Source of the DNA: Vitrella brassicaformis CCMP3155
Taxonomy: Eukaryota; Protista; Chromerida
Assembly (NCBI GenBank): GCA_001179505.1
Contig: CDMY01000345.1
Span: 45,776 to 109,775 of the forward strand
Direction of reading: 5' to 3'
Length of the DNA: 64,000 nucleotides
Below are positions 1 through 64,000 of the stretch, one piece after another. Positions within the stretch are counted from its first letter, which is position 1. Each line of letters opens with the position of its first letter. The position numbers were made by a program, and so were the translations under genes. The notes beneath the pieces were generated by a model. That model was not told where the DNA came from and ran no database searches. It was given only the letters and a program-made list of their open reading frames with translations.

Positions 1-704
1 CACCTCGATGTACCTCCGGCGCTCGTCGACGGGGATCTTGGTCGCATTCGAAAAGTGCCCGGCCAGCGAGAAGTGCCAGGTCTCTCCGGACCAGTACACC
101 CTGTAGTCTTCGGGCACGGCGGGGAGGTAGAGGCCGGTCCCGACGAAGGCGCCAAAGACGTAATCGTCCTTGCGGATGAGAAACACCAGGCCGTCCTTGG
201 TGTTGACCCTTCGCAGCATGTTGCTGTAGCTGCTCCCGTGCACAGACGACCTACAGGTCAGTCACAGTCACACAGACACACACACAGCTGGTCAATGCCT
301 CCTCTGGTCGATGTGTGTGTGCGTGTTGCCTGGCTGCCTACACAGATCACATCACATGTGCTTGTGCACACCTGTAGACCGATTCGACGCGCGTTTCGTT
401 GACCAGCAGGCGACGCAGGTCGTCATACTCCGACTGCGACAGGGAGGAGCCAACCGGCACACGGTCAACTGCCTGCACACGACGAACCTACAGGCAAGGC
501 AAGGCAAGGCAAGGCAAGGCCAATCAACACACACGTGAGCGCCATTTGAAGGGGGGAGTGCACCACAGCAAGATCTGGCCAGATCACGGGTGTGTGCGCT
601 TGCATGGTACACACCTGTGGACGACACGCCACGAAGGGGGTGAGGGTAAGGACGAGGGTGAGGGAGAAGGCCAACAGCATGGTGATCTCACGCACAGTCA
701 CCAT
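1..704 (-). CDS. TLDc-like domain protein with N-terminal signal peptide (3' end runs off the window)
   Basis: Spliced reading: MVTVREITMLLAFSLTLVLTLTPFVACRPQ | ..VPVGSSLSQSEYDDLRRLLVNETRVESVY | RSSVHGSSYSNMLRRVNTKDGLVFLIRKDDYVFGAF..ETWHFSLAGHFSNATKI. The YRxSxHG and FGAF motifs are the TLDc signature; the N-terminus is hydrophobic. Confidence 0.75.
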
Positions 705-938
705 GTCGCGTCGAGGGAGGAAGGACGGCTGACGAGTGAGGTAAGTGATGCGGAGGGGCTGAATATCAGAGATCTGGCCTTCACGCGTGGCAGGGGGTGA
801 GGAGGAAGCCGGAAGGGATGGGAGGGGAGAGTGAGGACAGTTTCAAGCGCAGAGCCCTAAGCGTAAAACTTTGTGCCTTCTGTGAAACGCTTTATGCTGC
901 AGCCTAGGCAAGATAACCAACCAACCAACACAGCCGCC

Positions 939-2081
939 ATGTCTGCTGCTGCGTGTGTGTTTGCCCTTCTCCTCGCATGCCCTGCCTCCCTCGTGAGCGT
1001 GTCAGCTCAGGACCTCAGTGCCGTCCAGCAGAACTATAAAGGGGCCTTCGATGGCAAAGTAAGCACAGATCTGGCTCATCATGGGCAACCGCAACCAACA
1101 CGCGGCACAAGAGATGCACGCACTGGTATGTGCTTCCTTTCATCAGCTGCAGTTTGGCTCTTCCCCCTGCCTGCTTGTGGTCGACCTCGTCAACGCATAC
1201 CTGTAACTTGCACTCTCTCTCTTCCCCTCTCTCGGTGTCACTCACTCCCCGTCTGCCTGTCTGTCTGTCTGTTTACGTCCGTGCAGTCGAGAGGGTTCGC
1301 CTTTGTATGCGGCAGAGGGCGGCAAACAGGCCCTAGCAGGCACAGAGCGGCTGCTGACATCGGCCAGGCAGCTGGGCATCCCCGTCGTCTTCACGGCCGT
1401 CAAGTACGCCAAGAAGGCAAACGGCAAAGACGCTGGCGTCTGGTGGCGCAAGGTGCCCGCACTATCGGCTTTCGTCGAAGGACAGGTGGGCACACACACA
1501 CACGCATTTCTTATTAGATGGATACCAGATTAGATACCAGATTAGATGGACACGACCACGATTGTCCTATTTAGAGTAGATGTGAGCTTTCTTTTTGAAT
1601 GCGTGTGTGCAGGAGCTGGCCGAGTTCCCGCCCTCCCTCACTCCGCTGCCGAGTGAGGTCGTGTTGACCAAGCAGTACGCCTCGAGCTACTTCGGGACGT
1701 CGCTGGCCAGCATGCTCACCGCCATGAAGGTCGACACGGTCGTCATCGCAGGCGTCAGCACCTCTGGATGGTCAGTCAGCCAGCCAGGCGGGCAGGCAGC
1801 CGACATGGCTCAGACAGACCAAGCTTGCACCCCTCCCTCTGTGTCGGTCTATGTGTCTTTGTAGCATCCGTGCGACAGCGCTCGACACTCTTCAGAGCGG
1901 CTTTGTTCCAGTGGTGGTGCGTGATGCGGTCGGCGACCGGCGCCCAGAGGTGCACGAGGCCAATCTGTTCGACATACAGGCCAAGTACGGGGAGGTTCGC
2001 ATGGCTGATCAAGTGCTGGCGTACTTCGAACAGGTGGCCGGCACCAAGAAGGCGCCGCCCACACGAGCAGAGGAGCTGTGA
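939..2081 (+). CDS. Isochorismatase-like cysteine hydrolase (N-carbamoylsarcosine amidase / maleamate amidohydrolase-like), 5 exons
   Basis: GT-AG splicing yields LLVVDLVNAY..LTKQYASSYFGTSL..IAGVSTSGC|IRATALD..VVRDAVGDR..HEANLFDIQAKY. The Asp-Lys-Cys triad is intact (Cys codon split by an intron). Signal-peptide-like N-terminus; C-terminus AEEL. Confidence 0.92.
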
Positions 2082-2580
2082 GCGGCCGACGTGGTATGAG
2101 CGGTGACTACACGCCATGTATGTATGTGCATGTGTGAGGAATACATTTATGTCCGCGCTGCGTTGATGAGAGCGAATCGAGCAGAGTGGCGAATCAGTCA
2201 GAGAGTGCATAGAGAGTGCATGGCCTGAGTGAGGGGGAAGACGTTTGTCCTGCCTATGAGTGCGAGTCAGTGATAGTGCTTCGAAGACAGGTCACAGGCA
2301 AGCATTTGGAGGAGAGAGGATGCATGTACATGTATTCATCTGTGAGTGAGTCATAAGACAGATGCCCTTTTTCTGGCCATTGTCTGTCGGCCAACTTTAT
2401 TAGTACATCTCGAACAGCGTGTTTTGAGTGGCTCTGCGTTTGTCGTAACGGCCCCTACGACTTACAGCCACCCACATGCGCATATGAATCATCATACACC
2501 ATATTCGGCTTGACCGACAAGCAAACACAGGCAAGTATCAGCCTTGAAAACTACACACTACAAATGACGACACAACTAAT

Positions 2581-4673
2581 CTACACCTGCATGCCTGAAG
2601 CACTCGAACGGACAAGTGAGCATGTACGGTTAAGCGCCACGCCAAGTAAGGCATCAACATCGTCCCGAGATGGCAGAATCCACGCATGGCCATCCTCCTG
2701 CCTCCTCACAAATGCCTTCTCTCCCCGCCCCCCACCCCCTCGCAGCCACACTGACTTGATCTCCATCGACCGCATATCGGGATCGCTGAAGAGGTCGGCC
2801 GCGCCCGGCAGCGGGTTGCCGACTAGAGGCGGCCATACCTCAGTTTCCATCCACTGCTGCCGGCGATCTTTATAGTCGATGAAGGGCTCGTCCTTTCCTG
2901 GCGGTAAGGCGTCGCCGCGGACACACTTGTAGCCCCACACATCGCTCAGCTTGCCATCGTTCTCCACCACGAAGACAAGAAAGTCATATTTGTCCTCGAA
3001 GGCTGCATCAGGCTCAGGCTGATAGAAGAAGACAGTTCGAGGATCCCATATGGATCCTTCAGAGGGAGATTCGCTCCTATCGACAAACGCCTTGACGACA
3101 TCTTCAGTGCTTCTCCACTCCGAGCTGAAGTACCCGCCAAATTTGCAGCCCATCTGCTGTTTGTCGTATTTCACCGGTATCACGAGAGAACGGGGAAGAA
3201 CGTTGCCGACCTGCGGTGGGACCTCGTCAGCATCGCGGGGGCCATGGTGGGTCAGCCTCTCTATTTCGCCTTGCAGCAATCGTAGGAGCACCGCCGCTGC
3301 ACACGGTCCGACCCACTGGCGTCCCTCCTCAGCATGATTGAGCATCCGCAGGCTGCTGGCAACAGCATTCAGCCCCTCACAAAACGACTCGCCAGCTTCC
3401 TCCTTCAAAGCGTCCCATTGCGCCAGCCTCGTGCACATACCGGCCAGATAGCAAGGAGGCACTAAGTATGTTCTCTGCCGCGTCAGTCGTCCTGGCCGTT
3501 TATATGAGGTCCTTTCTTCGTCAAACACATTCAAGAGTGCCGTCCAGTTGCCGATGTCAGGAACTGACCAGCCGAAGGTCGCTTCTCCTTCCATAGCCGT
3601 AGCCAGAAAATCGCATAATACCTCAATCGCTCCAAATATAATCGATGGATTGACACGAGAGACGTTGCCGACTTTGGCCTCCAGAGAGCCACCGTGCTGA
3701 CGCATTTCCCACACTAGTCCAGGAGATCGCCCGGCCCAGCAAATCGTTCCACGAGTCACATTGCTGTCCAGAAGGTGCTCCAGATCCTTTTCCTCGATCA
3801 AAGGCAGCTCTGGCCGAAGCAGGTCACGCCACTTCCGGAACATTGGATCGAGGAAGGAAAGAAAATCGCCGCTGACAGTGGTCGCATTGTTGCGCTCAGT
3901 AAAGACGAAGTGCCGGTCACGACGATTAAGGAAATTGCACTTGAGGTATTCACCCACTTCGCCCTCGGCTTTACAGCGCTCGCCGCCCTCCAGAGTCGCA
4001 AAGCGGTGAAGATCGTCGATAAGCAGCAGACACGAACGATAGCCAAGCCACTCACGCGCGGTGCGTTTGCTGATGGATGCGTGCCTGAGCCACATCGTAA
4101 AGTTCAGCTTGTCGACGTCCACATTGGCTGCCCGTGCGACCCTTGCTCGCGCCTCGTCGGTCGCCGCCGCCCACGCCAGCCGCAGATTGAGTGAGTCGAA
4201 CAACGGCGTAGAGGCGCCTTCGGTGTCTAAGTGATACTCGGTCTCGTCACCAAAAGAGATGAAGATGGCGGGGATGCCCTCATGCCGCAGCTTCTTGGAC
4301 AGCTCTTTCAGCATCCTGGTCTTGCCAGCCCCTTGGAAGCCGACAAATGACATTGGCATCACTCGCGAGCTCGACGAGTCCATCCTCCCGTACTCGCGCA
4401 GCAGCAGCGAATAGGCCTTCTCGACATAGTCGCTCCCAATGAACACCTCAGGCTCTGTCGTCAAGTCCACTCGAGGGAGCGGCACGTCAGCAGTGGGCAA
4501 CAGATCATCCACTGTCAGCTCCACGCGACCTGCAGACGAAAGTGACACACCAGACAAGATGAATCTGCTGCCTGGTCGTCAATGGGGAGATGAACGTGTC
4601 ACGAACCGTCTGCTTCTTGTGGCCTTTTGTGTGCCTGCTGGTCTTGTGTCTCGAACTCCTGTGGCCTCTTCAT
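2581..4673 (-). CDS. P-loop NTPase plus C-terminal restriction-endonuclease-like fold protein (Crinkler/RHS-type-like), copy 1
   Basis: Long exon with Walker A GFQGAGKT and Walker B LLIDD, and a C-terminal KYDFLVF..VWGYKC segment. A short first exon MKRPQEFETQDQQAHKRPQEAD joins through a 77-nt GT-AG intron (4530-4606) that is conserved in the paralog at 36.7-38.8 kb. Confidence 0.75.
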
Positions 4674-4900
4674 GGCTGTCACGGGATGTGCTTCCGCGAT
4701 GAATCAAACCGCGCGGCGAGATGAAAAGCGATGAACCTGCAGAAAGGAAGTGCGAGCTTCTCTATTAGCTCGCCGAGGGAAGGGGGCCTGAGTGAACGGG
4801 GATGGTTCGGTTTCGTGCTTAGCGGCTGATACCAGTGAGAAGCTTGAACAGAAATACCGTTCGTGGTGGATAGATCACTCCCACTCATCCATCTGTCGGC

Positions 4901-7900
4901 ATGAGTTCAAGCACCGACAGCCGCACCGAATGGTGGCGCAAACACGCGCCGCAGACCGAGGTAACGCAGCACACACCATACAGACACGCATGGATGCATC
5001 CACAAGCCACCATCCACACGGGCATGTGTGTGTGTGCGTGCGTGCGTGTGTGTGTGTTTGCCTGCATGTTGCTGCACTCATCATTGATCAATCAATCAGG
5101 GCGAGTTGATAGTTCACAAGGCCAAGATCCGGGAGCTCAAGCACGCCCTCATGCAGACCCACCTGCCGCTCCACTCGTCCAGGGATGCAAACAAATGGGA
5201 CGCCATCGCCGACGAGTACGCCGTCCCCGTGCGCGTCCTGGTCATCACTGGGCCGCCTGGGTGCGGCAAGGAGACCACTCTGCGGGTGCTGTGCAGCGAG
5301 ATGGGCATGGCCGTCAAGGATTGGGTCGACATGCCCACTGGCGCCAGTGGCTCGTCGTCGCACTTCTCGCGAGGCAGTGAGGACGACGGCTTCAGTCGCG
5401 AGGAGGGCTTCGAGCATGGCGGGCTGGGCACACAGTTCCTGTCCTTCTTGCAACAGGCGCAGCGGTACGGGTGGATGGATTCGTCAGAGGGAAGGAGAGA
5501 GGGTGGCAGTGAAGTGACAGGTGCGTGCGTGTGTCGGTGTTCATGTTGGTGTGTCAGGTTCCCCCGCATCCCCACCGCCTCCAAGGCGCCGCCCAAGAAG
5601 ACCCCCTCCCAGGGCTCCTCAGTCGACGCCAGCCGGGCCGCCAAGCTCTCCCAACCATCGGTACTGCCGTCCATGCCGGCCAAACGACCACCTGTAGGCG
5701 CAGCGCAACAGCAATGCGGGCCACCCCCTCTCCCTCCCCTTTTGTCTGCATCCATCCCATCGGTCCTGTGTGTGGTGTTGCATGCAATGCAGCAGCGGAT
5801 GTTCCAGCCGCGCATGGCACAGAGGAAGCCCGCCAAGCCACCCGGCCCCTCCCAGCCGTCATCGCAGCAGCAGGCTGGCCTTGGCCCCCCCCAGACGGCC
5901 AAGGCGCCACCACCACCGCCACCACCACCACCGCCGCCGCCCGCTCCCAGCAACAAAGCGGACAAGAAGGGGGCCGCACTGATATCGGCACCGGAGGATG
6001 GCGGCCATGGCGACGACACGACGGCCATGCCGCACGTGACGCTCATCAAGGACTTTCCCTACTCGCTTGTCGACCACTCGCCCGGCTTCGTCGAAAAGAT
6101 GCAGGCCGCCCTCCAGCAGTGTCTGCGGCAGCCCGTCCCCACCAAGCAGCTCGTGACTCGCAAGCCCAAACAGCCCCGCGTGCAGCAGCCGACGTCGCCC
6201 ACAGACAGCGACGAGACCGAGGTCATTCCCATCCCCGACCCTGACGAGGAAATCGTAGCCGTGGGAGGCGGTGAGGTCGGTCTGCAGGAGGCGCCGGAGC
6301 CGGTGGTGCGTCGCCATGTGAACCTGCTGGTGTTCATCCTGACCGAGTCGGCGCGCGACCGGATGCTCATCAACAAGGTGCTGCCGCCCACGCTGTTCAG
6401 TACATCGTCGTTTCACCGCAGTGCGTCGGGTGGGTCGGGCTTCGGGCGGGGGAGGGCGGCGGCGAGCTACCAGCAGCAGCAGACGGCCGACAGTGACGCG
6501 CCGTCTCAGATACAGAAGATCAGGTGAGATGGATGGATGGATGAATAGATGGATGTGCCACATGTGTCATCGGAATGGTGGCTCTGTGTCTGCGTCTGTG
6601 TCTGTGTCTGTGTAGCTTCAATGGCATCCCTCCGGTGACGATGAAGCGTGCGCTGACCGCCATACTCACCGAGGAGGGCATCCCGTCCACCGCCGTCGAC
6701 ACAGAACTCATCGTGGTCAGCCACCATCACACACACCACACACAGACACACAGTGGATCCCTCTCTCTGTCTGTCTGTAGGATGGCTGCAACGGCGACCT
6801 GTTGAATGCGATCAACTCCATCGAGATGGTCTGCATCGGCGCCCACGAGCCACTGGCGCCGCCAACAGCAGCCAAGGGCGGCCGGTCGCGCGCCAAGAGC
6901 AAAGCCAAGGCCAAGGCCAAGGCGGCCGCGCGCAAGAGTGAGGGCCTGGGCGTCGTGGCGGCCACGCAGCGTGACACCAAGTGGGGGCTCTTCCACGCAC
7001 TGGGCAAGTTCCTCTACAACAAGCGCATCCCGCCCGATCCTTCCAACACCGAGGACAGCGACGAGGTGGCCGCCCAGCCACAGCCACAGCCCCAGCCGTC
7101 TGCGTCGGCCTCCCAGGCCTCCATTCAGCTGCCACTGATCATGCACCAGCAGCAACAGCACCAGCCGAAGGGCAACAACGGCAAGCGAAGCGCCCACGAC
7201 GACCAGGAGGATGACATCGACGACATACTCGACGACTTTGACGACGCGCAGCCGTCCAAACGCCCCAAGGTGGAGGAGGCCATCGACCTCACTGACGAGC
7301 ACCAGGACATGCCCATGGCCACATCGGCCGCCATGTCGGCTGCACCGTCCAAGTGGAAGGCTCTCAAGGGGCGCGCCAAGGCCAAGGGCAAGGCCAAGGG
7401 CAAAGCTGCTGGTGGTGGTGGGCGGGGCAAGGGCAAGACTGGCAGCAAGGAGAAGGAGGCGGTGCAGCTGCCGTATGAGTTGCTGTGCGACAAGACCAAG
7501 CGGCCGCGGCTGTACTTCTCGCCGGAGGAGGTCCTCGAGAGCACTGCGTGTGAGGGGGACGCCTTCGTCGAGTGGATCCAGGAGAACTACCCACTCGTAG
7601 GCCGAGACGAAAATATGACAGCAAGCATTCCTTGTCTCAGACGTTTCAGTCATTTCCGTCTGCCTGTCTGTCTTTGTGTGTGACCGATCAGTTCTATGGT
7701 GACATAGAGGACATCAGCAACTGTGCCAGAGAGGTGACGCAAACACGGGTCCGGCCCGGAGCCAGAAGAGGACGCGCAAACACATCTTGCTTCTCAAAGT
7801 GTGTGTAAGGTTGCCTGTGCGTGTGTGTGTGTGTTCCGTCAGATAGCTGAGGCGGACGGCCTGTACGGTCAGTGGCGAGGCGGGGAGGCGGAGCAAGACC

Positions 7901-8980
7901 ACGTAAGTCAGCCACGCCGCCACACAAAGGCCGTCCATCCATCCATCCATCCATTCATTCGGCCATTCATGTGTGTTTGTGTGCAGTCAGCCGCCGTGTC
8001 GAGTGAGTTGAGTCGCTTCGGGAGCATCATTATGAGCAGGGGGGTGAGTGGGGCGGTGCGGTCGACCTACTACGCCGTCATTGTGGGCCGGGCAGTGCTT
8101 GACGCCAACCTGCACCCCACACAGCCGCCCAAAGGCAGACACAGACAGGCAGCAGAGGATGGCGAGTTTGAGGGCTTTGGGGGCGGCGGAGGGGGGGCGG
8201 GGTCGGGGCTGCACCAGCACAAGAAGTGTCCCCGCAAAGAGGTCATCGACGACTGCATCAAGCGCAAAGGGGACATCAAAGGCCACGTCACACGTAAGCA
8301 TCCTTCGACAGATAGAGGCACAGCGAGAGGGACGACAGACAGACAGACAGACAGACAGACGTGTGCGCGCGCGATGGCGTGTTTGTTCTTGTGTGTGTGA
8401 AGGTTTCATTGTGGATGCGCTGAGCCGCGCTGGCCGAGAGCAGCCCGACCAGCAGCAGCAGTTGGTGCCCTGGAACTGGAGCCCTCTGCGCATCGACATG
8501 GTCGTGACGGACGTGCTGCCATACCTTCACCGGGTCATGGAGGCCACACAAGGTGTGTGAGTGAATGGATAGATCAGCAGACACACACACACACTGTGGT
8601 GTACGTGGGGTGGCGCACTCACTCTCTCATCCATATGTGTGTTGGTTGGTCGACCGCTGCCTACAGGGACGTACTTGCCATTGCCCTGCGACTTTCTCAC
8701 CAGTGTGGTCGAGGCCAACGACCTGCCCATCGACCCATCGCACTACACAATGCCCCCTCCCCCTCCCCCTCCCCCGTCCTCCACACACGGTGGCGGTGGC
8801 GGCAAAGGATTCATCGGCATGCCGCCGCCCAACAAGACCAACAAGGGCCGCCCACCTGCAAACATACACTCACAGCAACAGCCGGCAGCAGCAGCAGCAG
8901 CCCCGGACGACGCCGATCTGGACGCCTTGCTGGACGACATTGACAACATAGTAGAGGGGGACGATATCGAGGAGGTCTGA
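4901..8980 (+). CDS. RAD17: RAD17/Rad24 checkpoint clamp-loader subunit, multi-exon with low-complexity insertions
   Basis: EWWRKHAPQTE|GELIVHKAKIRELK; LVITGPPGCGKETTLRVLCSEMGMAVKDW; FLSFL; IKDFP; FNGIPPVTMKRAL; NGDLLNAINSIE; LFHALGKFLYNKR; acidic C-tail DDIDNIVEGDDIEEV*. These follow the Rad17 family motif order. Confidence 0.88.
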
Positions 8981-9170
8981 TGGAGGGAGGGGCGGGCAGA
9001 GGGGAGAGATACAGGCAGACAGACAGACAGAGAGGCATCTTGGTAGCTGTGACCAGCGGGGCCGAGGAGGGCGGAGAGAGAGCCTGTGTGTATGGTAGAT
9101 CTAGCCCATTGATTTGATTGCAGAAACACTTGCATGGCATGGAATATCTACTTTGTGTGTGCGAGTGTCT

Positions 9171-9269
9171 ATGAGGGTGACTCTCCATCGCTCGGCGTTT
9201 CGGCTGGCCGGCCGCCGATTGACAGATGCGATGCGATGCAGATCAGGGACTTTTACAGACAGACCGACC
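9171..9269. repeat. ~100-bp dispersed non-coding repeat (inverted copy at 39018-39121)
   Basis: The reverse complement aligns nearly base for base with 39018-39121 (ggtcggtctgtctgt..tgatctgcatcgcatcgca..tgtcaatcggcggccggcca.ccgaa.cgccgagcgatggagagtcac.ctcat). Confidence 0.9.
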
Positions 9270-9662
9270 TCAAACCCTCTCAGTGAATGCAGTCATCTGA
9301 CCCACCACTTCCCCGACGACGCCCTCCTGTGGGTCAGATGGGCTCTCGAGGGCAATTTACGTGGCCCGCGTCGCCCACTCAGCCCCCCGGCCTTGCCAGA
9401 GGCATCATAGGTGTGCATCTGACACCCGATATCACTGCAAATGACGGCGGGAGAAACTCAAGCTCGCAAATGGATCAGGGAGAGACGGCGAAAATCTGTA
9501 GACGCTGTCTGCGTCTGCCGTCTGTTGACATCCGTTGAGCCTAATCCGATCGCAATCAGTCGATGTTCGTCGATTCGAGATTGTCGAGACACCGTGTCTT
9601 CCGCGTCGTCCACCCCTTCCACCATTCGGAGCGTTGATTGGAGGTACTTACGTTGAGTGAGA

Positions 9663-11669
9663 ATGGCGACCACCAGTGAGGGTCCCTCTATGACCACCGG
9701 CGAGGCCGTCAATCCCGCCGAGCTGACGAGCAACCCCACGATGGCGACTGACACGCACCCCATCGGTGCAGGAGGTGCCGAACTTGCCCAGGGCGGCCAC
9801 ACAGGCTCTGGGCTGACCAACGGGGAGGTCCAGCAGCCCAAGGGCAGCGACCAGCAGTCAGCCGGGGTCGGTGTGGACGGCGAGCAGCGGCCTTCTGCCT
9901 TTGGGTCATCGGCTGCTGCAGGCATGTCGTTCTTCCCCCCGCTGCCCTTCCTGCCCCACTACACGGCCACGGCCGCTGCTGGGGAGTACTCGAACGGAGC
10001 GGCGGCAGGGCTGCCGAGCTTCTACCCTCCCCCTCCCCTGCAGCCGCTCACGCTACCCCTCCCCAATGGGGACGCCACCAGCAGCCAGACGGGAGCAGCA
10101 CTCAGCAGCAGCAGCGGCGCGGCCAAGCGCACCGCGGCTGCGTCGCGCGTCAAGGTGGCGGGAGTTGGTGCTATGGGGGGTGTGGGGGGTGTGAGTGAGA
10201 AGGACCGCCGCCGTCTGCAGATGGCCATCCAGAACGAGGACACCTACGCGCAGATCCTGGCTCGTGTGCTGCTGCGTCAGCTCAAGGAGAAGATGCCGGG
10301 CGGCAACCCCCAGCAGCTGCGCATATCCCTCAAGGGCAAACCCGACCGCTTTGTCGTCAAGTCCGACGACCGCCCCGCCGCGGCCTTCGCCATCCACACG
10401 GGCGTCACGAACGCGCTGCAGCAGGCCATCGACGAGCGCAACACCCGTGCGGCCGCGCTGGAGCTGCCGCCGTGGGACAACTACCAGTCGATTCTGGCGG
10501 TGTCAGCCGACGAAAACGAGCGCAAGAGTGAGGGCGAGGAGGGCGTGGGCGACCCCCTGGCCGGCGACATGTCGCTCTGCCACGGGCTGGAGGAGATCAG
10601 CGGCACCGCCAACGGCGAGGGGGCGGGCGACGCCATCTACCCCTTCTTGCTGCCTGTGGGCAGCAACACCGGTGCGGGCGAGGCCGCTGGTGGTGGGCAG
10701 GGGGGGAGGAACGGCAGCTTGTATGTGAGCGAGACCGAGACGGCCGCCATCCGCACCATGATTCAGGAGATCTCAGGCCGCCTGAGTTCGCTGCTGCCGC
10801 CCAGCCCGTCGAGCTCGCCCCGCCTCGTCATGAAACTCCTCTGGGAGAGCGAGACCCAGTCGCTCATCGCCCAGTACGGCTTCAAGGGCGTCACGGCCGC
10901 CGGTCAGCCATTCCGCCTCACCAGGGCCGCAGAGGTGCCCCGGGTGATGCGCCAGATCATCACGACCCGCAACCAGCTGGCGCAGCGGCTGGGGCAGCCG
11001 CTCATTGAGGGCTTTGACGGCATCCTGGACCAGTTCACCCTCGCCATGAGCGCTCCCAGTGTCACCCATCCCCTCACCCACCACACCACCGGGGGCAGTG
11101 GCGGGGGCACACGGGGCCGCAGGGGGTCAAAGGGCGGCGGGGGGCTGTCGCGGGGGCACAGGCAATTCCCGGCTGGCGCTGTGTGTGGGTACCCGTCGGA
11201 GGGCGGGGGTCTGTTTGAGTCGCTGATGGATTTCCACGCCGACATGCCGCTGAAGGTGGAGCAGATTCACATGGTGGCGGCCACGCTGCTCAAGCAGCTC
11301 GAGAAGCACTACGTGGCCGTGCAGCGGCGGAGGGGCGATGCTGGCGCCATGTTCCCCTTTGGCATCACCTGGGACCCTGTGTAAGCCAAAAGCCAAGCCA
11401 ACAAACCGCACACATGCACTCACACACACACAGGACACAGAGGGGGGAGTGGTTTATGTGTGTTCTGCTGTGTGTGGATGTGTGTGTGGTTCATTCAGTC
11501 GTTGTAGAGTTCGTTGGAAGGTTGGCCACGGCCACTCACGGAAGCACTGCGAGAAGCGCGTGTCGCGCAACGGAGGCGGCGACGGACTGAGAGAGGCCAT
11601 ACAGGCAACACACACACACACACACAGAGGGCAAATACCAGCAACACCATGCCCTCAGCCCCTCTCACC

Positions 11670-11702
<33 letters not shown>

Positions 11703-12392
11703 CGTGTGTGTGTGTGTGTCTTGTGACTGTCCTTTATTCAGTATGCCATAGACAACCGCAACGCGTGGGCGCGCACCGAGGGGCTGCCTGAGGTGACGGG
11801 GTACGAGGACATTCTGCAGACCGACAACGCCACTCTGCTGCTGTCCGCCGACCACCGTGACTTCGACAGCCACCTGCTCACGCACCAGCAGGCCCACACC
11901 AGCCACTCGGTCGGGAGGGACCGGCCGGCCGACCTGCTCGCCCGTATCAAGCAGGACACCGATCAGGATTTCATGCTCATGAACACCGCCGATGGCAGCA
12001 GCTACGGGGCCGCCGCTGCTGCTGCTGGCTATGGCGACACGGACCTCATGCAGATGCACCACACACCCACCGGACACGGCCAGGGGGGAGGCAGGAAGCG
12101 CAAGAACTCCGGCGCCGGCAGCGATGCCGATAAGCCGGGCGGCAAGAAGGCCAAGCGCACCACCAAGAAGCAGCAGCAGCAGCAGCAGATGGCAGCAGAG
12201 GCCTTCGAGGCACCAACACACAACGACCAGCAGCAGCAGGAGCAGCAGCAGCAGCAGGTCATCGACAACATGCCCGACGTGGCCATGAAGCAGCCAGAGG
12301 AGGAAGCAGCACCGGCCGACATCGACCCGGTGGCCGTGGACGTCAGTGCCGCTGCTGCTGCTGCTGCTGGTGGTGAGCAGGAGGCCGCATGA
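9663..12392 (+). CDS. Putative ApiAP2-like DNA-binding protein with three repeated AP2-like units
   Basis: Long first exon, then introns 11381-11498 and 11605-11741. The spliced third unit GITWDPVRCRVRWKVG..EKRVSRNGGGDGLREAIQYAIDNRN resembles an AP2 domain (G-x-x-W..W..K..G..A..AI..R). Units 1 and 2 end in similar AIDERN / IITTRN helices. Basic NLS-like and poly-Q tail. Confidence 0.55.
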
Positions 12393-13116
12393 ATGGATGG
12401 ATCGATGGCTGGATGGATGGCCGACTAGCTAGATACTACCCACCTACCTACTGAGTGGATGTGTGTGTGTGTGTATGTGTAATGGAACACACCAACGACC
12501 GACCGATCGACCGACCCAAGGATGCATCCGTGGAGACGGACCTCTATCTGTCGATCTTTCTTTTTGCGTTTGAAGCACTCGCATGGGCAGTCGGTCGCGC
12601 AGTAAGCACTTGTAAGGTCACTTTCATCATGACTCAACGCGCACACACAGAGGGAGGGAGGGAGGGAGGGAGGGATTCGGGGAGAGAGGGATGGGTTTCT
12701 CACAATGCCCCCTCACTTCACGAACCCACCATGTACACTTACTTGTACGCCATCCATCCATCCATGTGTATCAGTGTGTGCGCGTTGGCTGTGGTTCTCC
12801 ATGGCAAGAGTAAAGGGAGAGAGAGAGGGAGAGAGAGAGATGACTGGAGGGGGAGGGAGAGGGAGAGGGGGAGGGGTGGTTGGCTGCAGCTACGGTAGGC
12901 GGTCACCCCCCACCTGTGACCCTGCATGCATGTAGTTCATGTCACGTGTGGTCGGTTGGTTCTTCGTAGAGAGACCCGTAACTGACTGACTGACGACTCG
13001 ACTCACTCATCGCCTTCAGGCAAGAAGTGAATGCAATGCACTCGTTCGTTCCGCTGCACAATACCCCCACCCGGCACCCACGCCACACAATGTCTCTCTC
13101 CATCTGTCTGTCTGTC

Positions 13117-14397
13117 TTATCGGTCAAAGCGCGTCAACACATACAGAGTAGACGGCACATTCTCATACAGAGCAGCCACAACCGTCCCCTCTCTCAGTTC
13201 CTTGTCCGTGCCCCTCTGAAATATCTGCAGCCACTCGCCACTCAGCCGCCTACACCGCACATGTGCCCACACACCGCCGGCAGCCATGCCCTCCCTCCCA
13301 CACACACTGCAATCCTTCACGTCAGCTGAGGGGCAATCCACACGCTGTCCCCCCACCCACTGGTGCGCCTTGATCCACTTGATCTTCGCACATCTCCCGG
13401 CCGTCTCGCATCGATTGACGCCGTGTTTGTAAGGGTGTGATGGGGACTCGTCGGCCTCGGCTTGGCGAGTGAGGTCGGAGCTGTATAGGTAGCTCATGTG
13501 GCCTCCGAGGGAGTGGCAGACGGCGATGCAGTCGGCGGCCGAGAGAGAGAGGGGGGCGGTCGGTGTCTTGATGCAGCGACGGTCTCTGAAGGGCACGTTA
13601 TTGATGTTGTCCTCCTTGCTCAGGGAACATACGCAGCACCTGAACTCACAGACACATCCACACACAAGGGATGGAAGGATGGATGGATGGATGTCTCTAG
13701 TCAGCTTCACTCGGGAAAGAGCTCCTTCTGCCCTGATGTGCTCTTGATCTTTCGGTAGGCCTCGCTCTTTTGGAAGGTACCCCATGGCTCAACGGCGATG
13801 CCCTTTGTGGCCGGCAGTGTCGTGTTCTCAAAGCCAGGCGAAGAGGACCAGGGTTCGTAGTCACTGGGGATGAATATCCGGGGGTCCACCTTAATCACCT
13901 TTGTTGGCTCTTCTGCATGACACACAGAAACACACAGAGACACAGACAAACGTCTGTCTACCCACCCCAACCCCCCCACCCTTTGTCTCCGTCACGAGCA
14001 CATCCAACGGCACAAAGTCCTTCCTGAGATGACCCGCATTCATGGCCACATAGCCGTCGTAGCACCAGCCCACATCTTGACAGCTCCTGTCGACGTAGAA
14101 GGCGTATTGCGCCATGTGTCGCTTCGTGCTGCACACGCCATTGCACGTCTCGGCAGCAGCAGAAGGCGGCAGGAAGGTGCAGGAGCGGTGGGCGGGACGG
14201 GCTTGTCCTCCCTCAGCTCTCGACTGGCAGTGGCAGCAGCTGCGTACATGCCAGTGGATGGACAGAACAGAAAAGGCTCGAAAGTGGCCATCAGGGAGGG
14301 GAGGATAGTAGGGGTGCCTAGGTCCCTTACCCGGTGTATTCGGATTCGTTGTCGTCAGTGAGGGGTTTGACAGTGACTTGCCTGGCCGATTTGGCAT
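13117..14397 (-). CDS. Uncharacterised Cys-rich protein, paralog A (5' end uncertain)
   Basis: Spliced: ..IAVEPWGTFQKS..FPE|CCVCS..RRCIK..DCIAVC..RCETAGRC..DCP..CSVC..HVRC..LREGTVVAALY..LYVLTRFDR*. Motifs are shared with the genes at 14.7-16.5 and 16.7-17.9 kb. Confidence 0.65.
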
Positions 14398-14724
14398 GAT
14401 CGACGCTCTGCAGGCGTACTACATCCTCCTTTTGCTGAGGCCTGATTGCATATAATTAGAGACGTGTGAGCAGAGAGGAGAGCACGTGCCGCGTCGCACA
14501 TGCGTGGCTGCCGCTCACCGCGGCGTTGGGGATACGACGGGGCCGCTGCAGTGAAGTGCAACCATTCATCCACCCCCACCAAGCACAGACAAAGCCTCTG
14601 ACAAGTTGGCCCGGTCTCCACTTCTGTGTGCGGGTACAGAGGCCACCTTACCTGCCCGGTTTGTTCGCTGACGCTCGATTGGACACGGCCAGCAGAGGCA
14701 GGCTGCACACCAGCAGGATTTGCA

Positions 14725-16548
14725 ATGCCATCGATGACTCACGGAACCACGACCAACTCGAGCTCGCACAACTTCCCCCACGCCCCCCAGTCTGCATGCC
14801 AGTGTCGTCTCCCCCGAGATGCATTTGTTCGCAGTAGTCTCCCTTGTCGTGGCTGCTGCCACGGCCACCAAGATGACCATGCGGCATGGCGTCCTCTCCT
14901 CCATGAGAAACGCCCCCTCGGCGGTGCGCCTCACCCGAATGGTGCTCCGCGGCCTCTCAGGTGCATGAGGCCGGTGGTGTGTAGTCTGCAGGCAGAAACA
15001 TGACTGCGTCTCTCTGCCCTTCTGCTTTGCAATGTTTTGCAATGCACTGCACTGCAGGGCGAGACCGACTCCGCCAGCCAGTGTGCCGCCAGCTGCCGAG
15101 ATTGAGGAGTCATCCGAATCTGAGCCGTGGACGGGTGGGTCTGTGCCAGGCCCCAACGGTGAGGATGACATTGACGACGACGAGACTGAGGAGGAGGAGG
15201 AAATGTCTGTGCAAGATGAGGTACATATGTAAAGGGTGGCACCGCATGGGTAGACAGACAGACAGACAGACAGACAGCCAGACCATTCTCGAATACATGC
15301 ACCGCTGCACACAGGGCAGGGCATGCAGCCGATGCTGCACGCCGCGCACTTTTGTTCATTCACGTTGGATGATGGGTACAGGAGGACGAGGAGCTCGAGA
15401 GGGATCTCAGAGCCATCGCCGCAAAGAAGCAGACGCCAATCGACGTCAGCAAGCAGCAGTTTGGGGCAAACATGTATGAATTCAACAAGGACATCGACGT
15501 GCCGCCGGACGCCGAGCGGGAAAACCCCTCTATGGAGGAGGACGGTGTGTGTGTGCGAGATGATACTCATGAGACAGGCAGGACTTCTTCTTCCATCCAC
15601 TGCGCTGGTTTCGTGTGCAGAGGTGTTTCCGTACGTGAGCAAGAGAATGGATCCGCTGCTCACCCTTCGGACCTACGATGTCACCGTGGTGCCGTGGGAC
15701 GTTTTCCTGCAGAGCGGCTCGTCGCAGTGGCTGAGAGACGCCGAAGAGCAGGGAACCCGGCAAGAGAGCTTCTACCCTATGTGAGGGCGTGCGTGTGTGC
15801 ATCCACACCATAAGGCATCCATGTCTCCCTCCCTCTCTCTCTCTTTGTAGGTGTTGCGTGTGCTCCTCTGCCGCCAAGGCGGAAGACATCGACTTGCCCA
15901 ACACCAGATGCATCAAGGTGGGCAGACACCGATGATGTCGCACCACTGTGGATCGACTTCACTGGTTGATCGGGCCGCATACCTCGCAGGTAGGGCCCTA
16001 CATTCCGCCGCCCCCCTCCGGCCCCAGGCCCCGCATGTTTGGTCAAACCGACTGCCTCGTCGTCTTCGACAAGCAGGACCACCTCTGGGCGATCTTTTAC
16101 GGCAGTGTGGATGATGAGTTGGACCCGCAACACGAAATTCCTGGCGTGCGTGTTGCGGAGAGATCGGCATGTGAAAGGGTGGAGCAGTGCAACAAGAAGA
16201 ACGTGCATCTGGCGGTGAGAAAGGCGGAGAGTGGGGTCTGGACAAAGTGCTCAAAATCGGACCCGCCCGGCTCTTGTGGCTTGTGCTCGGGGAAAGAGCT
16301 GCCATCCCATATGGGCTTCATCCGGTGTGAGGAGGTCAGTGAAGAGACAGAGAGAGAGAGAGAGAGAGAGATAAGTGTCTGTTTGTATGCAGGTCGATGA
16401 GCCTCTGCTGGAGATTCTGAGGCATGGGAGCAATATGGGGCTGACTCCAGAGGTTGGGGACCTCGCCGCCGTCAGGTATTCGCTAGTCAGGGAGAATATC
16501 TATGTGCTGACCCAATTCGACGAACACATGCTTCACCGCACGAGCTGA
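14725..16548 (+). CDS. Uncharacterised Cys-rich protein, paralog B (5' end uncertain; acidic N-terminal region)
   Basis: Spliced: ..VTVVPWDVFLQS..FYPM|CCVCS..TRCIK|..DCLVV..ACERVEQC..TKC..CGLC..FIRCEE|VDEPLLEILRHG..EVGDLAAVRYSLVRENIYVLTQFDEHMLHRTS*. Confidence 0.65.
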
Positions 16549-16736
16549 TGCGTGGCACTGTTAGCTGAAATACGTACGGGACTCTTGGCACTCTCTTGGC
16601 CCCCGCTATGTCACTCTGCTGATGTGAATTGCTGGATACTCTCTGGTGTGTGAGCCTTCAAGACCTCATACATACGATGACATACACATACATGTGTTCG
16701 ACGATATGTCTCTCTCCCTGCTCATAATATTGACAC

Positions 16737-17913
16737 CTATACCAGCTGTGTAAGCACCCACACGCACTCGCTCTCCAAGTTGTACCGAAAGGCAACCACA
16801 TCGTGGACATGGATGCCCCCTGACGGCGGCGGCGTGCCTGTGCGCTCATACAGCCGATATACGTCGTCCACCTGCCTCTGGCTTTGCAGCCGATCACATC
16901 TGACGTACCTGATCAAAGCTCATACATCCATGGGTTACATGGCAGAGACACAGACACGATGATCGTCTTGTCTCGCCCACCATTTTCCCTTGGGGTCTCT
17001 CTGCCCGCATAGGGGACATTCGATGAGGTCCCCCGGGTCTCTGCACCGCTGTCTGCCACTCTTGTCCAAGACGGGCATGGCGAGAAAATGCCTCATGCAC
17101 CGACCGGCCGTCTCGCACTTGTTGAAAGGCTGGCCTGTCTGTGGGTCGTGCTTCCAATAGTGCTGCGGCTGTACTTGACCCGAGTGGTAGAACCACGTGT
17201 GGTCACTCCCAAAGGCAACACGACACACATGATAGCAGTCGCCGGTCTGCGAGGAGAACAAGCGCACGATGGAAAAGGGCATACACACATGCAGCTATCG
17301 GGCCTCTGTGTGCATACCCACCCGCCCCATAGGCGGTCCGCCGTCGAAAAGCCGCACCCCCGGGCCAGTCCTTCCCACCGGTGGGCCACTATGTTCATCG
17401 AAAGGGACAAACCTGGGCACCTTGACGCAGTGCCGCTCTTTCCAAGGGATCCTTGTGATGGCGTCTCCCGACCCCCCAATGCCCTGGTCTTCTCCCTCCG
17501 GGCTGTCAACGCACACGCAGCAGCTGATCGACCACACGCAAGTCACCACGAGCAATGTGTCTCTCTCTCAGGTGTCTGTCATATGCAAAGCCTGGGCACC
17601 TTGCGCCCACCCACTTTGGGAACGGCTCTCTGGCCATTGCTGTCTGGGCGTGTGAGAATGTCGTCAGCACTCTTCGGTGGTCTGGCGATCCCTCGAATGC
17701 GTCCCATCTCCTGACGATGACGTACACGCCATCCCCTCGCACCGTGTCATCAGGCGGTGGCCGCGGCGGAGGAAGGGTGTGCGGCTTGCGGGTGGGCGCT
17801 GGGGGTTCCTCTTTCCTGATCTCTGGTGTTGGAGTCGTCTGAGGCTCTTCTTCCGGCTTTTCTTGGTCATATATCGTGGCGCCTGGTGAGCTGGCATAAG
17901 CCATGTGGTCCAT
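16737..17913 (-). CDS. Uncharacterised Cys-rich protein, paralog C (may extend 5' toward ~18500)
   Basis: Spliced: ..VIVRRWDAFEGS..PFPN|CCVCV..RHCVK|TGDCYHVC..KCETAGRC..QRC..CPLC..KW|YVRCD..IHVHDVVAFRYNLESECVWVLTQLV*. Confidence 0.65.
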
Positions 17914-18543
17914 TTCTCTCGCATCAGCAAAGAGCCCGAGCCTGCAATATCATCAGAGATGTTGCAGCCTTCTCCCGTGCCGTGCCGGTGTCTCTGTCTG
18001 TCAAGCTCCCCACTTCTACCATTCCATGTCATCTGCCCTCTGGGGAAGTGAAGGTGAGGAGCTCGTGGCCCCGAGATGGGTCTCGTTCCAGTGGGAGTCA
18101 TCCTCCCCCTCGTCGCCAGGCAGCACGTACACATCCTTCCTGCACGTCACAAGCACTCATTCGGACATGTCGCGCTGTGTGGGTAGTATCCTACTTGTTG
18201 TCTTCCTCTCCGGTGATGGGCTGACGAGCGCTTTGCCGTCTGCGGTGACTCCGGTGAGGCCTGATGACAGACAAACAGACAAACAGTGAGACACTCCATC
18301 AGGCGAGACTCAGTGTCGCAAGCCATCGATGCCCACGTTGCAGACAGAAGCCATGAGGCAAGGATAAGGCAGAACAGATTCCCCGCGGAGTCCATTGAAG
18401 GGAATCCCAAGGGGGACTGGGCTGCATGCAAGAGCTCTGGGCCCCCACCGCCCCCACCCCTCCCTTCCACCACGGGCAGCCACGGGTTCTGGTGACGGCG
18501 GGCGAGGACACGAGCCAGCATCTGTAAGACGGTCTCTCAGTAT

Positions 18544-19105
18544 ATGTCGGGGACTCAGGCCACGAGCCAGCAGCTGACGGTGCTCTCACCGATATACCGG
18601 CCACCCAAATGGTCGATGCCCGGCCGGCGCTCTGAAGTAAGATCAATCACGAGAGGTCGACGTCAAAGAAGTGTTGCTTACCTGCAGGGCCGCGAGGTGA
18701 CGCCTGGTCCGGGAGCTTACTCGCCTGGTGAGCAATCGGCCTGTTGCGTCTCCATGGCATTGATGGCACGTCCGTCTGGACGATGGATGGTCGGATGGAC
18801 GCATGCAGGAACGACCAAGCGCCGTCAGCCACATTGGGGCTTCGGCACGAGCAAGAGGGAGCCGTTCAAAGGTGGCCTTCCCCCAGGCCCTGGCACATAC
18901 GACCTCACAATGCAGCCAAAGGTGTGTCTACTGACTGGCCGTTTTTTCGCTCCTTCTGGATATGCATCGCCTTCATTTCCCTCTCTCCTGGTGTCTTGGC
19001 GCACATGTTTGTCTCAAGACGCCCAAGTGGAGCATGAAGGCAAGACAGCAAGTGAAGCTGCCCCCGGGCAACACCGTTGGCCTACAAGTCACGCAGTTTG
19101 GGTGA
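18544..19105 (+). CDS. Small ODF3/SHIPPO-like (sperm-tail PG-rich repeat) axonemal protein
   Basis: PKWSM..TPGPGAYSP|..WGFGTSKR..PGPGTYD..|TPKWSM..TQFG*. The PGPGxY repeats with FGTSKR spacers are diagnostic. Confidence 0.8.
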
Positions 19106-19326
19106 GAAACACCAAGTACAGTACACGGGCGGGGCACAGACCGACCGCCCGGATACGCCTCTCGCCTGTCTGGTCAGGTACTAGAACCTGACTCGTGTGT
19201 GCGTTGTGCGTGTGTGGTGTGGTGGATGGAGTTTGTGTCCTCTGGCTCATAAACACAAGAGAAGCCCAAAATCGCTCAGGGGCGTGCAGTAGCGTGCAGT
19301 TAAGACACGAATGAATTGGTGCTGTC

Positions 19327-19792
19327 CATTCCATCAAAGACAGTAGTCCCCGCTTCATGCAAGTGTTTCTGCCAAAAGCACACACAGCCCGGAAGGGTAA
19401 CCCTCCCGCCCCTCCGATCGATCTACACACAGGCTCTCTCTCCGCCCTCCTCGGCCCGATGCCAACAGTTACCAAATGTCTGTCTGTCTGTCTGCCTGGA
19501 TCTTCCCCCTCTGCCCGCCCCTCCCTCCATCAGACCTCCTCGATATCGTCCCCCTCTACTATGTTGTCAATGTCGTCCAGCAGTGGCGAAACGGAGCAAC
19601 ACACGAGGAATCTCTCTGACACACAAACACACACACACACACACACAGACACACACAGAGAGAGAGAGAGGGGTCGGATGGTGTGAGTGTGTGTTGGAGG
19701 TGTGGGTGGGTGGGCGGATGTGTGAGCTTACGGATGTGCACTGAGGAAGGAAAACGAATCGGCTAGGAACTCATAGACCAACTTGATGTAGC
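19327..19792 (-). pseudogene. Chimeric duplicated fragment: KH-RING exon-intron-exon piece fused to the RAD17 terminal codons and 3'UTR
   Basis: 19583-19792 matches 41629-41801 (same strand, intron retained). 19424-19582 is the reverse complement of 8928-9092, with patchy similarity out to 19327. Confidence 0.88.
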
Positions 19793-19966
19793 AGGATGGT
19801 GAGCCAGCCGGCACTGTGGGGTCATGCATTGCATCTCACAGACACGTCGAGCGTCACACACATCTGCATCCCCTCCATCACCATCAATGGGTGTGTCCGT
19901 CCGTCCCTCACTACCGGCCTTCACTCGCTCAACACACGAGAGTCCAACGACTTAGTCTACGGCCAG

Positions 19967-22718
19967 CTAGTTGCCACACGCCACCTGTATATCGTCGGCC
20001 CCCATCACCTCACGCACCACCGCCACTGTCTGGGGAAACCTGGCGGCACCCTCCCTGCCGGGAACAGGAACCTCCGTCGTGCAGAGGACGGCATGGGCCT
20101 CGTTGAGGTGCTGGGGTTGGTCAATGGTGCTGTAGATGGTGATGTGGGTCTCGAACTTGTGGTGGGGTCGGTCGCCATGCAGCACTATGGTGCGGTCGAC
20201 GCCTCCTGCTGCCGTCCAGTGTCTGGTGCTGATGGTGTGACAGCCCCAGATGGGCGGCTGCTGAGTGGCGAGCTGCTCCTGAAGGGAAAGCGAGATATGA
20301 CAATGAGCGAGTGGGGAAGCTGGTGAGGCTCTTGTGCGACTGACCAGTCGGTTGAACCGCGTGGCATTGTTGAGCTGGTAGGCACACACAACAAGATGGT
20401 CCGCGACCGACAACCCTCCAAAGCGCATCCTGATCAGACACATCAATGGCAGTCAGAGCGGTGCAGCCAATGTGCTTATGTGCCACTGTGCTCATCCAAC
20501 ACAGCATATTCATAACCTTCGAACAGTCATATACACACGCAACCAAATGACCCATTGCCCATAGCTATTCCCCCCTCCCTCCCCGCCATGCACACACACG
20601 GGGTTGGCCGGGTCGTATCCATTGCGGAAGGGGTGGTTGGCCGGCAGGGTCTCCGGTGGGCGGATGGTCATCAGCGGATACCCCTTCAGCCGATCCTCTG
20701 ACGCAAAGATGACCCATTGCCCATAGCTCTCTCTCCCCTCTCCCTCCCCTCCCTCACCTGCATACTCACACGCGGGGTTGTTCAAGTCGAATCTATTGCG
20801 GAAGAGGCTGAAGAGGCTGCCTCGCGGCAGGGTGTGCCGTGTGCGAATGGTGAGCCGATTGCCACCCAGCCGCTCCCCGCTGTTGCTGACGCGCTCGAGC
20901 GTCATGTCCAGGTGGCGGGCGATGAGGGACAGCTGGCGCAACGCCTCACATCGGCCGTCGAAGACCGCCCGGCTGCCTACCGCCTCCACATCAGCACTGC
21001 CCAACTCTATCGGCAGCCGTCCCTCTCCCCGCCCCTGGTGCACAGCCACCCTAACGAGTGGCTCCCACCCCGTCCAGTCGCCGCTCTTGTCGAGGAAGTA
21101 CGCCAGCCGCAGCAGCGAGTCGACGGATGTCAGCTGGGGGGAGATGGTGATGATGCCCTGGAGGCCCTTGGCGACGAGCAGGCCGTCGATGTACTTGTTG
21201 ACCTCCTCGACCACGACGTGCTCATTGGTGTCGTTGAGCTGTGCGATGACTGCGTGTTTGGTGGCCTCCGAGCGGGCCGCCTTCCTGATCAGCACCGAAC
21301 AGAGGGACGTGACCGTCTGATGGATGAAACAAACGGGCCAACAATCCGAGCAAGAGGGCCACCGTGACGCGTTCACATGATCTGCGTGTGTGCGCGGTCT
21401 CCTTCACCTGTGGCTGCGGCAAGTCGGCTACAGGACCATCAGCAGCGGATGACGATGACGCTGAAGCCGCCATCGCTTGGTCGGAAAGCGTCTGCACCAG
21501 GAGTGCAGAGGCATGGTCGCATCCCTCTCTCATCCATATCTCCCTGCTCATCAATATCTCCCTGCTCACCAAAATCGCCAGACGATACCGAGTCAGGAAT
21601 TAGGCATTGATTACATCATGCCCCTTCATACCAATTTCATGTCTCGTAGATCTCGAGGGTGGTTTCAGGGTTTAGCTCGCAGGGTCCTCTCTCCTCCCCG
21701 GGTCACCTCCTTGTCCGACGACAGACGCTGCAGCGCCCGCATGCACGGTGTGCTCGCCGCCGCTGGAGAGCCGCTGTCGTCGTCACCCGTCGGCCGCGAC
21801 AGCAAGAGGTCGAAGTAGAACACCACAGATGGGTCTTCCTTCTCGCTCTCGCGTGGCTCGAGCGACAGCAGGTTGTCGTGTCGTATGCGACCAGAACGCG
21901 CAGGATGGCGCGGAAGGCCGTCGGGTCTACGTCAAGGAAAATGGGCGGGGGCGTGCTGCTGCACACAGAGGGGGAGGTTGGGCTGGAGGGAGATGTGGAA
22001 GCGGCTGGCTGGTAGGGGACGAGCATGTGGTCGAATGCTGCATGACAAACAGACAGGGAGAGGGAGGGGGAGGGGGAGGGGGAGAAGGAGAAGGAACAAT
22101 GAATCCATGGCTGGCGCGGGTGTGTCAAAAGTCACAGTGCCCTTTCATTTTGCGTGCATTGCATACCGCCGGAGAAGAGGTCGCATAGGAGGGATTCGCT
22201 CACGCACGTGAGGGTGGAGCGGGGAACCTATACATAGACAGACAGACAGACAGGCAGAGGCAGGGCGGCACGTATTTGGATGGAACGACCTCTGTCTACG
22301 TCTGCATACTCACTCACCATGAAGCCTTCGCCACCGACATTAACGACCAGAATGTCCTTGGGATCACCGCGGATGTCCCGCCACCTCCTGGCCCGCACAT
22401 ACTCATCGAGTTCCTTCCGCTTCCGCTCAACCAACTCACGACGCCTCTGGAAATGCAATGCACACATTGTCAAGGGAAGGCATTTGCAGCGCGGCCATGC
22501 ATTTCAACCTCCGTAGTGATGATGCAGCGTACCTTCAGGTCTCTGACGACGCTCTGCACCTTTCCTGTAAGACTCTGCAGCGGGCAGTCGACGCTGGGAA
22601 GGCCAGTGAGTCCCACACGGGACATCCCGTCCTCCTCCGCCTCTGCACAATTCATCTGCATGACGAAGCTGCGCGCTTGGCGCGCGATCAGAACCGTTGG
22701 AAATCTCAGCTCTGCCAT
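19967..22718 (-). CDS. BTB/POZ (KCTD-type) domain protein with coiled-coil N-terminus and lineage-specific C-terminal domain
   Basis: ELVERKRKELDE..ILVVNVGGEGF|..IFLDVDPTAFRAILRVL is the BTB_2 signature. It is followed by long exons (SLLRLAYFLDKSGDWTGWEPLV.., ..RTIVLHGDRPHHKFETHI..RFPQTVAVVREVMG). Confidence 0.7.
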
Positions 22719-22915
22719 CTGTAGGTGTCTGTCGTCTCTATATACGTCTGTACGAGTCTTGTATACGAAGGCAGTGGGGGGGCAGGTGGTCTGATCTCTG
22801 TTCTCTCTGCTCTCCTCTGGTCTGTCTGTCTGCCTGCGTGTGCTGTGGAGCGATGTGCTGCCAGATAGGTAGATGTAGGTAGCTTGGCTTGACGGACCGC
22901 TGCTGCTGCCAGGTC

Positions 22916-25582
22916 ATGTGGCTACAGTTGCTTCTGGCACTGGTGGCCTTACAGGGACCACAGGGGGATGCCCAAGTGATTGCGGGTGTGCGACCGCCGG
23001 GAATGAGGCTGAAGAAGCAACAGGCAATTCCAAGCAGAGGGAAGCAGCACCAGGCCCGAGAAAGTGTTGGTACGGACAGCCAATCAATCGCACAGGCGTT
23101 CACACAGACACACACCGCATCTTTGTATCTGTCTGTCTGTTGCTTTGCAGTGGCTGTCGCGCCTGGGCCGCCTCCAGGCTACTTTAGTGAGCCCACACCG
23201 GAGTACACAGATGAGTTCCAGGGCAGCCGGCTCGATCTGGGCAAATGGCATAAACGCCGTGAGTGCAAGTTCACGTCATTGAGCTGTCAAAGGCCAGAGC
23301 AGGTGAATAGCATGGCGGGCGGGCGGGTGGTGGATATATGGATAAACAGATGGTTACACAACGCAGGGCAGGCGGGATGGATGGATGGAATCGGTGGTGT
23401 CTGTCTGTCGCGTGTGGTGTGTCCACCAGGTGAGTGTGTCTGACGGCCTGATGCGCATCAAGCTCGAGAGCGTGGAGCAGAACATCACCGTGCAGATCCC
23501 AGAGTCACAAGGCTGTCCCGAAAACGATACCATGGACGGCTGTACGAGGGACTTCAAATACTTCGGGGGTAAGTGAGTGAAGTGTCCGGCAGTGTCCGGC
23601 GGACTGGACCCCACACGTCCGTCCCTGCGTGCATTTGTGTGCGCCGCCGCGTGTTGTGTGTAGGTGGCATCATCAGCAACTTCAACGTGTCCTTTGGGTA
23701 CGCCGAGGCGCGCATCAAGTCCTGGAAGGATGGAGGGTGGTGGCAGGCCTTCTGGTCGGCCACGGCTGACACGCAGGTGGCCGGCGCCTGTGAGATCTGC
23801 AACATTGAGGGCTTCCCCAGGCAGCAGGTGGACGTTTGCGAAATCAACTCAGGTACGTCCAACGACAGACACATAGTGCCCGACCATCCATCCATCCATC
23901 CATCCAAACATCCTTCCCTTGTTTGTTTCGTGCAGGCATCAGCATAGCCCAGTGGAACTTGATCAAGTGGTCACCGGACCCTGGCACGTACTATAGCGGC
24001 CGATTTGCCGAGCTGCCGGGCCTCGTTGACAAGTGGACGGTGTGGGGAGTTGAATACACGCCAAACTACGTACGCGTCGAAAGACGTGCAGAGAAGGCCA
24101 CCTGAGTTGACTGACACACAAAGGCTCTCCTGTGTGCAGAACCGCATATGGAAGGATGGCGTGTTCCTCGGCACTCTCGACAACCGGTACATGACGGTGC
24201 AGGAGCTGACTGAGTGGCACTGGTGGATCACCGCCATCCTCACCTCATCGAGCCTCGCTAACATGGACGAGACCAACCTGCCCAGGCGCATTTGTAGCCG
24301 ACTACTTCAGATGGTACGACATGGACCCCGGCAAAAAGCTCGTCTTCCCGCCTTTGACCAACACGGACGCCTTCCCGCGTGTTACCCTCCCTCCCTACCC
24401 CGCCGACACACACACCCTTTCCCCATCCGTCCGGGCCTTCACTGTCGCTTTCTGGGTCAAACACGATCCGTCCCTTGTGGAGGAACTCTTGGCTGGTGGT
24501 GAGGAGGGGGCGCCGTATGTGACTTATTCCGTTGCTGGGGTGGACGGCAGTGCGGAGGAGCTGTCCGTCAAGTCAGCTCCAGGCGGCAAGCTGAGGATAA
24601 CGGTTGCTGGGGAAACGGTGGATGTGGACGAGTTCTGGCTGAGTGAGTGGATGCATGGCATGTGCACATCAGCCAGCTACGCACCGACAACGAATCCATC
24701 TCATCTCATCTCTTAATTCATCTTGTGTGGGCGTGGGTGTCTTCTTTGTGCTGTGCACTGCAGGTGATGACATCGATATCCTTGGGTGGACTCATGTTGG
24801 TGTGACATACGACGGATATGATCTGATCGTCTTCCGCAACGCAGAGGTGGTGCTCACCGAGGCGCTATGGGTGAGTGGGTGTGTGAGACACACGGAACAA
24901 AGCGCACCCACCTGTGCAAGCAGGCACATCTGTGTGTCTTGTGGTGTGCAGGAGGACGACCCATTCAAGTCCCGCAATGGGCTCAATCGTAATGGCATCC
25001 TGACGGCGGGGCACATCTACACCCTCTCAACCGAGACCGGCGAGCTGTTGCCAGACAGGTCTTTTGCAGGAGAGCTCGCCCATGTGAAGCTATTCACGTC
25101 AGCCCTCTCCAAGAGAGACTTCTCTTCACTGTGAGCTCCTCTCCCCCACCGACCCAACCACTCACCCACCCACCAGCCTTCACCCACATCCCTCTGCTGC
25201 GCACCGCATCGCACTGGTCTCTCTGTCTGTCTGTCTGTCTGTCTGTCTGTCGTCCAGGTACTTTTGCCTGAACGTCTATGGCGACTGGTTCGACTCACAG
25301 CTGGGCTAACAGACGGATGGGGGCGCCACAGCGACATCGCCTGACGACCTCACGTGTCCCGACCGAATGGACGGCCCCTTCTATCCCGCCGATGACGGGG
25401 TGGCAGACGAGGAGCGCGAGGCGCACCCCTTCAGTGGCTTCTTCGCGTCGGGGTACCAGCCCTTCTTCAACAGTAGCGCCATCCTGTATCCTGCTGTGAA
25501 GGAAACTGATAACATGACTGAGACGTACGTATACAACACACAGCGTGGATGGGTAGACCCGCACGGCTGGATGGGCTGGTAG
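22916..25582 (+). pseudogene. Secreted GH16-fold plus LamG/pentraxin-like protein with apparent lesions
   Basis: Signal peptide MWLQLLLALVALQG. GH16 motifs DEFQGSRLDLGKW, FGYAEARIK, WQAFW, QVDVCE, WGVEYTP, ADYFRWY. LamG motifs FTVAFWVK, WTHVGVTYDG, FAGELAHV. One extra C at 24281-24283 and an in-frame TAA at 25307-25309. Confidence 0.7.
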
Positions 25583-26581
25583 TGAAGGTAATTGACAACA
25601 TGACTGCTGGGGAAAAGGAATTGTGTTCGTGAATGATGGAATTGTGTTGTTGGTCATTTTGTCAGACAGTGTGTGTGCGTGTTGCGTGTTGCGTTGTGGG
25701 TGTGGGTGTAGTGGAGGTATGTGTGTGCGCGTGAGCAGAGATGGAGGCACGACACACTGCTGTTGGATTTGTGGTGTTTTTCCTGCCTGCTGACACGCGT
25801 CTCGCTAGCTGTCTGTGCTGCTGTGTCCGTGCCCCCTCTCTCCTCCCGTGTGTATCTGTGGATATGTGGGTGTACATAAGCGCTCTCTCATATGCGACAG
25901 CATAACGTGCATCCATGTTCGTGTTCGTGTTCGTGTTCGTGTGTGTGTGGCTCCGTGCGTGTGCGTGGTTTTCCTCCGGTCGTGCCGCATGCGGCACGTA
26001 CAGGCGCCTTGATGCGTGAGTGCATCCGAGGCAGCCAGCGGAGGGAATAGCAGACTGAGACATGCACGTCTGCGTAGGTCAACGTAGGAACTATATGCTA
26101 TGCTGGATGTGCGTGTATGTATGGTCATCAGGCCTGCGATATTTTCTCTTAGAGGCGTTTTTCGTGAGTAAGGGTGCGGTACGGTGCATGCGTACGTGTG
26201 TTCACATGAATTCACATGAATGTCTCACTCTCGAATCTACCTGACTGACTTCTGCAAGTCCAATTAACCAACCCATTCATACTCACTGACGGTCCGAAGA
26301 AGAGGCTCATTGTGTGTGTTCGATCATGGAATCGGTGGATGGGATGCAGCTAGCTGTCGAGATCATATATCCCTGTCTGTCATCCGTCCAAATTTCGAGC
26401 TCAGCTGTCGAGATTCGGAGACGGCGCGCGAGACGGGGGCAACTCGACTTGTATGCACACCGAATGAATCGATAGGTCCCCTCAGTCAGTCAACACAGAG
26501 CTCACTCGGCAGCACTCAGGCACTATCAACGCACACACATGGACGGACAAGGCTGACATAGCCACCCATTCCCCCCTGACG

Positions 26582-28240
26582 TCACTGCCCCACCAGCAAG
26601 GCCTCGTCCACCGCCGCAAACAGCCGCGTGCACTCGTCCTGGTTGAACACGCTGGCCGCCGTCGCGCCCACGCCATCGTCGTCATTGTCAGGCATGCCCT
26701 CCCACACACCCGTGTGGCTCTCACTCTCCCGCAGGTGGACGTACAGCGTCGCAAACAGCGCCCAGGACCGGTGCCCGCCTTGGCTGGCGGCAGCAGCATC
26801 GCCTTGGTCGGTGTCAGCGGCGGTCATGACGGGGAATGGGAGGGCCTTCAATGGGCCCATCACACCCTGCACCAAGGGGCCGCAGGAGGGGTGCCTGGTA
26901 TGCCAGGCAGCCAAACAGACAGGGACCAATCGCACCAAGTCAGATAAGTGTCTCTGTGTTCGTCACTGGTTGTCTCATTCACTTGTGTGAGAGGTAGCTG
27001 GCGAAGAGCAGCAGTGGGGGGCCGCGCACAAAAAAGGGCGCCAGGAACATCAGAAAGGGATACACACACACATCCAGGCTGCCCAAGATGCACGCTGCAA
27101 CCGACGACAACACACACATGGCAGGCGTACAGACAGAGACACGCAGAGAGATGCTCATCCATGACGCTCGTCAATCGGTCGACAGCAGGCGTCTGTCTCA
27201 CTCACTCTCTGGGACGAAGAATCTTCTCTGCCACTCGCGCAGCCTCGACTGCTCCCCACCCGGACAGAACACATCATGGAACAGAGACAGGGCACCTGCA
27301 CACACACAGGCAAACACACAGAGACGAGAAATGGCGACACCAGCAGTGCAGTATGCATGTGTGTGTGTCCTGTCGCGTGGCTGACCGTCTGGTCCCCTGG
27401 GGTGTGTCTGTCTTTGTGTGACGGTCTCGACGCCCCCGCCATGGTCGTCTCCTCGCCCACCTCGAGCTGCATGTAGGTGTAGCTCTGCCACAGACAGCGA
27501 CTCATCTCCTGCCAGCCGACGACACTCCCAGGCCGACACTCCTGCACACCACAGAGGGAGGAGCGACACACGAGTCAGTCAGAACGACGGTAGGTCGTGG
27601 TGGGGTCGGCTTGCCAGGAATTCTGCGGCGATCCTGAGCTGTGCCTCGGGTGTGAGAGCAGGCCTCGCGCGATAGGCCAGGATGAGACTCTCGTCGTCAC
27701 CCCTGCACATACATCAGACAGACAGACAGACACTGCTGTATGGTATGCATCCTTTGCTAATGGTCTTTTGGTGTGCCTGCCTGCCTGCCTGCCTGATCCA
27801 CCTACCCTGATCGCTGGATGTACTCTCTCGTGTACTGCTCCTGCAGCTCCGGCAGCACACCAAGATGCATCCATCGAAAGACACACACACACACACGGAG
27901 GGCCCCCCTCAATCCTGTCCCTGTCTCTCTGTCTGTCTGTCTGTGTGCCCCACCCACCAGTCGTGTCCGTTCTGTGGGTGATATGAGTCCCTGTGTGAGC
28001 ATCTGCCGCAGCGCCTCCTCCTGCAGCAGCACCAACAAGAGCTCCAGCGCCACCATGTTGGACGCGTCGCCACGCACGCAGCTCTCAAACAGATCACGGC
28101 ACTGAATGACACACAAACACACAGACGCAGACAGACGAGACGTCCGATATGGGCGGCCAAGGGTGTGTGTGGCAGTGCTGGTGCTGGTTACGGTGTCTGA
28201 TGCGCGCTCGATGAGGAAGGCGAGAGTCGGCGGAGGGGTC
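26582..28240 (-). CDS. Hypothetical multi-exon helical protein
   Basis: Coding-like exons separated by typical microsatellite introns (CRDLFESCVRGDASNMVALELLLVLLQEEALRQML; DDESLILAYRARPALTPEAQLRIAAEFL; ..ECTRLFAAVDEALLVGQ*). No family recognised; boundaries approximate. Confidence 0.4.
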
Positions 28241-28710
28241 TGCCATGCCAGGCACACAACGGATGGACAGCACATGACATGACATGACACGACATGCGTC
28301 CATCGATCGTCAATGTCCCTCTCTGGCCTGGCCACCCCGTCACCGTACCCTGTCGGCCTCGATGTATCCCACGATGGCCTTGAGCACCACCCTGACAACC
28401 ACAAACACACACACACACACACACACTCAACGCGTCCTCTGTCTGGACCAGAACTGATTATTAATGTGAATGGAGAGGAATGCGCGTGAATGGACATGAC
28501 TGACTGACTCGCACAAGCGGACGGGTAATTGAGTGCCCCTCGGGACACCCGCACAGACGCACCAAAAGCGCTCAACCAGACAGACAGACAGAACCATTCA
28601 CCTCACACACACACACGGGCACTCGTCCGCAACTCACTTTGTCCATTCAATCATCGAGGCATCACTTTCGCTTACTCAAAAAACAAGCGGCAAACCAATG
28701 AGTGACTTGA

Positions 28711-29997
28711 TCACTCATAAGGCTGCCCCCCCATGTCCTCCCGTCTTGCCCACACAAAACCTGCCGGAAGTGGCGCTGCGCCGCTCTTGATGTCGTCAAC
28801 AAACCGCGCTATGCACGCCCTCTGCTTCGACTCGGTGGCGACTCTTCTGTACTCCTCGCTCCCTGGAAAATCGTCATCCTCGTCATCGAACTCGTCTCGA
28901 GGCTCCGCCGAGGCTTTGAGTGGCTGGCGGCTACTGAGGTAGTCGACGAGGTAGTTGGCCGCTTCGTGCAGGTCGCAGTTGACTTCCTGGGAGGCTCTGT
29001 CCTTGGGAAGCTGCTTGACCAGTCGACAGGCCGACCCATTCGTCAAAAGACCGATGAGGGGCAGGTTGCTGTCGCGGTGGTAATGGTTGTGCCGTCGCTT
29101 GATCATCAGCAGCTCCCCACGGATCTGGCCTTCGAAACCGGCGTCCGTCACCTTCTCCCCAGGAGCCTTGGCCTCCACCACCACCACCATCTCACCCATA
29201 GCCGGCTCGATGGGCGGCCGGAGTAGCCCATGACGATACACAGAAGACTCCGGCAGAATGGCGATATCTCCCGGGCTTCCTCTCAACTCCAAAGGTTCCT
29301 CGTCGCTGGGGTTCAGTCTGCACTGCTTGTACTTGTCGGTGAACGCCAAGCCCCATTTGCCGCTGCCAGGGGCAGCCGTTGCTGTCAGGACGGCTGGCAG
29401 GACGGTTTCGAACATGAAAGACATGACGTGGTCTTCCGGGTTAGACGCCTTCTCGGGAGGCGTGGGGCCGAGTGTGAAGTGTCCTGGCGTGAAGGGCTGA
29501 TCTCGCTTCAGAATGGCGGTGCTCTGCTCATCCCACGAAGTGACGTCTAAGCCCAGCTTTGCCTGGTCCGCCGGAATGTTGCTCAACTGATAGGATGCAA
29601 ACTACAGACATACCATGGCAGACATATAAAGGAAACAGACTGACTGAGTTGCGTCTGCACGTGTGTATACCTCATCAGGCAAGCGGAACACCAGAGGATT
29701 CTCCTTGGAGTCACCCATTCCGCGTAGCGCATCCGACACCCCCGCTGCGTTGTCCAGGTTCATCGGTGTGCCATCACCATCGATCAGTACGGTGTGTCGC
29801 GCCTTCTGGAAGCTGCCAGCGACTCTTTCCTTCAGCGTCATGACAATGGAGCTTGCTCCAACTTGTAGAGGGTAGCTGTCACCCTCACCCTCTAGCCTGA
29901 CGTACTTCGTCAAGAGTGCGGCCTTCTCTGGTCTCTCACGGAGACTCTCAGCTCCGGCAGTGGAGGGGCGCTTCTGCTTCTCGCCGCTCATCATCAA
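28711..29997 (-). CDS. Ubiquitin-like header plus PD-(D/E)xK restriction-endonuclease-fold protein (Crinkler-type-like)
   Basis: Exon 1 KYVRLEGEGDSYPLQV..TLKERV..ENPLVFRL is a beta-grasp-like pattern; phase-0 intron 29587-29670. Exon 2 carries SPGDIAIL..VVVEAK..EGQIRGEL..LIGLLTNGSACRLVK. Confidence 0.72.
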
Positions 29998-31122
29998 AGA
30001 GAGAAGGCCTTTTCTCGCGCGCTAGCGAGCTTGTGCCGTTGTGGGTGTACTTATGCGCAGGCGCACCTTAGATGTATAGTCTCTCCTTAGATATACAATC
30101 TTACCCTTAACCACCACCTTAGATCCATTCTCTTGATAGGTATTAGGCCCATAAGTCCTATGCTGGTTTGGCTTTGGCTTGGACGCACTGTCTCTAGATA
30201 GACCCACACACAGACAGACAGTGTGTCCATTCATTCATTCATCGAGGCATGTCCCACTTCCATTCATCCACTGTCTCTCTCTCTCTCTTACCTCTCTCTC
30301 ACCCTCTCTCTGCCGGTGAAGGCCTGGACAGCTCTCGCCATCGGTCGGCCAGCCGAGCCACGGCTGCTATGCTATAGAAGGAGTTAGTCAGCCAGGACGG
30401 ATGGGCGGGTGGGTGAGGGCACCTGCCTGCCTGCCTGCAAGGTCCCCAAACAGAGACAGACAGGTGACCCCCCTCCCTCTACACGCAGATAGATACGTCA
30501 GCAAGGTAGATAGAATGCAGTGAGTGAGTGAGTGAGTCAAAATCGGTGCAATGCAATGCCAATCACTCAGTGCAAAAACAGGCTGGGGATGGTCGTCTGT
30601 ACACATGACCAAGGATGTATGTATGTGCGTATGTATGCAATACAGTCAGTCCCGCGTGGCACGCACGGGTCGGCCAAAAGCACCACTATCTATCCACAGG
30701 CACTAGGTCCCCCTATATCAGCGGGTCAGGCAGTCAGTCGATAAAGACGAATGGCAGGCACTCTCATTCCGGTAGCTAGTATGTATGCCTCACATACGTG
30801 CCAGCCGCGCCCATTTAGTCATTGTACACCCCTGCCCCCCAGACCCAACATGATACATACCAGCGAGACGAATGAATGCCAAAAGAGACCCAGCACCCAC
30901 CCACCCTTACACAGATAAACCAATGTGCGAGCACTTCGCTGTCCCTCTCTTACCTTTCTCTCCTCTGCAGCGCAGCAATCGTCCATACGATATCGCCCAC
31001 TCACGGTGACCCAGCCGGTTGGCAAGATACATACATAATGCTATCGACACCCTTAGATTTCCCTCCGCCCACCCATTCGTTCCAACCGTCTGTCTTCTTA
31101 AGACTGACTGACAGTCTGCTAT

Positions 31123-32595
31123 CTATCGGTCAGCATCCGCGAGCACAAAGCTCGTCTGCTCCAGCACTTGCCGCCCTCCAGGGAGACTTGGTGACAACGC
31201 TGGCAGCCGCATGCCGCTTTCTGCCTCGGAGGGGAAGACATCCGCCCCTCCACCCCTTGCCCACACACGCTCGGACAGGCCGAATATCAGCTGCCTCAGC
31301 GGCCGCCTCTCAGCTGTGGGTGTCTGTGATAATGCTGTGTCCTGTGCTGCTGGTGTTGCTGCTGTCTGTGCTGATGCGTCTGCCTTGAGGGATCGCTGTG
31401 CGGCCCTGGGTGTGAGTACGGCTTGGTACTGGTCGTTGTTCTGCAGCAGCTTGATGGCCGTGGCCACCATGGGGTCGTACTGCAGGTTCTGGGAGAGGCG
31501 GAGGGTATCGGGCAGATACCTGCACACAGGGAGGGAGGGAGGGAGGGAGGAACGCATCAACACCAGGTGTGTGTGTGCCTGCATTTGGTGGAGGTGATGT
31601 GTGATTGCCTTTGTTTGATGGCGTCTGCGAGGTCGAGTTTGAGTTCCTTTGCGTTGCGGACAAAGTCATTCTTGATCTCCTTGGCCAAGTCCTCCCTGCA
31701 GCCAGTCAAAGACGCCATATATCATATGCTCTCCTGTTTGCACTGGGTCGTGTATGTATGTCTGTCTATGTGACCTACCTGAGTTGTTGTATTCCCTTTT
31801 CGACCGCCTTTGTGTACGACTGGTCGCTGCGGTCCAACTCCTTCAGCAACGTACCTGCTCACACACAAGAGACAGACACAGGGAGGGAGGCCGGATCCCC
31901 CCACACATCACACACATGGGGTGGTGTGCCTTGTCCGTCCGGGCTCTCTCACCTAGGTCGTTGAGTTGCGATGCGTAGAGTGTGTCGAGTTTGATCTTGC
32001 CGCTCTTGACGCGCTCCAACACCCACCTGTGACCATATATGAAGGCGCAGGGCAGGCATGGTGGAATCAAGGATACTCGTCTGTCTGCATGATGTGTGTC
32101 CATCCATCGAGGGATGTATGTTTGTCGGGTAGGTACCCTTGGAAAGCGTCGTAGATGTCGTCAATCTGGCTGTCGATCTCACCACGATACTGCACACAGT
32201 GCAGTGCAATGGGCGGGCACAGATATGATGCCTGTGTGAGAGTCTGTCTGGTGTGGGTCGCCCCCCACCCACCTCATTGAATTTGGACCACTCAGCCGCA
32301 TAGTCGAACATAGCTCCCTGATACGATACACAAACACAGGACGCGGGACACACACGTGTGTCGGTGTTCCTTCCCCACCACACCCACCCACACACACACA
32401 CACACGCACACACACGAGGAAGAGCCCTTTGGGGGTACATACCTGTGAGATGAGTGTGATCTCGAGAGGAGAGGTCTTGGGCAGGTTGACCTTGACGTCG
32501 GCCTCGATGCCGCCACCGTCGCGCACGTACCGACCCCCACGCGTCTTGAACACCTTCCTCTCGCTCTCGGATATCTCGTCCGACAGATACCTACA

Positions 32596-32631
<36 letters not shown>

Positions 32632-35211
32632 CATGGATGAAACCATATGCGCCGTGTGTCTGTCTGTGGACCCACATGTCTGTCTGTCACACACCTGAGG
32701 TCGCTGTCGTCAGCCTTCCTCCGTCCGTTCCTCCGTGACTGTGGGTCGGTCGTCGATGGCCCATTATTGTTCTCCTGCGGGGCCGTGGGTGTGCCCTGGG
32801 TGTCCTCGTTGGGTGTTGTGGTTGAGGCGTCGGCCATGTTGACGCCGCCCTCCGAGTACTTGACGCTCTGGATGCACCGACCGCTGGGCGTGTAATACCT
32901 GCACGCAGGCATGCCGAGAGGGGGGGAGAAGGCGCGTGTTGCTCTCTATCTCTCTTTGTTGCTCTGTCTCTCTTTCGCATCAATCGATCTGATTCAGGCT
33001 GATGGCCGGCTGACTTTGCGACGGTATATTTGAGAGCGGTGTCAAAGGGAAGGGCCTCGACGTTCTGGACCAGACCCTTGCCGAACGTCCTGCAGCAGCC
33101 TCACACACGCATGGATGGATGGATGGATGGATTGCGTGATCTGGCTACTTACTGGCTCACTCACTCACCTTCCTGTGCCGACGATGACGCCACAGTCCAG
33201 GTCCTGAAAGAAGAGACGAATATACGAATGGGCTGGCCCTGCTTGCCTGCCTGGGCATCGATCGCATCGATGTATGAAACCCCCACTGACTGACCTGTAT
33301 GGCTCCCGATACAATCTCAGCTGCAGATGCGGTGGCTTCATTCGTCAGAAGAACCAACTTGACGCTCGGGTCCAACACGGGCTCGGTCGTACTCCTGGTG
33401 GAACATACAATACACACACACGGAACGATGTGTGAACCAACCTCGTGTGTGTGGGCGTGGCGTGTTGGTCGTTCGTTCTCACTCACTTGTAGGCCACTCG
33501 CACGAACGACCGCCCCTGTGCGCTCACTATCTCCGACCCCTATGTATGTCAATCACAGATATATACAATACACGCATCGAATCGACCCATTCATTCATGT
33601 GTCACCCTGTCTGTCTGTCTGTCTTTGTGTGTTGGCTGGGCTGTGAGCTCACCCACTTTGGGTACGAACAGTGAAGCGATGTCGACGGCTGAGTTGAGGA
33701 GGCCGCCAGGGTTGCCCCGCAGGTTCAGCACCACCCCGTCCAGGCCGGCTCGCGGGGCGTTCTGCTGCAGCCAACGGAGCGCCACGCGCATCTCCTGCAC
33801 ACACCCACCCACACAGGCCAGGACACACACAAGGAAGTCAGTCAACTCGGTGTCGCGTATGTATGTCTTGTATGCAATCCAGGCTGACGGCGAATGATGA
33901 GGCTGAGAAGCCACTGAGCTGGATGTAACCTACACACGCACGACAGACACGACAGGCAGACAGACAGACAGAGGGATAGATTAGGTAGGACAGGTCAAGT
34001 GCTGAGTGGACTGGGCTGGTGGTACTCCCTCGGTCAGTTAGTTACCGATTCCATCGTCTCTGCTGCCGAGATACTGGAAGAGCTTCACATTAGGGACGCG
34101 GACCAGCCGACGGGTCAGCGTCACCTGAAGAAAGAAGGATAGATACAAACCAAAGCGTGGCGCACTCTCATGCACACGAAGGGGAATGGCATGACCATCC
34201 GTGCACTGAACTCACTGCCCGTCTTCCTTCCTTCTCACTCACCGATTGCAGTCCGTCGACTCCATCCCTGATGAAGGCCACGTTGACTTGCGAGTCAGGC
34301 GGGCCCCTTAGCATGTTCTTGACTGCACACACACCACAACCCCACCCACATGTGTCTCTTGTGGGCCCCGTCTCTTCATTCATACGTCCACCACCCATCC
34401 CTCATTCATTCTACGATAGATACCTTCCTCAGGCGAGAGGTTAGCCACGGGTCTGCCCTCGACCTCCACCAGATGGTCGCCCACCCTCATGCCAGCGTCG
34501 AAGGCATAGCCCTCGAACGCACCCATCACTATGATGCCCGTCGGGTCCTTGCCGCGCTGCGGAAAGGAGGCTCGCTGGGATGGGGATGTTGGCTGGGATG
34601 GTGAGGGTGGGGAGGGGGAGGGGGCGATGCGTTGGGGGATGGGCTCGGCCGACGCCGTGAAGGGGCGGAGGGTGGAGGCCATCGGGCCGATGCTGTCGTC
34701 CTTTGGCTTCTCGGCCTCGAGGATGAGGTCGATCTCCTTGGTGGCCGTGTCAATCACCTGTATGCATGAGGACTTAAAGGAGTGATTGAACGTGCCTCGT
34801 GTGTGTGTGTGTGTGTGTATGTGTGGTGATGACGGCTACCCTACCCTTTGAGGCGGGTTTCTGTCGACGGCAATGACGAGACCCACACCGCCGTAGCGGC
34901 CTGCGACATTCTCACGAAGATCTGACGCTGCCTGCACACATGATAAAGCAGAGCGACGACACCGTGAGAGGATGTGCATGTGTCAGTTTGGCTGGTGTGG
35001 TGACCTGTAGGTTTTCAAACTCCGTGTATGGGTCAAGGCTCCTCAGCATGGCCGTCACGGCCGTGTTGAACAGCTTCTCTGTGTCGACCTTCTCAACGTA
35101 ACCTGAACGAACAATCATTGGGTACCAAACAACCATAATCACTCGACGCCACCCACCCACCGCACGGCACGCACCCAAGTCTCTCTCTGGTGTGTGCCGC
35201 CCAGCTCACCT
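31123..35211 (-). CDS. ctpA: C-terminal processing peptidase, S41A (CtpA/Prc-like) with PDZ domain; 5' end unresolved
   Basis: YVEKVD..TAMLRSLDPYTEF; YGGVGLVI; PDZ AFDAGMRVGDHLVEVEG..MLRGPPDS; GYIQLSGF; VLNLRGNPGGLL; TASAAEIVSGAIQ (catalytic Ser); RTFGKG (catalytic Lys); YYTPSGRCIQ; DGGGIEAD. Confidence 0.92.
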
Positions 35212-35216
35212 CGTAG

Positions 35217-35586
35217 ATGCAGGACGTCGGCCGCATTGCCAGCATCGCTGAAGTGTCTGTGGAGGACTTCGAGGTGTATGGCCGTATCAATTCCATGAGC
35301 AAGATCCAGCTTGACGCGATGCTTTCGAAGTACGGCAAGGTGCTGCAGCAGCCGTCGGAGATGACGCCCGATCTCAAGGAGGGGATTCGAAACTACTTCA
35401 AGCCACCCACGGTGAACACACGAGCGGAGCGTCCGGAGAGAGGGGCACAAAGGCCATGGAATGTTCCTGTGTGGCGTGTAGCGTGTGGCAGGTGTGCAGG
35501 TCGGTGACTCACTGTCTGACGAGGAGCGAGAGGAGCAACAGCTCTTCACGAAGATCGGAAAGCCAGGGACAGCCAAATTACGGTAG
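35217..35586 (+). CDS. Putative short two-exon gene or 3' gene fragment (93 aa) antisense to the CtpA 5' region
   Basis: MQDVGRIASIAEVSVEDFEVYG..DLKEGIRNYFKPPT|VGDSLSDEEREEQQLFTKIGKPGTAKLR*. Codon usage is C/G-ending like neighbouring exons; a typical 88-nt GT..gtgtgcAG intron spans 35412-35499. Confidence 0.5.
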
Positions 35587-36728
35587 GGACAACAGAGAAC
35601 AGAGAACAAACGCAATGCGCCATGAGGAACACGTGACGATTCTGCGCTGCTGTTGTTGTGTGGTGCAGTACATTTCTGGGGTCTTTGCTTCATGGCTGCT
35701 CTTCATTACTATCCTCGGTCGCCTCGGCGGCAGCATCTGAACAGTCGCCCCGACCGGCAACAGCCCCGGCTACCAGTCAATCGCCAACAGCGTGTCGAAC
35801 CTCGCTACGACTGTCCTCATCGTCGTCCTCCGAAGTTGGTTCAGCCATTCACTGCAGCGGCTGGGCAAATCCTGCAGAGACTGCTGCTGCATGTGCTGTG
35901 ATCGGAGCGGCAGAGGTGGAGATGGCTGCTGTGGCAAGTATTGGCGCTGGTGTCGTCAGCTCTTCTTCTTTTCGTCCTGCTGCAAGCGGCGCAACCAGAC
36001 TACGGCCGAAGTCGTCGATAGACACACCGGCCCGAGGTCGGCCGCATTCATTGCCCCATCACGAGCACAGTCCGACCGCACAGGAACGAGTCCCTCTACT
36101 GCACGACCACCAGCAGTAGACTTTCCTCCCAGCCACCCACTTCAAGCCGCCCTCAACAAGTTCCCATCCTGGTCTGGCAGACAGCAAGTGACGCACGGCA
36201 GGCATGCGGCCAGCGACACTGCAAGGGAGGAAGGCACATTGGTCGAGAGTAAAGCCAGTGGGAGAGGGCAGGGGGGGAGGGCATGTTGAGTGACGAGGGA
36301 AACCGCATCGACTGGCTTGGGAGGGCAAGCTGACAGGGTCGGTAAGGCTGAGGGCCGCTAGGGCCGCGTGGCGGAGAGGTGGTGGGTGGGGAGGCGGTGG
36401 GCCCAGCCTGTTAGACAGACGAGTGACGTGCAGTCGAGGTGTGACCACTTTTAGTTCGTATGAGCCAGCCCATTTGCGCCAGCCAGCCATCTTACAGGTG
36501 TGTAGCACACGAGTGGGTTGTCAACTAGCAGAGACAGATGCCCGAGTAGAGGGACACGCAATATACGCATTGATTGAATACGAGTGTCATCTGCTGAACT
36601 GTTACGAGACTGCGGCAGTATGAAAAAGTCACGTGGCGGGAAGACAAAAGACATCAGTGTAAGGACATGCGCTACTTATCCATCTTCACCCACCCGTTAC
36701 ACCACAGCAAAACTTGACCCATAAAGAT

Positions 36729-38788
36729 TCAAACACTGCAACGCACAAGTGAGCATGTGCGGTTCAGTGTCAGACCAAGTAATGCGTCAACATCGTCCCG
36801 AGATGGCACAATCCACACATGGCCATCCTCCTGCCTCCTCACAAATGCCTTCTCTCCCCGCCCCCCACCCCCTCGCAGCCACACTGACTTGATCTCCATC
36901 GACCGCATATCGGGATCACTGAACAGATCGGCCGCGCCAGGCAGCGGGTTGCCGGCAAGAGGCGGCCATATCTTGGTTTCCGTCCACTGCCGCCGGCGAT
37001 CCTTGTAGTCGACACAGGGCTCGTCCTCTCCTGGTGGTAAGACGTCTCCGCGGGCACACTTGTAGCCCCACACATCGCTCAGCTTGCCATCCTTGCCCAC
37101 CACGAACACAAAAAAATCATAGATACCCTCGAAGGCATCAGGCTTGGGCTCATAGAAGAAGACGGTGAATCGTGTAGAGCATGGAGGTCCGCTCCTTTGG
37201 ACAAACGCCTTGACGACGTCCTCAGTGTTTCTCCACTCCGAGCTGCTGAGGCACCCGCCAAATTTGCAGCCCATCGCCTCCTTGTCCCACTTCAACGGTA
37301 TCACGAGAGAGCCGGAAAGGATGTTGCCGATATGCGGTGGGACCTCGTCAGCTTCGCGGGGGCCATAGTGGGTTAGCTTTGCTATTTCGCCTTGCAGCAA
37401 TCGTATGAGAACCGCCGCTGCACACGGCCCAACCCACTGGCGTCCCTCCTCAGCATGATTTAGCATCCGCAAGCTGCTGGCAACAGCATTCAGCCCCTCA
37501 GAAAGAGACGCGCCAGCATTCTCCTTCAAAGCGTCCCATTGCGCCAGCCTCGTGCACATACCAGCCAGGTGCACATACCAGCCAGATAGCAAGGAGGCAG
37601 TGAGTATGTTCGAAAACGTCGTCCTGGCCGTTTATATGAAGTCCTTTCTTCGTCAAACACATTCAAGAGTGCCGTCCAGATGCCGATGTTAGAAATTGAA
37701 GAGCCGAAGGTCACTCCTCCTTCCATAGCCGTCATTATAACCTCAGACAATACCTCAATCGCTTCAAATCTTCTCCGATCGACACGAGAGACGATGCTGA
37801 CTTTGGCCTCCAGAGAGCCACCGTACTGACTTATCTCCCACACTAGTCCAGGAGATCGCCCGGCCCAGCAAATCGTTCCACGAGTCACATTGCTGTTCAG
37901 AACGTGCTCCAGGTCCTTTTCCTCGATCAAAGGCAGCTCTGGCCGGAGCAGGTGACGACGCTTCCGGAACATTGGATCGAGGAAGGAAAGATATCTGTCG
38001 CTGACAGTGGTCGCATTGTTGGGCTCAGTGAAGACGAAGTGCCGGTCACGATTATTGAGGAAATCGCACAGGAGGAATTCACCCACTTCGCCCTCCGCTT
38101 TAGAGCGCTCGCCGCCCTGCAGAGTCGCAAAGCGGTGAAGGTCGTCGATAAGCAGCACACACGCCTGAGGCCACTCACGCGCGGTGCGCTCGCTGATGGA
38201 TGCGTGCTTGAGCCACATCGTAAAGTTCAGCTTGTCGACATCCACATTGGCTGCCCGTGCGACCCTTGCTCGCGCCTCGTCGGTCGCCGCCGCCCACGCC
38301 AGCCGCAGATTGAGTGAGTCGAACAACGGCGTAGAGGCGCCTTCGGTGTCTAAGTGATACTCGCTCTCGTCACCAAAAGAGATAAAGATAGCAGGGATGC
38401 CCTCCTGTCGCAGCTTCTTAGACAGCTCTTTCAGCATCCGGGTCTTGCCAGCCCCTTGGAAGCCGACGAATGACATTGGCATCACTCGCTCGCTCGACGA
38501 GTCCATCCTCCCGTACTCGGGCAGCAGCAGCGAATAAGCCTTGTCCACATAATCGCTCCCAATGAACACCTCAGGCTCTGTCGTCAAGTCCACTCGAGGC
38601 AGCGGCACGTCAGCCGTGGGCAACAGATCATCCACTGTCAGCTCCACGCGACCTGCAGACGAACCAGACACGATGAGTCTTGCTGCCTGGTCGGCAATGG
38701 GGAGATGAACGTGTCACTAACCTCCTGCCTCTTGTGGCCTTTTGTGTGCCAGCTGGTCTTGTGGCTCGGACTCCTGTGGCCTCTTCAT
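36729..38788 (-). pseudogene. P-loop NTPase plus REase-like protein, copy 2, frameshifted
   Basis: Close paralog of 2581-4673 with the same first exon and intron. A perfect 17-bp tandem duplication, gtgcacataccagccag x2 at 37552-37585, shifts the frame and splits the ORF track into 381-aa and 287-aa pieces. Confidence 0.8.
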
Positions 38789-38869
38789 GGCTTTCATGGG
38801 ATGTGCTTCTGTGATGAATCAAACCACGAAAAGCGAGGTGCGAACCTCTGTGGCTTGAGAAAAGCTCGC

Positions 38870-38893
38870 AAACCCTACACCCTAAACCCTAAT
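38870..38893 (+). repeat. Short degenerate telomere-like (CCCTAAA) tract
   Basis: aaaccctacaccctaaaccctaat: about three imperfect units of CCCTAAA. Confidence 0.4.
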
Positions 38894-39017
38894 ACCCGCC
38901 AGGGTAATACCTAATACTTTCACTTTGGGGCTTTTTCCCATTGCAAGGGCAACAGGGGCGGCGCCCGATGGAGAGTCACTTTCAGATGTGAGCAGACACT
39001 GCATTTACTGAGAGGGC

Positions 39018-39121
39018 GGTCGGTCTGTCTGTGAAAGTCTCTGATCTGCATCGCATCGCATGGCATCTGTCAATCGGCGGCCGGCCATCCGAACCGCCGA
39101 GCGATGGAGAGTCACTCTCAT
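39018..39121. repeat. ~100-bp dispersed repeat (inverted copy of 9171-9269), with an extra partial end copy at 38966-38984
   Basis: Direct visual alignment; cgatggagagtcact occurs at 38966 and at 39102. Confidence 0.9.
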
Positions 39122-40255
39122 TGGCCATTAAACCGACTTCACACACCAGAGGCAGTCAGGCACGCACAGACGAACGCGGTAAGGGGAGAGAAAGGAATCC
39201 ATCCATCCACGCTCACATGGTAGACGGCAACAGAGCACAAAAATGCCGCAAGCCACTCACTCAGCCGTTGCAGAAAGGGAAGATGCAGAAAGAAAGAGTT
39301 GCCTCCTTCGTGTGTATATGCATATGTATGTCGTATAGACAATCAGCCATGTCCACCCTGCCTGTGTGTCGGTCGGCTGCTCTCTGTGCGTCACGATGCC
39401 CGCCAACCTGACCTCCACCACTCCGCCGCACGAACGGCGCAGTCATGCCATGGAATGGCGAAGGGCAAGAGTCTGACATCAATGAGCGCACAGCCGAGCG
39501 ACCCGACGGTCTTCACATATCTACCTGGCTGACACGGGAAAAGTCCTTAATCTCGCTCCTTTGCGCGAATGTGTGTGTGCGTGTGTCTGTGTGTGTGTGT
39601 ATTCTCGTCTCGTCTTTTTGCGGCTTACGGCCTGTCGGCCGGCCGGCCTGTAGGCCGAGCGCCAAAACCAAAACCAAAAGCACCAACCAGCCGACACGAC
39701 ACACGACACAAGAATGGCCCAGCAGCAAGCAACAAGTGTACTGTGCAGCACACATGAGCCGAGCATCATGACACAGAGAGAGAGACTGCCTGATTGTTTG
39801 CCAATCGATGATCCACACACATGCACACACGCGCAATCCAGCACAAGACAGGCAGGCAGGCAGGCAGAGCCCCCCAGGGTCGGAACTTGAAGCGACCCCC
39901 CCTCCCCCAGCCCACAACCATTATTGAAGCAGCGGGCGTGTCAATTGCGTACCGTCAGCACGTCGAATATGGTGTGAGCATGTTGGCAAGACGCCCACAC
40001 GGTATCAGACGCACCAAGGCCACGCAACTGACACGCCCACCCGCCACTCACTCACAAATGCACGCAAATACGTAGACGTATGTGTAAAAGCCGAGCTGAA
40101 GATGAAGAAAGGGGCACCACTCGCCAGGCTGTCTGGCTGTCTGCCTGGCTACGCTTGCTATCGACAGAAGGCCGCCGCTCCCCTCCCCCCTGTTCACTAA
40201 GTCACGGTGGCACAGCCGCTGTGGGATGGTGAGTGAGTGTCGGTTTGTCAGTCAG

Positions 40256-41121
40256 TTAGTCGAAGGGGCAGATGCGCATCTTGGTCTGGTAGGGCTGTCG
40301 GCAGATGATGCACTGGTTGCTGTGGTAGTCGTTCAGGAAACAATCTGCAGGAATCAAGACAGACGTGCACACACACACACACACGCGCACACACATATGG
40401 TTGTGGTGTCCGTCGACCTGTGTTGGTCCCTCCCTCCCTCCCCTCACCAGTACACAACGACAAATGCTTGCAGGGCAGAAACAGTATCTCAACTGCGCAC
40501 ACACCACAGCAGATTATGAGGTGCATGCAGGCCCCCCCCTCCCTCCCTCTCTCTCTCTGACACACTCGTGTACCTTGTTTCTCGTGGCATATCTTGCACA
40601 TTCGCTTGTCGCGTTCGTCCTCCTTGGCCTGCCTCTCCCGCTCCAGCGCCGTCTCGAGGTCCTTGACCTGCTGCTCCAGCTCGCTCACCCGCAGCAGCAG
40701 CGACTCGTCGCACCCACCTAACACGCCTGTGTGGACCTGCCTGCTCGTCCAACCGCACAACCACACAACCACACAACACCATTCTCTCTCTCGCTCTCCC
40801 CCTGTCTGTGTCTGTGTGTGTCATTCTCAGCTTTCTCACCCCTCATTGTCGCCATCGTCGAACGACACGGCCGCAACGGCTCTCGGCGGAACGGGGGGTG
40901 GGCAGGACGGCCGCGGGTGCAGGATGGCCACGGGCGAGTCCAGCTCACCACCACCACCACCCTGCTGCGATGCCGCTGTGGGTGTGGGTGTGTGGTGGGG
41001 TGCGAGTGGGGGCATGAAGGAGGACGAGCTCGAGGGCTGCGATGATGCGGCGGCGGCCTCCTCAAATATGGGCGGGCAGGGCGGTGGCGGCGGCAAGCCG
41101 TTGCACACATCTGACATACCA

Positions 41122-41154
<33 letters not shown>

Positions 41155-43323
41155 GAATGAAGACGCATCGCATCCATCCATCCATCCAGCCATGAGTGTG
41201 TCAGTGTCCATCCACCGACCTATGTCGTGCTGCAAGCCGGCAGCAGCAAGCCCACCGCCCCTCAGCGAGGATGCGCTACCAGGGGAGGGCACAGCTGGCA
41301 CCACCGGGTGCTGCTGCTGTGGGTGTGGGTGTGGCGGCGGTGGGGGCGGGGGCTGCACCACGTTGCCCGTCTGCGCGAGCACCTCCAGCCGGTGCTTGGC
41401 CGCCTCCGCCCCGGCCGGCTGCCCAAAGATCACACACAGGTACTCGCCGCTGCATTGGCTGCCGCTGATAGACACAGAGGGACACAAACAGAGAGAGAGA
41501 GCGAGGGCGATTGTGGTGGGTGGTTCGTTCGTTCGTTCGTCAGATACCCGATGGCGTGTGACGGGATGACAGTGGACGTGTCGGTCTCAATTTTGTTGAG
41601 CGCCACGGCCAGCCCCCGGTCATCCGCAGCGGCAAAACGGAGCAACACACGAGGGACCTCTCTGACACACACACACACACACAGAGACACACATATGGTG
41701 TGTGTGTGGGAGGTGTGGGTGGGCGGATGTGTCTGCTTACGGATGTGCACTGAGGAAGGAAAACGAATTGGTTAGGAACTCATACACCAAATTGCTGTAG
41801 CGCTTGGCCGTCTCGCGCTGCTCAACCGTACCTACGGCCACACACACACACACACACACAACACGAAGTCCCCCATGTGTGGGTGTTGCCCTCCCTTCCT
41901 CCCTCTGTGGCTCACCCACCGGCTATGTGGACGGTGTCAGCGCCGACAGGGCAGACCATTCGGCACCTCGACGCCACCTTGATCTTCTCGGCCCTCTCAC
42001 TATTGCGCCCACACACCATCGCCAAAGCGTCCTTGCCCATCATCATGACGTCGACGGCACACTCCTGCTGAGCCTCCTGCCGCTGCTGTTGCTGCTGCTG
42101 GTGTGTGGGTGTGTCTGGTGGTGGTGGTGGGGCGGGTGGCGGTGGCTGCTGCTGCTGCTGCTCGTCGAAGGCGTCGGGGAATGAGCCGGGGAAGGAGCGC
42201 TCGACGGTGCGCTTCAGGTCTAGCTCGAACGACTTGCGACAAGAACTGCACCGCACCAGCCACGAGGCAACGATGCGACGAAAGACATGGGTCTGTGTTT
42301 GTGTGTCGTGTGTGTGTCTGTCTGTCTGTCTGTCTCACGGTGGGCCGAACGCAGCGAGGTATGCGGGATGGCTCCGAGAATCGTGGTCGACAGAAGGAGA
42401 CCAAAACTGCACCCATTCACACGCACAGAGAGAGAGAGAGAGAGAGAATAGAGAGAATATGTCTTCTGTGCCCCATCCCTTGGCCCCATTGGCTGCTGAC
42501 CTTGAGCGTCATGATGGTGTGCTGTTCCTCAAACCTCTCCGGCTTGAGGGTGAGCATGACGTTGAGGGGGAGCGAAAAGCATGTCACATTGGGGTCCCGC
42601 ATCATCTCGCCGGCCCACTTCTTGACCTCACCTGAATGACGCATGAGCAATCAGCCAGTGGGTGGCTTGTCCACCGTCCGTGTGGTGTGTGGGTCGATGT
42701 GTGTGTGTGTGTGTGTGTGTGTGGTGGGGAGGGGAGGGGCCGCACGTGGGCTGTTGAGGATGTCTTTCATCTTGACGCGTCTGTAAAACTTGAGGAAGGT
42801 CTGCGCGTCGCGCACAGACTCAGCCGTACCAGATATGCGCAAACCTGAGACACACACACGTGGTGGGACGCCATCGTGTGTGCGCGCGTGTGTGCGTGTG
42901 TGCGTGTGTGTGTGTGTGTGTGGTGGCCACTTACCCTTTGGAGGAGTGTTCCTCATATCAATGACGACTCCAAAAAAGGCCTGCACGCGCAATTTGTTGC
43001 TGCCCTGCTTCCCGAAAATCAGACCATACTCCTGCACAACACACACACACACACACGCACACACACAGAGAGAGAGAGAGAGAGATCAGTCACCTCACCA
43101 TCGGCCATCCACTATGGCCAACTCACCGCTTCGTTGACTTCCAAGAAATCGCTCTCGACGAACTTGCCCGTCTTGCCCGAGGCCGAGGCGTACGGACTCA
43201 CTACCGCGCTGCTCGCCGGCCTGCACACACACACACGCACACACACACAAGGGGAGAGGCGTAGGAACAGACCGTTCCCGGCGTGAGGCGGCATCTGGCT
43301 GGCAAACAAGCTTACGCTGCCAT
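40256..43323 (-). CDS. KH-domain RNA-binding protein with C-terminal coiled coil and RING finger (putative E3 ligase)
   Basis: MAA|PASS..FLEVNEA|EYGLIFGKQGSNKLRVQ..|LRISGTAESVRDAQ (KH1); LAMVCGRNSERAEKIK..IAGTVEQRETAKRY (KH2); degenerate KH3; ELEQQVKDLE..MCKICHE..FLPCKHL..CADC..CIICRQ (C3HC4 RING). Confidence 0.85.
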
Positions 43324-43460
43324 CGCTGGTGTCGTGGAGGCCACACAAAGGCGTAGAAAAGAGGAAAAGCGCAAGGAGAATGTACAATGCAAAGCTCGCA
43401 AATAGGACGATCGCTCAGAGCTTCTCGTTGTGCCTTGTGGGTGCGTAGTGCAGCCTCCAG

Positions 43461-44013
43461 ATGGCTGACCCGATGGATGTAGACCAAGCAGAGGCCGCGG
43501 AGGCCATTTCCTCATCGCAGCACCAGCACCAGCACCTGATGAACGGCGTCCCAGAAGGAGAATGCGACGTCGCCAAAGCATGCGAGCAGTAAGGCAGGCA
43601 GGCGCCGCACCCAGCCGCAATCAACCGGTCTCTCTGTGTGTGCGTGTGTGTGCGTGCGTGTGTGTGTGTGTGATATGTGTAGGTTGCTGACGCACCTGTC
43701 GCACCTCGAGAAGCACTACGAGGAGGAGGAGACCGCCGGCCGCGCCGCCAAGCGGCAGCGCACCACACAGAGCAAGAGAAAGAAGAAACCCAGTGACAAC
43801 GACAACAACACCAAGAAAAAGGGCGACGCGACCAAGAACAAGGGAGACCAGAAGGAGCCAGCTGCGGCGGCGGCGGCAGCTGCTGGTGGTGCGGATGACA
43901 GCAAAGCCGGCAGTCCGCCGCCGGCGTTCCCCGAATTTGACGACTTCTGGGGGCCCTTCGGCCCGAGCAAAGTAAGACGTAGACGCAGACAGAGGGGGCC
44001 GGAGGCGTCTACG

Positions 44014-44046
<33 letters not shown>

Positions 44047-45310
44047 CTGTGGCTGGTCTAGGGCGGCAAGAAGGGCGGCGGGTTCGCCAAGGGCACTGGC
44101 TACTCGGTGAGCAGTGGGCCGTCCAGCATGGCAGCCAGGCAGGCAGGCAGGCAGGTAGCCTTTGCTCATTCCTTCCTTCCCTGGTTGTGTGTGTTGACAG
44201 AACTATTGGCACGCCAACGGCCCGGTGTGGGACCCGGAGCAGGCTGAGAAGAAGCAGAAGGAGATGGACGCCGCCGTCACGCCGCACATCGACGCCATGA
44301 CCGACCTCCTGGACCAGCTGCAGGGCGCATTGGTCACAAGTGATGGCCATGGCCATGGCAATGAGAACAACAACAACGTCAACATGGATGCGGGCGACGC
44401 AGACGGAGACGGCGGCGAGGGGAAGAAGGGAGAGATCGGCAATGGTAGGAAGGGGCGGACCAAGAAAGTCAGGGGCAAACCTGTGCCGACCAATATAGAG
44501 GTGGGTGGGTGGGCTGAAGGCAGGCCGCAAGAGTGGACGGACAGACCATTGCTGTCTGTCTTTCTCTGTCTTTGTTTCTGTGTGTGTGCAGGAGTTGGAG
44601 CAGTTGCTGCACGAGTCGCGGCTGCAGGCCATCCTGACCAAGCACCTCACTCTCGCCTTCACCGAAATGTGCCAGGTAGGTCGGTCGGCAGCCCACACAC
44701 TCACACACCACACCAACGCCACAAATGACACACATGACATCGTCTTCGTTCGACCTATATATCAATCAGCGTGTGGAGCTCTTCACGGCCCTGTTCGGGC
44801 TCCTGCGGTCCCTCTCGTCCCTCCCCACCTACCTGTCGCGATGGCCCCCCGCCCTCCACACCCACCTGCGCGACCTCAGAAAGAGCGCCAACCTGCTCGT
44901 CAAGTCGCTCAAGAAACAGGAGGAGGCAGCCGAGGTCAAGAAGATCACCAAGGAGAAAGAGATAGAGAAGGAGGAGGAGGCCCAGCCGGCCGCTGCTGCC
45001 GCTGCCTCTGCTGCCGCTGCTGCCGCTGGTGGTGGTGGGGGGGGCTTTTGGCCCCCTCCCGCGCTTGATGCCCTCGCTCTCTTCGGCTCGCCCGGCCCAC
45101 CGCCCCCTCTCGGCCCACCGATCCCTCTCTCCTCTGGGATCAAGAAGGTGGCGAAGCTACCTGTTTTCACGCCCCCCATATCGCCCAAGGACACCTCCCC
45201 CAAGGAGGTACTCGACGGCAAGGACAAGGCGGGCGAGGAGAAAGAGGTCAGTCAGATGGGGGGACGGGCGAGGTGTGTGTCGTCTTCCCGTGTCCCTCCC
45301 TACTCTATTG

Positions 45311-45348
<38 letters not shown>

Positions 45349-46339
45349 TGGCTGTTCACTCAGGCGGCGGTAGATGCCCCGTTTGCGGCTGCTGCAGCAG
45401 TTCCCTTTGTCTCCATCAAGAAACCTGCGACGAGCGTCCGGCGGTCGACACGCAAGACGGCCGGCAAGAAGCAGGCACCCAAGGCGTCGGCCAAGAAGGG
45501 CAAGAGCAAGGCGAAGAACAAGCCCCCCGGCTCGCCCGACTCGTCGCCCTTGTTCCCCGCCCTTATGCCGGACGAGCAGGTGAAGGACGCTGATGCTGAT
45601 GGCGACGGAGAGGGTGAGGGGGCGGGAGAGGACGACTTCAAGACGCCCGAGAAGGGGAAGAAGTCGAAGGCCTCGGCCAAGAAGGCCTCGCCCTTGTTCA
45701 AGACCCCAGACGACAAACACATCGCCACCATGCCCAAGAGTGAGCTGCAAATAGAACAGACCGACACACAACACAACACACGAGCGACCCACCCATCTGT
45801 GTGTCTGCTGGTGTGGGTGTGTCACCGGTGGGTGCGGCGCAGAGGGCAAGGTCTCGTCGGACAAGAAGCTGTTCTCGCCATGGATGTTCGCCAAGCCCAA
45901 GCTTGCCCCCAAGGCCAAGGCCAAGCCCAAGCTCAGCCCCGTTCCCCCGAACATGCCAGCCCCCCCTCTCCAAGCCGCCCTCTACATGACCCCCATACCC
46001 GCCTGGCGCCGCGACCGGCTCGCCCAGCCGGCTGCACCGCCAGAGCCGACAGAGGAAGAGAAGCGCCTGCTTGCGTCGTACCGGGCACTGGCCGAGAAGG
46101 TGATCGAGGTGCTTGAGTTGGTGCTGGCCAAGGTGCCCAGGGGCGATGCTGGCGGTGGTGCTCAGGGCAATGGTGGTGGGGAGGAGGGGGAGGGGGGAAG
46201 GGAGAAGGGCAAGAAGAGGCGGGGGTCGATGGCTGTGCTTGAGGGGGATGCGCCGATCAAGCTCAGGAGGGCCGCACGACTCGCACAGCAGGTGCGTAAT
46301 GGCTGGACAAGTGGCGTGGGGGCATGCGTGGACCACTCA

Positions 46340-46376
<37 letters not shown>

Positions 46377-48138
46377 TGTGTACCTGCCAATCAAGCAGGC
46401 GTCTTCTGTGGCTTCCTCGCCGGTCAAGACCAAGAAGGGCGTCAAGCGCAAGACGACCGTTGACAACGCCCCACCCCAGCAGCTTGGCACCAGCTGGCAG
46501 GAAATAGACCCATGTAACAACACCACCGCCCTCCACCACCGTCCACCCCCCCACCTCTCTCTCCCTATTTCTTTTGTCACTCAGCTGTGTACCTTGCTGC
46601 TGGTCCGAAGCGGCGGCGTGAGGAGGCGTCGAGTGCGTCGGGCGGCGGGCCGGGGAGCGAGGAGGAGTACATCTCGGCCCTGAAGGACCTTTTGGTGGAC
46701 CACGCCGAGCTGAGCGACACCCACCTGCACATGAAGCACTGCAGGGAGGAGAAGGCCGAGCCGCAGCAAAGGATGATGCGTGTGTCCAAGGAGCTCGCTG
46801 GTCTGTCCGCCTGTCTGTCTGGCTGTCTGTCTGGCTGATGGGTGGATTCACTGTGATGGTTGTCTGTCCGGTTGTGGTTGTGTGTGTGTGGTTGTCAGGT
46901 TTGGGCACGCTGCTGCCGCTGCACCGGTCCTCGTCGATCTTTGTCAGATACGACGAGAAACACACCAACCTATGGCGGTACGTCAGCCACACACACAGAC
47001 GGACAGACAGGCTGACAGACAGACAGACACACCAGACACTGTGTGTGTTTGGTGTGCATGTGTGTGGGCAGTGCGTTGATAGTGGGCCCCGAGGACACCC
47101 CCTACGACGGCGGCTGCTTCCTGTTCGACGTATACTTCGACGTCATGTACCCCACGAAGCCGCCAAAGGTGGGTGGGAGCCAGTGCACTGGGGCCACACA
47201 CACACACAGGGAGCGACGCCATCGCATTCGTGTGCCGATTGTTCTGTTCTGGTCTCCTTGTGTGTGTGTGTGTGTACTGCTGCGTCAGGTGTTGCTGAGG
47301 ACGACTGGCGGCGGGCGCATCGGCTTCAACCCGAACCTATACGCCGACGGTGAGATGGCATGGTGACACTGCAAGGCCAGCGGATCAGTCACTCTTTTTG
47401 TTCATCTGTGTGTATGTCTGTGTGTGTGTGTGTGTGTGCGCGTGAAGGTACGGTGTGTCTGTCGTTGCTGGGGACGTGGCAGGGCGGCAAGGGGGAGTCG
47501 TGGGACAGCCAGATATCCACCGCATTCCAGGTCAACGCACACACACACGCACACACATGCCTCTTGTCATGTGTCTGTCTGTCTGTCTGTGTGTGGGTTT
47601 GATCGTGTGCAGGTGCTCGTGTCGATCCAGTCGCTCATCTTCGTGGCCAAGCCGTGGTTCAATGAGCCGGTGAGTGAATGAATGAGACCAAGAGGCACAC
47701 ACACACACACGCCTGCATCATGCCTCCCTGCCACGGTCGCGTGTGTGGGACGCTCCCTCTCTCTCTCTCTCTCTCTCTGTCTCTCTGTTTCAGGGCTATG
47801 AGGCTCAGATGGGCACCACCACCGGCGACGCGTAAGCCACAGACACACACACACACACACACACCTCCCTCCCTCTCCCATCTCTCTGTGTGTCCTCCCT
47901 CCACCCGTTCAGTGCATCAGACGACTACAACCGGCGCATCCGCGACGGCACCGTCAAGTACGCCATGGTCGACCTGCTCAAGTCGCCGCCGCCAGAGTTC
48001 GCCGACGTCATCAAGCGCCACTTCAAGCTGAGGCAGCAGCACGTCGTCAAGACGGCCGAGGCGTGGGCGGCGGCCAGGAACGCCACTTTGCACAAGAGCG
48101 ACGTGGCCACACTCAAGCAGCTGCTGGACGCTCTGTGA
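43461..48138 (+). CDS. Large ubiquitin-conjugating enzyme of BIRC6/UBE2Z/UBE2O type
   Basis: MADPMDVD start; FAKGTGYS..WDPEQA motif; UBC domain RVSKEL..IFVRYDE..ALIVGPEDTPYDGGCFLFD..YPTKPP..FNPNLYADG|TVCLSLLGTWQG..VLVSIQSLIF..PWFNEPGYE. Catalytic Cys present. Confidence 0.93.
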
Positions 48139-48937
48139 GTGAGGGGCGGCGCGAGTAGGTAGACAGAGGGGCTACGGTAGCCGCCCGGATTGTTTTGGTT
48201 TAACGATAGATGGGGTGGATCCATCTGTGTGTGTGTGTGTGTGTGTGTGTGTCTGAGAGGGGGGAGAGGAGGGGTGAGGGGCCGTTTTGATGTGTCGGCG
48301 GTCGGGTGCGACCGTCTTTCTCTCTCTTGATGCAGCCGCATGTGTGTGGGTGTGCGAATTGCATGCGATTGGATGACAGGCTCCGACCTGATTGCCTGCC
48401 ATCGTGGGAGTGCCGCTACTGTGGGAGTGCCCTCATGTTGGTGTCGTTTGTGCGCGTGTCATTCTAGACGTCGATGAGATGGTGGGTCAGTCCACCAGTT
48501 CACCAGCGTCTACGCCGGCAGGCTCAGCAGATGACACCACCAGGAGAGCTGACCATCCACTCGCCTAACCAAACAATGTGATCTATGCGCGTAGCGTAAC
48601 ATGACCATTCCTCTAGAATGTCCCGGATGGGAACCCTCGCCGGCCCATCCTCGCCGAAACATTGGCCCCCACCTTGCGAATCGCAACAGCTTTCGAGAGA
48701 GGCGAATTAGATCGGTCACAGCTGCGGCGATCGGCCATTTCGCAACCATTTCGCAGCCCGAAGGCCCTGAGGCTCAGGGCGGACTGAATGGACAGCAGGA
48801 GCTCTAGAGAGGCTCTCTGCGCATCAATGCACCATCCAGCTCCTGTAAGCCGACACAAGTGACACCGCACGAGCCCTCCCCATTCACGACTTTGTTTGTC
48901 TGAATATCAGCAGCAGCATAGCAGCGACGTTCGGAAA

Positions 48938-51900
48938 ATGTCACACTCATCGCATGATCAGGCTCTGGCCGATCCAGGGGCTGTGTGCGGGCGCATGGCG
49001 TCCCTCAGTGGGATGGGCGTGACGGCACCAACGCCTCCCAGACGAGGCAACAAACATCCGGTGAGAAAAAGAGAGAGAAACGACTGTAGGTGATGAGGGA
49101 GGGAGAGGGAGCTGTGCCATCCATGTGTTGGTTGCATGGTCGGCTTGTCAGATTGGTGCGTCGTCGGTAGACCCACAGCCGGCCAATCCCCACCCACTGC
49201 CTCCTAAGAGGGCCGCTTCATACACCAACGGAATCGTACGGAGAGAGAGGGGGAGAGGGAGACGGCCCCAGATCTCTCAGTTCAATGTCTGTTCTCTGCA
49301 GGCATGTGCTGCCCCGACTGTGCACAAGGTTGCGAGCGACCCCTGTGTGGTCCGTGAGGGCATCGTGGGCGGCGCGGGCTGCAGCGGCCGGTGCAACACC
49401 ATATCCACCACCAGCGACGTGCACAACGAGGTCGCCCCTCCCGCCCCTGCCGGCAGCAGGAGCTTCGACAGAGACGAGGAGAGGACCGGCCCTGTGCACG
49501 TCGCCAAGGCGCTCAACCTGGACCTCTCCCGGATGGCCAGCGAGAAGGACACCAAGGCAAAGGCAAAAGCAAAGACAGACGCCCAGCAGCAGCCGGAAAG
49601 GTAAGCAGACAGGCGAGCGAGGTTTTTTTCCACTCACTGTGGGCCTTTCCTTTCTCTCAGTCCGAAGGCACCACCCAAGCCCCCCCGGCGTCGCAAGAGC
49701 TCCACGCGTTCCCCCTCGCCCCGCAATCGCGGCCCTCCCCTGAGCAAGAGCAAGACGGCCTGCGCCAAGAAGGAGTGCGAGAAGGCCGACAAGGAGACAC
49801 AGACACCGCGCAGGAGCGAATCGCAGATGACGCCACGCAGCAGCCGCACCCGACCACCTATCGTTCCACACATTCCTTTGCCGCCTCGCCGGTCGCTCAC
49901 GGATCGTATGGCTGGCGACGGGAGCCAGGGGGCCTCGGCAAGGGAGCGGGCTGTGGGCGGAGAGAGGGAGGGGAGGGACAGAGGGGTCGGTGACGACGGG
50001 AGCTCGCCTCGTTCTTTGGTTGAAGGTGAGAGGGAAGAGAGGGAGGGGTGTGGCGGTCGATGTGTCATTGTGCTGTGATGTCTTGTGTGGTGCAGTGTCA
50101 GGTGGCCGCAACACGCGTGCCCGCAGCGCTGACAGGCGGCCGAGGGAAGACGAGGGCTCCTCCGTGTCTCCCTCACACGCCGCAACGCACCGCTCCTCGC
50201 GTCAGCCCGATCAGGACATCCTTGCTCATGCCCGGTCAGACACAGACAACACGCGCATGACACACACCCCCACCCACATGTCTCCGTCCCCCGCAGGATC
50301 CGCCGCGACCTTCGGAAGCGGCAGCTGGAGGAAGAGAGCCGACGCGACCTCACCTTTCGGCCGCAGGTCAACCCCTCCGAGCACCTCCTGCCCACACACG
50401 TGACGCTAACCTCGCCCCCGCCGCCCTCCGCTCTCCCCTATCGCCCGGCCGACATGCCATTGGCTGGCCTCGTCCGGGTGGATGACCTGAACGTCTTCAA
50501 CCGGCTGTATTCCTATTTTTTGCAGCAGAGGGAGATGGAGGCGGAGGCCACGCAGCAGCGTCAGGGCAACGGAAAGGGCGATGGCAAGGGCCGCAAGTGG
50601 GAGGACGTGGCTATGGCGAGTTTCTTGCTGCATCGGCAGGCCGGCGAGAGGGATGAGCGGTCAGAAAGGCGGCTACGTGTGTGGGTTGTCTTCCCAAAGA
50701 GACATGACTGATGGCGCGTTCGTTTCTCTTTCTGTCTGTGTGTCCAGGTTGCGTGAGGCCCGGGATCGCGAGATGAAGCGGATGGCTGACCGCCAGAAAG
50801 CCGTTCTCCGTGTGCAGAAGAAATCCAAGTCCTACTACCAATTGGCTCTCGAGAAAGAGGTCAGCTTCCCCCCCTCCCCAATCTCCCTCTCCCTCTCGCC
50901 TTTTGCATGTTGTCGATGCGTGCAGGTGATGGAGGCGTTGCGTCTGGCGAACCCCGGCAGGGCCGACAGGGTCCTGACCCGCGAGACGCTGGAGTTTTGC
51001 CTGATACAGATGAAGTGCATCAGCCTGCTCACGCCATGCTTCGACAGCAAATCAGCCGAGAAGCGGCTCCGGAAGAGGCAGCGAATGCTGGACAACCTGT
51101 GGAGGTCAGACACAGGGAGGCAGGGAGGGAGGGAGGGGAAGCCTAGATCTCTATACCTCTCACACACACACTCTCTCTCTCTCTCTCTCTGTCTCTGTGT
51201 GTGATGCCGTTCATTCAGGATGCTTGATTTGTATGGGCTTGGCTGGGTGGAATGGGTCACGATGGTCGTGTTTTTCCAAGTGCTGATGGGCGCGCACTCA
51301 CCAGAGTTTGAGGACAACAGGGGCTGGCAACTCCCACCACAACCACGCCCCCATCCCCCGGCAGCAGCAGCAGCGGCGGCAGCTGCGCAGCCCCAGGAGG
51401 GGCAGGAAGGACAGCCCCAGGACGGCGGCTCAGAGCCACCCCCACCCCCACCTCCGCCCGTCCCCGCCCCGATTCCAAAAATCGGATCGTACCAACATAT
51501 TCGTGAATTGATGACGCGGTAATCCAGTTAGTCAACGAGAGAGACACAGAGGGAGGGAGGGACGTCAGCAAGCCGTCTTTGTCCCTTTGTCCGCGTCATG
51601 CACGCAGGTTTCGCCAGAATGCGCTGCGGCGGGAGTTTCGTGAGCTGTTCCACCACCGTCTGTCGCACACCAAGGCCATGGCAGCCAAGGCACCCAAGGC
51701 AGCCGCGGCAGCCACGGCAGCCAACAAGGCGGGCAGCAGGCCGCAGACCGCTCGGACGCCGCCGACCTCCCCACGGCTACTCTGCGCCGCCCGGTCGAGG
51801 CCCGCGCGACACATGCAGGTACACAGACCACACACAGACCCACTCGTGTGTGCACTGATTTGTCTGTCTGTCTATCAGCGCCAAGGAGACCTCTCACCCC

Positions 51901-52536
51901 CAATGGCCGTGGCTCGCTCCTTTCCAATACCAGAGCAGCAGCAATACCACAACCACCACAAGCAGCCGATGGGGCAGCAGCAGGTGCCGATACAAGAGGG
52001 CGGCGGTAGCGGCCAGTATGGGCAGCATGATGACGATGATGGCCACCATGACCAGTATGACCAGCACATCGACGATGACGACGACGACGGCTCCTTCTCC
52101 CTGACCTACTCTGAGTCTGAGGACGACGGACAGCCCGAGGGAGACGAAGACGGAGAGGAGGAACATGAGACACACAACCACCATGAGCAGCAGCAGGAAG
52201 ACGTGGCGATACTCCTCCACGACAACCGGCACTCGCTCATGTCGCAGACTTCACGGTACACACGCGGCGCAGAGAGAAAAGGTCCATAAGAATCGAGGCT
52301 GGCTGTCTGTGTGTGTCAGGATATTGGCCGAGCGGCGTATGCATCGCGAGATCGACGAGATTCGGTCGGCCGAGCAGTCGCCCCCCTCGTCCAACGAGGA
52401 GTCGCCCAAGTCACGCAAATCTGGCGACCCAGCAGCCTCTGGCACTGCCCCATCCAACAGCAACAACCAACACGCAAAGGCACGCACACGCGCCGCCACA
52501 CATCCCGAGAAGAAGACCCGGATCCACCTGCATATG

Positions 52537-52568
<32 letters not shown>

Positions 52569-53178
52569 TGCGCAGGGAGCCACCATGACGGTAGCCGACC
52601 TGCTGGAGTGGCGGAAGCGCAAGACAGAGATGCGGCTGCAGGCCTCCCGCCAGCAGAAGGAGGCCGATCAGCTCAAAGGCTGCTCATTCAGACCAAAGCT
52701 CACACCCTATCACGCACCCGGCGGGCACACCCACCCCCACCCCCACATCCACACCGAGCAGCCCATCAGGAACAGCGTTTCCCGGTTGCAACGAGACGCG
52801 GCTCCTGTTGTGTCCCGCCACGACGAGCTCTACGCCAAGGCCATGTCTCAGCAGCAGAGGCGGCGGGAGATGTGTCAGCTGGTGCGCACGGAGCGGGCCC
52901 AGAGGGAGATGGAGGCCTGCACCTTCCGACCACAGATCAACCCGTTGCCACATGACAAGAACCGGCCAGCTGCAAAGACTGCAAAGATCAACAGGCCCCC
53001 ACTCAGCAACAACACCAACGCTCACTCGACCCGACAGAAGGCCACAGGCCAAGCGCTTGGCCAGAAACGCGTCGTCCGTGATCAGCGCAGAGTGGTGTCT
53101 CGCGAGGAGGAGATGCCTCCTATCACGCCCATGCCCACACCCAATCCGGCCTCTCCTGAGCACCAGCAGCGCCAATTC

Positions 53179-53213
<35 letters not shown>

Positions 53214-54268
53214 GGTCTCCCCTCCCCGGTCCCCTCCCCACTCAGCGCGCCTGCGTGACATTCCTGATCATGAGAACCAAACCAGTGACCCAGACAGCCA
53301 CGAGACGCCGGCTCCTGCAGACGACGACAGGGTGCCCGTTGGCGGCGATGGCGGTGGCGGTGTTGGTGGTGTTGGTCTGGATGGTGCAGATGTATACGGG
53401 GTGGCTGGAGGCGCGGCGATGCGGCAGCTTCTGCAGCCGGCGTCTCTGGGTGAGACAGCAGCGCGGGAGGAGCCCCATGGCGTGGGGCAGCAAATGCCTG
53501 ACGGACTCGACAAGGACACGGCCGACGAACACACGCAGAGTAGGCAACGGAGAGAGACACTCAATTGACAACCACCACCACCACCACCATCTGTCAGCTC
53601 TTCTGTCTTTCTGTCTGTCTGTCTGTCTGTCTGTGTGTGTGTGCAGAGCAGCAGCCTGTTCCGCCGCCCTCTTCGACTCAGGAGACGCTGTCGCCTCCCT
53701 CTTCCCTCCCGTCGTCCCCCTCCTGCCCACCCCCGCCGGCTCCCGTGTCCGAGGCAGAGGCCCTGCTGCTGGTTGATGTCAACCTCGCCGCTGACACGCC
53801 CCCACAGCGCATGGTCATTCGCTACGGCGACGACCCACAACTGGTGAGTGAGTGAGCCTCACAGACAACAAAGGCAGCAAGGAAGGAGAGAGGGAGGAGA
53901 CACAAGGGTGTGCACATGACATGTGAGGTCCGTGTGTGCGGTGGATGGATGGATGGATAAATCAGTTGGCCCGGCGCTTTGCCGTCGAGCATGGGCTGCG
54001 TCCCGAGTACGAGGCCAAGCTCCTGGACTTCCTCCGTGCGCAGATCTACCAGTTCTACCAGCCCACAATGCAGGCAGGCGACTTCTACAGCCCACAGGCA
54101 TACCCACAGCAGCCAGGGCCGGCCCAGCACTCGGGTGCGGGGCACCTGGCCACGGTGCCTGAGGAGGCGCCTGAGGAGCAAGATGAGGAGGTGCAGCAGG
54201 TGGTGGAGGGGTGTGCTGATGGTGGTGAGCAGCAGCTTAAGGGCATGAGACGCTGCTCATCGGCGTGA
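48938..54268 (+). CDS. Large low-complexity/coiled-coil protein with C(S/T)FRP repeats, probably cytoskeleton-associated (start uncertain)
   Basis: Many spliced exons. DVFNRLY-like and RHDELY motifs, LKGCSFRPKL and EACTFRPQIN repeats, C-terminal LLLVDVNL..RMVIRYGDDPQL|LARRFAVEHGL..KLLDFLRAQI. The functional call is inference. Confidence 0.55.
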
Positions 54269-54619
54269 GTAGCCAGCCAATCGGTCAAGTGAGTGAGGGG
54301 GGAGGAGACGTCCGTCTGTCGGTGTTTGTTTGAGAGCATCCGATCCCTGTGCAGACTTTTGTACGTGTGTGAGTGACTGACGAGGGAGGAGACGTCTGTC
54401 TGTGTCGGTGCGTGTCGGTATGTGCCTGCAAGAATGAACGAATGGATTGGTCGGGATTCCGCGATGCTTCCTCGGTTGGCCATGACAGTTGACGCACACA
54501 TACGTCATCAGGCGGTCCAAAATCACACACATCGAGTCAACCACGGGTATACACTACACGTGCCCACGTATCTAGGCAGTCCCGTATCCATCAAAACCTC
54601 ACTACACCTGCTGCCAATC

Positions 54620-56471
54620 TCTACGAAAGCTGGCTACGGAAAAAGCCGTCGGTGTCGAGCTCACCGAAGAGGCTTGTGTCGTGCAGGGGTGCCGGCAGGT
54701 GTGGTGCCGTAAGATCATCCTCTTCTCCGTCCATCGGCAGAGCAGGGAACGGAGGCGGGTGACTGTGTGACGAGTGGGCGGGTGTGGGGGCCAGGGGCCA
54801 CTTATGGGATGGCACCGGTTGCCCGTCAACTCCTGCATACACCAAACGCACCCGAACAGAGGCACACATCGACAGCGCGCCCGAACACAGGCATAAGTGT
54901 CTGCCAATCACCTGCGTGTGTCGTGTGAGATTTCGCTCGTGCGTAGGCCTCGTCAATGTCCTTGAACGTGTCACCTCTGGCCTCCACCATGAAGCACACC
55001 CTCCCCGACGGACTCGTGCCCACACCGAAGCCCTCTCCCTTCTGGATGCTTATCGCATAGGCCTGGAGCTCAGCCAGAGGCCGCGACCCACCTGAGCACC
55101 AACACACAAGATACACTTCCGCCACCATCACCGCACGGCTTACCGGCGCTTAGCGTGTTGCTATCGGAGTATACGATCGGAGGAGGGGTCGTCTCCGTCA
55201 TCTGACAGTGGAGGAAGGAGAGCAGCGTGATGCACTCATTGATGTGATAGTGAGGAGGTGGACCCACCTGCAAACTCAAACTCACACCCGGCCCACCAAT
55301 TCCGAGCCTGCATCAACCAGACCACAACAGAGGGGTCCTTCCCTGCACTTGCTGCCACCTTACTGGTTGCTGGTAGGGCTCGACTCGCTTGGCGGTGCCG
55401 TTGGCATAAAGGCCTGAGAGGAGAGGACAACAGGTAAAAGATCTGCTGCTCTGGTCGCTATCCTTACCTGTTGCTCAACTGACGGGCATTGATACAGGTA
55501 TGTGCTAGCGAAGGTCATCTGCATCCATGAAGAAGTGAAGAGAGCGACCATGGAGGAGAGAAGCGACATGTGCTCGCCGCTGTCTGCTCACCTGCTCTTT
55601 TCGTTGAAACTTGTTCATCAGGTCAGCCGGCATCTTCACCTGCAGGTCAAGCACAACACAAATAAATGAGTCGGCGAAGATGCACTCACTCTCTTCTGCC
55701 ACCCTCCCACCCACCCACCTCTTTTCTCTTGCGCGTCTCCAGTTTCCTCTGCTTTGTCGCGTCAGAGAGAGCATCCCAGTGGTATTTCTCCATGTGGTGG
55801 TCGTGCCCCTTGCGCATGCACATCCGCCCACAGATGCCCCCCGTGTCCACGTCGGTCTCGCCACACCAGACGATGTTCTGGTCGCAGTTGGTGGAGCTGA
55901 TGGGGGAGTACTTGATGCTGTACTGCAAACGGTCCAGCCCTCCGCAGAAGACACGCAGCAGACACGTGTCTTCTGCGGAAACGTGGTCCGTGACGGTCCC
56001 CAGAAACGCGTGAGGCGCTCGGTAGGCGAAGTTGGTGTACTTGTACATGCGGTCTCTGCCGCCACGATCCGCTGGTGCATCCGTCTGGGCACTTGGTGTG
56101 GGTGCGCAGGTGATGATCACGTGTGGCCCGAGGAGGCGCCCGACAAGGCCAGGATTGAGCTGCAACTCGACGGTGTCCACGTCCTGAAGCACTCGCTCCT
56201 TTGAGCGCGGGTCGTACAGCTGACGGCGACGTCCACCGGCCGACACAATGACGATCTTGCCGCCGCCTTTGAGGTTCTTGAAGTTGGCCTGGACGACCGC
56301 GAAGACGTATGGCGCTGCACGCACACAAACACACATGGGCATTAGCGTGATATTGGGCTGATGAGGGAGCTGCGTGCACCTGTGATTAATCACCTGCTGG
56401 CACGAGGAGTGAATCTCCTTGACCAGTGAAAGACGACATCTCTGCAGGTACGCCCTGTCCTGCATGAACAA
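54620..56471 (-). CDS. Hypothetical protein with possible atypical C2H2-type finger
   Basis: Long coding-like exon (FAVVQANFKNL..WCGETDVDTGGICGRMCMRKGHDHHMEKYH..RKLETRKRKE|VKMPADL) plus downstream exon-like segments. Structure unresolved. Confidence 0.4.
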
Positions 56472-57614
56472 ACAAACCTCGTAAAGGCACTTGTGTGGAT
56501 CAGGGTGAGGCCTCTGGTCTCACCTTACACGCTGAAGGAGCTGTCCGTGAGACCAAACAACAGCGTGCGCAATGAGGCGAACAGGCAACAAAATGCCTGA
56601 GTATGCCTGCTGCTGCCGTGAAGCAGCCTGCAGGTATTCTGAAAGCGCCATTAACCAATGCTGGGGTCCGAAAAAGAGGAGGACCATTATCGGTGGAAGC
56701 TCGCGATCGTGATGCGAGCTCAATGTGCGCCGATAATGATGAAAACACAGTAACCAACCAACCAAACGGGAGTGGCACTCTCATTCTGTCATGCATCGAT
56801 TCGATCCGAATTCATGAGTCGGAGATCTGTCACTTTTGCTCAATCGTGATGAGCAATTGAGGATGAGTGATTTTGACTCACAGGTAGTGTGACTGCACTG
56901 CCTCACACATGCCATCTTTGTATGGTTCTCGTGTGTGTTGATCCAGGATGAGGGGAGGAGGGCAGCCGCAGGAGCTGAAGAGCATCATCCTGGCAGCCAA
57001 ACACAAGTACTGCCCCTACACAGGCAAGCTGAGTCACTGTTTGATGGTATTTCAGGTTGGCCTCGGTGATGAGCTTACTGTCCCTGGCCTGGATGAGCCA
57101 CACGAGCAGGGCGCACCCATCGGCCCACAGACTCCGATTGTCTGCGGCGGTCAGCCGGCATTCAGCAGTGGCGTACCGGCGACCGAAGAGCTCCAAGCAG
57201 GCGGGCAACCTGAGGGATTCAGTCTCTCGCAAGTGAGCAAGCTGCAAAGCCATCGGTAATATGCACCCTCCTGCCTTCTGTGTGTCTTTCCATTCCAGCC
57301 CGCGGATGCATTGGCGGCACAATGTGACCTTTCGGAGCAGCAGCCCTTCAGATGGCCTTTCGATATCTCTCCAGCTGTGCCGTTCAATCTGCACTCTTCC
57401 GCCCATTCGGAGGCGCCGCTCTTTCCAACACTCGGGCCGCAGGAAGCAGCACAGGTGAGGCAATAGGATCCACTCTTTCTGTCCTGTGGGAATGTGAATG
57501 TGTGTGACTTGTCAGGGCCATGTGTGCTCCGCGCTCCCATTCCCCCACCTGCCCCTTGTGCCGTACGAGTCGTCAAGACAGCGGGCAGAGTCTATTCCGC
57601 CACGCCTGTCGACA

Positions 57615-59352
57615 ATGCCGGCAAGACAGTCTTCACAAGTGAGAGGCACGCAGACTGTCGTTCGATTCATCGCAGCCTTGTACGTGTGCCTCTTCAGGTG
57701 ATGACCAAGAGGGCGGGGGAGGTATCTATCGGCGAGCGCTGTCGATTGGTCGCCGAATTTAATCGACGCAAACAGACCGGAGAGAAGATCACAATGCCTC
57801 AGTTTGCGCAAGAGAAGGGCATCGAGCAGACACGATTCAAGAAGTGGTGCTCTGCCATCAAGAAACAGCAGGAGGAGGAGGGCGGGCAGGTGTGGGACGC
57901 AACCAGGAAGCGCAACCGAAAGGGCAAATTCCCCGAGCTCGAGGTCGAGATGTGGAAGTGGCTTTTTGGCCACCAAGATTCAGCGGCAATCCCCCCGAAG
58001 CTCATCAGGGCCAAGGCCTTAGAGATCGCTGGCCAGCTGCGAATCGATGGCTTCTCGGCTAGCGACTCATGGATCACGGCCTTCAAGAGACGATGCCGGC
58101 AGGTGGGACAGAGCACAATCAGAGAGGGCAAAGCCATTGTTCGTCGATTCCTTGTTGTCCATGTGACCTCTGCCAGAATCCCCCTGAGACGTATGAGCCA
58201 TCAGCTGCACCTATTGCAGTCGCTTCGTCGCGTACTGACGTCCAACCAGCGCAGGTAGGAAGAGTCTTGTGTGCATACTTTGTGGATGGGGATGAGTTCA
58301 ATTTATTGGCGCAGGCCTGGATGGGCAGACTGCCCTGCGACGTTGAAGCGTCAACTTACCATCAGAGCACGTCGCGGCTGATCAAGCAGGACCCGCCTGA
58401 TTCGCAACCCCTACCCGTCGCCCAAACACCATCCCTGCAGCTCCCATTAGCAGCTGCCGATCATCTCCACCCCCCGCCGCGGTCGATCAGTTACTATCCG
58501 ACGCCGCGGACGAACGCAGGAGGGCGAGAGCAAGGCTTGGGACACTCAGACACAAATGGCCTGAGCAGACATGTACGCATCAGACAGGCATGAGCGCACC
58601 ATAGAAGCTTCCAGTCATTCATATGGTTGACTTCTCTCAGCGCTTGGCGTCATCTGATCCGTCGGCAGCGGCTGCACTCCCCTTTCCCATCGCTCCAGCT
58701 CACCTAACTCACCCACACCACCTTCCAATGTCCTTCGACGATCGCGCTCCGTCGAGCGGCGCGACCCCAGTCCCCTTCCAATCAGACCCAATCGCGAGGC
58801 ACCGCCAGGTCGAGCATCAGATGCGTCACTGGATGGAGGGCTTTTCGCTGCCGGCGCGTGTGGCTCCGGAGGCCATCAGGGCCAGAGTGATGGAGGTCGC
58901 CGGTCAGCTGGGTATCGATGGCTTCTATGGCGATTCATGGATCGCAGCCTTCAAGCAGCGATGGCAAAAGGTGGGACATAGCAAACAGTCGGAAAGACAT
59001 GCTGTCATGCTGTATGGATCTGTAGAATCCCGCCTGCTTCATCGCCGGCAGGAACAATCGGGACACATCGCCCCCAATCGAACAGGTGATAAGCAGGCTC
59101 ATGTCCCACATGCTTTCAGGTTTATCATCGTCTCCCAGAGCCACCACGAGATTGCTGCTGCAGCGGCCTCCATGCCTCCTCCATCGGTACCATGAGAGAC
59201 TCATTGATGGATTCATTTTAAGACTTCCTGTGTCTTTTCAGAAACCCGGCGTGGCATCAGAACTGGTTCATGCATTGCAGGTGGTACGAGAAGCGTGCCA
59301 TGAACCAGTCACGGCTGCCAATGTGGCTCGTTTGTATGCAGGCGATGAGTGA
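57615..59352 (+). CDS. Protein with HTH_psq-like and two CENP-B/Tc5-type HTH domains, no DDE domain (pogo/Tigger-derived)
   Basis: SIGERCRLV..AQEKGIEQTRFKKW..RKRNRKGKFPELEVEMWKW..IRAKALEIAGQLRIDGFSASDSWITAFKRR. Second copy HRQVEHQMRHW..IRARVMEVAGQLGIDGFYGDSWIAAFKQRW. Confidence 0.8.
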
Positions 59353-59649
59353 GCAGAACCGAGTTGACACTGTTTCTGGTGCTCAAACAGCGGATGACAC
59401 TCAAGCCGACGGACACACAGAGAATGTGAATGCGGAGAATGTGAATGAGATGCTGGTAGGAAGACCGAGGCCGCAAACAAGATCAGTCAGTCACATAGGC
59501 GTATGTCCCTGGTGCCTCGCATGGTCTGTAATGTATTCAGGCACTCACACTTGACACAGCTCCTTCACATCGGCCTCACCCACATTCACAGCATACACCG
59601 CTGTTCTCGACGGCTCGCACCACGGATCGAAGAGACGGCAAGGTCGGAT

Positions 59650-60440
59650 TCGCCAACTCGGGCGATGGCGAGTTCCAATCCAACTCGGGTGACTTCAATG
59701 CTCCCAATCTCCAACGGTTGGGCAGCGAGAAAGTTGATGTCACCTACAACTCGAACGATTGGTGAGTTGACACAGAAGACACTCGTACATGGATATGGAT
59801 GCAATTATGCACACTTATCGCTCTGCACCACCAGGTTGTATGGCACGTGCACACGTGGGCGCAAAGCGGGCTTCAGTGGATGGCTCCCTTCCGCAGCCGA
59901 GACAGAGCCGCTCTCGGAGCTACTGGGTGTGTCGAGCCTGGTGGTCTCGCTGCAGAGTCTCGCCAGCACGGTGCCTTTGACGGAGCCAGTGGTAGGTTTA
60001 GACCCAGTACTTTTCTCACTGCACATCTTATTCCTTTCATTGTAGGCCACTGTGATGATCGAAAATCAGCTTTCATTCATCGTTTCCACGATTCACAAGA
60101 ATCGAGCGGCTATCAACCAGAGGGAAGGGGAGATTGTGAGTCAAATGGGGGACGACATGAGAGACTTGCTTATGAGAGTGGCACCGCACGTCGGCGAATG
60201 CCATGAGGATTTGATAAGTGCGCTCCGACGACTCGGCGAGGAGATGACTGACAACGCTGCAACAGCATCTTCTGGTCTTGGCGACTCGCTGAATGGCCTT
60301 CTCCAGTCGCCAACAGGATCTGAAAATGTCGGGTGGTCTTGCGAAGCTCTGAAGGCCGTTGCGAGATGGACCGTCGAACAATTCAACAAATCGAGAGAGT
60401 AAGCAGCCATATGGATACGTATACCGCTTGCACTCATGCG

Positions 60441-60474
<34 letters not shown>

Positions 60475-61900
60475 TGTGTGCGTGTCTCCGTGTGTGTGCG
60501 TCTGTGTGTAACGTTCTGTCGATGGTTTACGAAAGACTCGCAGAGCACGGTGCGCCACCCGCAGAGCACAAAGTGGCCAAGCCGGCAGTCGGCACTGTTA
60601 TTGCAGGTTAGCTAGATGCCTCCGCAGAGTGAGCGTGTGTTCATTTGTGTTCGAATGTGTGTTCAGATGTATACTTGTCCGAGCAGTCTGAGCTGCTCTT
60701 GCTTCGCTGTGACGACCAGGTGTTGGCGATGCACACGGACGGCAGGGGATGGATGTACGGCAGATGCATCAAGGGCAATATGAAGGGACATAGCGGATGG
60801 TTTCTCTCCACCATCGTCACATTCGACAACAACCCACAGGCCAGCCCATCTTCTTCCACCGCAGCTAGCGCAAGGCGCCTTCCTGCCGCACATCGGACTC
60901 AAGAGCCCCCTGCATCAGCTTCAGCTACCATGTCTGCTGCACGCCTTTTTGACTCCGTCCAGTCGCCTCTATCCATCACCAGTCACCCAGCCCCACACCC
61001 TATTGCACCTACCGGCATCGGCAGGTGCGATGCGGATGCTGCTGCTTCACAGCAGTTGCAGGGCGAGGAAGCTGCATTTAGACACACAGCGGATGCATTT
61101 ATCGGCCGACATCGCCACGATGAGCCAGAAGGGCCTCCTCAAGTAGAGCGCCCTCCGCCGATTGACGACCACAGCCAGCAGGTAGACACAATCGATCAAT
61201 AATACACCAGTGAGCAAGCCTTTCTCTGCGTGCAGCCACCGACTGTGGCAGCAGCAGCTGTGGACCGACAGTCAGACCACTCACGTAGCCGGAATACTAT
61301 GAGCGTAAGAAAGCACAATATCAGTGCAAACAAGCCGGAGACACATGACCGACGCACATTCGTACTGTGTCCTCTCAGGTCATCCATTCAGAGGACAGGA
61401 GAACAGCAAGTGGCGACCGACATCTGAATTACCAGAAGAGTGACGGATTTGCTCACTTTGCGAAGCCGCCCTCGGCGGTGAGCAGTGCATTGGGATCTAC
61501 TACACTGTTTTGTTGCCACATTCGTGTCTGCTTGCCGTTTAGGTACCGTCGCGTTCGTCGGTCAAGTCTGTGGTCAGCATCACTGTCGATGATTATCTTA
61601 GCGACATACTGGAGGTCAGCCACACAAGCAGGATGACAGGTACAGGCCGTAAGCTATCCTGCCCGTCTGTCTTGTCATCAGCATGACGACAATGAAACCA
61701 GCTTGGCGCGTTCTGTCGTGAGTACCGAAGACAACGACTCAGGAGAAAAGGTGAGGTTGGATCGAAATGGCACGAAGAATCAGTCCTCGTTTTCTTTCTT
61801 GCATTCGCAGAACAATGATAGCGGCGCGACAGACGAAGACGATATGTCGCATCGCGTACTCGAGACCCACGAGAGCACCACAGCACGCGCAGTACGACGG
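59650..61900 (+). CDS. Coiled-coil plus SH3 domain protein; may continue into the downstream TLDc/SH3 segments
   Basis: Helical exon 60052-60400. SH3 pattern YLSEQSELLLLRCDDQVLAMHTDGRGWMYG..SGWFLSTIV at 60670-60820. Further spliceable low-complexity exons follow. Confidence 0.55.
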
Positions 61901-61926
61901 CTGCCTGTGTGTTGTGTTGTCTGCAG

Positions 61927-63784
61927 GTGATATTTGGCAGCAGCCTGGGTGCGCCTTTGAGTGTGTGGCTCTTCACTCCCTCTTCGTGCCGCACATATTC
62001 GGCCAATGCAGCTTCACGTTGCTGTACAGGTGCATGCACAATCACGACACATGCAAGCTCGGTCGCCCTCGTTTGCATTGTGTTGTCAGGGCTTCGCGTG
62101 ATGGTGGCAAGATTCGTGATATGTATCGCCATGTGGGCGATGCGACGGGCTTGGTGTTTGTCGTCCGCAAAGGTCAGTACACCTTTGGTGTATACATCAG
62201 CGATGGAATCAGACCACCGGTGGCTCAGAGCGAGGCCGAGTACCGGCTCGTCAATGCCAGTTATAGAGTAACGAAGAGCATCTACAGGCAGCATCAGCAA
62301 AGAAAGGCGAGAAGATGGTCGTGGATGTGTGTTGTGGTGTTGTGTATTGTATGTCAGGCTGATAGGGGTGATGGCATGCAGCTGACAGTCAAAAAGGGCG
62401 ACGCCGTCCAAGTCTTCCTTCACGACCCCTCCGGATGGACATATGGCGAGTAAGACATAGACGAGACAAACTCTCATGTCTTCTTTCTGCACTATTTCTC
62501 AGATTGAGCAACGGCAACTGCGGGTGGTTCTCCGACCGCTGCCTGGGCAAGCGCCTCACCGGACAGCCATTCGGCATGGCAGCAAGAGAGGCAGCGGACA
62601 CCCACAATCACCACCACCAACAGCAGCTGCAGCAATCCGGTGTGATGCATTCAACGCTCAACCCCCGCGCCAAGCCGTGGCACCCCTTCCAGGGGCCCTC
62701 ATTCAGCGACATACTCATGCGGGGCGACGGAAATGGTCATGCGGGGGATGCGGAGCGGCGGACATCGTGGCCATGGGGGGGTTGGCATGGGGTGTTGGTT
62801 TGCGGTCATGAGGACAACACCTCATGTGTGCATGCGGAGCGGCGCGTCGATGGCACGCCGTGGCTTCTTTTCCAGGGGCTGCCGTTCAGCGACGGCGAGG
62901 GCGGGGGAGGGGCCACATCTGCGCAGGCACGGCAATGCGACGAAGGCAAGAACAATGACAATGGCGATGAGCGAGATAGAACTTGTACAATGTAGCCGTT
63001 ATGTCGGTCAGGGCCTTCGTTTGTCAGCGCCAAGCTGCCCCCATCCCTCGTTGACAGCCAGGAAGGCACCTCAACCACATGCAGCAACCACATCCCTCTC
63101 ACCGCATCACAAAAAAAGATTCACGGTGGCTCGCTCCCGAAGGGCTCTGAAAATGTGCGCACAATCTTAGCACAGGACATTTATGGATATGTTGCCTTGT
63201 ACTGTAATGTGTTCTGTTCTGTAGTGCCAGGCTGATGGGGATGACGCTATGGAGTTGGATACGCTTGAAGTGTTCCTGCGCGACCCATCCGACCGCGACA
63301 TGTGTGAATTGGACAAACACACACACGCAGTCGGAGTTAGCCCGTATCTGTCTTCCTCAGGTTCTTCGATGACAGCTCCAATCGCAGCCTGGGCACCGGA
63401 CGCAACATGGTGTTTTCCCTGGCCGGCCACTTCAGTGCGCCTGCGAAGATCATGCGTCGATACCAGCAGTATGTGCGTGTGGCTAGCCGATTGGAGGTGG
63501 TGTCTACTTCGACTCAATGGAGGCGTGAGATCAGCGAGATCATCGATGAGAACACTTACTCTGATACTGCCGATGTGCGGGAGCGCTGTCAGTTTCTCAT
63601 CAGTGAGGCGCCCCCGGACTATCAAGGGGTGACACATGCACGGGGCTATGCTCTTCTCGGTGGGAGTGAGATCTTCACGGCTGATGAGGTGGAGGTCATT
63701 CGTGCCGAAGGACTCTCATTTCTGCCGCCACGGCAGGTCAGACACGAAGCGTCAATACAAGTGTGTGGTCGCTTGCTGATGTAG
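61927..63784 (+). pseudogene. TLDc-like domain split in two by an SH3/PAM2-like insert, with probable frameshifts
   Basis: N-half FTLLY|RASRDG..VGDATGLVFVVRKGQYTFGVYI. Insert ADRGDGMQLTVKKGDAVQVFLHDPSGWTYGE|LSNGNCGWF (SH3). C-half FSLAGHFSAPAKI..CQF..LLGGSEIFTADEVEVI. One T is missing at 63413-63416 relative to the W-x-FSLAGHF motif of the gene at 1-704. Confidence 0.6.
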
Positions 63785-64000
63785 CCTTCTCTCGCAGATG
63801 ATTGAGGGGAGCACTTTGAATCTCTTCCAATGTGCGGCTATCTGTTGGTGGCACTCGACCGTGGACCGAGCGGCACGGAGCCTCAGTGGGAGCGCTGGAC
63901 CGACCGGTGGCGATGCGAACTTCTGGCAGACCTTCCTCCTCCGATACGGTGCCAAGAGCGGCCGCCTTCGCGCGGCTGTGGCCTCGCTCGTCTCTACCCT

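Follow-up and report, generated by a model that had tools for sequence, protein, structure and literature searches.

The three adjacent genes described here, from a 64,000-nucleotide stretch of Vitrella brassicaformis CCMP3155 DNA (the window), encode members of a cysteine-rich protein family whose common domain is probably a secreted, disulfide-rich, and species-restricted binding module. The genes, here called A (CEM03599), B (CEM03600), and C (CEM03601), are all annotated as uncharacterized. By mapping the annotated proteins onto the window, we recovered the order and orientation (A, minus; B, plus; C, minus) given in the original prediction, which had been made from the nucleotide sequence; the extent that it assigned to the cluster, 13117 to 17913, proved too narrow, since A starts at 14731 and C starts at 18395, giving a real span of 13117 to 18395 (Table 1).

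Table 1. Coordinates of genes A, B, and C and their parts, numbered from the first nucleotide of the window
Feature	Coordinates	Strand	Product, motifs, or remarks	Basis
Gene A	13117..14731	-	CEM03599.1, protein P0003, 400 aa	annotated protein mapped back, splice sites read
A exons (within ~2 nt)	14654-14731, 14518-14547, 14330-14440, 13981-14238, 13710-13913, 13120-13638		stop 13117-13119	
A, domain-coding part	13120..13913	-	residues ~195-400	
A, putative degenerate half-copy of domain	13981..14238	-	CCHC..HRSC..ETCNGVC..YAFY..SCQDVGWC, N-terminal part of A	
Spacer A/B	14732..14818		87 bp between divergent start codons	annotated proteins mapped on window
Gene B	14819..16548	+	CEM03600.1, protein P0004, 353 aa	annotated protein mapped on window
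B exons, 5' part	14819-14826, 15059-15220, 15382-15543, 15620-15781, 15852-15917		15620-15781, VVPWDVF..FYPM; 15852-15917, CCVC..RCIK	
B exons, 3' part	15990-16334, 16393-16545		15990-16334, VGPY..DCLVVF..CERVEQC..CGLC..IRCEE; 16393-16545, ..YVLTQFDEH..; stop 16546-16548	
B/C 3' ends	16548, 16737		convergent, stop codons 188 bp apart	annotated proteins mapped on window
Gene C	16737..18395	-	CEM03601.1, protein P0002, 403 aa	annotated protein mapped on window
C exons, 5' part	18336-18395, 18194-18259, 18019-18138, 17617-17940		18336-18395, MDSAGNLFCLILASWLLSAT; 17617-17940, ..VIVRRWDAF..PFP	
C exons, middle	17322-17522, 16980-17246		17322-17522, CCVC..HCVKVPRFVPF..PMGR; 16980-17246, TGDCYHVC..CETAGRC..CPLCG..KGKW	
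C last exon	16740-16907		YVRC..WVLTQLV; stop 16737-16739	

The original prediction had described the family from these three genes. They are indeed true paralogs, which recover one another in BLASTP searches (A-C, 7e-15; A-B, 4e-11; B-C, 2e-8) at 23 to 27% identity, but the family is larger and comprises seven loci on four scaffolds, all in the Vitrella genome. One of the additional members, CEM02327.1 (P0006), was kept out of the family profile and was nevertheless recovered with it at 5.3e-13 across the entire profile; another (C770), which has no database protein, was compared exon by exon and left out of the full-length alignment and the identity matrix. The domain common to A, B, and C spans ~205 residues at the C-terminal end of the proteins. 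All of the motifs by which it had been delineated (VxPW/RWxxF, F/YPx^CCVC, RxC(I/V)K, DC, CExxxxC, C, CxxC, (H/F/Y)(V/I)RC, and (Y/W)VLT; carets denote splice junctions here and below) are present in the same order in the three proteins, and the estimate of ~11 cysteines was accurate, in that 11 are invariant across the six full-length proteins; a twelfth (DCxxxC) occurs in five of these six, B being the only one without it. Despite the 11 invariant cysteines, identity over the domain is only 24 to 37% among the six full-length proteins, and synonymous sites are therefore saturated. The 90% protein clusters of A, B, and C hold the genome-derived protein alone, with no transcript of these genes found among them. 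For one paralog there is a transcript: MMETSP Transcript_46259 (P0001) matches part of the genome-annotated P0007 exactly and runs across three introns, including one before CCVC. The acidic DYYDYY tail at the end of one paralog is a candidate for tyrosine sulfation, for which such tails are typical sites in secreted proteins.

The phase-2 intron expected just before CCVC was found in A, B, and C from their splice sites and the mapped annotated proteins, and it is present in three further paralogs. In A, the exon at 13710-13913 ends with ...VEPWGTF...ELFP(E) and is followed by this intron (GA^GTGAAG...CAG^G), after which the last exon alone covers CCVC through YVLTRFDR. A second intron had been placed right after CIK/CVK in both B and C. 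It is there in B (RCIK^VGPY, phase 0); in C, the annotated exon continues through HCVK-VPRFVPFDEH...PMGR, and the intron lies 33 codons past CVK. The C stretch between CVK and PMGR is probably coding, because it aligns with VPTFRPVQEG... of the transcript-supported paralog. Upstream of its complete domain, A carries a stretch (13981..14238) that likewise has a phase-2 intron in front of it (GG^GTAAGG...CAG^C). It aligned with the family profile in hhalign over 39 columns (E, 1.3e-3; probability, 18.7%) and gave weak but collinear BLASTP pieces, a suggestive combination from which we regard it as a probable degenerate half-copy of the domain.

Searches beyond the genome did not extend the family. 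Among 1.84 billion representative proteins searched with the family profile, only Vitrella proteins matched. As had been anticipated, no existing Pfam family matched the exons or the full-length proteins in searches with E values up to 10; short toxin or peptide matches to Toxin_2 and Secapin fell under the cut-offs of those families and were dismissed as spurious. Nothing significant emerged from the PDB sequence profiles, where a match to G-beta-5 (E, 0.79) was attributed to chance, and the ESM Atlas yielded no usable feature match, its structure matches reaching a TM of no more than 0.34 with the poor model that the Atlas itself supplies (pLDDT, 0.36). An AlphaFold2 model of the last exon of A alone (pLDDT, 59) recovered no match in Foldseek. 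The model of full-length A resolved the domain better, with residues 191 to 400 forming a block of pLDDT 65 to 86 except for the loop 283-301, and Foldseek searches with it again gave nothing significant (E, at least 0.16); FMN-binding split barrels and defensins, which VIA-align matched to the same model at a best Z of 3.7, were set aside as non-specific. When metagenomes were scanned at the DNA level with the degenerate motif N-x-C-E-T-A-G-R-C, 11 matches came back, all of them by chance, with stop codons adjoining the motif and the other family motifs absent, and a literature search by the accession numbers of the family found no paper. As far as sequence data go, the family is confined to V. 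brassicaformis. With its core cysteines invariant, no match in Pfam, the PDB, or the fold searches, and no relative outside the species, the proposal of an old, lineage-specific, undescribed cysteine-rich family whose scaffold has been kept intact is supported.

Judged by hydropathy alone, all seven proteins open with a signal-peptide-like leader. An 11-residue stretch at the N terminus has a mean Kyte-Doolittle hydropathy of 2.6 to 3.5 in every one of them, against a mean of 0.49 and a maximum of 1.96 for internal windows of the same proteins, and the internal windows held no membrane-spanning segment in any of the seven. The difference between the high N-terminal and the low internal values points to a hydrophobic leader at the start without a membrane span. 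In A, the leader is encoded by the first exon (14654-14731; MALQILLVCSLPLLAVSN), whereas in B and one further paralog (C738) it lies in an open frame outside the annotated model. The C738 model starts downstream of the leader; in B, the annotated first coding exon is only 8 nt long (14819-14826), and the open frame from the annotated ATG reads MHLFAVVSLVVAAATA, a signal-peptide-like sequence that the annotated splice cuts out after those 8 nt.

Woo et al. (2015, PMC4501334) report TSP1/VWA architectures for numerous secreted proteins of chromerids. One family member, P0006, combines a signal peptide (by hydropathy), a TSP1 domain (PF19028, 1.6e-13, 51.2 bits, cut-off 41; PF00090, 1.5e-7, 31.9 bits, cut-off 21.6), and a VWA domain (PF00092, 9.3e-6, 26.4 bits, cut-off 23.8) with the family domain at residues 518 to 685, and this predicted order of TSP1, VWA, and family domain is an extracellular adhesin layout. 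Taken together, the leaders, the lack of a membrane span, and the fusion to TSP1 and VWA point to the secretory pathway, in which clustered cysteines normally form disulfides. The same three observations do not support the original designation of a multi-zinc domain, and a disulfide-bonded module outside the cell is a likelier reading than a zinc finger. Under the zinc proposal, the proteins would reside in the nucleus or cytosol and have 11 or 12 cysteines arranged on ~3 zinc ions, in a domain whose ligand would be nucleic acid or protein. Its appeal is that CCVC and the CxxC motifs (CSVCG, CPLCG, CPMC, CPEC, and CPIC) resemble zinc knuckles, that 12 cysteines fit three Cys4 sites as well as they fit six disulfides, and that B does without one cysteine; under an all-disulfide reading, one of the 11 cysteines of B would stay unpaired. 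We nevertheless consider it very unlikely, given the hydrophobic leaders in all seven proteins and the junction of P0006 to TSP1 and VWA, the absence of an invariant histidine from the family alignment, the failure of any Pfam zinc-finger family to match even at E values up to 10, and the absence of PDB zinc proteins from the matches of the sequence-profile and fold searches. The classical zinc fingers (RING, PHD, LIM, FYVE, CW, and zf-4CXXC_R1) also have many cysteines, including CxxC pairs, but none of their HMMs matches the family, which differs from them in its cysteine spacing, its lack of a conserved histidine, and its predicted secretory leaders.

In the secreted, disulfide-rich reading, the seven products would enter the secretory pathway by an N-terminal signal peptide. 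Following a low-complexity acidic or proline-rich linker, the C-terminal ~205-residue domain would be held by its 12 cysteines, most likely in six disulfides, and would probably be a soluble module for binding or adhesion outside the cell. Its place of action might be the cell wall, the matrix of the sporangium, contacts between cells, or contacts with members of the coral holobiont; in P0006, its position after TSP1 and VWA is the one expected for the ligand-binding end of an adhesin. We infer secretion, disulfides instead of zinc, and a binding function alike, the last of these solely from the company that the domain keeps in P0006, one member out of seven. Vitrella proteins with a signal peptide can also travel to the complex plastid and to secretory organelles, and the leader does not by itself prove an extracellular location. 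Instead of acting outside the cell, the family could act in the complex plastid, in a secretory organelle (microneme-like or other), or in the ER lumen. The bipartite plastid leader of chromerids does begin with a signal peptide, and structures resembling micronemes are reported in these organisms (Woo et al. 2015, PMC4501334). Such an internal destination still appears unlikely, as the leaders are followed by low-complexity linkers of acidic or proline-rich composition rather than by transit-peptide-like sequences, no ER-retention motif was seen at the C termini, and TSP1 and VWA are modules of the cell surface or matrix.

The central part of the family domain could in principle be a highly diverged PAN/apple module inside lineage-specific extensions, which would make it a known adhesive fold rather than a new domain. 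In the PAN fold, a helix lies against a five-stranded sheet, to which conserved disulfides tie it. The central RxC..(D/E)CxxxC..aromatic strand (FYS)..C does resemble the PAN_4 pattern S..CxxxC..C.FF.F..CwLK; hhalign places exactly this stretch on an alignment of Vitrella PAN_4 domains, and AlphaFold2 puts DCIAVC in a helix with strands on both sides. PAN domains are moreover used by apicomplexan adhesins, and a genome-wide PF14295 search gave at least 73 PAN_4 matches in Vitrella. None of the seven family genes is among these matches, however, and the hhalign comparison of the family alignment with 11 Vitrella PAN_4 domains reached a probability of only 0.26% (E, 0.23; 21 columns). The third PAN cysteine is missing, no Pfam PAN model (PF14295 or PF00024) matched any exon or full-length protein with the E limit raised to 10, and no PAN structure appeared among the VIA-align matches listed (best Z, 3.7) or the Foldseek matches for the moderate-confidence full-length A model (pLDDT, 65 to 86). 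With the local likeness failing the profile-profile test, we rejected membership in PAN/apple and regard a diverged PAN core as quite unlikely. The two remain comparable in a general sense: PAN/apple domains (PF00024, PAN_1; PF14295, PAN_4) are extracellular and disulfide rich, as predicted for the family, are common in alveolate adhesins, and share the local succession of CxxxC in a helix, an aromatic strand, and a further cysteine. On the other hand, at ~205 residues, the family domain is about four times longer than PAN (~50 residues), and its 12 cysteines come in another order, without the PAN cysteine before the aromatic strand.

P0006 uses the same building blocks as adhesins of the apicomplexan TRAP/MIC2 type, namely, a VWA and TSP1 ectodomain and a signal peptide. 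Unlike these, it has neither a transmembrane helix nor a cytoplasmic tail and ends in the new cysteine domain, and the other six family members lack both TSP1 and VWA; Woo et al. (2015, PMC4501334) detected no TRAP ortholog in chromerids. The family has much in common with the lineage-specific cysteine-rich domains of alveolates, such as CPW-WPC (PF09717) and 6-Cys s48/45, which are likewise taxon restricted, have a fixed cysteine pattern, and occur in secreted or surface proteins from small gene families; it differs in its cysteine pattern, in having no match to any of these domains in the Pfam scans, and in being known from one species. Lineage-specific secreted cysteine-rich families are common among protists. 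The undescribed family is genuine yet ordinary in kind, and its scope is limited by its single species. A more far-reaching proposal, which we hold only tentatively, is that the domain is a new disulfide-rich fold that arose among the vitrellids and forms the ligand-binding head of adhesins secreted by a free-living relative of the Apicomplexa, the TSP1-VWA protein among them. It would then be an independent invention parallel to the micronemal adhesive domains of apicomplexans and perhaps be used for wall building or contact with partners in the coral holobiont.

In practical terms, a single new domain definition could bring together seven entries now named "uncharacterized protein", and at least two of the gene models should be corrected. 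With its compact set of seven genes, the family also lends itself to studies of how extracellular domains originate and of their spread through exon duplication. If the secreted reading is right, Vitrella would have built its own extracellular cysteine-rich module and combined it with TSP1 and VWA, the same blocks by which apicomplexan parasites adhere to hosts, and this would be a concrete case for the idea that the extracellular toolkit of the Apicomplexa was already diversifying in their free-living ancestors (Woo et al. 2015, PMC4501334).

Three uncharacterized neighboring genes of the window, A, B, and C, encode proteins with a shared domain of ~205 residues, in which all of the motifs listed in the original prediction occur in identical order. 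Their paralogy was borne out by pairwise BLASTP, which was significant for all three pairs (A-C, 7e-15 and 27% identity; A-B, 4e-11 and 24%; B-C, 2e-8 and 23%). The gene models are those of the public annotation combined with homology. No human-, virus-, or toxin-like sequence was apparent in the window. The genes are tightly packed in sequence of eukaryotic character (~58% G+C, short GT-AG introns): A and B are divergent, with 87 bp between start codons, which implies either that the bidirectional promoter is very compact or that the 5' untranslated regions overlap, and B and C are convergent, with 188 bp between stop codons. The cluster of three genes that had been placed at 13117 to 17913 stands as such, but those boundaries leave the 5' exons of C outside. 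The annotated first coding exon of B is just 8 nt long, with a weak GTTCGC donor, and its splice excises a leader-like frame that begins at the same ATG; a search of this frame for an alternative in-phase donor found none. The annotated 5' splice of B is probably a gene-model error.

Exon-based and full-length profiles, run in six frames against the whole genome (72,700,666 bases in 1064 contigs), recovered an identical set of seven loci in every search, and these are listed in the table. The paralog on scaffold C770 has clear leader, linker, and domain exons and is absent from the protein-database matches; it may be unannotated or mis-modelled, and it was used exon by exon, being omitted from the full-length alignment and identity matrix. 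A profile built from the exons (alignment A3) was run with HMMER, without a word filter, against 1.84 billion representative proteins and recovered only six proteins at E <=0.001, all six from Vitrella. The C323 protein, P0006, lay outside the profile-building set and matched at 5.3e-13 over profile positions 1 to 177 of 179, thereby confirming the family independently. Since the collection includes UniRef, EukProt, and MMETSP entries, other sequenced alveolates should in principle show up in it. A Pfam scan of the family proteins returned nothing significant, PDB sequences searched by profile yielded a single chance match, and nothing usable came from the ESM Atlas, in agreement with the earlier claim that the domain fits no known family. 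When metagenome contigs were scanned at the DNA level with a degenerate form of the most conserved motif, chance matches alone were obtained, and a literature search with the family accessions found no paper mentioning them. The family is thus real, undescribed, cysteine rich, and, on present data, restricted to one species.

Family genes and associated features (unprefixed coordinates are those of the window; L002, L005, and L020 are the loci of the C738, P0007, and C770 genes)
Feature	Location	Strand	Detail
Gene A, CEM03599.1, 400 aa	13117-14731	-	DNA reading and annotated protein mapped back; leader-like stretch MALQILLVCSLPLLAVSN
Gene B, CEM03600.1, 353 aa	14819-16548	+	DNA reading and annotated protein mapped back; open-frame leader-like stretch MHLFAVVSLVVAAATA
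Gene C, CEM03601.1, 403 aa	16737-18395	-	DNA reading and annotated protein mapped back; leader-like stretch MDSAGNLFCLILASWLLSAT
P0007, CEM03586.1, fourth family gene	same scaffold (C345), ~20 kb upstream of the window		leader-like stretch MAKSAAPLLPLLLLVVVVVASLALA
P0006, CEM02327.1	scaffold C323		leader-like stretch MQSFLSLAICLALAGQGSA
C738 gene, CEM31944.1	scaffold C738		leader-like stretch MAAVFAAAVAVTLFLGVAEG
C770 gene, seventh paralog	scaffold C770, about 194300-195400 (L020)		leader-like stretch MYVFFVALALLVPALSFH
A/B spacer	14732-14818		between start codons on opposite strands
Annotated 5' splice of B	14819-15060	+	8-nt exon, GTTCGC donor
Probable partial domain copy in A	exon 13981-14238	-	CCHC..HRSC..ETCNGVC..YAFY..SCQDVGWC, upstream of the full copy
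Linker motif, A	13830-13850	-	WSSSPGF
Linker motif, B	near 15059-15220	+	WTGGSVPGP
Linker motif, C770 gene	L020:1149-1349		WSSSPGF
Linker motif, P0007	L005:2032-2499		W..ASSPGY
C-terminal tail of P0007	L005:751-1092	-	repeated AVRPAVAP units
Upstream in-frame ATG of C738 gene	L002:313-500		yields the leader-like stretch

Alignment of the six full-length members revealed 11 invariant cysteines (C228, C229, C231, C249, C264, C304, C310, C329, C337, C340, and C356 in A), and a twelfth, C268, the second Cys of DCxxxC, is replaced, by Phe, in B only. As these 11 positions are invariant despite a within-domain identity of just 24 to 37%, the cysteine scaffold is clearly constrained. AlphaFold2 modeled the last exon of A alone poorly (pLDDT 59); with the six-sequence full-length alignment, it returned a disordered linker and a block at residues 191 to 400 with a pLDDT of 65 to 86, except for the loop at 283 to 301. 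In this model, the predicted domain begins with the VxPW/RW strand, ~30 residues N-terminal to CCVC, and is mixed alpha/beta: CCVCSL and RRCIKT lie in strands, DCIAVC is helical, and the C-terminal half is rich in strands, the last of which is that of YVLT. The model, derived from a shallow alignment, had no Foldseek match in the PDB below E 0.1, and with VIA-align against 48,161 representative chains its best Z was 3.7, below the level that unrelated folds often reach; such an absence of matches to a predicted structure is no proof that the fold is new.

The predicted phase-2 intron directly 5' of CCVC is present in A (GA/GTGAAG..CAG/G), B (AT/GTGAGG..TAG/G), and C (AA/GTGGGT..CAG/C). A further intron after CIK/CVK, supposedly shared by B and C, is found in B (phase 0, right after RCIK) but not in annotated C, whose exon runs on past HCVK through VPRFVPFDEHSGPPVGRTGPGVRLFDGGPPMGR to an intron 33 codons further. 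We take this stretch of C as coding because it aligns with CIM-VPTFRPVQEGKAPRTGVGSSF of P0007, the sole paralog with transcript support (it contains the sequence of MMETSP Transcript_46259 exactly). The phase-2 intron before CCxC is common to six of the seven family genes, the C323 gene having no intron there and a single exon spanning residues 397 to 602, and the remaining domain intron positions all differ among paralogs. This pattern is consistent with ancient duplications, after which introns were gained or lost. By the identity matrix of the six full-length members, A, B, and C are not mutual nearest relatives, A being closest to P0007 (37%) and the C738 gene (34%); hence, the tandem cluster is old and no product of recent triplication.

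In A, the exon with the putative partial copy encodes a sequence collinear with the N-terminal half of the domain, and a separate phase-2 intron lies directly 5' of CCHC. Comparison with the family profile in hhalign gave E 1.3e-3 (probability, 18.7%; 39 columns), BLASTP gave weak collinear pieces, and AlphaFold2 yielded no confident structure over this region. The exon is suggestive of a degenerate half-copy generated by exon duplication. Upstream of the domain, a linker motif, W-x-SSSPG(F/Y), recurs with variants in several paralogs and may mark a site of processing or glycosylation. In P0007, additionally, the C-terminal ~100 residues form a tail rich in lysine and proline, whose acidic end, EGGEDETEEDEGDYYDYY, resembles tyrosine-sulfation sites.

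Cysteine clusters in proteins passing through the endoplasmic reticulum normally form disulfides. All seven family proteins have a strongly hydrophobic N-terminal stretch (that of B in its open frame), resembling a signal peptide, with a best 11-residue hydropathy of 2.6 to 3.5, against an average of 0.49 and a peak of 1.96 in internal windows; a hydropathy scan of internal segments detected none with the hydrophobicity needed to cross a membrane. The annotated start of CEM31944.1 is an internal Met, and this model is probably 5' truncated. The domain is C-terminal or nearly so, always after an acidic or proline-rich linker, and in P0006 it follows a putative signal peptide, a thrombospondin type 1 (TSP1) repeat, and a von Willebrand A (VWA) domain, the latter two above Pfam cutoffs. 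In chromerids, secreted proteins with TSP1/VWA are numerous and lack orthology to the TRAP of apicomplexans, as noted by Woo et al. (2015, PMC4501334). We regard a secreted, disulfide-bonded binding module as the best-supported account and a reasonably probable one; on the secretory route, the twelve domain cysteines would pair into six disulfides. The multi-zinc domain originally proposed, which would be intracellular, could draw on the same twelve cysteines as three Cys4 sites and on the odd cysteine that disulfide pairing would leave over in B, but it is unlikely given the seven leader-like stretches, the lack of an internal membrane span together with the C-terminal placement of the domain, and the TSP1-VWA company of P0006.

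PAN/apple is an adhesive domain common in alveolates, and the center of the family domain (RxC .. DCxxxC .. FYS .. C) resembles it. We rejected PAN membership, as none of the 73 matches from a genome-wide search with PAN_4 (PF14295) fell in the family genes, and hhalign of the family alignment with 11 Vitrella PAN_4 domains aligned the expected central stretch at a probability of 0.26%. A very distant PAN relationship of this central part is possible. The PAN_4 matches themselves, at least 73 in six frames and most above the curated cutoff, amount to a large adhesive-domain set for a free-living alga.
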